A DNA stretch of 64,000 bases from a virus. Where the stretch lies: positions 1 through 64,000 of the IMG/VR virus record IMGVR_UViG_3300047548_001390. The stretch is one strand, 5' to 3'. The first letter of the stretch is position 1. The number at the start of each line of letters is the position of its first letter. The position numbers and the translations under genes are program-made. Below are positions 1 to 64,000 of the stretch, in pieces. The notes under the pieces are model-generated. The model was given only the letters and a program-made list of their open reading frames with translations. It searched no databases and was not told the DNA's origin.

Positions 1-74
1 GCATCCTTTACGCTTTGCCTGTAGGCTTTGATCGCGGACAAGAAATCCGCGTTGTTAACATAATGATTAGCCAT
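1..74 (-). CDS. gp55: T4-like late sigma factor gp55, N-terminal part (runs off window)
   Basis: ATG at 74 reads MANHYVNNADFLSAIKAYRQSVKD. HYVNN-x-x-F is the typical gp55 N-terminus, and the position downstream of uvsW fits. Confidence 0.8.
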   Translation of the reverse strand, partial: MANHYVNNADFLSAIKAYRQSVKD

Positions 75-106
75 AACAACCTTTTCCACATTTTATAAAC
101 ACTTAT

Positions 107-136
107 ATTATATACTGCACAGGGCGGCTCTGTCAA
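107..136 (-). promoter_or_regulatory. sigma70-type promoter for gp55
   Basis: Minus strand TTGACA-18nt-TATAAT upstream of the gp55 ATG. Confidence 0.7.
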
Positions 137-150
137 ATATAAAAATAAAT

Positions 151-179
151 TTGACCTATATTTTTTGGTCCCGTATAAT
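151..179 (+). promoter_or_regulatory. sigma70-type promoter pointing antisense into ORF 212-589/uvsW
   Basis: Plus strand TTGACC-17nt-TATAAT, preceded by an A-rich UP-like tract, with no credible plus-strand gene downstream. Confidence 0.65.
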
Positions 180-211
180 TTCCTATGTCGGGTTTCATGT
201 AGGGTTATAAA

Positions 212-589
212 TTAATGCTTTGTATCGTTACCTTCGATATAGTTCTTATTATATAATTTAGCTTCTAGCTGATCAAGCATTCTATCTTCTTCAAGTAATG
301 ATTCAATATGTTCTTCCTTTGCAGCATTAGCCTGATCAATTGCATCCAAGAACTTGATTGCAACTTCATGACTGGCAGGAACAACAAATTCAATCTTCTC
401 TTTGTTTATTTCATAAAAGGTCTCATCAGAGAGACTGCAATAAGGAATGAGAGAGAACTTGGATGTATAAGCATTGATCTTAACGAAGTAGGGCTGTTCA
501 ACTTTAATCATATTATCTAAATCACCAACAAGTATTGCCAACACATCTATCCCGTTCTTAAATCTTATAACTGCAACACATTCCGTCAT
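212..589 (-). CDS. conserved T4-like hypothetical protein (Sm-like) between uvsW and gp55
   Basis: 125 aa, ATGA overlap with the uvsW stop, syntenic position. Confidence 0.7.
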   Translation of the reverse strand: MTECVAVIRFKNGIDVLAILVGDLDNMIKVEQPYFVKINAYTSKFSLIPYCSLSDETFYEINKEKIEFVVPASHEVAIKFLDAIDQANAAKEEHIESLLEEDRMLDQLEAKLYNKNYIEGNDTKH

Positions 590-2070
590 AAATCCGCCTC
601 TATGAGTTTGATGGGAAATTCCTCTTCCATGTAGAGCTTGTATCTTTCAGCTCCATGCTTGAGAGTGTGGTTCTTCCAAGACTTCCAATGTAGATCATCC
701 GTAATATCAAACAATTTACAATGATCCTTTCCATTATTTAGTCTGAGTCCCCTCCCGATAGATTGCAGATTTCTTATTCGTGATTTAGAAGGTGAAGCAA
801 ATATAATATTCTCAATAGATGGAATGTTAATACCTGTTGAGAACACACCAAACGAAGCGACAACAATAGCATTGCTCTCTTCACTCAAAATATGTCTAAC
901 CTCTTCTCGACTCTCCACATCAGTACCACCATGGATGTAGAATACTTTCTTTCCTTTCGAGTTGTTGTTAATCATGTTATAAAGAACATCACCATGCTTC
1001 TCTACAAACTGAAACAGCACCAATGTATTTCCTTTTGTACTTAAAGCCAGGTTCTTGATGAACGTATTTCTTTTCTCATTTGTAACAAGAAAATCAATTT
1101 CTTGTTGATAGTCCATCTTATTACATGCTTTCCTTACGTCTTCTGGATATTTCAACAACAAAGCAGTAATCTTTAATGGAGATAACTTGCCTTCCTCTTG
1201 GAGTTTTTTTGTAGTAGTTACCCTATGGACTTTCCCAAAGATTCCCTCTAGAACTAAAGTGTTGATCTTTTTATTATCAAGTGAACCAGTAGTACCTATC
1301 CTGTACTTGACATTGGGCATCCTTTCCATAATCGTTGTGAGGGACTTAGCTTTAAATTGATGAGCTTCATCACCGATGATCACATTGAATTGCTGAAACC
1401 AAGCTTTTGGCATGGTGTAAGCAGATTGCCACGTAGTAAAGAGAATATCACTCTCAAACGTTTTTGGAAATCCGGAATACAACTTCTGGCAATGCTCTTG
1501 AACGGGCCATTCGTTTTGCGTAGAATAATCAATAAAGTCTGAGTACATCTGTTCAACAAGAGATGTCGTAGGGACAACAACAATACACTTACGACCACTT
1601 TCAACATGCCATCTACAAATAGAATAGATGATCAAAGACTTGCCAGATCCAGTAGGACTAAGAATTAAAGCTCTATTGTTGTGAAGGGAATGCCAAACAG
1701 CTTCGTTCTGATAATCGTGGACTGTGATAGGTTTACCTCTACCACAAAGATTTAAATCAAGAGTGAACTGTTTGATTGTGTCTAGATCGACGTCAGACTT
1801 TGTGTCGACGTCATTGACATAGTTGATTTCATGTTGGTACTTCTCACAAAACTTCTCAAGATAGTATAGAAGGCCAACATAGAGAGTTTTTCTTAGAGGG
1901 TCTGCTAACCGAACTTTTCCATCCCACAATCTTGCTTTGTATTGGGGGGTAAACCTAGCTCCGGGATAATCGTAAGTAAAATAGTCTACCAGTTCCGATT
2001 CAACACCGACATCGTCACAATAAAATCTTAAAAATACTTCATTAATCTTCTCAACGTTTACGATAGACAT
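586..2070 (-). CDS. uvsW: UvsW SF2 DNA/RNA helicase
   Basis: SPTGSGKS Walker A, DEAH, QSIGRGLR motif VI, WDGK N-terminal motif. Confidence 0.95.
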   Translation of the reverse strand: MSIVNVEKINEVFLRFYCDDVGVESELVDYFTYDYPGARFTPQYKARLWDGKVRLADPLRKTLYVGLLYYLEKFCEKYQHEINYVNDVDTKSDVDLDTIKQFTLDLNLCGRGKPITVHDYQNEAVWHSLHNNRALILSPTGSGKSLIIYSICRWHVESGRKCIVVVPTTSLVEQMYSDFIDYSTQNEWPVQEHCQKLYSGFPKTFESDILFTTWQSAYTMPKAWFQQFNVIIGDEAHQFKAKSLTTIMERMPNVKYRIGTTGSLDNKKINTLVLEGIFGKVHRVTTTKKLQEEGKLSPLKITALLLKYPEDVRKACNKMDYQQEIDFLVTNEKRNTFIKNLALSTKGNTLVLFQFVEKHGDVLYNMINNNSKGKKVFYIHGGTDVESREEVRHILSEESNAIVVASFGVFSTGINIPSIENIIFASPSKSRIRNLQSIGRGLRLNNGKDHCKLFDITDDLHWKSWKNHTLKHGAERYKLYMEEEFPIKLIEADL

Positions 2071-2732
2071 CTTTGTTTACAATTATCAAAATGAAATCGA
2101 TACATTCCAGGGGAGGCCTGTCCTTCTTTACTACAGTGTGGACATTTTATTATAGGACGTTGCTGAGCCGATTGCTTTATTTTTAATCTCACATCTTCTC
2201 TTTTGGAAGGATTTTTATCCCCCGATATATCACGAAACACACCTCGTTCTTTTCTTGTTTTAGCAGCTTTAACTCCAGCTTGTTTACGAATCTCAGGAGT
2301 TTGAACTTCATGGCTTCTTTTTGACATCTCTTTTTGGAACTGAGAATCATTAAACTTGCAATTAGATCTACCCAATCTCCAACCCTCAGGCAGTTCTTTG
2401 TCCTTAGGGAAATACTTATCTACCACCCCGTCAGTTATCCACCTTAATGAAGATACGGTATCCCCACCATCACCTTCTTCTATCTTTAGATTAGCCCATT
2501 CTGCACTTTCTACAACATTAAACTCAATAGATTTTAATTTTGCAATTTTCACAAACTCTTCGTAATCTTCAGTTTGAAATATTACTTCCGTAATAATATT
2601 TTTTCCGTGTTCTTGAACATGTCTTTTCCAGTAGCGACCTGAACCTAGATAAGAATCGTGATTATTTTTTTGTGTGTAACAAAGGTACTTTAACCCAGTG
2701 ACGGCGTGAGTTTTGATCATTAACTTGTGCAT
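2058..2732 (-). mobile_element. free-standing Seg-like (GIY-YIG-type) homing endonuclease; likely start 2732
   Basis: LKYLCYT..YLGSGRYWK, WANLKIEEGDGG, WITDG/LPEGWRLGR, C-terminal CPHC..FHFDNCK. SD GGAG before ATG 2732; inserted between uvsY and uvsW. Confidence 0.8.
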
Positions 2733-2768
2733 AAGAATCTCCTTTGTTGTATTTATAAAGATTCTTAT
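2731..2768 (-). promoter_or_regulatory. late promoter TATAAATA (2750-2757) inside an RBS-sequestering hairpin
   Basis: Perfect 10-bp inverted repeat 2731-2740/2759-2768. The 3' arm covers part of the SD and the AUG of the endonuclease. Confidence 0.8.
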
Positions 2769-2778
2769 CTTGCCGTCA

Positions 2779-3216
2779 TTATGATCCTGCAAGAAATTGC
2801 TTCCAAGTTATGCCATTTTTAATTTGCCAATCTCGCTGCTTGATCTGAGACATAATCGATTCTATTGCATACAGGACTGTGTCCATGTATTCTAATCGAA
2901 CCTGAACTTGAGATAGATCTTCGTCACCTTTTAGAAACTCATCCATCTCAGCTTTGAGGGGTTTGGTGTATTGCCATTGATCCCATTCAAGCTGTTTCAA
3001 TTCGTCTTTTGAAAGCTCACCACGATAATAGCGAAACTTCAGCTTTCGAAGATTGTTGTATTCGATCTCAAGTTTTGTCTTTCGGAGCTTTGCATCTACA
3101 AGCAGCTTTAGGTATTTAGCATGCAGTTTTGCGGTGTGGATTGAAGCCTCACCAAGGTGATTATCATCAATTGAGCTGTCTGCTTCCCACATCACCAACA
3201 CATCATCAAGTTTCAT
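2779..3216 (-). CDS. uvsY: UvsY recombination mediator
   Basis: W..DS.ID, LHAKYL, YYRGE, R.WQIKN.I.W.QFLAG motifs. Confidence 0.9.
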   Translation of the reverse strand: MKLDDVLVMWEADSSIDDNHLGEASIHTAKLHAKYLKLLVDAKLRKTKLEIEYNNLRKLKFRYYRGELSKDELKQLEWDQWQYTKPLKAEMDEFLKGDEDLSQVQVRLEYMDTVLYAIESIMSQIKQRDWQIKNGITWKQFLAGS

Positions 3217-3231
3217 ATCAAATCCTATCAG

Positions 3232-3771
3232 TTATTCTATACGGTAGTAAGTATACCTGAAATTCGCATTTCCGGCAAGATAAACTACATCGGAAACGGT
3301 AGATTGCAATTGAATAGAGGATAGTGCAGTTGGGAACAAGTTGATGAACAAAATTGTCTTTATTGATGTACCAAAAGCATTTAAAATACTTAGCGTGCCA
3401 TCAGAATACCCAGCTAAGAGTTGATTTCTGTTTAATTCATCTGTTCTTGAAGAGATGAAGTTTTTGTATTGGTCATGTGATTGAGGAAATCCAAGACCCA
3501 CCATCCAGTTGTGAATAGCAACATAATTGGTCATATCACTGTCAATCAAAAATGTCATCGACAAATCACCAAATGTCAGTTTCTCGCCAGGCATTGGAGC
3601 ATTGACCAAAGGATTACCGAAGTCGGCAGCTGGAAGGTCCAAAGATGGAAGAGTTATTTCTTGACAGAAAAATGTCACCTCTGGAAGTTTTTGAATATTA
3701 AACTTAAAGCCATTATTCTGTAACGGACTAATGTTTGAAGGTACTGGACACGATAATGATTGCATAATCAT
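3232..3771 (-). CDS. gp3: tail completion/sheath stabiliser gp3
   Basis: F.F.I.KLP.V.FFCQ, PGEKL.FGDL...FLID..M.NY..IHNW, YSDGTL.I motifs; downstream of gp23. Confidence 0.85.
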   Translation of the reverse strand: MIMQSLSCPVPSNISPLQNNGFKFNIQKLPEVTFFCQEITLPSLDLPAADFGNPLVNAPMPGEKLTFGDLSMTFLIDSDMTNYVAIHNWMVGLGFPQSHDQYKNFISSRTDELNRNQLLAGYSDGTLSILNAFGTSIKTILFINLFPTALSSIQLQSTVSDVVYLAGNANFRYTYYRIE

Positions 3772-3793
3772 TCCTTCTATTGTTTGATGTTTC

Positions 3794-3801
3794 TATTTAT
3801 T
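3794..3801 (-). promoter_or_regulatory. late promoter (AATAAATA) for gp3
   Basis: NATAAATA consensus immediately after the gp23 terminator. Confidence 0.6.
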
Positions 3802-3802
3802 G

Positions 3803-3831
3803 AAAAAGAAACCCGCCGAAGCGGGTTTCTT
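3803..3831 (-). terminator. rho-independent terminator after gp23
   Basis: AAGAAACCCGC-TTCG-GCGGGTTTCTT plus T tract; cUUCGg tetraloop typical of T4-like phages. Confidence 0.9.
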
Positions 3832-3854
3832 ACTAGCAGAACTAACTAACTAAA

Positions 3855-5171
3855 TTACATCAAGTTCGTAACCGCGACCTTCCTATAATAATAATTCTTG
3901 TTAGCGGTCAAGTCACCCTGTGAACCCGAAGAATCGTCGAGGTCAACAAATGGGTTAGCAACCATGCCATAACGTGTCTTGAAGCCAATCTTTGGTTGGA
4001 AGCTGTTAGGATCAACAGCACGAACCATTTGGAGAGGAACGTATGGGCAGTAGAACAGACCAGCATCAAAAGCGGATGTGCCTTTGTAGCCAACCATGAA
4101 GAACTGAGTGGCGGACTGGTTAGCAGCATATGGATCAACATACACTTTGTACTTACCATTCAACACACCAGCGAAAGTTGTCGAAGCTTCGTCAACGTTC
4201 AAGCCAGTCGAGAGAGCAGGAGCGTAGTCGAGAACACCAGCCATTGCAAGAGCAGAAGCAACGTCGCTCGAGCAGAGGATGAAGTTACCACGGCCACGAC
4301 GTGTTTGCTGCGCAATCGCGTTAGCTTCACGTTCGATTTGGAACAACATGCCCTTGAATTTCTCAACAGACCAACGGCCGTTAGCGTCAACGTCCAAGTC
4401 AAATGTACCAGCGTTAGCTGTACCGACCTGAGCACCTGGCTTAGCAGTTGCGTAGATTGTGCGAATAACTTCGCGGTTGATTTCAGCAAGAATCTCTGCG
4501 GAGAGAATGTTGCTCAACTCGCCTTCAGCGTCAAGACCATGAACTGCTTTCAAGTCCTGAGCGAGTTCGAGAGAGTATTCAGCTTTCAGAGCGCGTGTCT
4601 TAGCAACAACGCTGGTCTTCTCGATCGAGAAAGCCATCTGAGCGAACGAACCGTCACCAACACCACCTTGGCCAAGAGCTTCAGCAGCAGCTGTCGTGAT
4701 ACCACGGCCAGTTGTAACAGAGCCAGTCCATGGGGAAAGGTCGGAGTCGTTTGTGCCGTCACCGGAGAAACCAGTATCAGCTTCGTTAAACAAAGCTTCC
4801 GTACCGTTCTGTGTGCTGTAGCGTGACTTCATAGCGAAGATCAAGCCAGTTGGCTGAGTCATTGGCTGAACGCCGCAAACGTCATAAGCGATCAACTGAG
4901 GCATTGCACGGCGAACCAAGCTGATCAAAACTGGGTCGTAACCTGCAACGGTACCTGTAGCAGCACCAGCACCACCGAGGGCGAGGCCTGTACCACCAGC
5001 GTTAGCTGGAGCAGCTTCGAAGAGAGCTTCAGCTTGCTTGCGCATTTCGCGCTCTTGGTTTTCCAAGAGAACAGCTGTAACTTCTTTACGGTAGTTGTCT
5101 TTGATTTGTGGAAGGGCGTCGTGGTTAAGAACTGGAGCCCATTTTTCCATTAATTGTTTACGATCGGACAT
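3855..5171 (-). CDS. gp23: major capsid protein gp23
   Basis: KWAPVL, GVQPMTQPTGLIFAM, TRALKAEYSLELAQDLKAVHGLDAE, FQPKIGFKTRYG. Confidence 0.98.
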   Translation of the reverse strand: MSDRKQLMEKWAPVLNHDALPQIKDNYRKEVTAVLLENQEREMRKQAEALFEAAPANAGGTGLALGGAGAATGTVAGYDPVLISLVRRAMPQLIAYDVCGVQPMTQPTGLIFAMKSRYSTQNGTEALFNEADTGFSGDGTNDSDLSPWTGSVTTGRGITTAAAEALGQGGVGDGSFAQMAFSIEKTSVVAKTRALKAEYSLELAQDLKAVHGLDAEGELSNILSAEILAEINREVIRTIYATAKPGAQVGTANAGTFDLDVDANGRWSVEKFKGMLFQIEREANAIAQQTRRGRGNFILCSSDVASALAMAGVLDYAPALSTGLNVDEASTTFAGVLNGKYKVYVDPYAANQSATQFFMVGYKGTSAFDAGLFYCPYVPLQMVRAVDPNSFQPKIGFKTRYGMVANPFVDLDDSSGSQGDLTANKNYYYRKVAVTNLM

Positions 5172-5182
5172 TTTGTTTCCTT

Positions 5183-6163
5183 TTATTTAAGATTGTCTAA
5201 TACTGACAAGTAACCCTTGATCGAAGGATCAACAACCTTAGCTGTCTTCTCTTCTGTCAGAGTAACTGGAGTATCTGTTACTACGGATTCAACAACAGGA
5301 GTTGTTGCCTTGTTTGTGAAATAGCTTTCACGAATTGTCTGTGCTTTCTTCTGGAAAGTTTCGACGCCGTCAAATTCCAACTCTTCGATTAAAGCGAAGA
5401 ATTTTTCTTTGTCAGTCTCAACCAAACCTTCGGCAAGTTCAGCAGCAACCTGACCAACTTGATACTCGGTCAATTGCTTGTTCAACTCGACGTTAGTATT
5501 GAATTGCTCGTCTAACTTCGATTTCATTTCAGCAAGCTGCTGTTCCATTTCACCAAGCACATCGAATTTTTCTTCAGGAATATCGATATAGTGCTCTTCG
5601 AAAAGAGACTTCAACCCACCAACGAAGCCTTCCAAAATTTCAGACTTCATACCACTCTCAAGGGCAATTTCATTCTGTTCCATCCACTGCTCGACTACGT
5701 AGTCAAGATATCCATCAACTTTTTCAACAAGACCCTCTTTAATGCTTTCGACTTCTTCAGCAAGTTTTGCTTCGTAAGCCTCATCCAACTTTTGTACTTC
5801 TTCTTTAACTCTATTCATAACAGCTGCTTCAAAAATTGTAGCAGCTTTTTCTTTGAATTCTTCTGTAAGATCTTCACCAGCAACCAAAGCGTCGATATCT
5901 TCTTTCATACCGGCAATGTGGCTTGCTTCTTGAGCAGATTCACCTTTGTTAACAACGTTAGCGGTCTTGGCTTTTCCACCAACTTCCTGTTTGTCAACGT
6001 TGTTCTTTTTGTTTTCTTCGTTCTCACCTTCGACGCTTGTAACGCCATCGGTCTTAGGAGTCATTTCTTCCTCAGCTAAAACCTCTTCAACGATAGATTC
6101 TTCTTGTGTTTCAACTTTTTTAGATTCAGCAAGAATATCTGCAATTTTTTGTTCGATAGACAT
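5183..6163 (-). CDS. gp22: prohead core scaffold gp22
   Basis: Acidic coiled coil with EEFKEKAATIFEAAV and VDGYLDYVVEQWM; upstream of gp23. Confidence 0.92.
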   Translation of the reverse strand: MSIEQKIADILAESKKVETQEESIVEEVLAEEEMTPKTDGVTSVEGENEENKKNNVDKQEVGGKAKTANVVNKGESAQEASHIAGMKEDIDALVAGEDLTEEFKEKAATIFEAAVMNRVKEEVQKLDEAYEAKLAEEVESIKEGLVEKVDGYLDYVVEQWMEQNEIALESGMKSEILEGFVGGLKSLFEEHYIDIPEEKFDVLGEMEQQLAEMKSKLDEQFNTNVELNKQLTEYQVGQVAAELAEGLVETDKEKFFALIEELEFDGVETFQKKAQTIRESYFTNKATTPVVESVVTDTPVTLTEEKTAKVVDPSIKGYLSVLDNLK

Positions 6164-6187
6164 AAGTTTCTCCTGTAAACTCTATAT

Positions 6188-6195
6188 TATTTATA
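6188..6195 (-). promoter_or_regulatory. T4 late promoter TATAAATA for gp22-gp23
   Basis: Exact T4 late consensus about 25 nt upstream of the gp22 ATG. Confidence 0.8.
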
Positions 6196-6235
6196 CAATT
6201 AAAGTTTTCACATAATCCATTATTGTTATTTGGTA

Positions 6236-6808
6236 TTAACTACCTAGTAACTTATTTAAGTAGTAGTAATTAATACCCAAAGCATCAATTGCTTCTTTCT
6301 TGCAGCTATAATGAATTCCATTCACAATAACCGGCTTTGCTGCAGGAGCTCCTCCACCTCTTCGGCTTTCGCAAAACTCCTGCGATCTTTTTTTACCTCT
6401 GTTTGATTCGGCTCGAGCATTGACGTATTCCGGCAATTGCTTCCTACCTTTTTTAGCTTCACTGAGTTTTCTTCTCGTTTCGCTAGACGGTTTTCTTCCT
6501 AAATTAGCCAACCTCATTTTATGTCTCGTTACATCTGATTTATTAGATGTACCTTCACCTCCGTCAGTCTGATTATGTAAGATACCTGTGCCAATATCCT
6601 TACGACCATACCACAGAATGTATCTTCTTTCGAGTGCAAGAGCACCAACCTCAGTCAATTTATGCTCTAGAAAAACTATTCTCGCCTTATCTTTAGGAGG
6701 TCTATGACCAACTGTTGAAACAAAAGCGCGGTTTGCTTGACCTTTGCCAATATAATATGGCGTACCATCTTCGCGTAAATAAGCATAAACGTAGAACTTC
6801 AACATCAT
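6236..6808 (-). mobile_element. GIY-YIG homing endonuclease with NUMOD3 repeats
   Basis: [38 protein letters not shown]; inserted between gp21 and gp22. Confidence 0.88.
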
Positions 6809-7461
6809 TACTTAATATTGTTCAGGAAGTTCTGAAACATTCTTGCTTGAGATTCTGCCAACTGTTTAGTCGACATTTTTTTAATGTCAGATTTAAGCTG
6901 CTCAGCCATAACCCAAGATTTTGTAGATGCGTTATACACCCACTCAGCTCCTTCCATCACCCCTTCAACAAAAGCATCAGGAGCAGAAGGATCTGCAACG
7001 ATATCAGCAGCAGTAGCTAGCATGAAATCGTCTTGAACAAGGTTCACACCATTTTTTTGAACAAGTGAACCCATACCACGAGAAGATACGCCAAGCTGTG
7101 CACCTTCATCAATCAAAGACTTAACAATCTTGCCATATGGTGTATCCATAATCTTTGCTTTTCCAACCCAATTATTACCATCAAGTTTCAACGACTTGAT
7201 CATGTGGGAGACGCGGTCAAGATTAATGGTTGGGGAATCGGGATGACCTAATTCACCAAAAGCACGATTTTTAGTAATGTATTCTTTGTTGTAACGGTTA
7301 ACTTCTTTCTCCATGATCTCTCTTGGATACATACGACCGTTACGGTTCTTTAAGTTAGATTGGAGGAATACGCCTTCAATAAAGTACGATTTTTCTTTCG
7401 TCCCTTTGGCTTCCTCAACAATCAACTTAACTTCTTCTGTGTGTTCCTTTATGAGCTTCAC
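6808..7461 (-). CDS. gp21: prohead protease gp21
   Basis: [40 protein letters not shown]. Confidence 0.97.
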
Positions 7462-7470
7462 TATATTTCC

Positions 7471-7938
7471 TTAAGGAGCTACGTAGTCTGGGCTACCGTT
7501 AATTGTTGTGCTAGCACCAACACGAGTTGGATCATCATAAGCACCGTATGTAGCATCTTCAACTTTAGTCTTATAGCCACCAGTCTTACGGATTCTCAAC
7601 CAGCAAGAAGCTTGAGCTCCAGAAATGGCAACTACGATATCAGATGCAGCACCAATTGTATCAGGAGGCATATCCTGACCGCTAAAATCTAAAAATCCAG
7701 CAGCGTTAGCTTGCAATGTCATAACAACGACACTATTACGTGTAATCGTGATAACACCATCTGCAGCACCAGTCCATGTTACTCCAGCAATTGTTGCTGT
7801 TTGGGTTTCACCGTCTAATGCTTGATTAGAAAGTAACAAATCAGTTGCTAATGCGATTGTTGCAGAACCGTCTGTGCCAGACACTTTTACAACAGCTTCC
7901 TGAGCAACATTTTTTAAAATAGTTTTGACGACTGCCAT
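7471..7938 (-). CDS. hypothetical structural protein in head cluster
   Basis: 155 aa ORF in the operon between gp20 and gp21. Confidence 0.65.
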   Translation of the reverse strand: MAVVKTILKNVAQEAVVKVSGTDGSATIALATDLLLSNQALDGETQTATIAGVTWTGAADGVITITRNSVVVMTLQANAAGFLDFSGQDMPPDTIGAASDIVVAISGAQASCWLRIRKTGGYKTKVEDATYGAYDDPTRVGASTTINGSPDYVAP

Positions 7939-7939
7939 T

Positions 7940-8500
7940 TTAATCCTCTATTTGGTCTACAACATTTAAAAAGTTTTCAACTGATTCGCGCATATACTTA
8001 ATAACATCTTCATGCTGCCCGAATATATTATTTATGCGGTTGTACAAATCTTCTGATACCACTACTGAAGTACCATCATTTAACGTAAAATCAAATCTAC
8101 CTTCTATTAAAGTGTCTAAGTTATTGATCTTTCTTATTTCTAATGACACAGGATCAGCGTTAAATGCTTTAGATGCTGCCAATTGAATGTAAGATTCAAT
8201 CAACGTATCCGTTACCTTCACATCTGTGTGATGCTTTCTAATAATGGAAGCAATCTTACTATCAGGAAGATCCTGATACATCTCCTCCTGAAGGTCATTT
8301 AATACAGATCGTTGTATTCTTGATTCTGTAATATGTTGCTTTGCTTCTTCAATCGAATGAAATAATGTAGGCTGTTTATCAATTAAAACAACCCCATCAT
8401 CTCCTTCAGAGATAACGTGTTCGTAACAGGTTACTCGTCTAGATATTCCTGTACCGGTCAACTTTTCATAAAGAGATGATTGGAGTTTTTTGTAATTCAT
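7940..8500 (-). CDS. hypothetical head-cluster protein
   Basis: 186 aa, ATGA-coupled to the upstream gene. Confidence 0.65.
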   Translation of the reverse strand: MNYKKLQSSLYEKLTGTGISRRVTCYEHVISEGDDGVVLIDKQPTLFHSIEEAKQHITESRIQRSVLNDLQEEMYQDLPDSKIASIIRKHHTDVKVTDTLIESYIQLAASKAFNADPVSLEIRKINNLDTLIEGRFDFTLNDGTSVVVSEDLYNRINNIFGQHEDVIKYMRESVENFLNVVDQIED

Positions 8501-8871
8501 TTTACGTGTTTAATTTTGCCGCCCATTTCACGGAAGTCATCCAATTCTGTATCAGAAAGGTGTTCGCCAGCTTTAATGCCGTGCTCAAAGTTTTTGCCAA
8601 CAGCATGGACTTTGTACTTACCACCGCCGACTGGTTTGACGTGAAGAGCGTTGGCGTGAACTTTAGATTGATCCATTTCTTCGTCAACCAATTCAATCTC
8701 TTCAACAACTTCTTCAGCTTGCTCTTGTACGTTGAACATATTCTTGGCAACTTCCTGACGCATTACATCAAGACGCTCGGCAATACGGCCGGCCATTTCT
8801 GTTTCGAACGATTTCTGAATAGCGACAGAATCTCCGGATGCAATTGCATCGATTAGGTCACGAGTGCTCAT
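8497..8871 (-). CDS. prohead core protein (gp67-like)
   Basis: Small acidic helical protein directly after the portal gene, where T4 has gp67. Confidence 0.6.
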   Translation of the reverse strand: MSTRDLIDAIASGDSVAIQKSFETEMAGRIAERLDVMRQEVAKNMFNVQEQAEEVVEEIELVDEEMDQSKVHANALHVKPVGGGKYKVHAVGKNFEHGIKAGEHLSDTELDDFREMGGKIKHVK

Positions 8872-10409
8872 TGGTTATCTCCTTGTTGAGCTTGCTGATC
8901 AAGCATTGGTTGTTGTTTGGCGACTGCTACTTGTCCTTCATGAGATGCAAAGTCGAGGTCTTGCTCGCGATCTACTTCCATCTCCTTATCCATATCCTTA
9001 ATGTCATCTTCAGTTTGCATAAGAACATTCTTACGAACCCAAGTACTCGAGAAGTACTTACCTACAAAAGGATCGATAACTTGAAGAAGTGCAACTCTAT
9101 TATTAATAATCTCGGAATCTTTCATCTCAGCAAAATGATTATCTCGCTGGAAATCAAACCGTATAGAATAGGACATATCATCCCACTCATCAGGCCTAAT
9201 GATTCCTTTTGTTATTAATTGAATTCTCAGTGCATCTTTTAAAAGCGAAGAAAATTTATTACGCAGCCTATCAATAAACTTGCTAAATTTAATTTCTTCA
9301 CGAGTAATCTCGTTTGTTCTACCCAGACTAAAGTTTTGATTTGGTTGTAGTCTTGAGATAGGAACATTAAGTGCTTTGTATAATTTATTCTGGAAGTATT
9401 CGATATCCTCAATCTGACCTAAATTCTGACCACCCTGAAGAGTAGTAATCTCTGTACCCTTACCACCTTCGCGGCGAGGCATCCAGAAGTCTTCCATCAA
9501 CGATAGGTGCTGGCGGTTGTCTTTTACTTCGCCTGTGGACGCATCGTATACAACTTTATTACGGAACTTAACCATAATGTCATTAACATACTGTTCAGCT
9601 TTCACTTTAGGTAAGTTACCAACATCAATATAGAAAATTCTTCTTTCTGGTGCGCGCGAGATGCGATAGATGACTAACGCATCTTCCATCATCTTTAATT
9701 GGTTTACTGGCTTGATTGCTTTGTGTAAGTAGCTCAACACCATATTAGTGTTGGCGTCAATTAATCCAGAATTAGCGTAAAGAATAGAATCAACAGAAAT
9801 CTTTACGCCTTGTGTTGTTTGCTCTGTAATACCTTTGTCATTGTATAGATAGTATTCTTCTACATTTTTTACAACTTCAACGCCTTTCTCATTCTTCTCT
9901 TTCTTTACGTTTTTAATCTTTCTCATCTTACGAGGATCGACAAAACGTAATTCTTGAATGCCTGCTTTTACATTCTTCTCATCTAGAAGGACATGATAAT
10001 ACATTCTTCCGTCAATATACCACTGACGGAACATATCGTGACCTTTTTCTTCGAATTTGTAAAGTCGAAGAATTTGATCAAACTCATCACGAATTTTTTT
10101 CTTTATTGAGTCGGAAACTTTAAGGTCATCGAGAACGACTGTGACAGATTGTGATTCTGCATCAGTAACAATTGCTTCATTAACGATATCTTCAATAGCT
10201 GCATCACAATCAGCGTACTGAGCTGCTTCACGATATCGACGGATTAAATCGTTTTCGTTCTTTACTACACCTTCAAGGTCAACAACGAGACCATAATATG
10301 CAGCTGCACTATTGACAACAGTGGAACCGTCGTCAGGAGTAGGAGCAATGATGCTTTCTATTTCCTGCGACGGCTTTTTACGTTTAATTTCAAAACCAAA
10401 AAAGTCCAT
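8868..10409 (-). CDS. gp20: portal vertex protein gp20
   Basis: LVIYRISRAPERRIFYIDVGNLPK, EDFWMPRREGGKGTEITTL. Confidence 0.98.
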   Translation of the reverse strand: MDFFGFEIKRKKPSQEIESIIAPTPDDGSTVVNSAAAYYGLVVDLEGVVKNENDLIRRYREAAQYADCDAAIEDIVNEAIVTDAESQSVTVVLDDLKVSDSIKKKIRDEFDQILRLYKFEEKGHDMFRQWYIDGRMYYHVLLDEKNVKAGIQELRFVDPRKMRKIKNVKKEKNEKGVEVVKNVEEYYLYNDKGITEQTTQGVKISVDSILYANSGLIDANTNMVLSYLHKAIKPVNQLKMMEDALVIYRISRAPERRIFYIDVGNLPKVKAEQYVNDIMVKFRNKVVYDASTGEVKDNRQHLSLMEDFWMPRREGGKGTEITTLQGGQNLGQIEDIEYFQNKLYKALNVPISRLQPNQNFSLGRTNEITREEIKFSKFIDRLRNKFSSLLKDALRIQLITKGIIRPDEWDDMSYSIRFDFQRDNHFAEMKDSEIINNRVALLQVIDPFVGKYFSSTWVRKNVLMQTEDDIKDMDKEMEVDREQDLDFASHEGQVAVAKQQPMLDQQAQQGDNQ

Positions 10410-10441
10410 AATTATGAATTTTCCTTATGATGTATCAAAAG

Positions 10442-10972
10442 TTAGATACGATCGGGGATAAAGTAGTTGTAGACAAACTCTACATCAAAGATTTCAATCT
10501 GATTGTTCTGTTCAAAGTCAAGAGCAATTGGACCAACCGAAACGGGATATGCGTTATAAAATTTATACGACTTGATTGTTGAATCGTTGCGATCAAGTTG
10601 GTAAACAGTCATGTCAACTTGATAATCAGTGGGTCTCATGATACCATTAGTGGCCGAATAGTTGAGGACACCATTCATCCACGTTTCCATTACATTACGA
10701 ATCAAGAAATTCGTATCATTGAACACGCTAACAGCCCATGGCTGGAATGTGCGCTCGCCTGCAAAGTGTACGGGACGACCACGGTAAGACGTGGTAATAT
10801 CTTCCACTACAGAAGCTGGCAACGTTGTTGCACGGCATAAAAACTGTGCTGCATTACCTGCTGTCGATCCAATTGCCCCAACAAAAGCTGGAAATGTCAA
10901 TTCAACGCGAAACTGGTTGGGGCGTGCACCACCACCTTGCATTTGCGCTACGAAACCTGAAATAGTAGCCAT
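10442..10972 (-). CDS. gp19: tail tube protein gp19
   Basis: GGGARPNQFRV, FAGERTF.PW, VYQLDR, Y.FYNAYP. Confidence 0.96.
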   Translation of the reverse strand: MATISGFVAQMQGGGARPNQFRVELTFPAFVGAIGSTAGNAAQFLCRATTLPASVVEDITTSYRGRPVHFAGERTFQPWAVSVFNDTNFLIRNVMETWMNGVLNYSATNGIMRPTDYQVDMTVYQLDRNDSTIKSYKFYNAYPVSVGPIALDFEQNNQIEIFDVEFVYNYFIPDRI

Positions 10973-10988
10973 TTAATTCTCCTTAATG

Positions 10989-11018
10989 AGGGGTCCGTAG
11001 ACCCCTGTTATATTTATT
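10989..11018 (-). promoter_or_regulatory. late promoter AATAAATA (11011-11018) followed by a leader hairpin for gp19
   Basis: AGGGGTC-TACG-GACCCCT stem-loop just downstream of NATAAATA. Confidence 0.65.
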
Positions 11019-12948
11019 AGCCGCCAATTTCGTCAAACGAGATTCCGGTGCGGACAGCAACGAAATTCAGAGTGATGAAGTTAATCGAGCGAGCAGGTTT
11101 AATGTAGATATCAGCAACAAACTCGTTACGATCAATGACTTCGCCAGTGTTGTTTGTTTCGTCACAAATAACACGGAAGTCAATAACACCTCGACGACCT
11201 TGAACATCTCTTAAGAATGGCTCGACTAAGTTCTTAAATTGAGCACGTGTAAAGAAGTCGTTGAATTCAAACAGCTGATACTTAGCAGCCGTTGCAATTG
11301 CTTTTTCAAGGACAATAAACAGTCTACGTACGTTGATGCGGTCGAAAGCAGAGGGTTTAGCCAACAATGTTTTATCACCAAACAGAACAGTTCCCTGACC
11401 TGGGAATGTAACAACTGGGTTAATACCAGCTTTGTACAACTCATCGCGTTCCGTCTTATTGGGTGTAACGTTAAGTCTAACGACATTTTTGATCTGACCT
11501 CTATTCAAACCACCTGGCGACCACCAAGGATCATTTGTAAGATCTGTGCGTGCACACAACCCAGCGATATCACCATTCAATGGAACCCAGCGATACTTAT
11601 CGTTGTAGCGGTCATATTGGTATTTCCAACCAGAATCAAGAACACCATACGAGGAGCTAACATTAAAGGAAGATTGTTGACGGAATTCAATCGTTTTCTC
11701 AACAATGTCCAACCCCAGGATAACATTACCAGAGTTTGTGACTGGGGAAACAAACGCAACACAATCTTTACGAACTTCAGCAATTTGTTCAATAACAAAT
11801 TTGGCTACTGGAGCTGTGACAGGACCTGTAGGAATCAATGAAATGTCGTAAATTTCCGAGTTTGCAAAAATTGAAAATCCTTCTTGCAGCTGACCGGCAG
11901 TTGGAGACAAGTCATCTACACCACCATCAAGATTAGAAACGCTAAGAGATGACAACGAAGCAAACGTAGAATTTCTTGCCTGTGATCCCCATGCTGCACC
12001 AACACCAACAGCTGTTGGGTGATCCATCCACCAGATGTATTTGGAATTAACGTTAATGACGTTTCTGTAATAATTATTTGTTCCGTCTGGTTTTCTTGCG
12101 TCAACTGCTTTAGACACAAACTCGAACTTTTCCAAAATTGCACCACGAGTGCCAGTCCAAGCACCGTTGTCGTCAATCAAAATAACGTGCATTTCATCGT
12201 TAAGACCATTAACACCATCAACGTACGTTGAGGTTCCTGGTGCTGAATCAAATTCTGTGCGGTATGTCCACGAGCTAAATGTAGCCGAGTCAGCCATTTC
12301 GACACGAATCGAATTACCTAACGATCCAGGATATTTGGCAGCCCAAGTTCCAACAACACCAGCACCGTTTGCATAATTGGTTTCATACTCAACTTCATTT
12401 CTAATCTTAATACCGCCAACAACAATTTCTGGTGTACCATCAAAATCGACACCAACACTGTCAGTGACCGTAATGGTTGGGGCAGAGGTGTACCCAGAAC
12501 CTGGATCGGTAATGTTAATGCTTACAATCACGCCGTCTTCAACAACTGCCGTGCCTGTAGCTGTAACTCCACCAGTAATCTGAGGTGCGGAAAATTCAAC
12601 AACTGGATTTAGATATCCTGAACCACCAGCAACAATCTCAACGTTTGTGACGGTACCAGAAAGGGTAGAAACTGCGTTACGAGCTGCTGTGGTATCAACA
12701 CGAACCAACAAAAGATTATTTGTGTAAGCCAAAAAGTTAGCAGCAGTAAACCATGAAGCTGCATTGCCGTCAACAGGACGTCCAAAACGGGATACTAGTT
12801 GATTTTCCGATGAGATCGTTGTGGTATCCATAACAGGACCCCACATGAAAACACCAGCGTAAGCGCCTGTGGATGTGGCCACAGCAGGTACAATATTAGT
12901 CAGGTCTTTTTCGGTGACCAAAACCCCAGGTGAAAGCTGAAAAGCCAT
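11017..12948 (-). CDS. gp18: tail sheath protein gp18
   Basis: SPGVLVTEKD, PWWSPGGLNRG, FDRINVRRLF, YIKPARSINFITLNFVA. Confidence 0.98.
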   Translation of the reverse strand: MAFQLSPGVLVTEKDLTNIVPAVATSTGAYAGVFMWGPVMDTTTISSENQLVSRFGRPVDGNAASWFTAANFLAYTNNLLLVRVDTTAARNAVSTLSGTVTNVEIVAGGSGYLNPVVEFSAPQITGGVTATGTAVVEDGVIVSINITDPGSGYTSAPTITVTDSVGVDFDGTPEIVVGGIKIRNEVEYETNYANGAGVVGTWAAKYPGSLGNSIRVEMADSATFSSWTYRTEFDSAPGTSTYVDGVNGLNDEMHVILIDDNGAWTGTRGAILEKFEFVSKAVDARKPDGTNNYYRNVINVNSKYIWWMDHPTAVGVGAAWGSQARNSTFASLSSLSVSNLDGGVDDLSPTAGQLQEGFSIFANSEIYDISLIPTGPVTAPVAKFVIEQIAEVRKDCVAFVSPVTNSGNVILGLDIVEKTIEFRQQSSFNVSSSYGVLDSGWKYQYDRYNDKYRWVPLNGDIAGLCARTDLTNDPWWSPGGLNRGQIKNVVRLNVTPNKTERDELYKAGINPVVTFPGQGTVLFGDKTLLAKPSAFDRINVRRLFIVLEKAIATAAKYQLFEFNDFFTRAQFKNLVEPFLRDVQGRRGVIDFRVICDETNNTGEVIDRNEFVADIYIKPARSINFITLNFVAVRTGISFDEIGG

Positions 12949-12967
12949 TATTATCTCCTTGTTAACG

Positions 12968-13006
12968 ACGAAGTTAGTTCCACACTAAATCTTCGTATTA
13001 TTTATT
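12968..13006 (-). promoter_or_regulatory. late promoter AATAAATA (12999-13006) plus leader hairpin for gp18
   Basis: NATAAATA followed by an ACGAAG...CTTCGT stem. Confidence 0.6.
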
Positions 13007-13010
13007 GATT

Positions 13011-14642
13011 TTAAAAGTTCAATAGCTCTATTTGGTCAGGTGTAAGGTGGTAAGGGTTGTTTTTTGAAGGTAATTTGCGGTTATCATCTGTTTCTTTTGA
13101 TAGTTCTACCGGTTTGTTATCTTCAAAAAACCCAAATGGAGTTAAAGTTGAATCGATGTATTGTTGTTTTTGTTCCGTCAAAATACTACGTAGATTAATA
13201 TTTGTAATTTGTTGGAACACATCTTGTTTTGTCAACCACGCTAATAACCATAATGTAGTGCACAAATCGTCATTAACAGAGGGATCTTGCGATGCATAAG
13301 ACTTTCGATACATCACAAATAACCCAAGTTCACTGATAATTCTATGTGAGCTGACAATTAGTTGATCTTTTTCAATCAACTCTTTTAAAACTGAACACCC
13401 AAGAGATTTAACCTTTGAAGTCGTTCTGACGCCTGGATATCCTCTTGTTTGAGAAAGTTCGTTGCCATTGGTAAAATATAAGTTTTCATACTCATATTCA
13501 TACCAAATTGTATTGGCAACCTCTTCTCCAAGATCATTAATTTCAATCAGAATAAAAGCATTATTATATTCTCGAGCAGTATTATATATCAGATGTGGAT
13601 ATTCAAGAGTAGAAATCTCATTATCCTTATATGTCGCTACTACTCTATACGGCATTTCTGAAACATCCGTAACAGTAAACGCTGAAAAATCATGATGACG
13701 TCCTCGAGAAACGTCAACTGTAATAACATATGACCTATCTTTTTCTGGAGGGTAAAAAACTTCGAAGTTGTCTTTTTGAATAACAGGGACAGCAAGGGGA
13801 AGTGTAGCTAGCTTTGATCCATCAACAAGAGTATATGAACTACCTTCGAATGTTGTTTCGATTTCTTGACGGTACTTAACTTCACCTAGTTTCTTGCGTT
13901 GAGAATCTGCCCATTCTTGTGATCTTTTTGGATTCTCTTGCCAATGACCTTCAACGGTCTTAAAGTCATTTACTTCCTTAACAGCTTCAGCCCACAACTT
14001 ATGGTAATGGTTCAATCCATTGGGTGTACTAATAATTACTAGTTTAGAAGATTCGGAAGATGACAATGTTGGAAATACAGAAGCAATGAACTCTTCTGCT
14101 AGGTTTGGGTGAAGATGAGCAAACTCATCGCAAAGCAATAAGTTAACGGACATACCACGAACAGCACTGGCTGATGTAGCTGATGCAACACATCTTGAAC
14201 CATTTTCAAGAACCAACGACTTTTTGTTCCATTCAACAACACCTTGCTGTAACCATTGTGGAAGGTTTTCAATGATGAACTGCACACGACCAAAGATTTC
14301 AATAGCAATAGCTTGCTTGTTTGCTAAAATAACTGCTGTCTTATTTTCATTGAATAGCACATACCATGCGAAGTAAGCTGCAACAATTGTTGACTTACCA
14401 GCCTGACGAAATAGTTTACCTAAGGTGTTTTTGTTGTTGTGAATAGATTCGATGATTCGCCTTTGATAGGGAAACATCTTAAAAGGAACAACTCCATCAT
14501 CAAGCGAAACAATCTTTGCGTACGTCTCAATGAAGTATATGGGGTCTTTAGCACACTTAATATATTCGTGTACCTGATCTTGAGTAAAAGCAACCTGAAC
14601 TCCAGCTGCTTTTAAGAGGGGATTTCTGTTATAAAATTGCAT
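13011..14642 (-). CDS. gp17: terminase large subunit gp17 (likely start 14642, TAATG overlap with gp15)
   Basis: RQAGKS Walker A, LLLCDEFAH Walker B, IISTPNG, VDVSRG nuclease motif. Confidence 0.97.
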   Translation of the reverse strand: MQFYNRNPLLKAAGVQVAFTQDQVHEYIKCAKDPIYFIETYAKIVSLDDGVVPFKMFPYQRRIIESIHNNKNTLGKLFRQAGKSTIVAAYFAWYVLFNENKTAVILANKQAIAIEIFGRVQFIIENLPQWLQQGVVEWNKKSLVLENGSRCVASATSASAVRGMSVNLLLCDEFAHLHPNLAEEFIASVFPTLSSSESSKLVIISTPNGLNHYHKLWAEAVKEVNDFKTVEGHWQENPKRSQEWADSQRKKLGEVKYRQEIETTFEGSSYTLVDGSKLATLPLAVPVIQKDNFEVFYPPEKDRSYVITVDVSRGRHHDFSAFTVTDVSEMPYRVVATYKDNEISTLEYPHLIYNTAREYNNAFILIEINDLGEEVANTIWYEYEYENLYFTNGNELSQTRGYPGVRTTSKVKSLGCSVLKELIEKDQLIVSSHRIISELGLFVMYRKSYASQDPSVNDDLCTTLWLLAWLTKQDVFQQITNINLRSILTEQKQQYIDSTLTPFGFFEDNKPVELSKETDDNRKLPSKNNPYHLTPDQIELLNF

Positions 14643-15391
14643 TAAAAATCTTGAAGCCACTCATCACGAGTAATTTGATACGTCTCTGGATCACCTTCAG
14701 CAACGTGTACAGAAGCAATGTTTCCAGACATATCCCTAACATTCATTCCAGTAGAGTATATAGGTTTGTTTTGACCAACTGGACCAAACAGATTTGTTTT
14801 TAAAGTGAAGTCTAAAGTATGTGTCACAAAACGTCTTGTTTCAAATGAGCCATCGTACTCATCAGCAACTTGAAGATTGTTTAGGACAACCGGAACATCA
14901 ACAATCAAATTAAGATCTGGGACTACTTTAACAGCTAATGTATATTCTGGATTGAACCAAGGAAGAATCTGCTCAATAATTTGTAAACCGTCTTCTTGCG
15001 TTTTGGTCAATACATATAAAGAAATGTTTATATTGTACGGGACCGGCGATCCAACGCTTGTTGAGGCTTCACCGTTATTACAGTTTATAGTGTTGTTTTT
15101 ATTAAACTTTCTTGTAGGGTCGTAGCTGTAGCTAGTAATTTCAAACGACATCCTTGGGAGACTTGTGTACGTATGATTATTTAAATCCGGATCTTGCTCA
15201 ATACGAACTAACCACTTTTCCTTAGGGGAGTACGCGAGGGGAATTTGGAGTCTTTGTACGATGGGCCCGTTAACAGAATCACCCTCTCTACGATCAATAT
15301 AGATGTCGCTAAACAATCGCCCGAAGGACACAATCGTCTTACGGATGATACCCCAATAAAAAGTTTGTTGGTTTAACACATCAGTCTCCAA
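14642..15391 (-). CDS. gp15: tail terminator/sheath stabiliser gp15
   Basis: FG.LF..I, IPLAYSPKEK, LPRMSFE, QIIEQILPWF.P. Confidence 0.93.
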   Translation of the reverse strand: METDVLNQQTFYWGIIRKTIVSFGRLFSDIYIDRREGDSVNGPIVQRLQIPLAYSPKEKWLVRIEQDPDLNNHTYTSLPRMSFEITSYSYDPTRKFNKNNTINCNNGEASTSVGSPVPYNINISLYVLTKTQEDGLQIIEQILPWFNPEYTLAVKVVPDLNLIVDVPVVLNNLQVADEYDGSFETRRFVTHTLDFTLKTNLFGPVGQNKPIYSTGMNVRDMSGNIASVHVAEGDPETYQITRDEWLQDF

Positions 15392-16277
15392 AAGGATTGT
15401 TTTCGTTAAATAACAAATCCCTTGCCTCTAACTTAAATTTATTATTGTCACCGTACGATTCAACCGCATCTACATTGTTTTCAACTGTGGCAACTGCTGT
15501 TGCATTTTGACCGTTACCAGTAATAGTGACAGTAGCTGTCTTGTAGTTATATCCACCATTAGTAACATTAACACTTGTAATTGACCCGCTTTGAATCACA
15601 GCTTGGGCAGTAGCTCCTCTTCCTGTAGGAGAAGTAATTGCTACCGTAGCACTTGTATAACCAGTGCCGCCGTTCGTGACCTGGATGTCAGTTATCTCGC
15701 CACTATTAGTTCTATTCAGATCAGTTGTAAACGACTTCAAGTTTTCAAATGCATCAATTTCTGATATACCAGTATCAATACGCTCCGAAGCATACTGAAA
15801 CAACTCGACTTGAAGCTTATAAACATACAGCTTACCTAATTGATAGAAAGGATCCTGATGCTTGACAAACTTAATTTCAAACAACCCATCTGTAAGAGGG
15901 AAATAAATCAAATCACCTTCGTTGGGTCTTGTTGGAATAGTTGTCTTATTGTATCTTCCAATCAGTTGTTCCCAACGACGTCTAGCTACAACTAATGTAG
16001 CTGATTGTTCCATCATAAGACCAAACTTCTGAAGGAATGCACCTTGACCATCGAAAGAGTCAACGTTTTCAAAATACATCTCAATTGGAAATGAAGTCTT
16101 AAACTGACTCAGACGATCCTCGCCAAGAATATCATCCTTGGAAACAAGTTCTCTTGGAATGTAGTACAGAGTTTGACCAAATATTTTTAATGATTCAATG
16201 ATCAAGTCTTCAACAAGTAACTGCTCGTTACGAGTTCCTTGAGTAAAGTATACGTTGGGCCCAGACATTGGTATCAT
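15381..16277 (-). CDS. gp14: neck protein gp14
   Basis: EQ.LVEDLIIES.KI.G..YYIPR, RPNEGDLIYFP, PFYQLGK, NPFG end. Confidence 0.93.
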   Translation of the reverse strand: MIPMSGPNVYFTQGTRNEQLLVEDLIIESLKIFGQTLYYIPRELVSKDDILGEDRLSQFKTSFPIEMYFENVDSFDGQGAFLQKFGLMMEQSATLVVARRRWEQLIGRYNKTTIPTRPNEGDLIYFPLTDGLFEIKFVKHQDPFYQLGKLYVYKLQVELFQYASERIDTGISEIDAFENLKSFTTDLNRTNSGEITDIQVTNGGTGYTSATVAITSPTGRGATAQAVIQSGSITSVNVTNGGYNYKTATVTITGNGQNATAVATVENNVDAVESYGDNNKFKLEARDLLFNENNPFGD

Positions 16278-16281
16278 GGTT

Positions 16282-17253
16282 TTAACCTAAGTAGAAGTCA
16301 AGAGGAGCTGACTTGTTGATCAATTCATCTTCAAGCTCTTTAATTTCTGATATGGCCGTTTGATACATTGATTGACCATCAATGGTGACTCCACCAGGTA
16401 GTTGAATACCAGAAAATTTAGAAAGATTAGTTGCCCATTGTCTCTTAAAAAGAGCAGTAGTATAGTGTTTCAACCATGGCTCGCTCCAGACTTTTTGGAA
16501 CTGAGCTGGATCTAGAGCACGATAGCATTCCACCACAACATGATCTCCAGGACGGATATCTGTTTCCCAGTTAATTACAGGATACAAACGTCCTTGCATA
16601 CGGTTGAAACTGATTTGTGGTCTGCCATTCAATTCTAGGTCAAGCAAAGCAAGGTGACCCATCACTTGCTTATAATAGATGATAGATGTTGATGCAAGAT
16701 CATACAAGTCGTTCAATCTTAACTGATATTGAATATCAAACATTGATTTGGATGTCTGAGTACCAGCAAATGGAATTAAACGAACAACACCATATACCCA
16801 ATCTGACAACTGAAGATATTTTAATTCTGTTTCTCCAGGCGTATAAAAATTTGTAGTGGCAAGGGTTGCGGTAATCGCTGGATTGTCTTCCACTTGAATT
16901 GTTTCACCGGCTTGGAATTCGCCAGTAACAAAACGAATAATCAGTTCTGTTCCTTGCGATACTTTGTCTGTTTGATCAACAACTCGAGCACGTGCTCCAG
17001 ATGTTTGGCCAATAACCCAATCATTTAATGGGAAGGTTTCTGCAACAGATTGCTGCAAAGTAAGAGTTGAAGCATTAATCTTGTGCTTGAGATATACTTT
17101 TTCAATGCCGTCATAGTGATACAAACGCCAGTATTCCAAGGCTTCGTCGATGCGATCCTCCAACTGGTCGTCTTCTATATTAATTTCAAGAACAGGAGCT
17201 CCGAGATTACGAAGGCAGTATTCTTTTAATTGCTGTCTAGTTGTAACGGCCAT
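16282..17253 (-). CDS. gp13: neck protein gp13
   Basis: EYCLR.LGAPVLEIN, WLKHY.TAL.K.QW..NL.KF.G.QLPGGV. Confidence 0.95.
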   Translation of the reverse strand: MAVTTRQQLKEYCLRNLGAPVLEINIEDDQLEDRIDEALEYWRLYHYDGIEKVYLKHKINASTLTLQQSVAETFPLNDWVIGQTSGARARVVDQTDKVSQGTELIIRFVTGEFQAGETIQVEDNPAITATLATTNFYTPGETELKYLQLSDWVYGVVRLIPFAGTQTSKSMFDIQYQLRLNDLYDLASTSIIYYKQVMGHLALLDLELNGRPQISFNRMQGRLYPVINWETDIRPGDHVVVECYRALDPAQFQKVWSEPWLKHYTTALFKRQWATNLSKFSGIQLPGGVTIDGQSMYQTAISEIKELEDELINKSAPLDFYLG

Positions 17254-17291
17254 GTTGGGTCTCTTAATCGGGTAGGTTAATCGTTTATTGA

Positions 17292-17726
17292 TTATTTATT
17301 TAGTTGTTTAACTACCTCTTCTGGAGACACCCAGCAATCATCCCGGAACTCACACTGTTCCCAGATCCAAAACTGCTTTTCTCTTAGGTATTTTCTATCT
17401 TTTAACATGTTAATGTTTTCAGGATGTCCAAATATATTAGGATCCGACTGTCCCCACAAAACAATCCCTGGTTTACCAAGATCCCAGCAGAAATGTTGAA
17501 AAAAACTATCCACTGAGATCCAAGTTCTACATTCATTAACTAAAGAACCCAGTTCTTTCAAACTGAGATTCTTTCTGAAATCTTCGACTAATTGTTCCTC
17601 TCCTTCTATCCCTATTTGCACGATTGGCTCATCAATCAGCTCAACCAACTGTTTAAAAAAAGGATAGTTTTTAGGGTTATTCTTTCCATTACGAAGTTTC
17701 TTGGAATATGGTGAGATAATAATCAT
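17292..17726 (-). CDS. GT9 (heptosyltransferase-like) C-terminal domain protein
   Basis: KNYP, VQIG, LSLKEL..LV, ISVDSFFQH, KPGIVLWG resemble the GT9 C-terminal Rossmann domain. Confidence 0.7.
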   Translation of the reverse strand: MIIISPYSKKLRNGKNNPKNYPFFKQLVELIDEPIVQIGIEGEEQLVEDFRKNLSLKELGSLVNECRTWISVDSFFQHFCWDLGKPGIVLWGQSDPNIFGHPENINMLKDRKYLREKQFWIWEQCEFRDDCWVSPEEVVKQLNK

Positions 17727-18718
17727 GATAGGTACATCTTCCTAAACGCATCTTCAACAGATCCTTTCCAATTCCATTGATCCATTTTCTTGTAGATATT
17801 CCATTGATCAATACTTCCATACAAAGCAATTGCTTCAGCGATTGGTCTACACGGAATAATTTCTGGATAACAACCAAACACAATTGGATCTTTCAGGTCT
17901 TTTAGGATTTTTTTAAACACAATGTGGTCACCCATACCATTATCAAGAACCACAATTGTTTTATCTTTTATGTTTAACGTGTTTCTAAAAATTTGCTCAT
18001 CATGCGCATACAATTCAGCATTATCGTTTGATCGAATACCACCTTCTGGGTTCTTTAGATGCCAAGTAACGCAGTCTTCTATAACTGCACACTTATATCC
18101 CTTTTGTACTAATCCACAAGAAAACAGAGTCTCCTCTCTGTGTGCAACTCTTGATAACCCAGTGTTGTAATCAACAACTCCAGCACGATACAAAAAAGAA
18201 CAGTGTAGATGATCTACATATCTGTCTTGTGTAATGTGACCCCATTGAATGTTTGGTTCGCTGTCAATATTTTCGATTTTACCAGTTGCTTTTCTTGGAG
18301 AGCAGTCCCAAGATGGCGTTAGAATAGATCCACCAACTGCCCCAATCCGATCTCGATCAAAAGTATTAGCTCGTTTCCAGAGTTTTTTTAACACATCTGG
18401 TTCTAATATAGTATCGTCATCAACTCGAAGAAGCCATTGATCTTTATACTTTGTATTAAAATATTGATGCCCGAAATGTTGACCTTTACATACACCATAT
18501 ACTACTTCCCACGATATGTTTTTTAAATTCATTATAAGAAATATATTGGTATAGAGAGGATTACTACGAAGATCAATTCTCTTATCTTCATCATTATCAT
18601 CATATAAAACAATTCTTTTAGGTAGAAGTGTCTGATTTATTATTGAAACTAGAGCCATCGGTAATGTTGTTAGATATCTCCCCCTCGTGCATATATAAGC
18701 AATTATGTCTGGTTTCAA
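17723..18718 (-). CDS. GT2 glycosyltransferase fused to a GT9-like N-terminal domain
   Basis: LYDD, LRVDDD (DXD), HREET; C-terminal VVLDNGMGDH motif. Confidence 0.75.
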   Translation of the reverse strand: MKPDIIAYICTRGRYLTTLPMALVSIINQTLLPKRIVLYDDNDEDKRIDLRSNPLYTNIFLIMNLKNISWEVVYGVCKGQHFGHQYFNTKYKDQWLLRVDDDTILEPDVLKKLWKRANTFDRDRIGAVGGSILTPSWDCSPRKATGKIENIDSEPNIQWGHITQDRYVDHLHCSFLYRAGVVDYNTGLSRVAHREETLFSCGLVQKGYKCAVIEDCVTWHLKNPEGGIRSNDNAELYAHDEQIFRNTLNIKDKTIVVLDNGMGDHIVFKKILKDLKDPIVFGCYPEIIPCRPIAEAIALYGSIDQWNIYKKMDQWNWKGSVEDAFRKMYLS

Positions 18719-19262
18719 AATAATTTCTCCACATATCTCTATTAAAATTGGTTTTACTGTGACACACTGAACAAAGAGTTACTAGGTTTTTGGGGTCGTG
18801 ATTAGTTTTATCATAATCAATATGATGCACCGATTTTCCTGGATTGTTACATAAACAACATGTTCTATTATCCCGGATTCGAATAGATTCCTTTAGATCG
18901 AAATTCCACCCCTGTGCATATTTCGATAAATTTCCTTTAGATAATCCTCCTTTCCAATTTGGATTTTTATCTCCGGAAACTAAGCAACCCTTACCCCATC
19001 TGGGATTTTTATCACCAGAAATTCTACCCTTCTGTCCATACATCGGATTACCTTCGCCGGATCGTTCTTGAGACCATTTCTGTTTTGTTTCATCCGAATG
19101 TTGTTTTCCATACATGGAATTTAAGGAACCTTGATGTAGATCGCTGTTAATTTTTCTTAATGCAGGACAGGAATTCTTGCTTTTATGGCAACATCTTTTA
19201 CCGTTTTTAAAAACAAACAATGCTTCTTGCCCGCACCCATAATCACACAAATATATTTGCAT
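18618..19262 (-). mobile_element. HNH homing endonuclease with NUMOD3-like repeats
   Basis: CDYGCG, MYGKQHSDETK, NPNWKGG, RDNRTCCLC..VHHIDYDK.N..NLVTLC..CH. Confidence 0.88.
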
Positions 19263-19303
19263 ATAAGATCCTTTGGTATATTCACCAAACTATTTATGCA
19301 AAT
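19255..19303 (-). promoter_or_regulatory. late promoter CATAAATA (19291-19298) overlapping a start-codon-sequestering hairpin
   Basis: 9-bp inverted repeat 19255-19263/19295-19303 covering the HNH AUG; inner TTTGGT/ACCAAA stem. Confidence 0.65.
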
Positions 19304-19322
19304 GCATCGTCAATTTACCATA

Positions 19323-20606
19323 TTATTCTGCATTATATTCACACAACATTAAATTAAAGCGACTATTTTCGATAGGTTTATCATCAAGGTTTCCGTGCTC
19401 ATCACAAAAAGTGTATTTAAATCCTGGAAGATGGGATTCATTCAACATATGCAATTTGTGATGCTCACCCCAGAATCCAGGAGGTTCTTTATATGGAACA
19501 GAGATCAATAAAGTATTACAATGTTTCTTTAACTTCTCAACAATTTCTAAACCATTGTCTAAGTGTTCAATCACCTCAAATGCAACAATGGTGTCGTATT
19601 GTTTGAGATGATACGTGTTAATGTCTGCCCATTCAAACTTTCTGTATTTGTTACCAAACTCATATCTTGCCACATCAATAATACGCTTATCATAATCAAC
19701 ACCAGTGTAATCCGATTGTAAATTAAAAAATTGTGATCCAAATCCACTGGAGCATCCAATTTCTAAAATAGAACCATCAAGTGCTTTTGTTGCTGCCCAT
19801 TTATATCGTGCTGCTTCTCTTGCTGGGACTTCTTCACCTGCAAGGTTAACATGACGCTCGAAATTATTCGTTAAAAGGTATTTGTAATACTCTCGATTAT
19901 ACTTACGAGCGACTCTTAACATATTAGATTTGAATCTATCATCCCAATCTTCAACTAGATTGGTGTCTCTCATCGTACCTTGACCTTTGTGATAGATCGG
20001 AAATCCGCCAGTGAACTGTTGACCGCCAGCAAACTTTGGTACGCACTCTTGTAGTGTAAATCCTGCTCTTTGAGCTTCAACACAAAACTCAATGTCTTCT
20101 CCAGCACCAGTGCCATACTCAGTATTCAGTAAACCTATTTTGTCGAATACTTTACGATCAATCATCACACAGAAAAACACTGCAAAGTCTGCATTTGCTT
20201 CTGGTGAGTGATTAATGATTGGTGCGGAAATACCACAATTCTGTTTAAGCAGAAGCGGACTCTCTAAAAGATTTATCCAGTAGTTTTTATCTTGTGGAAG
20301 GAGAACGGTGTCATTGTTTAGAAGAATGATACGCTGTCCAGTACAGACTTCGAGACCAACGTTAATTGCTTCCGGATATCCAATAGCGTCATTGTTCCAA
20401 ACAACTTTGAGATGATTTGAGAATCCAATAAAATCGAACTTTTGTTGAAGTCCACTAAGGTATTCGCCAGTGTTATCGATACATCCGTTTGCCGATATGA
20501 CCAACTCAACATCAGTCATATCAGTGTGATTGAAGATGGATTCTATGCAGGGTTTTAAATAATCATCACAATGATTAAAAGTTGGGATTACAATACTATA
20601 TTTCAT
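19323..20606 (-). CDS. GT2 glycosyltransferase fused to a class I SAM methyltransferase
   Basis: YSIVIPTFN, LLNNDT, GEDIEFC; C-terminal ILEIGCSSGFG and FEVIEHL. Confidence 0.88.
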   Translation of the reverse strand: MKYSIVIPTFNHCDDYLKPCIESIFNHTDMTDVELVISANGCIDNTGEYLSGLQQKFDFIGFSNHLKVVWNNDAIGYPEAINVGLEVCTGQRIILLNNDTVLLPQDKNYWINLLESPLLLKQNCGISAPIINHSPEANADFAVFFCVMIDRKVFDKIGLLNTEYGTGAGEDIEFCVEAQRAGFTLQECVPKFAGGQQFTGGFPIYHKGQGTMRDTNLVEDWDDRFKSNMLRVARKYNREYYKYLLTNNFERHVNLAGEEVPAREAARYKWAATKALDGSILEIGCSSGFGSQFFNLQSDYTGVDYDKRIIDVARYEFGNKYRKFEWADINTYHLKQYDTIVAFEVIEHLDNGLEIVEKLKKHCNTLLISVPYKEPPGFWGEHHKLHMLNESHLPGFKYTFCDEHGNLDDKPIENSRFNLMLCEYNAE

Positions 20607-20656
20607 AATAACTCCATTGTAAAATTACATATTACTTATTCTTGCAACAAATAACG

Positions 20657-20946
20657 TTATAAAGCAGATGGAGGTGTAAAATTCGCTGTGTATCTAGCTA
20701 TACCTTTTGTAATACGAAGATCATCTATATATCCCGAAAACCACTCACCATAGGACAAAGTACCGGTTGATAATTGTCTAGCTCCAATAGCGAAGTTATT
20801 ATTTTGAATATTATAAGACTGAGAGTTGGTTGCTGTGGCGTATGCAGTACCGTTTACAAATATTCTGAATATCCGCTAATGCCGGAATATCCTGACTCTC
20901 CTTGAGGTAGACTAGATTGTAGTACGGTTTTAATGTCTAAAGTCAT
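20657..20946 (-). pseudogene. deletion scar: 5' end of a Gly-X-Ser repeat gene fused out of frame to the 3' end of a LamG gene
   Basis: 20854-20946 encodes MTLDIKTVLQSSLPQGESGYSGISGYSEYL*. A start-less frame 20657-20869 encodes FRIFVNG...FSGYIDDLRITKGIARYTANFTPPSAL*. Confidence 0.8.
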
Positions 20947-20949
20947 GAC

Positions 20950-21627
20950 TTATCCTGCGTTGTTTACACGGTTACTTGTTTTTAAAGTGCTAACTTCTGA
21001 TCGCAATGATTCAATTTGTTTTTGCTGCTCTTTGATTGCTTCAATTAATATTCCTACAAGACTTCCATAAGATACTGTTAGAACTTTTCCACCACCATTT
21101 ACAGCATACGGAACAACCTTTAACACTTCTTGAGCAATTACGCCAACAGCATGCTCTCCCGTTGCTTTCCAATCAAACTCTACACCACGTAAAGATAGTA
21201 TCTTATTTAAAGCATTTTCAATTGTAGTAATATTTGTTTTCTCACGCTCATCAGATACACTATTAAAATCAGTCGCTTGTGCTGTCCCGTTTACCTGTAA
21301 TTTAGATGATCCATTATCAGTTCCAGTACCAATCAACACATTACCAGAATACTGAGCAATCTTAACAAGACCTGTGTCTATCACTTCAAGAGACGGAATA
21401 CCAGAAACATCGTTAACCGACCAAATAGTTCCTGTTAAACTATTTGTGATGGAAAACAACTGACCAGCAGATCCCTCCAACGAAATGGTTCCATTGTTGG
21501 TTGGATAGACGTTCAGAGTAATAGTCCGAGGACCAGTAGAGGCGTCAGCACCCTTGAATTCAATCTTGGGATCCGCTGACTGACCTTTGTTCGTGGTAAT
21601 TAAAATGTCTTTATCTGATAATGCCAT
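20950..21627 (-). CDS. tail fibre-like protein with peptidase S74 intramolecular chaperone
   Basis: SDEREKTNI, LRGVEFDWK, GVIAQEV, LIEAIKEQQ. Confidence 0.85.
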   Translation of the reverse strand: MALSDKDILITTNKGQSADPKIEFKGADASTGPRTITLNVYPTNNGTISLEGSAGQLFSITNSLTGTIWSVNDVSGIPSLEVIDTGLVKIAQYSGNVLIGTGTDNGSSKLQVNGTAQATDFNSVSDEREKTNITTIENALNKILSLRGVEFDWKATGEHAVGVIAQEVLKVVPYAVNGGGKVLTVSYGSLVGILIEAIKEQQKQIESLRSEVSTLKTSNRVNNAG

Positions 21628-21656
21628 TATAGTTTCCTAGATTACTCTTTTATTTA

Positions 21657-23165
21657 TTAGATGCCGAAGCGTCCACGCAATGCGTTAAAGTTTTGTTTTA
21701 CTTCTGCTGCTGTAAGTGCTCGGTTGTACATAAAAGCGCTACCAATTTTTCCATTAAAAAATTCAGCTCCACCCAAACTTCCAATTAATAAATTTCCTCC
21801 CGTGGGTGCCGAAGGAGAAAATGGTGTGGTATTACTAGCAACTAACTGTCCGTTTACATAGGCTTTAAGACCCGATGAATCTCCTGTTACAGCACAATAT
21901 GACCACACGTTGTTTGGACACTCACCACCCTGAACCGAATTTCCAGATACATACCACCACAGTGCATTAGAAGTGCTGTCTAATCTAAATCTATATCCTG
22001 AATTTTGATTTTTTGACATTACATTACCAAGGCCACTAGCGGATACAGGATTTACCCAAGCAGCCATAGTTATTGAACTTGCTTGTTGTAGAGATACGCC
22101 GTTACCACAATCAATATAATTACTACTACCATTAAAACTAAACGTACCATCAGCAGCATAAGTTAAACTATTTGCTGTAATTGTATTGTTTCCTGTTTGA
22201 TCTATAATTGCCTGAGTGTTAGAACGAGTTCCTGCTGCAAAATTATTGGCAACAGATCCAGCTTCAAATTGTATGTTAGAAATGTCATATTTCATATTTC
22301 CACTTGCAGGAAACCAATATGAAATGCAACTAGGGTTATTAGGAGTAAAAGTAAAATAATACTTTTTCCATTCGTTAAAAGCACCTAACGTAAAATTCCA
22401 AGATGGATTTGTCGGGGAAGTTACACCATAATTGTATATTGAATATGAGTTGTTTAATCCTACTGCGGATACAGAAGCTGCCCTTGCCCAGAACGATACA
22501 GTGTGTGGAGTACCAGCAGTAACAGTCGCATCGACTCCATATGCCATTCCATCCAGTCCTTCATTCCGAATGTAGTGTAATCTAATACAATCGGTTGCAG
22601 CACGACCTGGAATTCCGTTAAATCCTTTAGATATAATTTCTTTAACTAGTCCCGAATTAGCTAGGTGAGGATACCCCCACCACATAGTTGGGAATGAGGT
22701 TGAATTAATAGAAACTCGTTGATCTAACGCAATACTATCATGGACTTTGAACATGCCTGTAAAAGGGTTCACATAACCTTGACTACCATCCTGACTACTA
22801 TTATATGCATGTAAGGAAAATTGTGTGTCTGAAATTTTCTTTATGAAATAGTTTGTTGCTGCTGTAACTCCACCACCAGTTGTCTGAGGTTGCATCACAT
22901 CGTATGTTCTCAAACTGTGAGGCGCAGTCATAGTTACAATATTATCAGATACACTTGAAACTGTACCTATAGAAAAATAAGTGCCTGATCCATATTGATT
23001 AGTATTATACGTACCCCAACCGTTTCCTGTGGTAGGATATCCATTAATTGCTGGCGTTGGAAGCAAATTCGTAACTGGAGCCCCAATATTAGACTTACCG
23101 TTGCCCATATCATAGGCAAACACTAATCCTTCAGTTACAATTTTAGGAGAATGATTAAGTGCCAT
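21657..23165 (-). CDS. LamG/ConA-like lectin domain virion protein (likely start 23165)
   Basis: IVTEGLVFAYD, FNGSSNYI, YVNG, YNRALTAAEVKQNFNALRGRFGI. Confidence 0.85.
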   Translation of the reverse strand: MALNHSPKIVTEGLVFAYDMGNGKSNIGAPVTNLLPTPAINGYPTTGNGWGTYNTNQYGSGTYFSIGTVSSVSDNIVTMTAPHSLRTYDVMQPQTTGGGVTAATNYFIKKISDTQFSLHAYNSSQDGSQGYVNPFTGMFKVHDSIALDQRVSINSTSFPTMWWGYPHLANSGLVKEIISKGFNGIPGRAATDCIRLHYIRNEGLDGMAYGVDATVTAGTPHTVSFWARAASVSAVGLNNSYSIYNYGVTSPTNPSWNFTLGAFNEWKKYYFTFTPNNPSCISYWFPASGNMKYDISNIQFEAGSVANNFAAGTRSNTQAIIDQTGNNTITANSLTYAADGTFSFNGSSNYIDCGNGVSLQQASSITMAAWVNPVSASGLGNVMSKNQNSGYRFRLDSTSNALWWYVSGNSVQGGECPNNVWSYCAVTGDSSGLKAYVNGQLVASNTTPFSPSAPTGGNLLIGSLGGAEFFNGKIGSAFMYNRALTAAEVKQNFNALRGRFGI

Positions 23166-23332
23166 TACCACAAATCCTTTGGACAAGCGAGCTGTTCAAC
23201 TACAATTCGAATTGATACATCATTACTCAACTTACATACTTTAAAATTAGGCATAACTTCATATACACATTGATTGCAATTGCTACAGATCTGTATTCTG
23301 TTATTAATAACGTCTTCGGTTAATTCTGTCAT
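23165..23332 (-). CDS. small Cys-rich protein (55 aa, DUF6171-like), absent from the ORF track
   Basis: MTELTEDVINNRIQICSNC...VC...ACPKDLW*; ATGA and TAATG overlaps with both neighbours. Confidence 0.7.
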   Translation of the reverse strand: MTELTEDVINNRIQICSNCNQCVYEVMPNFKVCKLSNDVSIRIVVEQLACPKDLW

Positions 23333-24000
23333 AATCCAAACCTTCCACGAATTGCTCTAAAATTATCTAAAACTTGTTGGTCACTTAATGAAATATTGTA
23401 AGCTAATACCATTGACATATCACCTTGCCAATATCCGGCATATCCGGCACCGATAGTTATATTTGCTGATGTATATGTTAATTGTCCATACGAATGTGCT
23501 GTTGTGGATGATAAGCTACCGTTAATATACCACTTATGTTGATTGAAATCACGGGTAATACACATGACATTCCAAACGTTTCTAGGAGTAGTTGGGCTAG
23601 CAATGCCTATGTAAGGTACGTTGTTTGCTCCAGCATCACCAATATACTGACTTATATTATCTCCTTGCTCATGAGTCCAAGTTCCATACCCACCATATGC
23701 CTGATCCCACGGATTGCGCCTACCGGACGTATATGTGTGCCTCATCACAATCATGAGTGTTTGATTGTTAGAAAAATCCAATGTTGAATTATTCGTAACT
23801 GTTCCGGAATTGGAAGTACCGTTAAAGGTAAAATAAGGTCTCGTAAATGTAGGTGTTGACGTCCAAACACAGTGATTATTGTTTCCGCTTACATCAAACC
23901 ACGTTGACCCTGTACCTGGATAGCTTTTGACGTTTGCTGCATCAAGACAAAGTACTAATCCATCAGTAATAATAGTCGTACCATACTCAATTGCCATCAA
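23329..24000 (-). CDS. LamG/ConA-like lectin domain protein
   Basis: IITDGLVLCLDAAN.KSYPGTGSTWFD.SGN, NF.A.RGRFG end. Confidence 0.85.
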   Translation of the reverse strand: MMAIEYGTTIITDGLVLCLDAANVKSYPGTGSTWFDVSGNNNHCVWTSTPTFTRPYFTFNGTSNSGTVTNNSTLDFSNNQTLMIVMRHTYTSGRRNPWDQAYGGYGTWTHEQGDNISQYIGDAGANNVPYIGIASPTTPRNVWNVMCITRDFNQHKWYINGSLSSTTAHSYGQLTYTSANITIGAGYAGYWQGDMSMVLAYNISLSDQQVLDNFRAIRGRFGL

Positions 24001-26921
24001 TCAGTCTCCACTTGCAACTTATCAATATCGACACGTTCCGCTAACACATAGTAATAACAGTTGATATCTGTACTCATAAAATTATCATTCCCAACATACA
24101 CTTTGTTGTCTTCAACTTTCTTAACATACAGTTTCTGGTGTTTTCCAATAGGTGTAAGTTGAACAGTAATTGATTCTGGATCAACTAACTTTGTCCAGTA
24201 GTCCGGTAATTCAATTACATTCCCTGTAAGTTTTCCACGAACATAAACGCCGTTCTCTGGACCTTCCAAAGAACCATAAATTAACCTCTTACCCTCTTTA
24301 GTTGGGTGAGGGATAGAGAACGACTTGGATACAGCAGATATTGTACCAGTTGCTGCATTAAATGATAATTTTGTTGTAGTTACTTTAGGTGTCTGATTAG
24401 ATCCAGCAGCACCAACCATGACAGGATATAGAGTAACGGTTGACGTGTCATCAGTTGCGTTAATTGCAGTTGATGGGCCGCTGGCACCACTGATACCAGA
24501 CCAACCTGAATATCCAGAAATACCCGAGTATCCACTAAATCCAGAATCACCATTAGATCCAATTACTCCATCTTGTCCTGAGTACCCACTAAAACCTGAG
24601 TAACCAGAAAATCCGGATGCACCGTCACCACCAAGTACACCATCTTGCCCTGAGTAACCACTTATTCCGGAGTATCCAGAATAACCAGAAATACCACTGT
24701 ACCCCGAGGCACCAATTTCTCCGGAATAACCAGAGAACCCAGATTCACCTTGTGGTCCAGTTTCTCCAGAAAATCCTGAATAGCCACTAAAGCCAGAATC
24801 ACCTGAAGCACCAACTTCACCCGACAAGCCGTCTTGACCACTAAACCCTGAGTACCCGGAAATGCCCGAGTAACCACTAGTGCCAGACTCGCCTTGAATA
24901 CCCTGTTCACCTTGCGCACCAGAATATCCGCTGATACCAGACTCTCCAGAATATCCACTAAATCCTGATATGCCGGAGTCACCAGAGTATCCACTAATGC
25001 CGCTGAATCCTGATATTCCAGTCTCTCCTTGAGCGCCATCTTGGCCGGAGTAGCCACTAAATCCAGAATATCCGGAGATACCTGAAGCGCCGGAGTCTCC
25101 ACTAAATCCGGATGCGCCCTCTTGACCGGAGTATCCACTAATGCCGCTGAATCCAGAGTAACCACTGAATCCCGATTGTCCATCTAACCCCGAATAACCC
25201 GAGTAACCAGACTCACCGCTAAACCCTGATTCACCTTGTCCAGAATATCCGCTAATACCACTAAACCCTGAGAAGCCGCTTAACCCCGATATACCTTGCT
25301 CACCTTGGATACCTTGCGCACCAGAAAGATCAGTTACATACTGATATGAAGAGCCGTTCCAAAGATATAACCTTGAGCTCTCTGCATCTTCCACATTACC
25401 AGTATCGATAATAGCAAATTGACCTGCTGTGATACCTGTTGGCGATGTATCTGCTGTTAATGCTGCAACTGAACTATAAGTTTTGGCAATAGTGAATCCC
25501 ATACCAACAGCACCACTGAATCCTGAGAATCCACTAATACCTGAATATCCAGAAATACCAGATTCACCTTGAATACCATCTTGTCCTGAATATCCACTGA
25601 AGCCTGAGTACCCACTAAATCCTGATTCCCCATTAGCACCAGATTCACCTGAGAATCCGGAATATCCAGAAATACCAGATTCACCTTGGATGCCGTCTTG
25701 TCCTGAGTATCCACTGAAGCCGCTTGTACCAGAATACCCACTGATACCAGATTCGCCTTGAGCGCCATCTTGGCCAGAATAACCACTAAATCCAGAATTA
25801 CCTGAGAAACCACTGATACCTGATTCACCTGAATATCCACTTGCACCCGACTCACCTGAGAATCCACTATAACCAGAGATACCCGAGTCTCCGGAAATAC
25901 CAGAATCGCCACTATAACCGGAGATACCGGAGTATCCCGATTCGCCAGAACCCCCACTGAATCCCGATTCTCCTGAGTATCCACTAATGCCGCTATAACC
26001 AGAGATACCCGAGTCTCCGGAGTATCCACTGATACCACTAGCGCCCGATTCTCCTGAGAATCCACTGTAGCCAGAAATACCAGAGTCTCCACTGAATCCA
26101 GATATACCCGATGTGCCTTCTTGTCCTGAATATCCACTGAACCCAGATTCTCCGGAATAACCACTAAACCCAGAGGTACCCGATGCGCCCTCTTGACCAG
26201 AGTAACCGCTAAATCCGCTGTAACCAGAATATCCGGATAATCCTGGAACATCGCCAGGTTGAACATTTTCCCAACGTCCAGCTGTAGAGTTGTATACAAT
26301 TAAATCGTTATTTGCAAGTGTTCCAAATTCGACGTTAGAGTCAGTTCCACCAAGAACTGAACCATTAGTCATCCTAACGTAAATACGACCAGTACTTGCG
26401 TGCTGACGAAGAACAATTGCTATTGGGGTTTTGATATTTGGTGCGGATGGTTTTGTAGAGGTCCATCCACCTGCAACAGCAGGGTTTGGGTAGAGAATTG
26501 TACCAACTGCATATGCACTGGTGTTGACGTCACGAACAACGCCATTTGTAATAATTTGTGCAAACTCATCGTCAGTGGTGATGTCACGAGTAGCAACACC
26601 AATCATGTATTCTGGAGCAACGGTACCATTTGTTACAGCAGCAGCAATAGTGATCTTGTCACCTTGCGCTCCAGTCGCCATAACAAAAGAACCGTTGGGA
26701 ATTGTTATGCCTGATGTGTTTTTACACGGCGGCATGAAGAACTCTTGACCAACCTGTTGGACGACACCATTATCGTGCCCAACATTAAGAGTATCATCTT
26801 CTGTGTTATACCATACACGACCTAGAGCAGGAGTTGCTGCTGTAGTGGTATCAAAGTCTACATAAACAACACCAGCATATGGTGCTAAAAGACCATTCTT
26901 GGCCTTAAATTCGTTTGCCAT
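23997..26921 (-). CDS. collagen-like Gly-X-Ser repeat fibre protein
   Basis: Two long (G-X-S)n blocks (SGYSGFSGISG); C-terminal KSFSIPHP..LEGPE..LPDYW domain. Confidence 0.8.
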   Translation of the reverse strand: MANEFKAKNGLLAPYAGVVYVDFDTTTAATPALGRVWYNTEDDTLNVGHDNGVVQQVGQEFFMPPCKNTSGITIPNGSFVMATGAQGDKITIAAAVTNGTVAPEYMIGVATRDITTDDEFAQIITNGVVRDVNTSAYAVGTILYPNPAVAGGWTSTKPSAPNIKTPIAIVLRQHASTGRIYVRMTNGSVLGGTDSNVEFGTLANNDLIVYNSTAGRWENVQPGDVPGLSGYSGYSGFSGYSGQEGASGTSGFSGYSGESGFSGYSGQEGTSGISGFSGDSGISGYSGFSGESGASGISGYSGDSGISGYSGISGYSGESGFSGGSGESGYSGISGYSGDSGISGDSGISGYSGFSGESGASGYSGESGISGFSGNSGFSGYSGQDGAQGESGISGYSGTSGFSGYSGQDGIQGESGISGYSGFSGESGANGESGFSGYSGFSGYSGQDGIQGESGISGYSGISGFSGFSGAVGMGFTIAKTYSSVAALTADTSPTGITAGQFAIIDTGNVEDAESSRLYLWNGSSYQYVTDLSGAQGIQGEQGISGLSGFSGFSGISGYSGQGESGFSGESGYSGYSGLDGQSGFSGYSGFSGISGYSGQEGASGFSGDSGASGISGYSGFSGYSGQDGAQGETGISGFSGISGYSGDSGISGFSGYSGESGISGYSGAQGEQGIQGESGTSGYSGISGYSGFSGQDGLSGEVGASGDSGFSGYSGFSGETGPQGESGFSGYSGEIGASGYSGISGYSGYSGISGYSGQDGVLGGDGASGFSGYSGFSGYSGQDGVIGSNGDSGFSGYSGISGYSGWSGISGASGPSTAINATDDTSTVTLYPVMVGAAGSNQTPKVTTTKLSFNAATGTISAVSKSFSIPHPTKEGKRLIYGSLEGPENGVYVRGKLTGNVIELPDYWTKLVDPESITVQLTPIGKHQKLYVKKVEDNKVYVGNDNFMSTDINCYYYVLAERVDIDKLQVETD
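24480..26240 (-). repeat. degenerate 9-bp-period coding repeat (Gly-X-Ser) in two blocks separated by a globular insert at about 25330-25505
   Basis: Tripeptide periodicity in the protein with synonymous variation in the DNA. Confidence 0.9.
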
Positions 26922-26953
26922 CTCGTTTCCCTATCCACGAGTAATTTTGATTA

Positions 26954-27427
26954 TTAAGATTCCAGTAGAATCCTTCTTATATTTATAGTTGCCATCGCAT
27001 TCGATTGCATTGTAATCAATAATCTAACATTACCAGCATACACGTCAGTCGTAACAGTGCATAGTAAAGATGGAGTGGTGTGAAGTAATGCGTATTCAGT
27101 AGTAAACGTAGTTGTACCGTTATGCAGTAAAAGCATTTCGGAAGTTTGGTATTCGGTGCCTTGAGTCACCTGAATAATATACTTAGCAGATCTATACGCC
27201 GATGCAGACCAAGAGTCTGTAACTTGTTGATCAGTTGATGTATAGGTTGCAGTAATAACTTTGAAAATTTGTTTCTGAGAAACAAGAGGTTCAATGACAT
27301 CGCCGACAGTTTTATAGTACGCCGCTCCATCATTATAATTCAACGCTAATTCACCATATGAAAGATCATTGGTGATAGGAACTTTACCTGCTACTGAGGA
27401 TTTTTTCAGTAAGACTTTATTTGCCAT
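26954..27427 (-). CDS. fibre-associated structural protein
   Basis: LKKSSVAGKVP..L.YGELALNY.DG N-terminal anchor; YRSAKYIIQV domain. Confidence 0.7.
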   Translation of the reverse strand: MANKVLLKKSSVAGKVPITNDLSYGELALNYNDGAAYYKTVGDVIEPLVSQKQIFKVITATYTSTDQQVTDSWSASAYRSAKYIIQVTQGTEYQTSEMLLLHNGTTTFTTEYALLHTTPSLLCTVTTDVYAGNVRLLITMQSNAMATINIRRILLES

Positions 27428-27437
27428 AATGATTCCT

Positions 27438-27478
27438 AAAAAGGGAAAGGGGTGCTATAGAGCACCCCTATATTTATA
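27438..27478 (-). promoter_or_regulatory. late promoter TATAAATA (27471-27478) followed by a hairpin/possible terminator
   Basis: GGGGTGCT-CTAT-AGCACCCC then TTTCCCTTTTT. Confidence 0.65.
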
Positions 27479-27489
27479 CTAATTCAAGA

Positions 27490-29472
27490 TTAATATGTCC
27501 CACCATCAACATCACCATATACTGGCATACCAGAGGAATTGATTTGAAGAACTTTACCTTCAGTGCTTGCTGCCAATGTTGACAGAGTGTTGTTTGCCGA
27601 AGCGTAAATCAAATCACCTGCAGTGTATGCAGTCAGACCAGTACCACCATATCCAGTACCAATTGTGGTTGCATTCCAAGTACCGGTTGTAACTGTACCG
27701 AGTGTGGTAATGGTATTTTGACCAGCATACGTTGAAGCAATGTCAATTGCATCCGCGCTCACTGTAATACGATCAGCAGTACCACCAACAGTCAGTACAC
27801 CAGCAGCATATGTAAGACCGTCACCTGCCAAACCACTCTTCAATTGCAGAGCGTCAGAAACAATCTCAATACCACCTGAAGCAGCAACAACAACATCCAA
27901 TCTGTTGCCATCTTTTGTCAGCGCATCGCCAGCAATAATCTGACCAGCACCAGAGAACTGTGTAAAGACCAGTTCTGTAGTACCCATGGTGATAGAACCA
28001 TTGGTACTTAGAACATAACCGTTATCGGCAATCGTGTTACCTTCTTCAACGAAAGTAAACGCACCTGGAGTAACTTCAGTGTTAGTATCGAAGTCAGTTG
28101 CACGAGTCAGTACCCAGTTCGAAGAGATCGAACCAGCATCTGTAACAACATAGATACCGTTTTGTTCAGCACTTGTTTGATTCTTAACAAGGATACGATT
28201 ACCATTGGCAGCATTTACACCATCAATTTGCAACGCAGCTTGTGTACCAGAATTGGTTAATGTTGCACCAACTCCTGATGTACCGTTGTCGTATGTTGCT
28301 GTAAGAGCAGCAATAGTTGCCAAGCGAACCGATTCTTTAATGTCCAGACCTGCTTTGGTAGCGTCAACATACCCTTTAGTAGCAGCGTCTGTAGCTTGAG
28401 TTGGTTCAGCAACCGATGTAATACGCTTGCTGGAAACGTCAACTGTACCAGTACCGGTAGGTACCAAAGTAACATTGTTGTTACCAGTAGCGGCAGCAAT
28501 TGTAATTCCTGCTGTGTTACCTGTGATGCTCGTAGCAGTTGCAGCACCCAATTCTGGAGTGACCAAAGTTGGAGTATTAGCAAATACCAATGCGCCGGTA
28601 CCTGTCTCATCGCTAATAACTTCAGCAAGTTCTGAAGAAGAAGTTGCAGCGAATACGTTCAGTTTCTGGTTTGTTAATGCAACAGTACCAGTCAACGCTG
28701 GAAGTGTAACTGTATTAGTACCTGCAATTGCAGTTGCTTGAACTGTAATATTACCAGAAGTAGAACCTGGGAACTGAACACTGGAAATACCAGTTAGAGC
28801 TAAATTAGCAGAAGCACGATTTAGTGCAACTTCAGTTGTACCAATGTGATGAGTATCAGCGCGGCGAGCAATTGTACTATCAGCATCAATGGTAACAGAG
28901 TTAGTACCAACGGTAGTTGTAATGCCATCACCACCAGTAATGGTGAGAGTTTCTGTTAACAATGCAATTGATTCTGTTCCAGTGTCACCAGCAATATTCA
29001 ATGCCGATGATGCAGCCGCCCATGAAACCGTACCAGTACCGTTTGTGGTCAGAACATAACCGTTGGTACCATCAATACGGGGTAGTGTATAAGCATTAGC
29101 AATACTGACTAAACCAGTACCATTTGGATCTAATACTAGATTACCATTGGCATTGGTTGTACCTAATGTATTACCATTGAGTTGTAAGTTGTCGACCAAC
29201 AGATCATCGATCTTTTTGTTGGAATCAACAATGATTGCAGAACCAGCAGTCAATGTACCTGCTGAATGATCCAACATATCAGTAAAGTACTTACCGCCAA
29301 TGACGACATGCTCAAGAGCATTGCCATTTGTCTCGGCACCCATACCGATATAAAGTCTACCACCACCCTGTACCGAGGTATGATCGGCATTAGAGTATGC
29401 TAATTCACCAGTACCTAGTGTATTTGGATTGCCCGTTACTCCCGAGCGTTTGATACGAATGATCGATGCCAT
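27490..29472 (-). CDS. tail fibre-like protein
   Basis: IRIKRS..GELAY N-terminus, DAATKGYVD, RILVKNQ..NGIYVV..LTRATD, DGGTY end. Confidence 0.8.
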   Translation of the reverse strand: MASIIRIKRSGVTGNPNTLGTGELAYSNADHTSVQGGGRLYIGMGAETNGNALEHVVIGGKYFTDMLDHSAGTLTAGSAIIVDSNKKIDDLLVDNLQLNGNTLGTTNANGNLVLDPNGTGLVSIANAYTLPRIDGTNGYVLTTNGTGTVSWAAASSALNIAGDTGTESIALLTETLTITGGDGITTTVGTNSVTIDADSTIARRADTHHIGTTEVALNRASANLALTGISSVQFPGSTSGNITVQATAIAGTNTVTLPALTGTVALTNQKLNVFAATSSSELAEVISDETGTGALVFANTPTLVTPELGAATATSITGNTAGITIAAATGNNNVTLVPTGTGTVDVSSKRITSVAEPTQATDAATKGYVDATKAGLDIKESVRLATIAALTATYDNGTSGVGATLTNSGTQAALQIDGVNAANGNRILVKNQTSAEQNGIYVVTDAGSISSNWVLTRATDFDTNTEVTPGAFTFVEEGNTIADNGYVLSTNGSITMGTTELVFTQFSGAGQIIAGDALTKDGNRLDVVVAASGGIEIVSDALQLKSGLAGDGLTYAAGVLTVGGTADRITVSADAIDIASTYAGQNTITTLGTVTTGTWNATTIGTGYGGTGLTAYTAGDLIYASANNTLSTLAASTEGKVLQINSSGMPVYGDVDGGTY

Positions 29473-29485
29473 ATTTTATTCTCCG

Positions 29486-29743
29486 TTAAAATTCGCCGCC
29501 TTCCATAAATTGCTGATTAAGCAATCGGGTGGACGTCCATTTGCTTGTTTGTGCCTTATACACTAATACTGAACCGTCTTGTGTACCTTCTGTTATAACA
29601 TCCACATCCGATAATTCGTTGAGGGTTGTTACGCCAATATTGCCACTTCCATCTGCTCCACTTACAACAGTCGTTACTCCTCCAGTGCTATCGATAACGG
29701 TAGCAATTGTAGGTCCATCCTGTATTTGTTCGATTGTAGCCAT
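29486..29743 (-). CDS. small fibre-associated protein
   Basis: L.ELSDVD, DGSVLVY, EGGEF end. Confidence 0.65.
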   Translation of the reverse strand: MATIEQIQDGPTIATVIDSTGGVTTVVSGADGSGNIGVTTLNELSDVDVITEGTQDGSVLVYKAQTSKWTSTRLLNQQFMEGGEF

Positions 29744-29744
29744 T

Positions 29745-30080
29745 TTAAGCTCGTGTAATCTGTGGAACTATGGTAATAATACCTTCTACTACTCTGAGTT
29801 TTTCCCCAGTATTGTCAGTTATTTCAATATCATACAAGTACCTACCTGCCGGAATATTTTCCGTAGTTTCAGCATTTAATCGCAGTTTCACTTTTCCAGC
29901 TGAAGCGTCAGTAATACTACACGGAATGGTGTAACCAATACTTGAGGTAGTATTCTTTCGCATTTGAGAGGATACAGTATATCCGGTAAGATCAAAGGTG
30001 GTTCCAGCTGGAGTCACCAATGTGATGAACCGACTGAAATATGAACCCTGATCCACGAATAGATTTGATACTGTTGCCAT
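29745..30080 (-). CDS. virion structural protein
   Basis: NLFVDQG..F, DLTGY...QMRK, GRYLYDIEI, RVVEG.ITI.P.ITR family of T4-like phages. Confidence 0.75.
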   Translation of the reverse strand: MATVSNLFVDQGSYFSRFITLVTPAGTTFDLTGYTVSSQMRKNTTSSIGYTIPCSITDASAGKVKLRLNAETTENIPAGRYLYDIEITDNTGEKLRVVEGIITIVPQITRA

Positions 30081-30136
30081 GCGTACTCCGCGTTTGTTTT
30101 ATTTATCTTTACAATAACCTGGTATATTTATTGTTT

Positions 30137-31000
30137 TTAAATCAACGGCTTCATTGTGCAGATGTAATAAATCGGCTGTGGTTCTCCATTCATCATCGGA
30201 AGAATGGTCATTTTGAACCTGTTATCGTAAATATCAGACCAACTTCTATTACTTTCTATCGTTTCCCACATTTGATCATATGAATTGATATAGGGAACAC
30301 ACATAATCATGTCTCTTCCTACAACATTATCATAATGACCAAAATCAAATATATCGACAAACCGATCGTTACAAAAAAACATTTTTTTATGTTTATCAAC
30401 AATAAAAATGATATCAGAGGCTGAATTCAGAGCATTGAAACACGCTTTTGTACGCTTTTGTTTTTCGCGGATTGACGTAACATCGCGGCCAATGATAATT
30501 AGCTCTTTTCGTGACCCGTCCACATTGAATACCGGGGTTTTCAAAATATCAAAAATGTATGTCGAACCATCGTGTGGGATGTATTCTTCAGTTCTACACG
30601 TCTTTTTTGTGTTCCACGCCTGGTTGTCTGTCACTTGACATTGAGATAACGACTCAAATAGATGAGGATATACCTTCTTTAATTGTTCATCCGTTTTACC
30701 GTAGTACTCACCGTGATGCCAATTATAAAGACACTGTCCCCGATGGTTCAGCGTCCTCCACTTCCCTTCCCCATCTTTCACTATGACAAGATCATTAATA
30801 GCATCAATAGTAGAATAGAACCGAGATTCAGAAGCATGCAACTCTTCTTGCAATACAGTAGCGGCACTAACGGCAGCTTCGGATACCTCCATAGCTGTAG
30901 TGCTCAATAGGTTAAGACTCTCATCAAGTTGTTTGAGGTCCACCTGATGAGAGTCTTTTTTATGCTGTTTTTTGGGTTTATTTAAAAGACGGGAAATCAT
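30137..31000 (-). CDS. PAS-domain protein (one full PAS/PAC plus a second degenerate PAS), no output domain
   Basis: ESRFYSTIDAINDLVIVKDGEGKW..LN, FDILKTPVFN.DG...IIIGRDVT, ALNSASDIIFIVD. Confidence 0.85.
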   Translation of the reverse strand: MISRLLNKPKKQHKKDSHQVDLKQLDESLNLLSTTAMEVSEAAVSAATVLQEELHASESRFYSTIDAINDLVIVKDGEGKWRTLNHRGQCLYNWHHGEYYGKTDEQLKKVYPHLFESLSQCQVTDNQAWNTKKTCRTEEYIPHDGSTYIFDILKTPVFNVDGSRKELIIIGRDVTSIREKQKRTKACFNALNSASDIIFIVDKHKKMFFCNDRFVDIFDFGHYDNVVGRDMIMCVPYINSYDQMWETIESNRSWSDIYDNRFKMTILPMMNGEPQPIYYICTMKPLI

Positions 31001-31009
31001 AGCTACTCA

Positions 31010-31288
31010 TTACTTTCTATTGGATTGAATAGTAATGAGCACGATCTTGATTTCGTTTAATGCTTGAACAAGATCTAAATTGCCTTTATGATAACGATCT
31101 ACAATCTCTTTGATTGATGTGGTTTCACTGTCTTTTGCTTCATATACTAATTTGGTTGTTTCTGTGAGGTTTTTAGAGAGAGTTTTACGGTCCCAAATCA
31201 ATACACCTATAGCGACAAACAATATCGTAATAACCGCTGCTTCTCCCCCAGCAGCTAAGAATTTTAATAGCGTGTGGGCGAAATCCAT
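31010..31288 (-). CDS. small single-TM protein, holin-like
   Basis: 92 aa with TM AAVITILFVAIGVLIW followed by a charged coiled coil. Confidence 0.5.
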   Translation of the reverse strand: MDFAHTLLKFLAAGGEAAVITILFVAIGVLIWDRKTLSKNLTETTKLVYEAKDSETTSIKEIVDRYHKGNLDLVQALNEIKIVLITIQSNRK

Positions 31289-31311
31289 AGTGGGTTGTTT
31301 CCTTGATTAGC

Positions 31312-31348
31312 CTTTCACGAGACTTTGTGAAAGTGCCAATTATTTATG
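31312..31348 (-). promoter_or_regulatory. late promoter CATAAATA (31341-31348) plus leader hairpin
   Basis: NATAAATA, then a near-perfect CTTTCAC..GTGAAAG stem upstream of the TM+PAS pair. Confidence 0.55.
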
Positions 31349-31368
31349 TGATTTGATTGGCTTGATAA

Positions 31369-31605
31369 TCAATTTGAAGATAGTAAATCTTTAGCCCTCT
31401 GGACGTCCGCTAAATGTGACTTTTTGCAGTGCTCTTTTTCAAAAGGGTAAAATAATGCATCAATGATTAACTGAGCGTATTTCCATTGTTGGCGATAGGA
31501 TCTACCGCTAATACTTTCGTTTGACGTCGTCTCGTCTATTCTAGGCAAAAACATTACATTTAGCAGTTGGCTTAAAGCATCGCCAATCATTAGTAATCGT
31601 TTCAT
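31369..31605 (-). CDS. conserved phage hypothetical protein (likely start 31605)
   Basis: SQLLNV..NESISGR..ID.LF...HC motif; 78 aa. Confidence 0.65.
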   Translation of the reverse strand: MKRLLMIGDALSQLLNVMFLPRIDETTSNESISGRSYRQQWKYAQLIIDALFYPFEKEHCKKSHLADVQRAKDLLSSN

Positions 31606-31606
31606 T

Positions 31607-32455
31607 TTATGGCTGATCCCATATATTAGTCGCCTTAAAAAACTGTCCGTTTGTATAATCAGTATAAAAATCAAAATTATCTATTGTAACACCCTCCATG
31701 TAGGCATATTTTTTTACATCATTGAAATACACATCTGCAGTGTACTTTTCCATTGGTAAAACATTTTTATCACGAATCTTACATTCGCGGAGATGGTCAA
31801 CCCCTTCTTTCCCCCAGATACCAGTTAATAAATGCCGAGTAATAATTTTTGGATGGTAAGCCATTCCGTGATTATTGAACAATTCTCCTGGAAGTGGAGT
31901 GATCCTTTTGTATCCGTATTCTTTAATTGCTTCAAACACAAGTTTAGGTCCAGCCACATTAAGAACAAACTCTCTGTTTGATTGCTGATCAAAAGGTAAG
32001 GTAATCTTTGTTGTTTCTTTCAGTCTGTTGAACGATGCAACAGCCATCTCCATACAGGTCTCAAAAAACGTATGACCAGCTGAAGATATCATCAAAGCGT
32101 TTTCGATAGGAATATCACCATACGGTGCCTGAACAATGTATACTCCTGACCTCAAATTGCGGTCAAATCTATGATAGCAGAACACATCCATATCTGCATA
32201 GATTCCACCATACTTGTGGAGTATACAGAATCTAGCAAAATCAATTTTCATGATGTGAGCAGGGAACTGTTGGAAGGTTTCCCAGTACTGCGGATAGTGT
32301 GTTTCAATTAAATTGTCGAGATCTTCGTGGTCATTCCAAAGTTTGAACTGATAGTCCGGAAATTTGGACAACCACGAATCTCGACAAGGTTTCCATAAAG
32401 GATGCCACTTTGATTCGTCACTTGGTGCTATATGATGTATAATTTTTGGAATCAT
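31607..32455 (-). CDS. GT32/OCH1-like DXD glycosyltransferase
   Basis: MIPKIIH, DFARFCILHKYGGIYADMD, AGP. Confidence 0.9.
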   Translation of the reverse strand: MIPKIIHHIAPSDESKWHPLWKPCRDSWLSKFPDYQFKLWNDHEDLDNLIETHYPQYWETFQQFPAHIMKIDFARFCILHKYGGIYADMDVFCYHRFDRNLRSGVYIVQAPYGDIPIENALMISSAGHTFFETCMEMAVASFNRLKETTKITLPFDQQSNREFVLNVAGPKLVFEAIKEYGYKRITPLPGELFNNHGMAYHPKIITRHLLTGIWGKEGVDHLRECKIRDKNVLPMEKYTADVYFNDVKKYAYMEGVTIDNFDFYTDYTNGQFFKATNIWDQP

Positions 32456-32479
32456 ATTATAACCTTAGTCACGTTTTTG

Positions 32480-32594
32480 TCAGTTTTAACGTTATGTTGT
32501 TTTAAAATATCTGAGAATTCCTTGTTGCTTGCGTTATTTGCATTAATAAATTGTATGTTAATTTATAAATTGGTAGTTCTTTTGTTTGTGCCAT
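32480..32594 (-). pseudogene. avd: truncated, frameshifted avd-like (DGR accessory four-helix-bundle) remnant
   Basis: 32502-32594 encodes MAQTKELPIYKLTYNLLMQITQATRN(SQIF*), and a shifted frame continues LRYFKTT*. This resembles the Avd N-terminus pattern LPIYK..Y.LL......N.PR.FK. It lies 29 nt after the DGR-type target gene. Confidence 0.7.
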
Positions 32595-32623
32595 AATATA
32601 TTCTCAGTTTAAATAATTAAATG

Positions 32624-33973
32624 TTAAATTACAAATCTCCGGACTGCGCGGACCCTGGCGCTGAAAGTCTTATTGGTGTTGCTCGGGGAGCCACCGTTGA
32701 AATCCTGGAACCAAGCATTGGAAGCACCGACCTCGCTGGAAGACCAGTAGTTGTCTGCGTCATTGGTTTCACCAGAAGGTAACGAAGCCCGATTGACCCA
32801 AGCAAGATTTAATTCATCTTTAGCTGGAAGGTACCAATCTGAGAATCCACTAATACTCAGTCCTCTTGTATAAAAAGCAGCAGGATGTGTTGAATTGTTC
32901 ATGTTATTAGTATTTGTCCAGCCATCAACCAAAGATGTTGTTCCACTAGTTGTTGTGCCAGTGGTTTTCCATTGTAACGTAGATGCAGACTGGCCCGATG
33001 CCTTTGGCGCTAACAGTATACCATACCATACCCCACTTACACTTATATGTCCAATAAAATATCCGCCATCAATTAGAGAACCAAGCGTTGAAGTGTAAAT
33101 ACTAAATCTCCGGACTGCGCGGACCCTGTAGCCGGTAGTCTTAGTGGTGCTGATCTGGTCGCCACTGGAGAAGTCCTGGCCCCAAGCCTCGGTTTCAGTG
33201 CGATGACTGGAAGACCAGTAGGAGACTGCATCATTAGCTTCACCGGAGGGTAATGACGCACGAGAGGTCCAAGCAAGATTTAGCTCGTCTCTAGCTGGAA
33301 GATACCAGTCTGCATATCCAGATGCAACGATCCCTCTTGTATAGCTTGCTGCAGCATGCGAAGAGTCGTTCATAAAGTTCGTATTGGCCCAGCCATTGAT
33401 TGCAGATGAGGTTCCACCAGTTGTTGTGCCAGTGGTTTTCCATTGTAACGTAGATGCAGACTGGCCCGATGCCTTAGGTGCTAACAGTATACCATATAGT
33501 ACTCCATTTACACCTAGAGCTCCAATATAATAACCACCTTGATATGATGCACCAAGTGAAGATGCGAATGAAGAGTTAGTAACAAAAGTTGTTCCGGACG
33601 ACCAGGCAGAATAAGTTCCATTTGCATCTTTATAACGCACTCTCCAGTAATATGTGGTGGAGTTACTCAACATTCTCCTTGGGTTAAAAGTATAGGATGT
33701 ACTAGTTCCTGCAATGTCACCGGTGGAAATCACAGTGCTTGCGAAGTTTGATACTGTTGACACCTGAAACTGCGCAGCTGCCATTGAAACGCCATTAAAT
33801 GATGTATATGATGACCCGATTAATGTAATATTTTCAAAATTTGCACCAGTATTTGTAGTACCATCAGCAGGAGTCACATTAGTTGGTTTAATGAGACCTG
33901 TTAGCTGAGTCCCATCACCAATGAATTCTTTGTTATCTGTGATAACAGTAACGCCAGAAATTTTAACAGCCAT
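32624..33973 (-). CDS. virion adhesin: FN3-like domain plus two tandem DUF1566 (CLec-fold) domains; DGR target-type protein
   Basis: YYWRVRYKD; two copies of DWYLPA.DEL...YWSSS...AW.QDF..G......K.....RVRAVRRF. Confidence 0.88.
   Translation of the reverse strand: MAVKISGVTVITDNKEFIGDGTQLTGLIKPTNVTPADGTTNTGANFENITLIGSSYTSFNGVSMAAAQFQVSTVSNFASTVISTGDIAGTSTSYTFNPRRMLSNSTTYYWRVRYKDANGTYSAWSSGTTFVTNSSFASSLGASYQGGYYIGALGVNGVLYGILLAPKASGQSASTLQWKTTGTTTGGTSSAINGWANTNFMNDSSHAAASYTRGIVASGYADWYLPARDELNLAWTSRASLPSGEANDAVSYWSSSHRTETEAWGQDFSSGDQISTTKTTGYRVRAVRRFSIYTSTLGSLIDGGYFIGHISVSGVWYGILLAPKASGQSASTLQWKTTGTTTSGTTSLVDGWTNTNNMNNSTHPAAFYTRGLSISGFSDWYLPAKDELNLAWVNRASLPSGETNDADNYWSSSEVGASNAWFQDFNGGSPSNTNKTFSARVRAVRRFVI
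32633..32758 (-). repeat. DGR variable region VR2 with IMH-like 3' end
   Basis: Paralogous to VR1 at an offset of 471 bp; 25 identical 3' bases (32633-32657); mismatches at codon positions 1-2. Confidence 0.8.
33104..33229 (-). repeat. DGR variable region VR1 (internal) with IMH-like 3' end
   Basis: See VR2; identical block 33104-33128 CAGGGTCCGCGCAGTCCGGAGATTT. Confidence 0.8.
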
Positions 33974-33984
33974 TTTGATTTCCT

Positions 33985-34542
33985 TTATTGAATATTAAAA
34001 GCAACAACAAATACTTCATCTAATTGTTCTTTTGTCCAACCCATTTGCTTGTACAGTTCTTGTATCGTGGGGCTATTTTTTCTCACTTCAGTTGCATATT
34101 CCCATTCAATCAGCACTTTTGTCTTCATTGGTTCTTGTAAACCTTCAACAAAAGATTGTACTTCAGCCAATTTACCAAGCTCAAGCAGAGCCAATCTAAT
34201 TTGTCTAGCACTAGCGACAGAAGGTAATCTCGCCTTCATCTCGTCTGCTTTAGCTTGATCATATTGTTGTTGAGCAGTTGTTGTTTCCGTCACTGGATTA
34301 CCATCAGCGTCAAGAGTTGACGTTGTAATATCCTTAAACACGTGTACAACACCTTCTACTAACAGGTTTGCATCATCATCGCAGGTGCCATAGTATTTTG
34401 GTACTCGGGTTGGCCAAACACTTTCATCCCACCATTCGATTGCTAACCCTTTTATATCAGGATATTTGGGACCATTGATGGTGGGAGATTTTGAAGCAGA
34501 GACCCCGGTAACGGAATCTACGTGGGTAACACAGATATACAT
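33985..34542 (-). CDS. putative tail fibre assembly/accessory protein
   Basis: NGP.YP, YYGTCDDDA, SARQIRLAL, IEWEYAT, LDE.F; adjacent to the adhesin. Confidence 0.6.
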   Translation of the reverse strand: MYICVTHVDSVTGVSASKSPTINGPKYPDIKGLAIEWWDESVWPTRVPKYYGTCDDDANLLVEGVVHVFKDITTSTLDADGNPVTETTTAQQQYDQAKADEMKARLPSVASARQIRLALLELGKLAEVQSFVEGLQEPMKTKVLIEWEYATEVRKNSPTIQELYKQMGWTKEQLDEVFVVAFNIQ

Positions 34543-34545
34543 TTA

Positions 34546-34570
34546 TTACTCCTTTGTTGTAAAGGAGTAA
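34546..34570 (-). promoter_or_regulatory. RBS-sequestering hairpin
   Basis: TTACTCCTTT-ACAAC-AAAGGAGTAA perfect 10-bp stem whose 3' arm is the SD of ORF 33985-34542. Confidence 0.7.
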
Positions 34571-34619
34571 CAATATACAGATGGAAGGTAGCCATCATCG
34601 TTCTCCTTCTGAACTCGGT

Positions 34620-35465
34620 CTACTGGTTTTCTAATTTATAAAGGCGTGCTGATAATTCTTTTATTGACTCTATTAAATATGCTGTTAATCCAGCATAGTT
34701 GACATTTTTAATTCCGTCAACACTTTGATCTACTAGGTGAGGTAAAATATTCTCTAACTCTTGCGCAATAACACCAGCAGATTTTTTGCCATTGTCTTTC
34801 CATTCAAATTCAACGCCTCTCAATTGATTAACGATCGACGTTGCATCCATAACATTATTTATGTTGTTTTTGAGTACGATGTCAGAGGTTGAATTAAAAT
34901 TTGTTGTGGTTAGCGTTCCTGTACCCGAATCATACGTCAAATTAGTCGACCATGACGTTGAAGTTCCGTTTGTCGTTAAAAGACGTCCAGCGTTTCCGGT
35001 TTGAGTTGGTAACACTTTCGTTTCGTTTAATGAGGTAATCCATGCTGGATTAGCATACGATCCCGTTATAAGTACAGCATTTGTTACTTTGGAGCCAGCT
35101 AAACTGGTAATCCAAGAAGGATCAGCAATTGTTCCTGTTAATTTAACAACATCCAAAGAAGTAATCCAACCAGGATTGGCAGCTGTCCCTGTTAATTTAA
35201 CAACATCCAAAGAAGTAATCCAGGCAGGATTTGGATACGTTGCTGTTGTGTAGACACCATTCGTAACGGTTGCAGCGTTACCACTAATCGAGATACCCCA
35301 CGTCCCCGATGCCCCTCCGCCTACCAACGTTGGTTTATTAGCAAGATCATCATTAATTGACTTGAAGTTTCCATCAACCTCTAAGTTCGTTAACGGCGCA
35401 TTCTTGACCGTTGTGGAAGTAGGAGTTGTTGCAGATGCAGAGGTTCTATACAGTAAATTAGCCAT
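34620..35465 (-). CDS. tail fibre protein with PxWITSL repeats and S74 chaperone
   Basis: KNAPLTNLEVDGNF N-terminus, four PxWITSL repeats, SD..LK.NI / GVIAQELE. Confidence 0.85.
   Translation of the reverse strand: MANLLYRTSASATTPTSTTVKNAPLTNLEVDGNFKSINDDLANKPTLVGGGASGTWGISISGNAATVTNGVYTTATYPNPAWITSLDVVKLTGTAANPGWITSLDVVKLTGTIADPSWITSLAGSKVTNAVLITGSYANPAWITSLNETKVLPTQTGNAGRLLTTNGTSTSWSTNLTYDSGTGTLTTTNFNSTSDIVLKNNINNVMDATSIVNQLRGVEFEWKDNGKKSAGVIAQELENILPHLVDQSVDGIKNVNYAGLTAYLIESIKELSARLYKLENQ
35134..35222. repeat. 35-bp exact direct repeat, 54-bp period
   Basis: cctgttaatttaacaacatccaaagaagtaatcca at 35134-35168 and 35188-35222. Confidence 0.9.
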
Positions 35466-35491
35466 TTAAATATCCAGTTGAACTATGTTTA

Positions 35492-35728
35492 TTAATCCAG
35501 TTCTTTATTTGTAATACGGTTGTTTATGTCTGTTATTGATTTCGAAAGAGACTCAACAACAACTTTTAACTCAGACACTTCCTTCATTAGATTATTTATT
35601 GTCTCAGCTTGTTTCTTTTCTCTCAAATAACGACGATATTCCGCATCGTTCTTTACAGCAATTGTTCCTAAATTATCTTTGAATAAACCAGGAACAACTG
35701 CACCAGATTCATCTTTAACTTTAATCAT
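35492..35728 (-). CDS. small coiled-coil protein following the DUF4815-like genes
   Basis: GL.KD..G.I..K...EY..Y, then a coiled coil; ATGA overlap. Confidence 0.7.
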   Translation of the reverse strand: MIKVKDESGAVVPGLFKDNLGTIAVKNDAEYRRYLREKKQAETINNLMKEVSELKVVVESLSKSITDINNRITNKELD

Positions 35729-38568
35729 GCCACAATAATAACTCTAAACGATTTAACAATTGGAGCTCTCAGAGGATCTTGTGCTAACATAACGCACTTC
35801 AAATCATATGTATCAAACTCCGGAATGTTGTCCAAGTAGAATTGATATTCATAAAATTCCACATCAGAAGAACGGTCACGAGACACATTACAATTTAAAC
35901 GTTTCCAGTTTTGTGCCTCATGTTCAACACCCGAACCAGACAAAGAAGTTCGAATATACCAATCGACAGAAGCTCCGACTCCCGAATTAATTACAGAGAA
36001 TAGACGAATCCCTGTTGAGATTGTTGCCAACTCAATTCGACGAGTGAGATATCTCGATTTAGCATTTCCACCTGTTGGCAACAGCTCCGAATTAAAAGGA
36101 GTTAATCTAGCTTGTGCTGCAGCGCCCGTTCCTGTTATATCATCAGGAGCTCTTTCGATGACAACAAGCGGAACTTGGGTGAATCCAGATCCACCATTGT
36201 TAACAGTAATTCCTGTAACCACTCCAGCATTAATAACAGCTGTAGCAGTAGCCCCCGTTCCATTCCCAATGATTTTTACAACAGGAGCAACAGAGTAATC
36301 TGAACCACCTGCCGTAACAACAAAGGAAGAAATTGATGCAGACCCTTCCGTTGCATCTAAAGTTTCATCAACTTGATCGTTAATTATAGTGGAATATGCC
36401 CACAACTCAGGCATCTGTCTTAAATCAATCATAGGAGACAGATAGTCGTTTGAGCTGTTCAATTGAATGGTGATTTTACCGGAATCGGTGTTCGACATTT
36501 TAGAAAATTCATTAAAGCGAGAAGCAATCAATGAATTTTGTTCTAGAACAACCAATCCTTGTTTTTCAGAAAACTCAACTTCTCTACCCACACCATAGGT
36601 AGTAATGTTACCACCATCGTAATTCCCAAGAGTCGATTGGAAAGTATTGCGAGTAAACGTATCACCGTAATTAAGAATCTTAATGTTTGGAGTGAACTCT
36701 GTCATTGGTTTGTTTGTTGACACGGTGAACATAGCATCCGTCATCGCAACAAGAACAGCACCAGATCCTGTTGTAGAATTCACAACAACCTGAGGAGCGG
36801 ATGTGTAACCACTTCCCTGATTAGTAATCGTAACGCCTACAATCCTACCATTTAAGATGATTGGCGTAGCCTCAGCATTGCCAGATGAAAAGCTAATTGT
36901 TGTATCAGGTCCGTAGTTAATACCACCTCTATCAACATCAACTTTTGTTATAACACCAGCACTTTCAATTTTACCTGTTGAAGTAGCTAGAGCTTCTAGT
37001 TTGGTTTTGAATTTAATCGTGTTTCTATCAGGAACTGCGATTACATCAAACTCGCCTGTCAACGCCGTAGCAGGAATACCGTTATATGTGGCTCCTTCAA
37101 GACCAGCACAAGCAAATTTAGATCCAACTTCTAGTCCATGTTCCTGGTTATGATAATATGTAATTACATCGGAGCCTTCGACGGTATAAAACTGTGTTCC
37201 AAAAGCAGATACTTGAGGCACATCAGTAACTAAATCGATAACACCCGATTGAGATGTATCGAATTTAGCACGGTACATATTGAATTTAATGTCTTCAAAT
37301 TGTTCCGCTGTCCAAGTAATATTGTTTTCTGATTTAAACAACGATCCAATGAATGGCTGTTCGAAAATAATTCTACCATTCTCGATCGACTCCTCACCCA
37401 TACGTGAAGTAAACATGTTGTATTGATTTGAGTTTGTCAAGACCACAAAACAATAATCAGTGTCCTCATTTAGATAAATTGGTGGACTAAATCTGAACAC
37501 TGTTCCAGCTGATGCATCTGTCGACGTTACTACACTTGTTGCTGGCAATGAAGAAACAAGATTAGGGTTGCCCGTCGGTAAGTCAGAAGGGTATCCATTC
37601 ACCAATGGTCGAACTTCAACACGAATGGGAATTGAACTGTCTTTTGTGCGGAAAAATAATTCCACAGCCGATAAGAAAAAACCACCCCTAATTCCATACG
37701 TGAAGAACGATTGAGCCAAAGGATCTTGCGTCTTACATTCTCTAAATTGCTCTTCGAAATAATCTACAATACCAGATAATCTTCTATCCGTGCCAGCTGG
37801 CAAATCGACGAACAATCTATTTAAATCGGTATTTCTATCAATTCCCGATGCTTGAGTTAGAATCGATCCTACTGGAAGCCCTAGGGTGCCTACTCGAGCC
37901 ATCAGAAGAGTATTCGCCCCTCCAGGTTGTGTAACAAGCCTTGTATTGGGCAATGCTGCTAATTGATCAGCAGTAACACTGATCCCCCTTTCTTTCAAAT
38001 GATGAACAATTCTAGAAGTAGCAATTGTTACGGTTACTGGTTTTTCTTCAGGTTGAGGAGATTGTGTTTGAATGGGTACGTAAGGCTCGTATTGCTGAGA
38101 GTAGTCAAACGAAGGAGCTGTTACTTGAGGAGGATCCAATGGGGGTGCTGGTGGAACGTATATTAAATCTTCAATAATCCTATCTACTGTTTCTGTGCGA
38201 GTGGTTTGATAAAAATCAATACGCCCTGTTGAAGCAAAAAATCCACGAGCAGATCCATTAACCGTCCCGGGAATGTTCACTAAACTAAGATCGTTTGTAT
38301 CGGCTACAATGATTTGCTTCCGACCAACTGTAAACGTACCAGCTGGAAGAGCAAAGGTGATAGTAATTGTCCCATCATCATCTGTGGTAAGCGGATTTGT
38401 GCTTGTACCTCCAGCACACAGATGGGTTACCTCAACTTCATCAAAAAATACGTATACTTTTGTATTTGGACGAGCGTTACGGACTTTTAGAATAACATTC
38501 TGAGCACGAATAAATTGAATTGCTTCTTGTCTTACTATATTAGAAATTTCTGTAATTCTTGTAGCCAT
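35725..38568 (-). CDS. large virion structural protein (DUF4815/VrlC-like C-terminal half)
   Basis: DPLAQSFF, LFF..KD..IP, GSLFKSEN..TWTA.Q.ED.KF. Confidence 0.8.
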   Translation of the reverse strand: MATRITEISNIVRQEAIQFIRAQNVILKVRNARPNTKVYVFFDEVEVTHLCAGGTSTNPLTTDDDGTITITFALPAGTFTVGRKQIIVADTNDLSLVNIPGTVNGSARGFFASTGRIDFYQTTRTETVDRIIEDLIYVPPAPPLDPPQVTAPSFDYSQQYEPYVPIQTQSPQPEEKPVTVTIATSRIVHHLKERGISVTADQLAALPNTRLVTQPGGANTLLMARVGTLGLPVGSILTQASGIDRNTDLNRLFVDLPAGTDRRLSGIVDYFEEQFRECKTQDPLAQSFFTYGIRGGFFLSAVELFFRTKDSSIPIRVEVRPLVNGYPSDLPTGNPNLVSSLPATSVVTSTDASAGTVFRFSPPIYLNEDTDYCFVVLTNSNQYNMFTSRMGEESIENGRIIFEQPFIGSLFKSENNITWTAEQFEDIKFNMYRAKFDTSQSGVIDLVTDVPQVSAFGTQFYTVEGSDVITYYHNQEHGLEVGSKFACAGLEGATYNGIPATALTGEFDVIAVPDRNTIKFKTKLEALATSTGKIESAGVITKVDVDRGGINYGPDTTISFSSGNAEATPIILNGRIVGVTITNQGSGYTSAPQVVVNSTTGSGAVLVAMTDAMFTVSTNKPMTEFTPNIKILNYGDTFTRNTFQSTLGNYDGGNITTYGVGREVEFSEKQGLVVLEQNSLIASRFNEFSKMSNTDSGKITIQLNSSNDYLSPMIDLRQMPELWAYSTIINDQVDETLDATEGSASISSFVVTAGGSDYSVAPVVKIIGNGTGATATAVINAGVVTGITVNNGGSGFTQVPLVVIERAPDDITGTGAAAQARLTPFNSELLPTGGNAKSRYLTRRIELATISTGIRLFSVINSGVGASVDWYIRTSLSGSGVEHEAQNWKRLNCNVSRDRSSDVEFYEYQFYLDNIPEFDTYDLKCVMLAQDPLRAPIVKSFRVIIVA

Positions 38569-38579
38569 TCTTAATCCTT

Positions 38580-41500
38580 TTATTGTTGCGAATACACAAC
38601 AAGTGATGCATCTGCATTATCAAGCGTGCTATCGTTTGTAGGCGATACGCCGCTGCTTGTATATTTAGAAGCTTGCCATAAAGACGTGTCTCCGGTTGCA
38701 GGTTCACCGAGTTTACCAGTTACAGAAAAATAATCTATGTTTCTAAGGAAATCGGTGAAGAAATTATTGTCAGACCCATCTGCCTCTAACCCATAATATT
38801 CACGAGCCGAATAATGGGTAAGATTTCTTACTTGAGTGTCCCCATTTAATTTTCGTTGCGTCAAAGTAAATTCAACTCGATCGAGGGGCACAAAATTGGT
38901 AACAACAATATTAAACAGTGGCCAAGCAGCGTTTTCACCTGTTGTCAAATACTTAAACAACTCAACCTCATTAGGAATTAATCTCCAACCCTTATTAATT
39001 TGAGTAGGAGTAGATTGAGCAGCTCTAGCAGGTGCCGTTACTGGAGGAGGAGAACTGACATAACGGGTTACACGAACGTCGTTAAAGTTTGTTTCGTAAA
39101 TTGTGGCTAAATCACGCCGTTCGACCCAATTATCGACTGGAGGAATCACTTCCAACAACCCATCCCATTTAATGATCAAGAAAGGATTAACGTTTGTCAG
39201 TCGTGAGCTGAACGATTGACCAAATATTTTCTCTTCTGTGTAAGGCAGAGTAATAAAATTATTGGCTATTGTGTAATGTTGACTGCCCGCAGATAAAAGA
39301 GCTGACACGTTTAATTTTTCCTTACGTGCAGTTACAGCTCCACCAATGAATGATGCACTAAAGTCTGAGCTAGTTTTTCTTGCTAGCAAAAGAGGATTTG
39401 CAAAATTTTCAACCAAGTACCCCGTCTTGTATCTGGATAATCCAGTTTCAGCGTCAATTACCTCAAAAGAAGTTAAACTACTTTCATCCAGAGTCAACGT
39501 GGTAAAATCTTCAACACGTTCAACTCGTCGAACAATTTTGCTTATATCCGACATTGTGTGACGATTTACATCTAGTGCACCATATCTAACGCCAGAGGCG
39601 AGCTGAGTATATGGTGGAATATCAAATTGGCCGATTTCAAATTTGCCTTCTGGAATCTGAGGAGATTTTGGTGAGTCCGATGGTCTTCCCGATATAATAC
39701 TTAAATTGCTTGATGCATCGACTACTAGCGAATCAATACGCCCCATATAGTACTGCACGTTAGTACGAAATATTGTATCGTTTCCAACAATATCATTCGT
39801 GCGAGCGTTAGGCCCGGTCATTAAACCATCGGATCCAACAGACGGTCTAAAATCAATTGCATTTAATAAATTATAATTTTGGCCAGTCGTCTGAGATGAG
39901 TACTGAATTAGTTTATCCATGTAATCTGGTGTGGATGCGTAAGAATCAACGCAAAAGAAATCACCAGAAATACTATGTTCATAATACCGATATGTAACAG
40001 TAACAGCGCCAACAGGAGCAGATCTACCCCCTTTTAACGACAAGCTACCTCTGTTGTACACATAATCAGATTGGCCGTTATTCAAAGTATAATTAACTGT
40101 TATGTCGCCTACAGTATCAATAACTGATACAACTTCTACTATATCAGTTTTCGATAAAGTAATTACATTTCCAGGTGTGTTGAATGTTTCAGAAAATGTA
40201 GTAAGCGTCTTTGTTTTAGGAAATACGTTTGTTTTTGTAACATTTGCAAACACTTTAATTACAGCGTTAGCATACGTAATACCACCCGAAAAAGATAACG
40301 TATTTCCATCAACGTTAAGACCGAACAAATTGTTTGGAATAGCACCAGTTTCGCCAATTGCTAAAAATGTGCCATCTTCAATTGGATCGATCGTACCGGA
40401 ACTGATGGTGGCAGATCCAATACCGGAAGCGTTTGCGACGATATCTAATTCTTTTTGAACTGTATATTCAAGATCATATTGCAGTGCCTGGTTCTTTAGT
40501 GTAGCAGCAACATTTACAGGCAAACTAAACAGCATGCTTGTTTGGCCAATAGACACCAACACTACGCGACTGGTAGTAGTACTTTGAGTGTCTGAAGTAC
40601 CACCAACAATCAACTCTCCCACCCTTGGTACAAGTTTGGTTGAATCGTGTTTATATACATACAATTGACCGTCGACAGGGTTATAGTATTTGACGGTGGC
40701 TGTTCTACCTGAAGCGTTTGAAACAATTTCTGCAGATTCGAATGCACCTGACGTAACTGGAGCAGTGTACTGTACAATAACTTTGGCAGTATCGTTAACG
40801 TTGTAAGTAATCGTCATCGCCTCTTCAAGCGTACGACCGCTACTAAGCGTAACGTCAACAACCCACAGTTTGTAAATGCCAGCAACAGCAGACAACGTGC
40901 TAACGTAATCAACGGCAATTATTTTTGCAGTGCCAATTACAGTCGTATCATTTTTAAAAGTAATTAGTGTGCGATCTTGAGCGGAAAAAGCACCTTGAAT
41001 GTCGGAAACGTAAATGTATTGACCATACTGAGGACGTATTCTAACCTGTCTTGAGTTGATATGTTCAGCAGTACGTGCTTTGTTGATTTCAATTCTTGTT
41101 CTAGAAAGCTTTTCTACTTCAAACCCACTAATATATGCTTTACCGGCTGCAACCTCTACAACAAGTTTATCTTTATCACCTACAGGATCAGAATAAACGC
41201 CACCATTTTGTTCTAAACGAAGATGTTCTCTTACTTTTGGTTGAAACCCATCTACAACATAATTTCCAGATTCATCAAAAGTTCTTCTTGCTAACGATTT
41301 TTCTAATTCTGAATATTTTGGATACCGCGAATGCTCTAACAACTCTCCACTATCATAACGCATCAATTCAACATAATCTTGATTAATTGGAGAGGTTAAT
41401 GGCAACACTTCTAAATCTAACGACACTTCTAGACGGTCTGCACCAGGAGCTGCATAGTTATAGCTTCCTTGAGCTGGGTCTAAGAGCGTTTCATCGTCTG

Positions 41501-42131
41501 TGGAAGAAATAATTGCTTCGGTAATTTTAAAAACAACGGAACCAGACGGTTGATTGCTAAACTTATCAAACACAATTGTTTGTTTTGGCGTGTATACAAA
41601 GTAACCATTAATATAATACACCCCAGCGTTAACTGAAGCTAAAGCGCCAAAACCAGAATAACTACCTGTGGCCACAGTAGCAACAATACCTGGAGCATCC
41701 TCAATGTAGATTTGCTCACCAGCCTGAAAAGTTACACCACCTGTTGCTCCCGCACCCGACAAGTACCCCAAATAAAATACGATAGGATCGGTAGGAGTCG
41801 CTGCAACAGTTTTTTTAACAACTGCTCTAATCCCTGTTGTTAAACCAACCACAACTTTTGATTCAAAAGCGGAAGGCAGCAACGATGTATTATTAAGCGA
41901 TGCAATTTTTACGTATGGTGCATTCAACTCTGCAAAGCTATTGCCTGGAATGACTACTGAACCATGTTTGAATACATGGTTACCAAATCTCTCTATTTGT
42001 TTTTGGAGAATGGTTTGTAGTTGAGTAAGTTCGCGTGCTTGAACAGCAAATCCCGGTTTAAATAAAATCTGATGAAACCCTTTGTTCTCATCAAAATCAT
42101 CAAAGTAGGGAGCGGTGTTGTAAATTTTCAT
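38580..42131 (-). CDS. large virion structural protein (DUF4815/VrlC-like N-terminal half)
   Basis: PYFDDFD, LFKPGFAVQARELTQLQ, APGADR, LARRTFDESGNY, VNPF. Confidence 0.85.
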   Translation of the reverse strand: MKIYNTAPYFDDFDENKGFHQILFKPGFAVQARELTQLQTILQKQIERFGNHVFKHGSVVIPGNSFAELNAPYVKIASLNNTSLLPSAFESKVVVGLTTGIRAVVKKTVAATPTDPIVFYLGYLSGAGATGGVTFQAGEQIYIEDAPGIVATVATGSYSGFGALASVNAGVYYINGYFVYTPKQTIVFDKFSNQPSGSVVFKITEAIISSTDDETLLDPAQGSYNYAAPGADRLEVSLDLEVLPLTSPINQDYVELMRYDSGELLEHSRYPKYSELEKSLARRTFDESGNYVVDGFQPKVREHLRLEQNGGVYSDPVGDKDKLVVEVAAGKAYISGFEVEKLSRTRIEINKARTAEHINSRQVRIRPQYGQYIYVSDIQGAFSAQDRTLITFKNDTTVIGTAKIIAVDYVSTLSAVAGIYKLWVVDVTLSSGRTLEEAMTITYNVNDTAKVIVQYTAPVTSGAFESAEIVSNASGRTATVKYYNPVDGQLYVYKHDSTKLVPRVGELIVGGTSDTQSTTTSRVVLVSIGQTSMLFSLPVNVAATLKNQALQYDLEYTVQKELDIVANASGIGSATISSGTIDPIEDGTFLAIGETGAIPNNLFGLNVDGNTLSFSGGITYANAVIKVFANVTKTNVFPKTKTLTTFSETFNTPGNVITLSKTDIVEVVSVIDTVGDITVNYTLNNGQSDYVYNRGSLSLKGGRSAPVGAVTVTYRYYEHSISGDFFCVDSYASTPDYMDKLIQYSSQTTGQNYNLLNAIDFRPSVGSDGLMTGPNARTNDIVGNDTIFRTNVQYYMGRIDSLVVDASSNLSIISGRPSDSPKSPQIPEGKFEIGQFDIPPYTQLASGVRYGALDVNRHTMSDISKIVRRVERVEDFTTLTLDESSLTSFEVIDAETGLSRYKTGYLVENFANPLLLARKTSSDFSASFIGGAVTARKEKLNVSALLSAGSQHYTIANNFITLPYTEEKIFGQSFSSRLTNVNPFLIIKWDGLLEVIPPVDNWVERRDLATIYETNFNDVRVTRYVSSPPPVTAPARAAQSTPTQINKGWRLIPNEVELFKYLTTGENAAWPLFNIVVTNFVPLDRVEFTLTQRKLNGDTQVRNLTHYSAREYYGLEADGSDNNFFTDFLRNIDYFSVTGKLGEPATGDTSLWQASKYTSSGVSPTNDSTLDNADASLVVYSQQ

Positions 42132-42132
42132 A

Positions 42133-43953
42133 TTAGAATCTTATGTAAGTTCTGATTGCAAAAGCCTGATCCTCTGTTGAGGTAAGAGGAGGATTGTTTG
42201 TGACGTACAGTAAATTGCCACTATATTTATTTACAGTTGGAGACGAAGCAATTCTGACAACTGCATACTGAGAATTCGGATCGTTCTCTTGTACAAATGA
42301 TGTACCTGGCTGCTTGTATATAGCACTAAACTGTTGAAGTCTTACCAAGTTTTCATCGACATCGACCACTCTATATTTTGTGTTGTTGCTAATCAACACA
42401 TCATCTGGCTCAATACCCGTTGCATCTAAAAACACAATATCAAATGTAATGATAGCTGAGTTGTCGGTGACTCGTTGGTTAGTGATCAAATACAGTGGAT
42501 TTTCAATCAAACCAAATTGACGGTAATCTTGTAGTAAAAGATTCATTTCAATCTCGTCTTTGATCAAAGTATATACCAACACCGTTGATCCATACAATTC
42601 TTTCACTGCATCAAACCCATGACCCATGATTGATGGAAGAATTGCGTAGGCTTGAGCATCAACAAATCCTACTCCAGGAACGCGGTTAGGGTCTGTGATT
42701 GTTATTGTAGCTCTACTATATCCGGATCCGTATGACGTCATCACAATTTTTTCAATCAAACCGCCTTCTGCAATCACAGGATACCCAGCAGCTCCACTTC
42801 CGTCACCAGTAATTGTGACAGTTGTAGCCGATGAGTAATTGTTTCCAGCATTTGCGACTTTGACTGCGTAAATGGCGCCAGGAACAGCTGTTTGTTCAAC
42901 GAGTGATTGATCAGAAAGAAAATCGGAAAGCGCAAGAGTTGCTTGGAGAGAGGCTCCTTCCCCAGTTCCAATTACTGTAAGTTTAACAAAAGAATAGTTT
43001 AATCCAGGGTTTTCAATTACCACACCAATAACTTCACCACCATAAACTACAGGACTAATTTCAGCTCCAGTTCCATTTCCTTGTACAAGAATTGTTGTAC
43101 TGGTGTCGGTTGGATAGTTTTGACCAGGATCTTCGATTGCTACATTAACAATTTCACCATCTTGTACAATTGCTTTAAGGATTGCAGTTGGATTATTGTT
43201 GAATTTTCCGGTTCCTGTCTCGGTCGCTTGTAATACTGTGAGTGTAGGATCTGTATATCCCGACCCACCATTAATGATTTCTACTTTTACAATTTCACCG
43301 GTCGTACGAGAAACAAACGGAACAATAACAGCACCAGATCCAGTCTCGTCCTCAACACCAATCGTTGTCTGAAGAACGTCTACGTAACCAGACCCACCAT
43401 TGAAAATCTCTACCTGTTCAATAGCACCCTTACTATAAAAAGCATCAGTTAGTGCTTTCTGAACGGGAACCCAAGCGTCTGATACAAACTTTAATTGTTT
43501 GACAGCAGGAATGCTGTACATGTACTTCCAAATATACCCATCAGCAGTTTGAAAAGGCGATAACAAAGATCCAGTAGGTTTAACTGTTGATGATGCACCA
43601 TTATTGTTATTCAAGCATTTATATACATTGAATTCGTCAGTAACACAATAAAACATAGTGCCTTGCATCAGCTGTGTGTGATCCCACTGCTCAAACACTA
43701 GCCCCGATTCCCACGAATATCTTGTAATGACTAAAGAAGCATCGACAGGAGCTACTTTCCTCATGAACACAATATTATTACGTGTTTCAATGTCGCTCTC
43801 TACAGTAGCGGAAGGTTCCAAGGGCGGAATAGTCTCATCAGCCCAAGGTTCTACCTTTCCAAGATAGTAGAAGAAATTTGCACGACGATACTGAATATCG
43901 TTCAGAATCTGCGTTGCTAAACTAGTGTGAAGTTCAGGTCGAATAACTGGCAT
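42133..43953 (-). CDS. gp8: baseplate wedge gp8 with inserted GGSGY beta-repeats
   Basis: VYKCLNNN.G..ST.KP, DGYIWKYMY, GHG.DA..EL, DYRQFGLI.NP, YSG.LLY. Confidence 0.88.
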   Translation of the reverse strand: MPVIRPELHTSLATQILNDIQYRRANFFYYLGKVEPWADETIPPLEPSATVESDIETRNNIVFMRKVAPVDASLVITRYSWESGLVFEQWDHTQLMQGTMFYCVTDEFNVYKCLNNNNGASSTVKPTGSLLSPFQTADGYIWKYMYSIPAVKQLKFVSDAWVPVQKALTDAFYSKGAIEQVEIFNGGSGYVDVLQTTIGVEDETGSGAVIVPFVSRTTGEIVKVEIINGGSGYTDPTLTVLQATETGTGKFNNNPTAILKAIVQDGEIVNVAIEDPGQNYPTDTSTTILVQGNGTGAEISPVVYGGEVIGVVIENPGLNYSFVKLTVIGTGEGASLQATLALSDFLSDQSLVEQTAVPGAIYAVKVANAGNNYSSATTVTITGDGSGAAGYPVIAEGGLIEKIVMTSYGSGYSRATITITDPNRVPGVGFVDAQAYAILPSIMGHGFDAVKELYGSTVLVYTLIKDEIEMNLLLQDYRQFGLIENPLYLITNQRVTDNSAIITFDIVFLDATGIEPDDVLISNNTKYRVVDVDENLVRLQQFSAIYKQPGTSFVQENDPNSQYAVVRIASSPTVNKYSGNLLYVTNNPPLTSTEDQAFAIRTYIRF

Positions 43954-43954
43954 T

Positions 43955-44395
43955 TTAATTTATGGTCACATCCCAATTGATAATAAGCGTATCAGCTGCG
44001 TCTTTGTTAACAACTTCATACGTTGTACGACACAACATAGTACCAGCTGTACCAGCATTAAAAATACCAGCCTCAACAAGAGCTCCGGAACCTGTGCCTG
44101 GAGCAAACGTTGCAGTATACCGGATGGTGTTTGTGGTTCTAACAGCTGAATCCAACTCTACACGAGCCAATTCAGCTACAAGTTCTGTGTTTGCTGTTGC
44201 TAAGTTAGAATTAGAAGTACCAACAGACATATGCGACATAACAGCTGAATCGGTACCAATCATACGATCAGCGATAAACTCTTTACCGACAGAAACGACA
44301 AGGTTTGGGACGTGAATTTTTTGCTTAATGCCCTGGTTTTTATCCAGAAGAACAATTGTTAGTTCTCCCGTTGCTTTGATTAAATCGTTGACCAT
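43955..44395 (-). CDS. baseplate/tail structural protein (likely start 44395)
   Basis: NLVV..GK..IA.R, ATF..G.G.GAL.EAGIFN, V.NK...DTL.I.W; SD GGAG and late promoter TATAAATA at 44453-44460. Confidence 0.7.
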   Translation of the reverse strand: MVNDLIKATGELTIVLLDKNQGIKQKIHVPNLVVSVGKEFIADRMIGTDSAVMSHMSVGTSNSNLATANTELVAELARVELDSAVRTTNTIRYTATFAPGTGSGALVEAGIFNAGTAGTMLCRTTYEVVNKDAADTLIINWDVTIN

Positions 44396-44468
44396 AATTA
44401 CTCCTGTTTGTGCGTAAGACTTCTTAAATGTCTTCAAAACTAGCTGTTAGTATATTTATATGTTAATT

Positions 44469-46208
44469 TCAAATCAATGTTCCCTGAAGACTGGCTTCCT
44501 CACCTGCAACACCATATTGTTCTTCGAAATATGGCTCGCCATATTGTTCAGGGAAATAGTTTGTAAGATTATATGATGTGGCTGCATCTAACTGAAAAGC
44601 AATTGCTTCATCAGAAAAAGATTTTATTGACTGTCTGGCATCTTCATCATCAATTAATGATTCTGATTCCAAGTATTTGGCAAAGGTGTTAGCAACCTCA
44701 TCAACAGGATCTAAAAGATCCGATAATCCTTTAGCTACCGTAAAAAACTCTGAATCGGATGTATCGACATTATTATCTTCAAATGGTAATTCAATCGTCT
44801 TAGCCGCTAAATCTTCAACGGTCGCCACGTCAGATACGTTGATCCATTTAAATGGAATTTCAGTAGTAACTTCTACATCTACATCAAGAGTCTCTTTTAA
44901 TAAGAGATTAGAAAAAGATTTATTACCAGCTTGATGTAAATTACTCAACATCGTTTGATAGCGAGACCGCGGTATTTCTGATTCAATCACATAAGAATAT
45001 TGTTGATAGTAGTAATTATCCTGTAATCTAATAAAATTATCGGAAATAATGCCTCTACTATTTAACCACTTCCCTCTTGACGTAACAATTTCACCAAACA
45101 CATATTTCAAAGTAGCCCTTGAAGCTCTCCATTGTGCAATAGTGAGTGGAGAACTTACATCTTGGATTTCTTGAGAAACAACGTTTCTTGTTCTTTGGCT
45201 AATAACGCCAGTAGCAGTATATATTTGAGATGTATAATTTTCTAGAAAATAAGAATTGGACGAAGCATTTGCAACAGTTCCCAAAACTGTTTCAATTGTC
45301 CCTTCTGTCCCATCAAAAATAGTCAGTGTATGTGTACTTGTCTCAAGATCAAAATCATAATCATAACTAACACCAACTGGTTTAACAGCATAGGGAGAGA
45401 CGATTAAACGCTCGCCATCTAAGTGCTCGTGTCCGTATTCTAAAATCTCTACTCGTTGAAGAGTTCCAATGTTGTCGATTTGAGCAACTCTAGCTAACGT
45501 GTTTTTAGTATCAGCTGGGAGAACAATGATCTGCCCTAATTGCCAATCTCTTCCGCCATTTTCAATTTCAATTGATTTAGGAGATAATATTATGTTTCCA
45601 AGAAACGTTGTAATATTATTGTCAGTAATTCTTACCGTTTGATTAGCAAACGCTGTTACTTTTACCGTCGATTTGAAATAAAACCGTGTTATTTCAGAAT
45701 CTAGTATTTCAATGCGTGAGATATCTAGACGTTCTGTTCCGTTTTCATAGTCTAATAGTATAGTGTTAACAACACTTGGAACGCTTCCTTGACGCGTCTT
45801 GACAGTAATAAATCGTTCTTGTTCCCAAATACCATCAGAGGCTCTTAAAATACTATCACGTGGGTACCTTATCTTTACATCATTACCAGCATTATAAACT
45901 GTCTTTAATAAAAAGATTAACGCTTTTTCAGACCCTTTGGCTGTGTATATTTGTTTGATTGTTTTAATGTACTTCGTATCAAACGGCGCTACGTCATTAT
46001 AGATCCCATAAACATCAAGTTGGTTTCTAAAGTATTGAACAAATCGTTCAGGGGTAGTATCAACGTCTAGAACATTCTCAATCTTCCCTAAAGATTGCTG
46101 CTCTTCAACCCATTTGTAATAAGTTTGAACAAAGGCAACAAATGCCGGATATTCATGTTCGATGACTTCCGGAAATTGTTCTTTGATAATTATGTACAAC
46201 TTATCCAT
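44469..46208 (-). CDS. gp7: baseplate wedge gp7-like protein
   Basis: QFPE....YP.FV.F...YY, Y.AKGSE, ILRASDG.W, LQDNYYYQ.YSYVI. Confidence 0.75.
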   Translation of the reverse strand: MDKLYIIIKEQFPEVIEHEYPAFVAFVQTYYKWVEEQQSLGKIENVLDVDTTPERFVQYFRNQLDVYGIYNDVAPFDTKYIKTIKQIYTAKGSEKALIFLLKTVYNAGNDVKIRYPRDSILRASDGIWEQERFITVKTRQGSVPSVVNTILLDYENGTERLDISRIEILDSEITRFYFKSTVKVTAFANQTVRITDNNITTFLGNIILSPKSIEIENGGRDWQLGQIIVLPADTKNTLARVAQIDNIGTLQRVEILEYGHEHLDGERLIVSPYAVKPVGVSYDYDFDLETSTHTLTIFDGTEGTIETVLGTVANASSNSYFLENYTSQIYTATGVISQRTRNVVSQEIQDVSSPLTIAQWRASRATLKYVFGEIVTSRGKWLNSRGIISDNFIRLQDNYYYQQYSYVIESEIPRSRYQTMLSNLHQAGNKSFSNLLLKETLDVDVEVTTEIPFKWINVSDVATVEDLAAKTIELPFEDNNVDTSDSEFFTVAKGLSDLLDPVDEVANTFAKYLESESLIDDEDARQSIKSFSDEAIAFQLDAATSYNLTNYFPEQYGEPYFEEQYGVAGEEASLQGTLI

Positions 46209-48031
46209 TAATTCCTACTTGACGTAAAAGTATATGGTCGATCTGCAGAATCAACAACGTAATCTATCGTTGTCAATTCAGGGTCAATAGTTGCAAATTG
46301 ATATTGGGTTGAAACAACATCATTGGACTGAGGTTTGATTACAAGAGTAAATGTGTCTCTTGTAAGACCAGTAATCATAAGAGCGGTGATTTCAATCAAT
46401 CCAGTTGAGTAATCTACAGTTCCAACGTTTCTCACATAAATTTTTTGATTGTTTGCGTCAATATAAAATAAACGTAAAGCGCCAATATTACTATCACCAG
46501 AAGGAGCGTCTTCAATGTAACATACATTTGTTGTGTCGGAAACGTATATTCCGTGTGACAAAATAGATTGTTCTGGTACTCCAGAGTTATAAATCGGATT
46601 ACCTAAGTTTATTTTGTATAGCGATGACACATTAAAAATAGGAGTAACATCTCGGTAAATTTTGACTGTCGTGATATTACTTGTGATAGATGGTTCCGTC
46701 TGATCAATCAACGTAGACAATCGAGACAACTTGAACACACTTCCCAATGCATTTAATTCACGGAGATTAAAATCTTCTATCGTTTGTCTTACTAAACCCT
46801 GTATGTCATTTGGAAAACGTGTCGTTAATTGAGGATTATAGTAAAACGTCGTGTTGAGCTCTATTCTGATGTAAACAGGATCAACAATCTCTGGTGTAAC
46901 ACTTAAGGCTTTTCTTGGCGCAATAATATCGTTTAAAATAATATTTTTTTCATCAGGTGTTAAAACATCATCGTTTTGTGGAACAATAGAGATGAACACT
47001 TTGCCATAAATTGGAGGAACAGCCTCTTCACCACCCCATACAGCAATTGAACGTATATTTGCAAAATAAGCTGAGATGATTGCTTTGTAGTCATTTGCTG
47101 TTACGCATCTGTTTTGTGCGGCATAATATCTTGGAGCAACCCAACGAATAGAATCAATCTCTTCAGCACTTGCACCATTGGCAGCACGCTCTATAGTTGT
47201 GACAAATGGTTGAAAGGCATCAGGTAGACCCCCACCGTAAGTAAAGGTTGAAGCTCCATTAGGCAACTCTCTATTACAAACAATATATGTTAAGGTAATA
47301 ACGTTACCTGGATTAACAGCTGCACCAATAACATTGTTTCCGAATTCAACCTCATACAGACCATTATCCAATTCTTTTATGAAAAATACTTTGTCCGTTG
47401 CTCCAACATCAACAATGTTATTTACATTGACAAATGTAGATGATGTAGACGTTTGCGCATTTTCTGCCACAGACACCACTAATGTGCTTAAATCAACATC
47501 ATTGTTAGGAATAATGAATCTAACACCTGGTCCAACTACATATCGGTACTCTAGAAAAGTCCCTTCTCTTAGCTCAATACCAGTCATAACATATTGATTA
47601 TCTTGTTTTACAGCACTATGAGCTTGTGTAGTGTAAAACGTATAGCGGGTATTATCGACTAATGCTCTAAATGGAGTGTATTTTGGAATTTCAACAAGTG
47701 CTGGAGCATTGACCAAATCGTTAATAAAAGTTAAATCTACAACTGCAGTTGCTGCTCTAGCCGAACGAGGAGTGTATCCTAATTCCTTAGCTTTTGAAGC
47801 CACAGACGATCGCTTTGATGCTGAATCAAGAAATGCTTCGTTAATAGCCAAGTTAGTATACAAAGCATTATAATGCGTGTTGTATGCTAAGATGTCCAAC
47901 AATATAGACAGACCCGATCCTTCAAAATCGTAATCTTGAAACTCTTCTTGACCTCGCAAGAATTCCTTTAGACTTTCTTTTAGCTGATCAAAGTCGAGCT
48001 CTGTTGTTTGGATTTTTTTGTTTAAGATCAT
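46208..48031 (-). CDS. gp6: baseplate wedge gp6
   Basis: ELDFD, DYDFEGSGLS.LLD.LAYNTHY, QNRCVTANDY, WGGE..P.YGKVFISI. Confidence 0.95.
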   Translation of the reverse strand: MILNKKIQTTELDFDQLKESLKEFLRGQEEFQDYDFEGSGLSILLDILAYNTHYNALYTNLAINEAFLDSASKRSSVASKAKELGYTPRSARAATAVVDLTFINDLVNAPALVEIPKYTPFRALVDNTRYTFYTTQAHSAVKQDNQYVMTGIELREGTFLEYRYVVGPGVRFIIPNNDVDLSTLVVSVAENAQTSTSSTFVNVNNIVDVGATDKVFFIKELDNGLYEVEFGNNVIGAAVNPGNVITLTYIVCNRELPNGASTFTYGGGLPDAFQPFVTTIERAANGASAEEIDSIRWVAPRYYAAQNRCVTANDYKAIISAYFANIRSIAVWGGEEAVPPIYGKVFISIVPQNDDVLTPDEKNIILNDIIAPRKALSVTPEIVDPVYIRIELNTTFYYNPQLTTRFPNDIQGLVRQTIEDFNLRELNALGSVFKLSRLSTLIDQTEPSITSNITTVKIYRDVTPIFNVSSLYKINLGNPIYNSGVPEQSILSHGIYVSDTTNVCYIEDAPSGDSNIGALRLFYIDANNQKIYVRNVGTVDYSTGLIEITALMITGLTRDTFTLVIKPQSNDVVSTQYQFATIDPELTTIDYVVDSADRPYTFTSSRN

Positions 48032-48423
48032 TAGCGTGTTCTCTTCAACGTAAGATCAACTGTTATTGGTCGTTGGGTGTTTACAATTCTAAAAGTAATC
48101 TGACAAAACACAGTGTTGTTATCAGGATTTAAAGTCACTTCCACATCAATCAATCGAACACGAGGTTCAAAATTGTTGATTGTGTTGATAATAGCTCTTT
48201 GCAACATTGCTTGTAGCAAAGGTGTAAACGGCTCAAAAAGTAAATTATAGATTTGAGACCCAATTTCTGGGTGAAAAGGCTTCTCATAGTGATTAATCAT
48301 CACTAAATTTTTGACTGATTGCTTAATTGCATTTTCGTCATATTTTTTAGAGATATCACCTGTGACGGGGTTTGCAATAAAATTTAAGTCAATATCGGAA
48401 AAGGTTCGTGTATTTCTGGCCAT
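48031..48423 (-). CDS. gp25: baseplate wedge gp25
   Basis: FSDIDL.F..NP, AIKQSVKNL, EKPFHP, NFEPRV. Confidence 0.93.
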   Translation of the reverse strand: MARNTRTFSDIDLNFIANPVTGDISKKYDENAIKQSVKNLVMINHYEKPFHPEIGSQIYNLLFEPFTPLLQAMLQRAIINTINNFEPRVRLIDVEVTLNPDNNTVFCQITFRIVNTQRPITVDLTLKRTR

Positions 48424-48431
48424 ATCTTTAT

Positions 48432-51400
48432 TTATCCGAGAAGAATGAAACCTTGTCCGTATGTCTTATGATTGTTCATGGTAAACGCCATTCTTCTGTT
48501 TGATCCCCCGCCGTATGTATTATCACGGAATGAAGTATGGATCCAAGTAGAGTTAGCTCCTTCAAATTCTAAAATTAATTGGTCGTAGGAGACGAGTTTA
48601 TCTAGCTCTTTGATTAACTGGAAATGAAGCTCCTTACGTTCTCTACCGCCAATCAATGCAATATCAACTGCACGACCTTTGGTGTGATCAGAGACTTCAC
48701 TTGTACCTTTACGATAACCAGATGTTATCTTCCATTTTCTTCCGTATCCTTGAATTCCTTCTGGTAGTACTTCCAGATACCGTTCAAGAATGTTTTCACA
48801 CAGTGTTGACAAGTTGGCTACAATTTGCTGACGTGTCAAACCACTCTGATCAACAAGTTTGTGTCGAGCATTGAAACCACCATCAAACATCATACCCAAT
48901 GTGAAGTGCTCAGAAAGTTTGAAATCGGCTGTAAACGTATCCGTTGCCATAATCTCTTCCAACTTCGAAGACTGCTTGAATCCAGGAGCTGCACCACCAC
49001 CAGCCGCTTTTTCCGATTCAAACAAATTAGCCTTTCCTTCTTGTGCAACGTTTTCCACAATATATGCTTGGCTAATCGGAGTTGCCCCTTCTTCTGGCAA
49101 CTCATACATGTACTTCTCTTCACCCAGTGTTGGAGGAGACTTAATTGGTTCAACAATGGGATTGATTGGGATTCCAAGTGGTGGAGGAATCATACCGTGT
49201 ACAAGTGCTTTTAGAGCAGGTTTGGTATTATCTGCAAGGGATGCTTGTGTGGGGCCTCTTACAGTGCCACTCATACGAATTACTACGTCAGCAAGAAGAT
49301 GCATGACCCTATCGGTTGATATTAGTAGATCTTGACTAGCTCTAACGTGGTATTTCTTACCAATCGTAACAAATGCATCGTCAGCTGCTTTTATGTGATG
49401 ATCTTTTGACGATTGTTGACACATATCTTCAACAGACAACAAGTGCATTTCCCTTTCAGATTTGACGAACATATGGTTTTTAGAATAAGTATGCAACTCG
49501 TTGTTCGATGTAATGTACATATCGTCTTCAGTTGTCATGATATGAGCTTTCTTGCGCGCTTGAAGATTCATCGTGCCGTTTGCCCAAAGAGAGAAATTAC
49601 CTTCCACAGCAATGTTCATGTCTCTTGCTACACCAATATCAAAATTACCACCTACTTTCATCTCAGCTGACCCTGCAACTTCAATGTTTGCATCAGATCT
49701 ACAATAGATGTTTACATTACCTGAGACTGTTACGTTTGCTTCACCTGCAATAGAAATAAATCCATTACGATCATAAATCGTGTACCCATCCCCTACAATT
49801 TTTGTGACTTTGGTGCCACTAGCATCAATTTCATCAAATGTACCTGAACGGTGATACGTATGGATCCGCTCGTACCCGGGAGTGTCGTCAAATTCCTGTA
49901 CATGGCCAGACTCCGTCTCCATTACTTTGTTATATGGATACTTGGCGCCGTAAGGGATTTTGGGCTGATCAAAATAACCAGCATCGAGAGACAAAGGGAT
50001 TCCCAATGTTCTCTGCGATTCTTTCAATGGAACAATTGTTTCTCTTACCACACCACGAGCTAGACGATTTGTTTCTTGCTCACTAGTGTATCGTTTGAGT
50101 GGATATTTGTTGTGAGGATCGACAAACCCTTCATTCCTTGGCTTACCAGCTTCATTCCCAAGCAATGATCCGTAAAAAGAATATGGATTTTGAGTATTAC
50201 CAGCTAACTTGTCGCCGTACCCATACCCTTCAGGTGTTCTCATCTGATAAAAGTGCTCATAATACACCAACTTACGAGCAGCAATATCAGCTGAGTTATT
50301 ACCAACACACTTCTTTGCTGCATAGAAGTATTGTGGGTGAGCAGTTGGAACAGCCTCTTTGGAACGATCGAGCAAATATAATACAGCGACCTCAGCTGAA
50401 ATGTTAATGTCTGTCACTAACAATTCTGGTTGAGCCACAATTGCATATCCAGAAAGTCTTGCATATCTTTCGTAGTTGGCTCTGCCTGTTAGCTGAATAA
50501 ACCCTCTTCCAAAAAACTTTCCACCATCTCCTGGTTGAGAATTACCTAACTGTCTTCCATTGTTTGCAGGATCATATACAAAGTTGAAGAATTCTTCTTT
50601 GGTTCCCTTTTTACCCACAATCCAGTTTGAATACAATTCGGCTAGAGCAATCTTACCTTTAAACGTTGATGGAAATATTTCCATCAATCTTTCAGGACGC
50701 GTATATTGAGCAGATTCCTCTGAAGGAATCCAATTGCACTCACCACCAACAATTGCCAACAAAGCACACTTCTGTTCGTTGGTTTTCATTCCGTATTTGT
50801 CAGCAGCTTTGAGAAGAGCTTTAATACCCTCTTCAGCCTTCGCTCTGTTGCCTTTCCAATCTGCAGGTGGCGTCAACGGAATTTCAGCCTTAGATCCTCC
50901 TGCATAACGATTCTCATCAATCACTGGAGGCTCAATAACCGGCGAAGCCCCACCGTAATTCGGACCACCATATACGCCGTAAACGGGAGGTGTCCCGCCC
51001 TCTCTTGCTGGAGGAATGAAATCGGGACTTTCCAACGTTACAATTGGTTTTGCTCGTGTGACAGCAATGTTCCCTGCGTTAATATCAGCTGACTTCTTAG
51101 AGCTGTAAGGCCCAATCATAATATTACTGACCGATACTGGATTCTCCAAAATAGGTTTAATTCCACCACCGATAGCTGATTGCAGTCCACCAGTAACATT
51201 ACCTAAACCAAAAAAGCTAACTGCTGTTTGTAATTGACCCAACCCAGCACTTGTAATACCACCAAACTCACCAAATATGGATGTTACAAATGATCTAACA
51301 TTACCGAGCAATGCACCTACTGTACCTGCCAAAGTGACTTGCGATAGTTCCCCAACAACGGTATTCAAAAGACCCGATGCTGTTGTGGAAAGACTAGCAA

Positions 51401-52253
51401 CCTGTCCAGCTATTTGCTGAACATTGGTTATGACCCCCAAAATACTTGAAGGATTGCTGAAATTGACATTTCTAATTGAGTTAAAAGAACTTTGTATATT
51501 ATTGAGAGATAGCCCACTTGAGCTTATGAGGCTGTTAAGAGACGCTTTGCCATTTAAGACTGCAACCAGTCCACTTCCTAGAGGCCCAGATTGAGTTGCA
51601 AGAATTTTAAATCTACCTATTGCTGAATCAACGTTACCTGTTCCAAGCAGCAGATTTTCAAAAGAATTCTTCGCGATACCATATGTTGACCCAACCCCTC
51701 CCACTCCACCTAAAAGGCCTCCAACAGCACTAGCCGAACTAGCCGTCTTACCAAGAAATGTTTGTAACAACCCAAACGGAGAGTTTGATACCTGATTTTG
51801 TGACAGGTTAGTAATTGCGCTTATTTGGTTATTTTGAGTTGTAATTGGACCAACGTGGTTAGCGTCAACCTCAGCAGGAGTCGTGGGAATAGGTCTTCCA
51901 GCTGGAGTAATCTCATCTCTAAAAAGAGGTGTTTTTTGAAATTCATCCACATGTACGGATTGCGTCTGAGGGATGCCGTTTAGAATTCCAATAACAATTG
52001 GTTGCTGGTTTTCAGGCCAATCGTTGAAGATGACAATAACGGAAGTTCCTTCTGGTGGAGGGATAACTGTAGCACCTGGCACACCAGTGACTGGCTGCAT
52101 CAACATCGCCCATGGTAGGTCCTCTGTTGGCAAAACCACCTTATCATGAGTATGAAGTCCAACAACCCGAACCCTCATCCTCCCCAACATAAGAGGATCA
52201 ATTCGATCCTCTACAACACCAATATAAAATTGACCACCATTACTCTGGATCAT
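48432..52253 (-). CDS. gp5: baseplate hub spike gp5 with GH19 lysozyme-like and C-terminal M15 peptidase domains
   Basis: GVVEDR.DP..LGR.RVR OB fold; FFGRGFIQLTGRANY; YPYN.V.ETESGH..EFDDTPG.ERI; ITSGYR..SDH.KGRAVDI..WIH.SF. Confidence 0.9.
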   Translation of the reverse strand: MIQSNGGQFYIGVVEDRIDPLMLGRMRVRVVGLHTHDKVVLPTEDLPWAMLMQPVTGVPGATVIPPPEGTSVIVIFNDWPENQQPIVIGILNGIPQTQSVHVDEFQKTPLFRDEITPAGRPIPTTPAEVDANHVGPITTQNNQISAITNLSQNQVSNSPFGLLQTFLGKTASSASAVGGLLGGVGGVGSTYGIAKNSFENLLLGTGNVDSAIGRFKILATQSGPLGSGLVAVLNGKASLNSLISSSGLSLNNIQSSFNSIRNVNFSNPSSILGVITNVQQIAGQVASLSTTASGLLNTVVGELSQVTLAGTVGALLGNVRSFVTSIFGEFGGITSAGLGQLQTAVSFFGLGNVTGGLQSAIGGGIKPILENPVSVSNIMIGPYSSKKSADINAGNIAVTRAKPIVTLESPDFIPPAREGGTPPVYGVYGGPNYGGASPVIEPPVIDENRYAGGSKAEIPLTPPADWKGNRAKAEEGIKALLKAADKYGMKTNEQKCALLAIVGGECNWIPSEESAQYTRPERLMEIFPSTFKGKIALAELYSNWIVGKKGTKEEFFNFVYDPANNGRQLGNSQPGDGGKFFGRGFIQLTGRANYERYARLSGYAIVAQPELLVTDINISAEVAVLYLLDRSKEAVPTAHPQYFYAAKKCVGNNSADIAARKLVYYEHFYQMRTPEGYGYGDKLAGNTQNPYSFYGSLLGNEAGKPRNEGFVDPHNKYPLKRYTSEQETNRLARGVVRETIVPLKESQRTLGIPLSLDAGYFDQPKIPYGAKYPYNKVMETESGHVQEFDDTPGYERIHTYHRSGTFDEIDASGTKVTKIVGDGYTIYDRNGFISIAGEANVTVSGNVNIYCRSDANIEVAGSAEMKVGGNFDIGVARDMNIAVEGNFSLWANGTMNLQARKKAHIMTTEDDMYITSNNELHTYSKNHMFVKSEREMHLLSVEDMCQQSSKDHHIKAADDAFVTIGKKYHVRASQDLLISTDRVMHLLADVVIRMSGTVRGPTQASLADNTKPALKALVHGMIPPPLGIPINPIVEPIKSPPTLGEEKYMYELPEEGATPISQAYIVENVAQEGKANLFESEKAAGGGAAPGFKQSSKLEEIMATDTFTADFKLSEHFTLGMMFDGGFNARHKLVDQSGLTRQQIVANLSTLCENILERYLEVLPEGIQGYGRKWKITSGYRKGTSEVSDHTKGRAVDIALIGGRERKELHFQLIKELDKLVSYDQLILEFEGANSTWIHTSFRDNTYGGGSNRRMAFTMNNHKTYGQGFILLG

Positions 52254-53532
52254 TCAGATTCACCTTAATGCTGTCTTTAATTAATTCCATTGTGCACTCG
52301 TGCTTTTCTCTGGAGATGAAATGACAGATTGATCCTATCAAATAATATCCGGATAGCAATTTGTCTTCAATATCGTCTTTTGTATGAAATTCTTTAATTT
52401 GAGTATTTTTTGGCACTTCTAAGTAGATTTTCTGGCCAGCGGAGTAATCAGTCCGTCCAAAGACTGTAATTGTCACTTTATACGCTTCCGCTGCCGATAA
52501 TAATGCTTTTCTTTTTTGAATCGTCTGTGTGTTTGTCGTATCACTATATCCTTCAAAATTGTTGTAATACATATGGTCATGCATCAACAACCCTTTTGGT
52601 CTTGCTGCAACTTTTGAAGAATACAATGGATGTTCGTTTAGATGGTTTTGTTTTTCAAATTCGGGTTGATGGTAGGTGTGAACATATTGTTTAGTTAATA
52701 TATCGTAGTAAATGATCTCACTACCATAAAACCCGGATTGCAATCGATCGATGTAGTTAAAAACATCGGACATTTGAAATTCAATGACACGCTGATAATC
52801 TTTCTCAATATCTCGCTCAGAAGATCCACCACCAATCTCTGCTGAATAATTATCCCAAATAAACCTCTGCATTAACGGAGCACCGGCATACAGGGTTTCT
52901 ATCGAAATAAAATTAAAACCATATTTGTTCTCAAAAAACACATAGGAAGGGGATTCCGTTACACTCACGGCATTATCTGCGCAATACTGTAAACAGCGAG
53001 TCGGACTCCAAAAATTGGAAACAAACTTAGTTTTGTTTGATGTGTCTTCAATATTGAAGGTTTTTTTCGACTCAAGTCCAAACTCTGACGTAATCAGTTC
53101 CTCTACTATTTTTGATACTTTTCCGGAATATGCCTTGGATATTTTTTTATTGAGGTCAATGATAGCTTCTTTGGAAATAAAATGGAGAACGTAGACCACC
53201 TCTCTTTCCTGAGTCTTCATTCTATCATCCATTTTATAGATATAGAATTCTTTCTCATACACATCTTTTGCAGGAAGGGATGGAGTTGACACTTTGAGTC
53301 GAATCACTTCCTCACCAACTAGTGGCATCAGATTTGAAATTTCTTGTGAGTCTTGGAGGATTAGTTTGCCAGAAATAAACATGGAAAACATATCCTCGTA
53401 AATTTCAATACCAACCACTTGAGGAGTTACGGTTTGCGCAAACCCTATAGCCGTAATGATAGTGACGTCATTAATATCAACGTCACCAGCAAACCTTACT
53501 TTTTCACTGATCTTTTCACTATTTTCAGCCAT
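52240..53532 (-). CDS. baseplate hub/tail protein (gp27-like position)
   Basis: I.IYED.F...ISG, P.VGEE, YVFFEN..GFNF.SI, LSGYYLI..I.H; directly upstream of gp5. Confidence 0.7.
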   Translation of the reverse strand: MAENSEKISEKVRFAGDVDINDVTIITAIGFAQTVTPQVVGIEIYEDMFSMFISGKLILQDSQEISNLMPLVGEEVIRLKVSTPSLPAKDVYEKEFYIYKMDDRMKTQEREVVYVLHFISKEAIIDLNKKISKAYSGKVSKIVEELITSEFGLESKKTFNIEDTSNKTKFVSNFWSPTRCLQYCADNAVSVTESPSYVFFENKYGFNFISIETLYAGAPLMQRFIWDNYSAEIGGGSSERDIEKDYQRVIEFQMSDVFNYIDRLQSGFYGSEIIYYDILTKQYVHTYHQPEFEKQNHLNEHPLYSSKVAARPKGLLMHDHMYYNNFEGYSDTTNTQTIQKRKALLSAAEAYKVTITVFGRTDYSAGQKIYLEVPKNTQIKEFHTKDDIEDKLLSGYYLIGSICHFISREKHECTMELIKDSIKVNLNDPE

Positions 53533-53536
53533 GTTT

Positions 53537-54031
53537 TTACACTAGTAATTTAAATTCATCTAAGACTTTAACTAACACTTCTGGAGCAATTAGTTTAATT
53601 CTTCTTTTGTTTTCATTGAGATTATTTTCGTATTGATAATTCGTCACGCCTACAGCATCCATTACATCAGAATTAACAACAAAGCCATCTTTTTCCCAAT
53701 GGTGAATCTCATTTGCTTCTTCAATTGACCCGTATTTAGTTATGATATATTCATCCAATTGGTGATAGTTCTTTGGCCAATCCTCAGCGTAGTTATATTT
53801 TTGATTAGCAATCATAATAACCCAATGATAAAAAGGAGATCCATAAACACGATCAGCAATAATTTCCGGTGTTTCTCCATCCTTGATATCATATTCATCA
53901 TACAGGGTAATATTCTCAAGAATTTCTTTTCTTAGACGTACATTAACTGTAATGTCTCTGACAACTTTGAGGACTTCCTCTCCGTTTATATTGTAGAGGT
54001 AGTATATATTTGGGAATTCTCTAAAATACAT
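53537..54031 (-). CDS. gp53: baseplate wedge gp53
   Basis: MYF..FP, Y.IKDGETPE.IA...YG...YHWVI..N, NE.KR.IKLI. Confidence 0.92.
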   Translation of the reverse strand: MYFREFPNIYYLYNINGEEVLKVVRDITVNVRLRKEILENITLYDEYDIKDGETPEIIADRVYGSPFYHWVIMIANQKYNYAEDWPKNYHQLDEYIITKYGSIEEANEIHHWEKDGFVVNSDVMDAVGVTNYQYENNLNENKRRIKLIAPEVLVKVLDEFKLLV

Positions 54032-54033
54032 GA

Positions 54034-55140
54034 TTAGTACCCATCGCGTATAGTTTCTTTTGTCAAGAGAGCCAATTCTCTGAACGTAAGCGAGATATTA
54101 ATTTGTGAAGGCATTCCATCATCAAATGAAGTAAACTGACCCTGAGGGGAGTACACCACAGACATATCCGTAAGAACGCAGGATGTGTGTCTGTGTAAGT
54201 TCATATTTTCTTTACCATTGTTATAATAGTATATGTCGAATTCAGAAGGGTACAAATACAAGAACTGACCTGTATTTGGTTTGAATTCGGGGTGCATGTG
54301 TAATTTGAATTCGTAGATGATATTTTGAACATCCTCAGCTTCTTTTTTAGAGCGCGGAAAGAACTGATAATTGAAACTAAATGTTCTGTAATCAACATCC
54401 TTAAAGATTTGTTCTTTTTTGGGGTTCATAGCAATCCCAGAGGATTTCGAAAGTAACTCACCCGCTCCTGGAGTTCTCAATGCCAAACCAGCAAGATACC
54501 CAGCTGTATCTTCTGTCAAAGCTGATAACTTGAGCTTAGCAATGTTTTCTGCACCCATTGCAATTGCAATTGAACCGGCTAAATCCGTATCTTGCCAATT
54601 CACCCCATACTTAATCGACATTTCATTGGGGATGAACAGTGCAATGGCTTTTCTTTGACGTTTGTATTGTTTATTTGCACCACCAACTGCAGCTACAGCA
54701 GCAAGACCAACCAAAGTACCGACACTAACGTTTGATATGGTGTTGACTGTTTCTTTCAACTTAGCTGCACCCAAACCTGTTGTGGTTTTACCAGCAATGT
54801 CAGCTGCTTGAACTCCTACAGCGCCAGCAACACCTGCAGTTGCAGCTACTCCCGTTTGCGAAATTTGTGAGCCTGATACTGCTCCTTTTCCTCTTGGAGG
54901 GACACTGCTAGCAGGCACAAACCCTCCAGTCGAAGAATCATCTTTGGTCAGCATCGAGTCTTCGTGCACATTAATATAAAAGACAACAAAATTATTACCG
55001 TAAGGGTTGTTTGGGGACAGCAAATCGGAGGGGTACGTCAACCCGTTGGTAGCATACTTGTTTCTTTCGTACTCAGTTGCTGCACGCAATGCCTTTCCGC
55101 GCGGTTGGTATTCGAGCCGTTGATTAGTAGGTTCTGCCAT
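54034..55140 (-). CDS. gp48: baseplate tail tube cap gp48
   Basis: NP..EQIF..V..R.FSF.Y.F.P.S..EA, YPSEF.I, CVLT...V.Y.P, L.F.E. Confidence 0.85.
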   Translation of the reverse strand: MAEPTNQRLEYQPRGKALRAATEYERNKYATNGLTYPSDLLSPNNPYGNNFVVFYINVHEDSMLTKDDSSTGGFVPASSVPPRGKGAVSGSQISQTGVAATAGVAGAVGVQAADIAGKTTTGLGAAKLKETVNTISNVSVGTLVGLAAVAAVGGANKQYKRQRKAIALFIPNEMSIKYGVNWQDTDLAGSIAIAMGAENIAKLKLSALTEDTAGYLAGLALRTPGAGELLSKSSGIAMNPKKEQIFKDVDYRTFSFNYQFFPRSKKEAEDVQNIIYEFKLHMHPEFKPNTGQFLYLYPSEFDIYYYNNGKENMNLHRHTSCVLTDMSVVYSPQGQFTSFDDGMPSQINISLTFRELALLTKETIRDGY

Positions 55141-55172
55141 GGAAATCCGATAAGTATTGGGTTATTACGAAT

Positions 55173-55180
55173 TATTTATC
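55173..55180 (-). promoter_or_regulatory. late promoter GATAAATA for the baseplate operon
   Basis: NATAAATA upstream of gp48. Confidence 0.55.
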
Positions 55181-55185
55181 ACAGC

Positions 55186-55626
55186 ATGACAAAGTATCAT
55201 AAAAGAAAATACACCCCAATTCACCCTGAAAAGTATGAAGGTGATCCTACCGGAATCATTGCTAGATCGTCATGGGAAACGAAATTCTTTATTTGGTGTG
55301 ATAATAACCCAGCTGTCATAAAGTGGAGCTCAGAAGAGCTCGTGATACACTATAAATGCAAGACGGATGATCGATGGCACCGGTATTTTCCGGACGCAAA
55401 AGTGAAAATTAAAGACGCAGCTGGAAATATTAAGACGTATATTGTTGAAATTAAACCAGACAAACAGACAAGACCTCCCGAAACCCCCAAAAGAAAAACC
55501 AGGCAGTACATTAATGAAGTACTAACCTGGGGCCGCAACAGTTCCAAGTGGGACGCAGCGATCGAATATTGCAAGGATCGGGGCTGGGAATTTAAGATTC
55601 TAACTGAGAAGCACCTAAATGTTTAA
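55186..55626 (+). CDS. gp4: head completion nuclease gp4 (start 55186, not 54964)
   Basis: P.HPEKY.GDP, RSSWE..F..WCD, W.SEE, HRYFPD, EIKP..QT, KW.AA, F.ILTE. Confidence 0.92.
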   Translation: MTKYHKRKYTPIHPEKYEGDPTGIIARSSWETKFFIWCDNNPAVIKWSSEELVIHYKCKTDDRWHRYFPDAKVKIKDAAGNIKTYIVEIKPDKQTRPPETPKRKTRQYINEVLTWGRNSSKWDAAIEYCKDRGWEFKILTEKHLNV

Positions 55627-55937
55627 TCATTGTCACAAGCGTTAGCTGAATTATTGACTGCTAACCTTAAATAATACCTTTGAAAAATATAATGGCCACC
55701 GCGTCTTGATTGAACCCAGCACAAATTCCACATTAACGCATTCTTCTGCATTGCTTCAATAATGTCTTCATTTCCAGACCAACCACCGGTAGACATATCA
55801 ATTTCTATTCCGTGGTCATCTATTAATTCCTTTCCCATCCACCAGTTTTGTCTGATGTAGTCAAACCAACCATCAATATCATCTACCAACCAGGTTTCAA
55901 TCCTGCTGAGAACTTCTTCTGAAGGATATTGAGTCAT
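55623..55937 (-). CDS. hypothetical phage protein
   Basis: STGGWSGNE.II.A..W..S.RGGHY.F motif; coupled to the upstream gene. Confidence 0.7.
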   Translation of the reverse strand: MTQYPSEEVLSRIETWLVDDIDGWFDYIRQNWWMGKELIDDHGIEIDMSTGGWSGNEDIIEAMQKNALMWNLCWVQSRRGGHYIFQRYYLRLAVNNSANACDND

Positions 55938-56194
55938 TCTTTTATTCCAAAATGTTGTTTGATCCTAATAACAGCATCTACGATACCACCGTTGATGCCT
56001 CTTAGATAACATTGATCCTCAATATTATCCTCTTTGTCAATCCATTCCTCCGATACTTTTTCTTCCAAAGCCTGATTGACACATTCCCGAATAATCAACT
56101 CGGCGAACTTTTCAAAAACCTGATCTTGTGAAGGATAAGGTATTTTATCCGTGAATCTTGCTTTGTCAGCAAGTTCTCTAATTCGTTCGTTCAT
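55934..56194 (-). CDS. MNERI-family paralog 1
   Basis: MNERIREL/KFAELIIREC/IKQHFGIKE. Confidence 0.8.
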   Translation of the reverse strand: MNERIRELADKARFTDKIPYPSQDQVFEKFAELIIRECVNQALEEKVSEEWIDKEDNIEDQCYLRGINGGIVDAVIRIKQHFGIKE

Positions 56195-56328
56195 TATTCA
56201 TCTCCATATAGTGCAGCATGCAATCGTTCAATTCGCTCTGCTGCCATAATCAATAACATCTTTAGAGCAATGTTATCTTGACTCTCACTTGCTTTTTTCA
56301 GAACATCAACTAATTCTCTGTTGGTCAT
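56194..56328 (-). CDS. 44-aa hypothetical protein (absent from the ORF track)
   Basis: MTNRELVDVLKKASE...LYGDE*; overlaps both neighbours (ATGA, TAATG). Confidence 0.6.
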   Translation of the reverse strand: MTNRELVDVLKKASESQDNIALKMLLIMAAERIERLHAALYGDE

Positions 56329-56534
56329 TCTTTTATTCCGAAGTGTTCGCTAATAGCCTCTGCGTAATGGTATCTGTCTATACCACCAGTATCCACTACC
56401 GCATAGATACACTCTTTGACAATCAACTGTGCGAACTTGTCAACGTTAAAATCAATCCAGTATTCTTCAGGCCACTCAGTTGATGGGATTCTATCCGTGC
56501 ATTGTTCCATAAGTTGTTCAATTCGTTCGTTCAT
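56325..56534 (-). CDS. MNERI-family paralog 2
   Basis: MNERIEQL/KFAQLIVKEC/ISEHFGIKE. Confidence 0.8.
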   Translation of the reverse strand: MNERIEQLMEQCTDRIPSTEWPEEYWIDFNVDKFAQLIVKECIYAVVDTGGIDRYHYAEAISEHFGIKE

Positions 56535-56767
56535 TCTTCAATTCCAAAATGTTCTTTGATGTTTCGTTGAGCAAGTGATAAAGCACTATTATACGCTCCA
56601 TCATCTTTAGGACTAATCTTTTGCCACTCCATTAAGCAAACACATCTATTGATGATTAGCTCAGCAAACTTTTTAATAGCCTGATGATCATAGTCATCCA
56701 TTGAATCCCAACACCCCTGTGCTGTTATTCCGGCATAATACATCATATCCTCAATTCGCTCGTTCAT
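56531..56767 (-). CDS. MNERI-family paralog 3
   Basis: MNERIED/KFAELIINRC/IKEHFGIEE. Confidence 0.8.
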   Translation of the reverse strand: MNERIEDMMYYAGITAQGCWDSMDDYDHQAIKKFAELIINRCVCLMEWQKISPKDDGAYNSALSLAQRNIKEHFGIEE

Positions 56768-57012
56768 TCTTCATACACCTTTGTGGTAACATCAAAACCT
56801 TGATATGTTTTCTCTGTGATTACTGTTCCCAATAGATGTTTGACTTTGGGATCATTCCAACTGTCTTCATCAACACAAGTATTCTTTGTAAGCCTCAGTT
56901 TACTAAGAATGTAAATAACTTCCTCTACTGTGGTCACTTTGGACCAATCCAAAGGCTTGGTTCTAACGACAATGGGATCAGGCTTAGTTCGTTTAAATAA
57001 ATTCCACATCAT
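56764..57012 (-). CDS. hypothetical protein
   Basis: 82 aa, ATGA-coupled. Confidence 0.6.
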   Translation of the reverse strand: MMWNLFKRTKPDPIVVRTKPLDWSKVTTVEEVIYILSKLRLTKNTCVDEDSWNDPKVKHLLGTVITEKTYQGFDVTTKVYEE

Positions 57013-57260
57013 TTAACTCCGAAATGTTCTTGGATATGATGAACACAATCTTTCATTGCTCGATCATATCCTTTATCCCAATCTTCCTCTGCCGATTCAT
57101 TTGTATACCGTTCTGGAGTATTATCAATCAAGGTTTGAACACATTCTCTAACAATCAATTCGGCGAATTTAGAAATATCAAACGACTGATTGCGATCATA
57201 GATATTGGGATTACTACGGAACCCACATTGTTCGGCTAGTTCTTCAATTCGCTTGTTCAT
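57009..57260 (-). CDS. MNERI-family paralog 4 (start 57260)
   Basis: MNKRIEEL/KFAELIVREC/IQEHFGVK. Confidence 0.8.
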   Translation of the reverse strand: MNKRIEELAEQCGFRSNPNIYDRNQSFDISKFAELIVRECVQTLIDNTPERYTNESAEEDWDKGYDRAMKDCVHHIQEHFGVK

Positions 57261-57544
57261 TTTTTTATTCCAAAGTGTTCTTGGAGATTCATAATATTGT
57301 CGATACATTTACTAATGCACAATTCAACGTCAGTCTTATAATTTTCATTATACAATGATTTGCCATATTTGGTCAACCGATCAATTTCAGTCTCAAGAAC
57401 GTTTACACATTCCTTGACAATCAACTCAGCGAATTTAGGTAGACTGGAATTATAGTTACCTGCCCAGCCAATTCCCTCATCTTTTATGTATTGAAAACCA
57501 GCTTGTTCAGCAAGCTCTTTAATTCGGTCGTTCACTCTCATCAT
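57257..57544 (-). CDS. MNERI-family paralog 5 (GTG at 57535 is a plausible start)
   Basis: VNDRIKEL/KFAELIVKEC/LQEHFGIKK. Confidence 0.8.
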   Translation of the reverse strand: MMRVNDRIKELAEQAGFQYIKDEGIGWAGNYNSSLPKFAELIVKECVNVLETEIDRLTKYGKSLYNENYKTDVELCISKCIDNIMNLQEHFGIKK

Positions 57545-57746
57545 CCTTAGCTAAAACATGAGTAACAGCAATGTCTGCACCCCATGTTTCTGGTTTAGAC
57601 TTAAACTCTGGTTCTCTATTTTCAACTATCGAAAGCGCCATCTCTAACCCATTATACAATCCCATCATGTACGGGTCATAATTCCAATTGCCTTCATAGC
57701 CTTGCACTTTTAATACATCACGAATTAATTCTGAAGCATTGTTCAT
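57519..57746 (-). CDS. hypothetical phage protein
   Basis: Q...GNWNYDPYM.G.YNGLE.A motif. Confidence 0.65.
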   Translation of the reverse strand: MNNASELIRDVLKVQGYEGNWNYDPYMMGLYNGLEMALSIVENREPEFKSKPETWGADIAVTHVLAKDDESERPN

Positions 57747-58063
57747 TTCTTGAATCCTATTAACTTGAGAAACACTTTTGCAAAAAGATTAGGTGGCTTG
57801 GAAACGTCCAACCTATACGTCACATTTGCAAGGGTGAGGTTAAACGTTGGGGTAATCCTTCCGAGGGCCGTATTTGATGTGAGCGTAATACCCGACTGAA
57901 ACCAGAGACCTCTATTCTTTTGATTATAATAGTCGTTTACAAGTTTGCAGAAAGTTGTTGCAAACTGTTTGGTCTTGAAATTATATCTTTCTTTAGTATC
58001 AGTATCGAAAGCGTCAAACGTTCCATCTGGAAGGTCAACAACGTGGTAAGTATTGTAATTCAT
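57743..58063 (-). CDS. hypothetical protein
   Basis: 106 aa, ATGA-coupled. Confidence 0.6.
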   Translation of the reverse strand: MNYNTYHVVDLPDGTFDAFDTDTKERYNFKTKQFATTFCKLVNDYYNQKNRGLWFQSGITLTSNTALGRITPTFNLTLANVTYRLDVSKPPNLFAKVFLKLIGFKK

Positions 58064-58419
58064 CTCCAGGTCCTATGCTTTTCGGCAACATGCTCGCTGC
58101 CATCATATTCCTCAACAGTCCATTCCACATCATCTGGAATTTCCACAATCTTTAATCTAGCACAACTACCAGATGCAGCTTCACCAAGCTCCTCTACGAC
58201 CTGTACAAGAATAGGATCATTACGTTCCAGGTCGTGATCAAAAAAGTATTCGTTATTGTTTTCAGTCCTCTGATCAGGAGGAGTGAACCAATAATGCACA
58301 ACGAAAGATCCCGGCTCATCTTCCGTGTAAATTGGAATCCCTTTAATTTCAAAATACCGAAGAATGGCTTCGTGGGATAACCCAAATCCACCAAAGCAAT
58401 CATTAATTACAACTTTCAT
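58060..58419 (-). CDS. conserved phage hypothetical protein
   Basis: KVVIN.CFGGFGLS, R.DP.LVQVVEELG, L.IVEIP, EYDG.E. Confidence 0.75.
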   Translation of the reverse strand: MKVVINDCFGGFGLSHEAILRYFEIKGIPIYTEDEPGSFVVHYWFTPPDQRTENNNEYFFDHDLERNDPILVQVVEELGEAASGSCARLKIVEIPDDVEWTVEEYDGSEHVAEKHRTWR

Positions 58420-58769
58420 GTCTCGACCTCATCAAATAGTTGCGTGTAGTATGTCATTAAATTCTTTCTAGCAGTGTCAAACGCTTGCTCAGAAGTGTAC
58501 TGAACGTGATTTACTCCAGCAACTGCGGTAGCGTAGTCACCTAAAGTATCCAGAGTATCCTGTGCCATTGTTCTTGCTCCAGCATAGAAAGCAGCTTGTA
58601 GCCATTTTACCATAATTGCTGGATTTGGTGCACCCGATTTAAAAGAGTACTCATAGTCATCGTAGAATCGTTCTGCACGCAATGAGAACCCTTCATTTTC
58701 GTAGAAAAACTCTTCGAACTTTTCCTGCAAATCCAGTACTTTACTCATATTGGCTCTCCATATAGCCAT
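58416..58769 (-). CDS. hypothetical protein
   Basis: E.FSLRAERFY..WL.AAF motif; in the coupled operon. Confidence 0.65.
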   Translation of the reverse strand: MAIWRANMSKVLDLQEKFEEFFYENEGFSLRAERFYDDYEYSFKSGAPNPAIMVKWLQAAFYAGARTMAQDTLDTLGDYATAVAGVNHVQYTSEQAFDTARKNLMTYYTQLFDEVET

Positions 58770-59179
58770 AGTATCTTAGGATGGGTCTTTTCGTACTCTT
58801 CTACCAATTGTTTCAAAGTCCACACTTCTTTTGTGTAAAGGTCATCCAACCATTCACGGAATCGATACCAATCTTCCTTATGCATTGGATGCACAGCGAT
58901 TTCTTCACCGTAGGGATCTCCCGTTCCGTGAACATCAATCCGACCAGTTGCCCACTGCTCACCATGCTCATCAGTCCATTTCTTACTAACTGGACCCATC
59001 CAATTCAAATAATAAGAAATTGCGTTCATGCGGTTTTCCTCTTTGCTGCACTTGTCGGTGGGAATGGGTGCCCAGTCAGCAGCCCACCCATTCTCTGTAC
59101 GGCGTAATTTACTTAGACAGTGAGTGTAATTAGATCGAACTAACGAGGAATTCTCGACTGCCGATTTGTCTTCACTCAT
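58745..59179 (-). CDS. hypothetical protein (alternative start 59029)
   Basis: ORF in the coupled operon. Confidence 0.55.
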   Translation of the reverse strand: MSEDKSAVENSSLVRSNYTHCLSKLRRTENGWAADWAPIPTDKCSKEENRMNAISYYLNWMGPVSKKWTDEHGEQWATGRIDVHGTGDPYGEEIAVHPMHKEDWYRFREWLDDLYTKEVWTLKQLVEEYEKTHPKILWLYGEPI

Positions 59180-59385
59180 TTGACATTATCCTTTATTGGC
59201 CACTGACCTATCAACTTATACATTTCTTCTAAGTCCTTATCCCACGGAATAAAAGCTCGAACCGAATCATTCATTCCCCACGACTTATTACACCGAGTGC
59301 ACCCAACTTTCCTTGATGTTGAGCTGAATGTCATTTGGACAATGTATTTGTGTCCAAATAGTGCGCAGAGAATTCTTTCAATCAT
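59176..59385 (-). CDS. small Zn-binding-like hypothetical protein (C.LFGH...C.RC)
   Basis: Motif pattern; ATGA-coupled. Confidence 0.6.
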   Translation of the reverse strand: MIERILCALFGHKYIVQMTFSSTSRKVGCTRCNKSWGMNDSVRAFIPWDKDLEEMYKLIGQWPIKDNVK

Positions 59386-59678
59386 GTGTTCTTCTCTTTT
59401 AATGCAGCTATAACGGCTTTAACGAAAGCAAACCTATCTTCTGTTTCAGCAGGCGATTTAACCCAAATTTCAAATATTTGCTCTTCTGTCAAGTCTACCC
59501 ACTCACGTTTAGGTGGTGCGGTGTAGAGTGGTGTCACTTGCCATCTGTCCCAAGCGTCTCCGGCAAATTCTTTGTTTGGAAATCTGTCTGAATATGTCCA
59601 ATGTGGTGGGCATATCATGTATCTCCACGCTACAGGATCCTGCTTTGCATCAAGATCATCAGTGTTCTCGCTTTTCAC
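59382..59678 (-). CDS. PLYTAPP/WVGLT-family mosaic protein
   Basis: PVAW..PLYTAPPKREWVDLT..FVKAV..LKEKN. Confidence 0.7.
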   Translation of the reverse strand: MKSENTDDLDAKQDPVAWRYMICPPHWTYSDRFPNKEFAGDAWDRWQVTPLYTAPPKREWVDLTEEQIFEIWVKSPAETEDRFAFVKAVIAALKEKNT

Positions 59679-59902
59679 GTGTTCTTCTCTCTCAGCTTAC
59701 CTTCGATGGTACGAGCGAATCTGATGTCCTCTGGAGACATTGCATCTAGATCGAAAGCCGTCAACCCAACCCACTCACGAGGAGCTTCATATGCAATCTT
59801 AGTTTCAAAAAGATCTTTCTGCCCAAGCTCCTCAAACCGTTCTTTGGAACACGACATATAGTCATCAAACCCTTTGCGTCTTACTAAGTAAATTGGCTTC
59901 AT
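59675..59902 (-). CDS. WVGLT-family mosaic protein
   Basis: REWVGLT..FARTIE.KLREKN. Confidence 0.7.
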   Translation of the reverse strand: MKPIYLVRRKGFDDYMSCSKERFEELGQKDLFETKIAYEAPREWVGLTAFDLDAMSPEDIRFARTIEGKLREKNT

Positions 59903-60102
59903 TTGTTATCGTCCCAAGCACCACATACACATTCATTTTCACTATGAGCTGCACAAATGCAAACTCGTCTAAGCTCACCTGTTTCTAGGTTTAGATCATA
60001 TCCTACGGTACCGAACGTATCACTCTGCATGACTAGAGTTGGATACCGTTCATCCTCGTAAGACAAGTAAACCCTAACTCCCAATTCTTCACTGGAAACC
60101 AT
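59899..60102 (-). CDS. small Cys-rich hypothetical protein
   Basis: CICAAH..ECVCGAW. Confidence 0.55.
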   Translation of the reverse strand: MVSSEELGVRVYLSYEDERYPTLVMQSDTFGTVGYDLNLETGELRRVCICAAHSENECVCGAWDDNK

Positions 60103-60460
60103 TCTTTTCCTTCAGTTCGTTTTCAATGACGCGAGCGAACCCTAAAACAAAATCCCTTGTACTTCTTTCAGGTTTCGATTGATCTTCCCATCTGCTCCAT
60201 ATTACATCGTCCGTCAACCCGACCCACGGTTGCTTGGGTGGTGCGGTGTATAAAGGTGTACCCTGTTGTCCCTCTCGATTCTCCACCCATGCGTCAAGGT
60301 GTAAGTCATAACGGAAGTAACCAAAAGGTTCTTGCTGCGCCTGCTCAAGTGCTTGGCGTAGTGCTTCAGCGGCGTATTTGTAATCATGAAAATTACCCTC
60401 GTTGTTAGAGGCAGATTCGAGCGCTTCCAACGCCATCTTCAATGCTTCGTCTTTAGTCAT
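60089..60460 (-). CDS. ALEALE/PLYTAPP/WVGLT-family mosaic protein
   Basis: MTKDEALKMALEALE..LRQALEQ..PLYTAPP..WVGLT..FAR.IE..LKEKN. Confidence 0.7.
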   Translation of the reverse strand: MTKDEALKMALEALESASNNEGNFHDYKYAAEALRQALEQAQQEPFGYFRYDLHLDAWVENREGQQGTPLYTAPPKQPWVGLTDDVIWSRWEDQSKPERSTRDFVLGFARVIENELKEKNGFQ

Positions 60461-60678
60461 TCTTTTACTCCAAAATGGTCTCTAACCACATCGCCTACAC
60501 TTTGACCCGCAGCGCGATTCTTTGATTGATTGCTGTGATTGGCAACTTGGGCACACTCACGCACGATCTGTTCAGCGAACTGCCGCAATTGATCCCGAGC
60601 ACAACCACTGTCAAAATATGCAGCATCGTAGTAAGCAGTCATTTCTGCGTCTACTAACTCTTTGATTCGTTTACTCAT
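60457..60678 (-). CDS. MNERI-family paralog 6
   Basis: MSKRIKEL/QFAEQIVREC/VRDHFGVKE. Confidence 0.75.
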   Translation of the reverse strand: MSKRIKELVDAEMTAYYDAAYFDSGCARDQLRQFAEQIVRECAQVANHSNQSKNRAAGQSVGDVVRDHFGVKE

Positions 60679-60857
60679 AACTGTTCCTTGGTGTACAGCG
60701 GTGTGTCGTACTCATGTTGAATGTGAAATTGACGCCATTCTTTATCTTCTCTTTCGTTCAACCATAATTTTCTATCCGGCGCAACATACACTCTTGAACG
60801 ATCAACAGCATCAAGGTATGCAACAGGCATCTCAGCGGCTTTTAGTTTGTCAGTCAT
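60675..60857 (-). CDS. PVAY..PLYT-family protein (start 60857)
   Basis: MPVAYL..TPLYT; SD GAGGAG upstream. Confidence 0.6.
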   Translation of the reverse strand: MTDKLKAAEMPVAYLDAVDRSRVYVAPDRKLWLNEREDKEWRQFHIQHEYDTPLYTKEQL

Positions 60858-60858
60858 C

Positions 60859-61125
60859 TCATTCTCCTCTTGCTTTTGCGATTGCGGCACGGGCTGCGTC
60901 AACTGGTATATCCATCCGTTCGCAGGCGTCAGCCAATACCGTTAGCGCATTTAACAGATCTGGTGCGGCGGCGATTAGGCGGGCGTTGGCAGCAACGTCA
61001 CCGCTGCCGCAGTCACGCACTTCAGCCAAGAAACCCGGCACTGCGCCAGCTATCATCCATTCGCCAGATGTAGGGCTTGGGTTTGCGCGAACTACGCGCC
61101 AGGGGGCAGGTGTGTGCTTACTCAT
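60859..61125 (-). CDS. HTP.PW/ANARLIAAAPDLL-family phage protein (start 61125)
   Basis: Characteristic motifs; GC-rich codons; SD GAGGAG. Confidence 0.75.
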   Translation of the reverse strand: MSKHTPAPWRVVRANPSPTSGEWMIAGAVPGFLAEVRDCGSGDVAANARLIAAAPDLLNALTVLADACERMDIPVDAARAAIAKARGE

Positions 61126-61393
61126 TGTTTTCTCCTCTTGCTCTAATAGCATTAGCGCATAACGTACATGCTGTATAAAACCGCTGGTCGTATTCTTGTT
61201 TGCTAGGACGCATTGACTCACACACCTCCGAACACGCCTCACGCTCCGCTAATACCGCTGCGTCAATATCGCTTGGCTGCTCAAGTGCTTGGCGCAGTGC
61301 AGTGATTGCAGCATCAAACATCTGAACGCTCATTTTGCTTTGGTATAACTCCAACGCCTCCAACGCCAGCTTCATTGCTTCTCGGTCAGTCAT
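61118..61393 (-). CDS. ALEALE/EREAC..AIRARG-family mosaic protein (start 61393)
   Basis: MTDREAMKLALEALE..LRQALEQ..AEREAC..CANAIRARGE. Confidence 0.7.
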   Translation of the reverse strand: MTDREAMKLALEALELYQSKMSVQMFDAAITALRQALEQPSDIDAAVLAEREACSEVCESMRPSKQEYDQRFYTACTLCANAIRARGENNE

Positions 61394-61619
61394 AATTTCT
61401 CTCCATTTTTGAAATTGCTTCACGCGCTACTGCATCTTTATCATCTAGGATATCAAACCCCATAGTATCGAAGTAACCGTTCCCGTCATTCACCATACGA
61501 CCCTCGTAATCATATGGATCAGCATAGAACTTTAATGCGGTTACAAGTTCAGCGTTTACTTTACTCAAACGCTCAATCTCATCATACAACGGTTTGACTG
61601 TGTGCCATTCTGGATTCAT
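61386..61619 (-). CDS. hypothetical protein (start 61619)
   Basis: EIERL..ALKFYAD..AREA. Confidence 0.6.
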   Translation of the reverse strand: MNPEWHTVKPLYDEIERLSKVNAELVTALKFYADPYDYEGRMVNDGNGYFDTMGFDILDDKDAVAREAISKMERNYD

Positions 61620-61765
61620 AATATAAAACTCATTAAAACAAACACAATAATGATGGCAATCACAGTAAGAATCACCTGACCAGCCCACTCAGTAATAAAA
61701 GGAGACAATGCCACCACACCAGCAATCACTGCAAAGAACATAATAAAATTCAATAATCTAATCAC
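61616..61765 (-). CDS. 49-aa two-TM membrane protein (absent from the ORF track)
   Basis: GTG start: MIRLLNFIMFFAVIAGVVALSPFITEWAGQVILTVIAIIIVFVLMSFIL*; fills the gap with overlaps on both sides. Confidence 0.55.
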   Translation of the reverse strand: MIRLLNFIMFFAVIAGVVALSPFITEWAGQVILTVIAIIIVFVLMSFIL

Positions 61766-61935
61766 TATTTGCTCGCATAAAACATTAGATAATCATACAC
61801 CGACTCAGGATCAATTTGCCACTGCTCATTTGGGGTCTTCAGATCAAATGCCTTGTTGGGAGAGTCCCACCACTTTGGAGCCATTTCTTTTCCCAGCATG
61901 GCCATAAGAAGAACATTACACCTCTTTCGTTTCAT
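61765..61935 (-). CDS. stand-alone MbcA/ParS/Xre antitoxin C-terminal domain-like protein (DUF2384-like)
   Basis: A.KWW.SPN.AF...TP......V..YL pattern. Confidence 0.6.
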   Translation of the reverse strand: MKRKRCNVLLMAMLGKEMAPKWWDSPNKAFDLKTPNEQWQIDPESVYDYLMFYASK

Positions 61936-62128
61936 CTCGTGCATCAGCAACCTCCTTAATTCCTAGTCCAATAAGACTCATTCTTGTGTTAAACTCTTCT
62001 ACTGTCTTTGGGTAGTCCTTTAGAGGATACTTCATTTCCCAGAACTCTAGATGGCCGTATAGGACATGATTAAAGTCACATACAGCTGAACATAAGGGAC
62101 ATATTAGGGTTTGTTTGCTGGTTTCCAT
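61916..62128 (-). CDS. hypothetical protein with CPLC motif
   Basis: 70 aa, downstream of promoter 62155-62184. Confidence 0.5.
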   Translation of the reverse strand: METSKQTLICPLCSAVCDFNHVLYGHLEFWEMKYPLKDYPKTVEEFNTRMSLIGLGIKEVADARDETKEV

Positions 62129-62154
62129 ATAGCTATCCTGTCGGCCGACACCCC

Positions 62155-62184
62155 ATTATACAAGTGCCCAGTTTTAAAGGTCAA
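62155..62184 (-). promoter_or_regulatory. early sigma70-type promoter
   Basis: TTGACC-18nt-TATAAT. Confidence 0.7.
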
Positions 62185-62186
62185 CT

Positions 62187-62378
62187 TTAGTTTTGGTCAG
62201 CCTCAATTGACATCATTTCGAACTGCTTCTGCAGCTCACGCTCCATCATCAGTTCGTCGTAGAGAATGTCAATCTCCTCATCACGAATTGACTCTGTTAC
62301 TGCTGCAATCATCTGGTTAATTTGATCAACGGTCATCATGATCTCCATATCGAATGTTATAAGCACCCCAAAGAGCAA
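62187..62378 (-). CDS. small acidic hypothetical protein (true start probably about 62339)
   Basis: SD GGAG before MMTVDQ. Confidence 0.5.
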   Translation of the reverse strand: MLFGVLITFDMEIMMTVDQINQMIAAVTESIRDEEIDILYDELMMERELQKQFEMMSIEADQN

Positions 62379-62547
62379 TTATACCACCAACAACAGCAAT
62401 CAGGACACCAGTGAACAGCTCAGTACCACTCTCAATTCCACCAACAGCACCCAACATCATAAACAAACCAATTGCAAAAGCGGTTGCGTAGAGTTTCATG
62501 TTCATTCCTTTATTAAACGAAATCGTAGGCAGTTTCAAAACCAACAC
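62326..62547 (-). CDS. small two-TM membrane protein (true start probably about 62499-62505)
   Basis: FAIGLFMMLGAVGGIE..VLIAVVGGIIALWG. Confidence 0.55.
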   Translation of the reverse strand: MLVLKLPTISFNKGMNMKLYATAFAIGLFMMLGAVGGIESGTELFTGVLIAVVGGIIALWGAYNIRYGDHDDR

Positions 62548-62728
62548 GGGAGGTGATCACACCGACTTCACCCTCCATCGAGTCCAGAATCAGCGTTTCC
62601 AGTTTGATGGCTTCTTTGATGGAACACTCAACAAACAGAGTGCCGTTGAAGAATTCAGCTTTCGATGGGTTGATGGCTTTGGTAATTTCGAGAACTTTGG
62701 CTTCGAATTCGATTGCGTCTGCTTTCAT
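62513..62728 (-). CDS. early hypothetical protein
   Basis: F.NGTLFVEC..VG.E.AYDFV; first gene after a promoter cassette. Confidence 0.65.
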   Translation of the reverse strand: MKADAIEFEAKVLEITKAINPSKAEFFNGTLFVECSIKEAIKLETLILDSMEGEVGVITSRVGFETAYDFV

Positions 62729-62732
62729 TTTA

Positions 62733-62791
62733 TTTAACTCCGTTTTGTTAACTGATAACCCATTATAGCAATTAATTGATATTTGGTCAAC
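62733..62791 (-). promoter_or_regulatory. repeated early promoter+leader+RBS cassette, copy 1
   Basis: TTGACC-17-TATAAT-GGGTTATCAGTTAA..GGAG. Confidence 0.85.
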
Positions 62792-62816
62792 AGGGTAACC
62801 TCTTGTTTTTACAGGT

Positions 62817-62852
62817 AAAAAAATGCCCGGGGAATTTTCATTCTACCCGGGC
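62817..62852 (-). terminator. rho-independent terminator
   Basis: GCCCGGG..GAAT-GAAA-ATTC..CCCGGGC followed by ATTTTTTT. Confidence 0.8.
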
Positions 62853-62858
62853 GAGGAT

Positions 62859-63059
62859 TTAACAGTATGGATCAAAATCCTCCCATTCCTTCAGTTCATC
62901 TACGTCTGTATCATACGTGTACTGAGGATCTGCGTCAATAATTTCAATCAGCTCTTCAGCCTCTACAAGAGCCTGAGCGTCACTTCGGCTCATTCCCTGC
63001 TCGATGTAACACTCAACTCGAGCTTCATATTCCTTGGGATCCATATTACTGCTCTGCAA
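62859..63059 (-). CDS. small acidic early protein
   Basis: YEARV....EQG..RSDAQ.LV.AE; W.DFDP.C. Confidence 0.6.
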   Translation of the reverse strand: MQSSNMDPKEYEARVECYIEQGMSRSDAQALVEAEELIEIIDADPQYTYDTDVDELKEWEDFDPYC

Positions 63060-63360
63060 GACTCAAAAGTTCTTCGTACGAAAGGCTTTTCTCAGGGAAA
63101 GCGATTTTACCCTCGTACTCAAGCTGGCTGATTTCGAAATCGGACATATAGTCGTCTTCTTCGAAGGAAATGTCAACAACATGCTGCATGAACATGGGTT
63201 CACCCACTTCCAGAACCACAGCAGATCTGGATAGATCGAACATGCTGATACCAGCAGGAAGGTTGGTGACTTTCACTTGTTCACCGCCCTTGGGTTTCCA
63301 GTAAGGAGCGTCTGCTTCGCCGTAGTTTTCGTAGACTTGGGTATGGATGACTGCAATCAT
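63046..63360 (-). CDS. early hypothetical protein (start 63360)
   Basis: I.TQ..ENYG....PYWK.KGG..FE.SQLEYEG.I.FP; RBS supplied by cassette copy 2. Confidence 0.7.
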   Translation of the reverse strand: MIAVIHTQVYENYGEADAPYWKPKGGEQVKVTNLPAGISMFDLSRSAVVLEVGEPMFMQHVVDISFEEDDYMSDFEISQLEYEGKIAFPEKSLSYEELLSLAEQ

Positions 63361-63361
63361 T

Positions 63362-63421
63362 TTTAACTCCTGTTTGCTTAACTGATAACCCATTGTACTA
63401 ATTAATTGATTTTTGGTCAAC
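63362..63421 (-). promoter_or_regulatory. repeated early promoter+leader+RBS cassette, copy 2
   Basis: TTGACC-17-TACAAT-GGGTTATCAGTTAAGCAAACAGGAG. Confidence 0.85.
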
Positions 63422-63433
63422 CGTTATCGTTCA

Positions 63434-63580
63434 CTACAGCACATCATACTCGGAGATCACAACATCCATCGACTTCACAGCGCTTTCGCTCCAGCAGCTT
63501 TTAGCGTAGGTCAATGCTTTGTCCTTAGAGTCAAACACGCCATATATCGTACCTCTATAGTTTACAATATAGACCTTCAC
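63434..63580 (-). CDS. 48-aa early protein (GTG start 63580)
   Basis: MKVYIV..I.GVFDS.DKA; RBS from cassette copy 3. Confidence 0.6.
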   Translation of the reverse strand: MKVYIVNYRGTIYGVFDSKDKALTYAKSCWSESAVKSMDVVISEYDVL

Positions 63581-63581
63581 T

Positions 63582-63641
63582 TTTAGCTCCTGTTTGCTTA
63601 ACTGATAACCCATTGTACCAAAGTGACCAATTAATGTCAAC
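63582..63641 (-). promoter_or_regulatory. repeated early promoter+leader+RBS cassette, copy 3
   Basis: TTGACA-17-TACAAT-GGGTTATCAGTTAAGCAAACAGGAG. Confidence 0.85.
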
Positions 63642-63804
63642 AGGCTTCCCCGTTGCGGCGAGCGTCTTCATCAAACATAGCCAAGTCAAATTCAAGTTCC
63701 CGGGCGCACGCGGGGGACATATTGTAGAGCTTTGCAACGAGTTCCTGCAGGGAGTTGTTGCTAAGATTAGAGAGTTGCAGAGCAATCATTTCAATTGAGT
63801 TCAT
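63637..63804 (-). CDS. 55-aa early protein (absent from the ORF track)
   Basis: SD AAGGAG; MNSIEMIALQLSNLSNNSLQELV...GEAC*; stop overlaps the -35 of cassette 3. Confidence 0.6.
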   Translation of the reverse strand: MNSIEMIALQLSNLSNNSLQELVAKLYNMSPACARELEFDLAMFDEDARRNGEAC

Positions 63805-63826
63805 GTAGTTCTCCTTAAGAACCCTG

Positions 63827-63855
63827 AGCTTATGACAAATTCAAATAAAGGTCAA
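63827..63855 (-). promoter_or_regulatory. possible sigma70-type promoter
   Basis: TTGACC-17-TAAGCT. Confidence 0.45.
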
Positions 63856-64000
63856 CTATCGAGTCCAAAGTCTTTCTTAGTCTTCCAGATTGCAAAATCA
63901 AGATCCCCCTCACAGGTTTCCATGTTTTTGATACAGCGTGCAGCGATCAACTTAGCGAACTTGTCAAGCTCCTTATCGTACCGGGCAGCCCAATCAATCA
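63852..64000 (-). CDS. MNERI-family paralog 7, C-terminal part (starts beyond the window)
   Basis: ..IDWAARYDKELDKFAKLIAARC..KKDFGLDS*. Confidence 0.65.
   Translation of the reverse strand, partial: IDWAARYDKELDKFAKLIAARCIKNMETCEGDLDFAIWKTKKDFGLDS

Follow-up and report, generated by a model that had tools for sequence, protein, structure and literature searches.

Has a phage here lost its diversity-generating retroelement (DGR), the kind of system that rewrites the tip of a tail-fibre protein, and kept the tips that had been written? The question is raised by a locus in which a gene with two lectin-type domains is followed by a 30-codon open reading frame (ORF) and then by a glycosyltransferase gene. 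It lies in the window, by which we mean the whole stretch of DNA that was analysed, the first 64 kb of a 78,106-bp IMG/VR virus record with a completeness of ~49% (CheckV). Our answer is that the interval 32452-32594 is very probably the internal deletion scar of a DGR beside a tail-fibre-type gene. This reading follows from the 5' end of avd at the target and a probable RT end at the glycosyltransferase, in a record where no RT, TR or further avd sequence was found. The features of the locus, in the order in which they are transcribed, are these:

32624-33973, minus strand: former DGR target, 449 aa, with an Ig-like N-terminus and two tandem Lcl_C/DUF1566 (C-type-lectin-type) domains
33104-33220, minus strand: VR1, YWSSS...RVRAVRRF, placed by a codon-by-codon alignment of the repeats and by the TRs of 19 relatives
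32633-32749, minus strand: VR2, placed by the same alignments as VR1
32595-32623, minus strand: target-avd spacer, 29 nt, conserved at the DNA level with the T4-like relatives L067 and L064
32517-32594, minus strand: avd remnant, codons 1-26 of a bAvd (PF22296-type) gene
32452-32520, minus strand: probable 3' end of the lost RT gene, in the +1 frame relative to avd, ~22 codons plus TGA at 32452-32454
31607-32455, minus strand: glycosyltransferase, GT32-like, with a DXD motif (Pfam Gly_transf_sug, 1e-16)

To judge from its gene content, the window is the structural region of a T4-like myovirus. PHROG matches cover baseplate hub/lysozyme, wedge subunits, tail-tube cap, sheath and portal, and the minus strand of the window carries nearly all genes; a megablast search of 31000-35500 against GenBank phages gave no match. 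The core of T4-type late promoters is ATAAATA, which occurs 20 times in the window, in all 20 cases on the minus (coding) strand (for example, at 3794-3800, 6188-6194, 11011-11017, 12999-13005, 31341-31347, and 35593-35599). The total count is not above chance and only the strand bias is striking; most copies lie a few tens of nucleotides 5' of gene starts, as T4-type late promoters would. Since the exact motif is absent from 32455-32624, a single late transcript appears to span the target, the scar and the glycosyltransferase. Directly upstream of the target is a 185-aa gene (33985-34542, minus strand) that is homologous to a tail-fibre assembly-chaperone-like gene (Phage_tail_APC in L004 and L024). 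Relatives have this gene on the downstream side of their DGR cassette or scar, and the window phage thus shows chaperone and target in inverted order.

The remnant between target and glycosyltransferase

The stub ORF runs on the minus strand from 32594 to 32502 and has 30 codons, MAQTKELPIYKLTYNLLMQITQATRNSQIF, with its ATG exactly 29 nt past the TAA of the target gene. Beyond codon 26, where the avd piece ends, there are four more codons and then a TAA at 32502-32504. The initial annotation had described this ORF, a shifted frame after it and a glycosyltransferase start not far beyond, and had recognised the peptide as the N-terminus of an Avd protein. All of its coordinates are right: the shifted frame does read ..GILRYFKTT up to a stop, and the glycosyltransferase start is 46 nt from the stop of the stub and 36 nt from that of the shifted frame. 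The assignment to Avd is also borne out, by an alignment to the intact bAvd of locus L003 with 14/25 identities (pairwise BLASTP E 8e-8) and by a family-specific profile.

That profile was needed because the remnant is too short for general models to see. Pfam and NCBIfam scans of the 30-mer, on its own or joined by an X bridge to its frameshifted continuation, find no Avd family and return only a sub-threshold PTPase match (E 0.04), and the PF05635 and PF22296 models find no match in the whole record. The L003 Avd has more than 240 homologues, all annotated as PF22296. We built a custom profile from 121 PF22296-annotated bAvd homologues, which gives the stub 26.8 bits (E 8.8e-7 across 4088 six-frame segments of the whole record); the runner-up has an E value of 1.4, and the profile detects no other avd-like segment in any frame of the record. 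When the L003 Avd itself is searched against the 78 kb, the stub is again the sole match (E 6e-4). The stub shares 15 to 18 of 26 residues with intact members of the Avd family, P0091 being the one with 18/26. Taken together, the L003 alignment, the single-site match, the profile and the shared residues lead us to regard the stub as the genuine 5' end of an avd gene at its proper position. The PF22296 family match holds for stub residues 1-26 only (PF05635 is a related family), and the ORF ends after 30 codons, short of the complete Avd four-helix bundle of about 110-120 residues.

What, then, is the sequence that follows the stub? In the 65 nt that follow the stub, the +1 frame reads KEFSDILKQHNVKTDKNVTKVII up to a stop, and a +1-frame reading through the scar gives ..NKEFSDILKQHNVKTDKNVTKVII before the same stop. 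We took 40 distinct RTs from the family's intact loci and compared the segment with their C-terminal 45 residues. Many of these RTs end in ..(F/T)D(K/N)(D/N)LTK(V/I/L)I.., often with a stop that overlaps the ATG of the next gene as ATGA, and in the window the TGA of the RT frame (32452-32454) overlaps the ATG of the glycosyltransferase (32453-32455) in this very way. The window segment ranks first of 4088 six-frame segments against the 40 C-termini (27.8 bits; second, 26.1 bits). Its best matches are at the extreme C-terminus, where KTDKNVTKVI resembles KTDKDLTKVI of L030 and NVKTDKNVTKVI resembles NVRFDKNLTKII of L024. An RT-tail profile gives the segment 8.3 bits (genome-wide E 0.66), which is not significant by profile alone, and the assignment turns on about 12 residues. 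The pairwise rank, the placement at the extreme C-terminus, the ATGA overlap and the analogy with the scars of relatives point to the segment being, probably, the last ~22 codons of the deleted RT.

The avd/RT junction lies within about 32497-32520. A second reading of bases 32497-32516 takes them as avd continued in a shifted frame, with LRYFK as avd codons 28-32; this is a less likely variant that adds only ~4 bits. It uses the same nucleotides, and the two readings exclude each other. A sigma-70-like promoter match (CTGACA-16-TATAAT, 11/12) lies within the putative RT tail at 32456-32483 on the minus strand, its end one base short of the glycosyltransferase ATG. Being too close to the start of that gene, the match is probably due to chance.

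The arrangement that would have been lost is seen in relatives. In L003, a homologous target is followed after 23 nt by a 118-aa bAvd (PF22296, E 3e-12), then by a 129-nt TR and a 372-aa RT (RVT_1, E 1.5e-17), so that an intact target-bAvd-TR-RT locus stands at the same position; its TR/VR mismatches fall at TR adenines in 17/17 cases. A pattern search based on the Avd alignment returned 73 loci, 52 of which have full avd and RT. In all 52 intact loci of this Avd family the cassette adjoins the target, and nearly all mismatches in the 38 distinct TR/VR pairs from intact loci are at TR adenines. The family includes T4-like fragments with intact cassettes, among them L010, which has six structural genes in common with the window.

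We propose that an ancestral T4-like phage would have carried target(VR1,VR2)-avd-TR-RT-glycosyltransferase in a late tail-fibre operon. Roughly 1.5 kb would have gone in a single internal deletion, or in an initial deletion with later erosion: avd from about codon 27 on, the TR, and about 340 RT codons. What was left of RT, its last ~22 codons, would thereby have been joined, out of frame, to avd codon 26. The deletion would have been limited on the left by the 3' end of the target and on the right by the RT stop that overlaps the start of the next gene; bounded in this way, it would leave both extreme ends of the cassette in place. The glycosyltransferase, formerly the next gene after RT, is the right-hand limit. 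The order of the deletion events given here is what we infer.

The nearest relatives have similar scars. L067 (glycosyltransferase 48% identical to that of the window, several other genes in common) has an avd scar of 36 codons after its target, and L064-66 (43% identical, some other genes in common) have 52 codons and an RT tail. A 2OG-Fe(II) oxygenase comes next after the scar in either case, and glycosyltransferases after that. The spacer and the first ~33 avd codons align at the DNA level among the window, L067 and L064. Since the window breakpoints (26 and ~22 codons) are nested within those of L064, one shared older deletion followed by erosion accounts for the window, L064-66 and L067 as well as separate events do. 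Exact-pattern scans of viral and metagenome contigs and a protein-pattern scan of metagenome contigs found no close relatives of the window phage, a pattern search of viral contigs with the glycosyltransferase found no relative, and among close relatives no intact DGR turned up, the nearest targets being 45-50% identical.

The variable regions and the missing machinery

Is there independent evidence that the target was once diversified? The target has Pfam matches to Lcl_C (5e-21, in two stretches) and Ig_Rha78A_N (8e-7), and is 41-49% identical to the targets of intact DGR loci. Its tandem lectin domains arose as a 471-nt internal duplication, visible as a direct repeat with 75-78% identity. 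Within 32627-33568 the two lectin copies are mosaic: a core of ~85 nt (TATGGTATACTG...CAACAACT) and the VR end of 25 nt show little or no difference, and the flanks are only ~70% alike. Such a pattern hints at gene conversion from copy to copy, or else at selection acting on this DNA. Tandem or multiple VRs are also found in the relatives L048, L073 and L024. L048 has tandem VR-like copies at 1137-1275 and 1687-1856, with a TR present and only RT positions 5-116 detected; L073 has them at 6644-6701, 7342-7472 and 8071-8240; and in L024 an extra VR-like copy (11957-12102) lies on the opposite strand about 9 kb away.

Both VRs of the window close with an identical 25-nt GC-rich block (33104-33128 in VR1, 32633-32657 in VR2), a candidate for an IMH-type 3' boundary. 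With the TR of this locus gone, adenine mutagenesis was assessed indirectly, through an alignment of the two VRs with 19 TRs from relatives. Of the columns that have A in most of these TRs, 22/43 differ between VR1 and VR2, as against 11/86 of the other columns (Fisher p 8e-6, odds ratio 7.1). In the 3' half of the VR, 11/12 differing codons change only at positions 1-2. The TR of L003 aligns to both VRs (72% over 83 nt, 65% over 95 nt). The gene thus has a C-terminal VR in a lectin-type domain together with the adenine-mutagenesis pattern, and the concentration of VR differences at template-adenine columns and at codon positions 1-2 argues that both lectin tips were written by a DGR.

The machinery itself is missing from the record. 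No RVT_1 match is found in the 78 kb at E<=1, and tblastn of the L003 RT against the record has a best E of 3; the record has no gene for a DGR-clade RT, and at most the probable ~22-codon remnant of its C-terminus. A sensitive blastn search with both VRs finds only VR1 and VR2 in the record; there is no third copy, hence no TR. The initial annotation had stated that no TR or RT follows the stub and had advised a search for an RT across the genome. That search finds none in the 78 kb of a ~49%-complete genome, and the statement itself stands for intact components in the whole record and needs amending at the junction, where an RT tail (~22 codons) probably survives. The further proposal, that the avd-TR-RT cassette was deleted and two selected variants were frozen, fares well in its first part, with an Avd N-terminus in the syntenic place and the cassette absent; the freezing is what we infer from the loss of the cis cassette, the cassette kept by the target in all intact relatives, and the complete relatives that have no RT. 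The two lectin tips would no longer be rewritten and would evolve by ordinary mutation.

Alternatively, as the initial annotation also considered, the local cassette may be dead and the VRs still diversified in trans by a DGR elsewhere in the phage genome or in the host. We consider this unlikely, though it has more in its favour than the other alternatives. The record covers about half of a genome, the identical 25-nt block at the 3' end of both VRs could still act as an IMH, the VR 3' halves are nearly without drift at third codon positions, and remote targets do occur in this Avd family, as the second VR copy of L024, ~9 kb off on the other strand, illustrates. However, the 78 kb without RT or TR include the whole tail-fibre region, and 52/52 intact loci keep the cassette next to the target. 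Downstream of VR2 there is no hairpin better than those of shuffled sequence (z 0.16). In addition, RT is wholly absent from two scar-bearing relatives whose records are nearly complete (rated 90% and 100%). We therefore retain the deletion of the cis cassette, with tips that are no longer rewritten, as the preferred reading.

Scars elsewhere in the Avd family

How common are such remnants? The avd 5' piece occurs without the rest of the gene in ~19 loci (some 13 distinct sequences), and in 10 of the 14 scars examined, that of the window included, it is joined directly to a C-terminal piece of RT. About a quarter of the IMG/VR contigs found with the Avd N-terminal motif carry such scars; both search patterns lay within avd residues 7-34 and could find N-terminal stubs only, so this frequency is rough. 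The TR is absent from all scar loci and present in the control loci L003 and L024. Apart from the window, the fusions are as follows:

L041: avd codons 1-113, RT from about profile position 314 of 363
L062: avd codons 1-63, RT from about position 302
L068-70: avd codons 2-57, RT from about position 315
L064-66: avd codons 1-52, RT from about position 320
L004: avd codons 1-47, last ~10 codons of RT
L078: avd codons 1-26, last 11 codons of RT
L001/L002: avd codons 1-23, last 33 codons of RT, in frame
L073: avd codons ~1-20, RT tail piece GERKK...TKI
L079: avd codons 1-19 plus 68-75, last 26 codons of RT

Several breakpoint pairs cannot be converted into one another by further deletion, since one has the longer avd and the other the longer RT. 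This geometry, in L004, the window, L001 and L073, points to at least four independent deletions, with further events in other RT subfamilies. The L001 junction falls on AGAAAA(A), which is found in the intact L003 avd (T-R-K) and in the RT tail (E-R-K-K), and the scar looks like a microhomology-mediated in-frame deletion. If such junctions are typical, breaks might tend to fall where Lys/Arg codons rich in A give avd and the RT tail a microhomology, as L001 suggests.

Other loci show further forms of decay. In L079 (483-638), avd codons 1-19, avd codons ~68-75 (ERVQVIEL) and the last 26 RT codons follow each other in one frame, a compound scar that takes at least two deletions. L071 (10001-10913) has avd codons 1-23 fused to RT 75-362, the TR and the RT N-terminus gone and most of the RT ORF kept. 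In L072 (3021-3260) and L077 (1356-1460), an avd stub (residues 1-32) opens a reading frame that goes on through GC-rich, unrelated coding sequence and lacks an RT tail; the avd end may here be fused to some other gene, or the replacement may be of a different kind.

The retention of avd stubs of 18 to 63 codons in many lineages could be taken to mean that the 30-codon ORF is a functional small gene, or that the DNA is kept for regulation, as a promoter or for translational coupling of the glycosyltransferase. The window offers some material for the second idea: the I-Y-K codons give TATAAAT, one base short of ATAAATA, and an SD-like AAGG stands before the glycosyltransferase ATG, within the RT tail. 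Yet the lengths and frames of the stubs vary by locus, several being out of frame or internally deleted, as is expected of neutral remnants between two needed genes. The apparent retention comes from a sample biased by N-terminal patterns, and the late-promoter motif in its exact form is lacking between target and glycosyltransferase. We think a retained function improbable, somewhat more so than diversification in trans, and the preferred reading is still a deletion scar, which would have no function.

Least credible of all is an assembly artefact, in which contig collapse or a chimera would conceal a real phage with intact avd-TR-RT: the contig is metagenome-derived and TR/VR repeats can confuse assemblers, but a TR/VR collapse would lose avd and fuse VR to TR, and would not produce a junction between avd codon 26 and the 3' end of RT; the overlap of the scar with the gene that follows is a clean ATGA, and the same scar type is found in independent assemblies of relatives, with identical scars in two or three assemblies each (L001/L002, L064-66, L068-70) arguing further against it.

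It is tempting to generalize from these loci. Near-maximal deletions that leave the first 20-60 codons of avd and the last 10-50 of RT might be the usual, repeated and independent way in which DGRs are switched off, and the gain and loss of DGRs in tail-fibre modules, those of lytic T4-like phages included, might be a fast turnover that can be counted from scars. We offer this only tentatively, as an idea that may well turn out to be wrong.

Relation to known DGRs

In the canonical phage DGR, of the type found in Bordetella phage BPP-1, the order is mtd-VR, avd, TR, brt. The ancestral locus that we reconstruct would have had the same target-avd-TR-RT order, as do the DUF1566/Lcl_C-target, bAvd (PF22296) DGRs of L003, L024 and L010. 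The likeness to both types extends to the VR, placed C-terminally in a receptor-binding domain of lectin type, and to details of the bAvd DGRs, where avd starts 23-30 nt after the target stop and the substitutions in relatives are adenine specific. Unlike intact DGRs, the window has 26 avd codons, about 22 RT codons and no TR, and unlike the canonical DGR its target has two tandem VR domains. The locus is an ordinary decay of a known system, recurring in related phages, with no new mechanism.

Its value is as a base-resolved case in which a phage loses targeted hypermutation of a receptor-binding protein and keeps the diversified product. DGR finders need an RT and therefore overlook orphan lectin tips; scars could help to annotate such "orphan" hypervariable tips, and could mark the rates of DGR loss and retention in phage lineages. 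The locus also places a DGR lineage in T4-like myoviruses, whereas a survey of isolate phage genomes found DGRs in temperate phages only (PMC6199706). The most useful by-product is that the scar design returns repeatedly within one Avd family, at breakpoints that are independent of each other; we found no description of avd-RT fusion scars in the DGR literature searched.

Loss of the machinery has been described in cells. Treponema denticola isolates have target genes without RT or TR (PMC4891356), and cyanobacteria have degraded DGR cassettes and orphan VR paralogues, for which removal of the machinery once a good variant has been selected was suggested (PMC7517822). Like the window, these remnants have lost the diversifying machinery and kept the diversified target. 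However, the Treponema and cyanobacterial cases are cellular and described at the level of gene presence or absence, whereas the window is from a phage and its junction is resolved, from avd 5' to RT 3'. Here, in contrast to those remnants, the scar design recurs with different breakpoints within one phage DGR family.

Follow-up and report, generated by a model that had tools for sequence, protein, structure and literature searches.

The DGR of Bordetella phage BPP-1 is the prototype of these elements, and its genes follow the order mtd-avd-TR-brt. A second point of reference, on the side of the diversified protein, is the Legionella pneumophila adhesin Lcl, which we take to be the founding member of the Pfam family Lcl_C; we know of no case in which Lcl itself is a DGR target. 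Elements that write more than one variable region (VR) are well documented, with several VRs in 28.6% of surveyed DGRs and several VRs within one ORF in 31 of them, and in Vibrio cholerae one template (TR) serves two DUF1566 targets (Yan et al. 2019, BMC Genomics; PMC6642488). The DGR-encoding viruses that can be classified are nearly all Caudovirales, and the biomes from which they come include freshwater (bioRxiv 10.1101/2020.04.01.020958). Our literature search found no paper describing a DGR in a T4-like phage, which is a weak negative.

Here we examine a gene in a 64,000-nucleotide stretch of viral DNA (the window), for which an initial annotation, made from the letters alone, had proposed a working DGR that diversifies two sites of one adhesin. 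We find that the locus fails as a functional DGR and passes as a former DGR target.

An adhesin gene with two Lcl_C domains in a T4-like phage

The window belongs to a 78,106-bp IMG/VR record, which CheckV places at ~49% complete, the full genome being roughly 160 kb. Matches to the T4-type structural families phrog_138, phrog_213, phrog_23, phrog_219 and phrog_438 (E 1e-90 to 1e-204) give the record a T4-type module consisting of a gp23-like head, gp20 portal, gp18 sheath and gp6-type baseplate wedge, so that the T4-like context claimed at the outset is supported. This freshwater phage is presumably virulent. The gene under study is flanked on one side by a fibre gene and a partner gene of the family phrog_6034, homologues of which adjoin the target or its cassette in nearly all relatives, and on the other side by a glycosyltransferase gene:

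33973..32624, minus strand: former DGR target gene, an ORF of 449 aa with the conserved N-terminus MAVKISGVTVITDN
33560..33907, minus strand: FN3/Ig-like domain of the target, residues ~23-138, with PF25788 at residues 60-132
33095..33565, minus strand: repeat copy 1, the first Lcl_C/DUF1566 domain, from the duplication and PF07603
32624..33094, minus strand: repeat copy 2, the second Lcl_C/DUF1566 domain with the stop codon included, from the duplication and PF07603
33985..34542, minus strand: 185-aa 'MYICVTHVD' protein, function unknown, assigned to phrog_6034 by PHROG match
34620..35465, minus strand: fibre protein with a C-terminal S74 intramolecular chaperone domain (PF13884, E 2e-12)
31607..32455, minus strand: GT32-like glycosyltransferase (PF04488, E 1e-16), directly downstream of the scar described below

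The Pfam model PF07603 (Lcl_C/DUF1566) matches two stretches of the target protein (E 5e-21), and the AlphaFold model (pLDDT 89.8) consists of the FN3/Ig-like domain and two similar alpha/beta domains. Structural matches of the FN3/Ig-like domain are a rhamnosidase N-terminal Ig domain and FN3 domains (Z 9-12.5). For the first Lcl_C domain the best match in the PDB is 8q4e, the C-terminal domain of Legionella Lcl (Z 14.5 over 123 residues, 31% identity), which is also the best sequence match of the repeat domains (phmmer E 1.4e-7); for the second (residues 295-448) it is the C-terminal domain of Bdellovibrio Bd2740 (Z 10.7). The two Pfam stretches and the structural match to Lcl thus agree with the DUF1566 lectin fold first proposed for this gene. 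The best explanation of the gene product is as a predicted virion adhesin with two lectin-like (Lcl_C/DUF1566) tips.

Codon positions in the duplicated domains

The two Lcl_C domains are encoded by a 471-bp tandem duplication (33095-33565 and 32624-33094), the copies of which have 121 differences and ~74% identity. Near the end of each copy lies a VR followed by an invariant stretch:

33129..33226, minus strand: VR1, repeat codons 114-146, which aligns to the TR/VR pair of relative L005
32658..32755, minus strand: VR2, repeat codons 114-146 of copy 2, from the codon comparison of the copies
33104..33128, minus strand: GC-rich invariant 25-mer after VR1, IMH-like, sequence CAGGGTCCGCGCAGTCCGGAGATTT
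32633..32657, minus strand: GC-rich invariant 25-mer after VR2, IMH-like, sequence CAGGGTCCGCGCAGTCCGGAGATTT

Across repeat codons 129-146, the two copies differ at 17 bases, of which seven are at position 1, nine at position 2 and a single one at position 3. The clean signature of changes at positions 1 and 2 occupies the 3' part of the VR (33129-33184 in VR1), while the 5' part (codons 114-127) has four third-position differences. The scaffold behaves otherwise: third positions differ in 39 of its 113 codons, against 1 of the 27 codons that make up the 3' VR and the invariant stretch (Fisher p=7e-4), and differences at positions 1-2 outnumber those at position 3 by 46:39 in the scaffold but by 16:1 in the VR (p=0.002). 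The codon-position pattern of the VRs therefore exceeds chance. Composition sets the VRs apart as well, with 56-58% GC against 40% for the window, 23 of 38 VR codons ending in C (61%) compared with 52 of the gene's other 362 codons (14%), and none of the 38 ending in A.

Both VRs end in the identical GC-rich 25-mer, a putative IMH placed where TR/VR identity ends in L005. A 24-mer of this stretch occurs twice in the window and in none of 100 shuffles. The observations on which the initial annotation was built were all reproduced in this comparison: the duplication at its reported length, the 17 differences in 18 codons codon by codon (16 at positions 1-2, one at position 3), every one of the named pairs (GGC/TTC, TCC/AAC, GAC/TCC, ACC/TTC, TAC/GCC), the 25 identical bases after the variable codons in both copies, and the four third-position differences further upstream.

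Since 35% of scaffold codons have a third-position change, compared with one such change in 81 nt of 3' VR and invariant stretch, a single template would have written both VRs at a time when the scaffolds had long been divergent. The non-adenine sites of the two VRs (adenine being judged from the template of L005, below) show only 1-2 changes, and this little drift suggests that the last homing events were recent relative to the duplication. We considered whether one VR might have been the template of the other and rejected this, since in either one only 5 of the 17 differing sites hold an A. Gene conversion as the source of the identical 25-mer was likewise rejected, as it would erase the interspersed differences too.

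Relatives with intact cassettes

We gathered relatives of the target from viral and metagenome collections, which amounted to 90 loci at the time of the TR/VR count. The scan of IMG/VR gave target homologues at 45-49% identity, among them L005 (IMGVR_UViG_3300020047_002722), and all relatives returned by the metagenome scan were at or below 55% identity. GenBank phages yielded distant Pseudomonas phage matches only, and a protein search of GTDB genomes gave no match. The closest proteins came from a collection of 5.8 billion proteins (P0002, P0003 and P0005, 61-70% identity), and all three have the two-domain build. Their scaffolds are conserved, and their variation is patterned as xxYWSSSExxxxxAWxQxFxxGxQxxxxKxxxx-VRAVRR; within P0005, the scaffolds of the two domains are 84% identical and the VRs 54%. 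P0005 is encoded on a 122-kb contig, and a further protein, P0004, on one of 98.6 kb; among 120 of 6303 RT homologues, none lay on a contig of matching length.

In L005, a bAvd gene (PF22296), a TR and an RT gene (PF00078) come directly after the target. Its TR/VR pair spans 129 nt, and all 17 of its mismatches fall on TR adenines. Including L005, 12 distinct loci of the 90 have TR/VR mismatches mostly or only at adenines, so that adenine-specific TR/VR pairs accompany homologous targets in 12 or more loci. In one locus (L026) a single TR serves two adjacent single-domain targets, and in another (L093) three paralogues of the target and three of GT32 form a syntenic island that has no cassette.

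The template of L005 reads TGG AAA CAG AAC TTC AAC AAT GGC AAC CAG AAC AAC AAC AAT AAG AAC AAT TCA AAC TAT GTT CGT GCC GTT AGG. A common template for both VRs had been proposed from the window alone, and it proves to be nearly codon for codon that of L005. When the VR1/VR2 differences of the window are placed on the L005 TR, which is a heterologous and not a cognate template, 15 of 17 coincide with an adenine of that template (hypergeometric p=1.8e-5). The claim that both patches are DGR-type VRs from one template is upheld by the cassettes of the relatives, by their adenine mismatches and by this coincidence; biased hypervariability is present, relatives possess TR and RT, and the variable TR sites are adenines, the three points on which that claim had been made to depend beforehand. 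Judged from these comparisons of sequence, a DGR origin of both VRs is strongly supported.

A scar in place of the cassette

Between the stop codon of the target and the glycosyltransferase gene is a gap of 168 nt, in which two scraps of coding sequence can be recognised:

32502..32594, minus strand: truncated avd, a 30-codon N-terminal stub MAQTKELPIYKLTYNLLMQITQATRNSQIF followed by a stop codon, starting 29 nt after the target stop codon
32452..32523, minus strand: RT C-terminus remnant of ~22 codons, KEFSDILKQHNVKTDKNVTKVII followed by a stop codon, found by HMM search

The stub is identical to the N-terminus of L005 bAvd (PF22296) at 14 of 25 residues. When ten Avd proteins of relatives were used as queries, it was the top six-frame match in the 78-kb record for eight (E 6e-7 to 3e-4) and a weak match for the remaining two. 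The second scrap was sought with an HMM built on the C-terminal 70 residues of 119 related RTs, run against 2962 six-frame fragments of the record. The sole notable match was the fragment 32562..32455 (E 0.0075, the next best having E 2.3), which aligns as KEFSDILKQHNVKTDKNVTKVI with the consensus kkiakklgkrgcwfdgklTKlv. The TGA of the RT remnant overlaps the ATG of the glycosyltransferase gene, and the avd and RT scraps lie in different frames.

Run X2, from another study, contains a 2666-nt contig of ~97% identity that covers the glycosyltransferase gene, the stub and the 25-mer. As this contig is independent and spans all three, the scar is not an assembly artefact. Over the stub region it differs from the window at 10 of ~100 bases, all of them transitions, compared with ~2.8% in the glycosyltransferase gene; this divergence fits that expected of a pseudogene. 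Because the gap retains the beginning of avd and the end of RT, the ancestral order would have been target, avd, TR, RT, glycosyltransferase. Recombination between VR and TR was rejected as the mechanism of deletion, since it would leave the RT intact.

We searched the record for anything that could replace the missing parts. In the 78,106-bp record (~49% complete) PF00078 had no match, and tblastn with the RTs of eight relatives gave nothing below E 0.1 except TR read-through artefacts. PF22296 had no match in the 78-kb record, where avd is represented by the 30-codon stub only. No third VR copy, and thus no TR, was found in the window or the 78-kb record, and the 78-kb record holds no further Lcl_C gene. 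Beyond the record, IMG/VR yielded no match to the 18-nt IMH core, nor did GTDB genomes to a longer VR-end pattern. A TR serving both VRs would have a 3' end matching GTCCGCGCAGTCCGG and would match them at the non-adenine positions. With an avd stub and an RT remnant as the only traces of the element, and no TR, RT or intact avd in 78 kb, the proposal that this phage runs a working DGR with two targets is not supported.

Recurrent loss of the cassette

We took a census of the cassette in those loci whose sequence continues for 1.8 kb or more beyond the target, and found it intact in 13, partial in 13 and absent in 28. Several of the partial cassettes resemble the scar of the window. In L003 and L004, which are 100% identical in two samples with the VR included, avd 1-34 is fused in frame to RT 341-373, and L096 retains avd 2-28, a further avd piece (LERVQVIEL) and RT 345-373. 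Five more loci (L043, L042, L027, L040 and L061) have decayed cassettes with other breakpoints, and a provirus record estimated to be 100% complete has the target and lacks the RT. As the junctions differ among loci, the deletions are independent. The survival of both scraps probably reflects selection against deletions that run into the 3' end of the target or the start of the downstream gene.

Discussion

The reading that we prefer, and consider probable, is that the locus is a relic of a DGR, with two VRs frozen by deletion of the cassette. In the history that this suggests, an Lcl_C domain would first have been duplicated within the adhesin gene, and a DGR would then have written both VRs from one shared adenine-rich template, its avd-TR-RT cassette filling the space that immediately follows the target and precedes the glycosyltransferase gene. 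Most of avd, the TR and almost the whole of RT would later have been lost through an internal deletion that left ~30 codons of avd and ~22 of the RT C-terminus. With the adjacent cassette deleted, the VRs would be relics, and the two binding surfaces would now be fixed and evolve by ordinary mutation and recombination alone. We infer this order of events, and likewise that the half of the genome still unsequenced holds no further DGR acting on the VRs. What the sequence shows directly is the codon-position signature, the homology to targets of active DGRs, the two scraps and the lack of TR and RT in 78 kb; the near lack of third-position change in the 3' VRs indicates that a two-target gene operated with a DGR at some time.

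Another way to view the locus is that the two VRs are still being rewritten, in trans and by way of their shared 25-nt end, by a remote DGR (TR, RT and avd) that would reside in the host or in the half of the phage genome that is missing from the record. As the record is only ~49% complete, a second cassette could sit in the missing half, and there are known DGRs whose targets are remote or whose TR serves several VRs (PMC6642488). The identity of the 25-mer in both VRs and the near absence of divergence at VR third positions would also follow from continued homing. Further support comes from related strains, compared here as contigs and not as reads, with X4 holding several related strains: contigs of runs X2 and X4 diverge from the window in VR2, from 32654 or 32658, just past the invariant stretch, and these contigs are also without an adjacent cassette. 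In the X4 relative, the 34 nt around the invariant stretch (32620-32653) are identical although identity elsewhere is ~86%, which fits homing from a conserved template. However, the differences between strains are explained just as well by recombination among old VR alleles. Nor does the drift within the VRs, a single third-position change in 27 codons, conflict statistically with homing having last occurred before the window and the X2 strain parted, the latter having ~8.5% of its glycosyltransferase codons changed relative to the window. Contigs of the source run X1 leave the VRs uncovered, which is evidence for neither view. Neither the 78 kb nor IMG/VR holds a TR-like or IMH-matching sequence, the VR-end pattern is absent from GTDB genomes, and the record contains no further Lcl_C target gene beside which a cassette might persist. 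It is improbable from the outset that a genome which has just lost its cassette would possess a second one with the same IMH, and L003 and L004, whose scar is comparable, are identical in two samples, VR included. We therefore consider rewriting in trans unlikely. Should it hold, a T4-like myovirus would independently hypermutate two sites of one adhesin, and the scar would be an older, superseded copy of the element, a picture to which we give correspondingly little weight.

It is also conceivable that the differences between the VRs predate the tandem, two alleles that had been diversified in different phages having been joined by recombination, in which case a two-target DGR would never have operated. 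Phage fibre genes are mosaic, L026 and L093 carry two or three single-domain target genes side by side, and a contig of run X2 switches from matching copy 2 to matching copy 1 along its length. Alleles joined in this way do not, however, account for third-position differences in 35% of scaffold codons alongside only one in 81 nt of 3' VR and IMH, and the two-domain architecture is common to P0002, P0003 and P0005, so that we regard this origin as distinctly improbable, more so than rewriting in trans. Least credible, and very improbable in our judgement, is that no DGR was ever present in the lineage and that the patches diverged after duplication by diversifying selection on ligand-contact residues, for although the binding surfaces of phage adhesins evolve fast and the adenine specificity was measured against a heterologous TR, selection by itself leaves unexplained the identical third positions, the excess of C-ending codons, the GC-rich patch, the coincidence of 15 of 17 differences with the TR adenines of a relative, and the avd and RT remnants at the expected site of the cassette.

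On the reading of a relic with two frozen VRs, DGR-driven tropism switching would have extended to the fibre island of a freshwater phage of the T4-like kind, and duplication of the target domain would have given one protein two binding faces, each diversified separately. Loss of the cassette comes easily, as this locus and its relatives show, and proceeds by internal deletions that repeatedly spare only the start of avd and the end of RT. For annotation, the lesson is that a DGR-style VR signature alone does not mean an active element. For phage biology, the gene would offer a natural pair of frozen alternative receptor-binding surfaces, the ligands of which could be compared.

Comparison with known systems

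The resemblance to the prototype is close in several respects. The gene order of BPP-1 (target, avd, TR, RT) is the ancestral order that we infer for the window locus; in both, a lectin-like receptor-binding domain carries the VR at its C-terminal end, the targeted adhesin is associated with the tail fibre, the template is, or would have been, rich in AAY codons, and a GC-rich invariant 3' boundary (IMH-like in the window) follows the VR. Unlike BPP-1, the window locus is without TR, RT and most of avd, and its gene has two VRs in one ORF where BPP-1 has one. The diversified domain is of the Lcl_C/DUF1566 type in the window and of the Mtd type in BPP-1, and the phage is T4-like and presumably virulent, whereas BPP-1 is temperate. 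Legionella pneumophila Lcl (8q4e) shares with the window protein the use of this domain as the C-terminal domain of an adhesin, but has neither the tandem arrangement nor a phage context.

The nearest comparison is with relatives that have intact DGRs (L005, L022/L023/L032, L041, L094, L095 and L098). Their targets are homologous (FN3/Ig plus Lcl_C, ending in VRAVRR), the codon framework of the VR and the neighbouring MYICV gene are as in the window, and their avd has 54-62% identity to the window stub over ~26 residues. They differ in having one Lcl_C domain, one VR and a complete bAvd-TR-RT, and they lie mostly on much smaller contigs. The decayed relatives (L003/L004, L096, L043 and L042) are like the window in having kept the avd N-terminus and the RT C-terminus with the sequence between them deleted, and their VRs still consist of NNC/NNT codons. 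Their junctions are other than that of the window and their targets have single domains, and the scraps of L003 and L096 are fused in frame, whereas those of the window lie in different frames.

The novelty claimed for a DGR target with two VRs was overstated, since several VRs in one ORF are documented in 31 DGRs (PMC6642488) and orphaned targets are common in this protein family; both features have already been described. What the multi-VR DGRs (PMC6642488) and L026 have in common with the window locus is one template for two DUF1566 VRs. They differ from it in that the clade of the window fuses its targets as tandem domains of one protein, and in that the element of the window is gone. Compared with these systems, the interest of the locus lies in its T4-like setting, its fused double tip and the recurrent loss of the cassette.

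Avd and RT remnants in relatives

Joining of the avd N-terminus to the RT C-terminus was found in related loci, where the two parts lie in the same frame and the fused scraps give a small predicted ORF of about 55 codons in each of three relatives (L003, L004 and L096):

L003:10900-11067 (also in L004), avd N-terminus joined in frame to RT C-terminus
L096:456-638, avd N-terminus joined in frame to RT C-terminus

In a contig from another run (X4), from a relative whose glycosyltransferase gene is about 86% identical to that of the window, the entire scar of avd and RT remnants is missing. There, the 157 nt at 32463-32619 of the window are replaced by 4 nt, and the target and glycosyltransferase genes therefore nearly abut. 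This relative represents either a second, cleaner deletion or a lineage that did not carry the cassette here at any time.

A nearly identical block within the repeat copies

The two repeat copies of the window's target gene share a 72-nt block (33419-33490 versus 32948-33019; codons 26-49, ILLAPKASGQSASTLQWKTTGTTT) in which just 2 bases differ, where about 8 third-position changes would be expected from the scaffold rate. The block could be a gene-conversion tract or could reflect constraint at the nucleotide level; DGR homing does not account for it.

Separately, the output of the repeat search in the window was dominated by a 974-aa ORF (23997-26921), which is made of hundreds of degenerate 9-nt (Gly-X-Ser-like) repeats.

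Other target arrangements and the neighbouring gene

Two further loci and one gene of the window illustrate how targets are arranged and accompanied:

L026:4403-7461, intact DGR with two neighbouring target genes encoding 201 and 203 aa, each with a single DUF1566 domain
L093:1488-8982, island syntenic with the window
Window 33985-34542, small protein (phrog_6034) starting MYICVT(H/Y)VD

Each L026 target gene has one VR, and a single TR serves both. Adenine sites make up about 10 of the 12-14 TR/VR mismatches at this locus, so that some non-adenine change has also occurred. The L093 island holds three cysteine-rich single-domain target paralogues, three paralogues of a GT32-like glycosyltransferase and the MYICV gene, with no avd or RT in the 25.9-kb record; going by CheckV's completeness estimate of 14%, the full genome would measure about 185 kb.

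Homologues of the MYICVT(H/Y)VD protein, found in L003, L005, L011, L041 and L093-L099, accompany the target in nearly every relative. Usually the gene immediately follows the RT or the target, but in the window and L093 it precedes the target. Its product may act as a chaperone for the adhesin or as a partner in its assembly.

Finally, an RT (protein P0208) encoded on a 193,300-nt contig has 61% identity to the DGR RT of L005, the locus with an intact target-bAvd-TR-RT cassette; the contig could be that of a large phage bearing an L005-type DGR.
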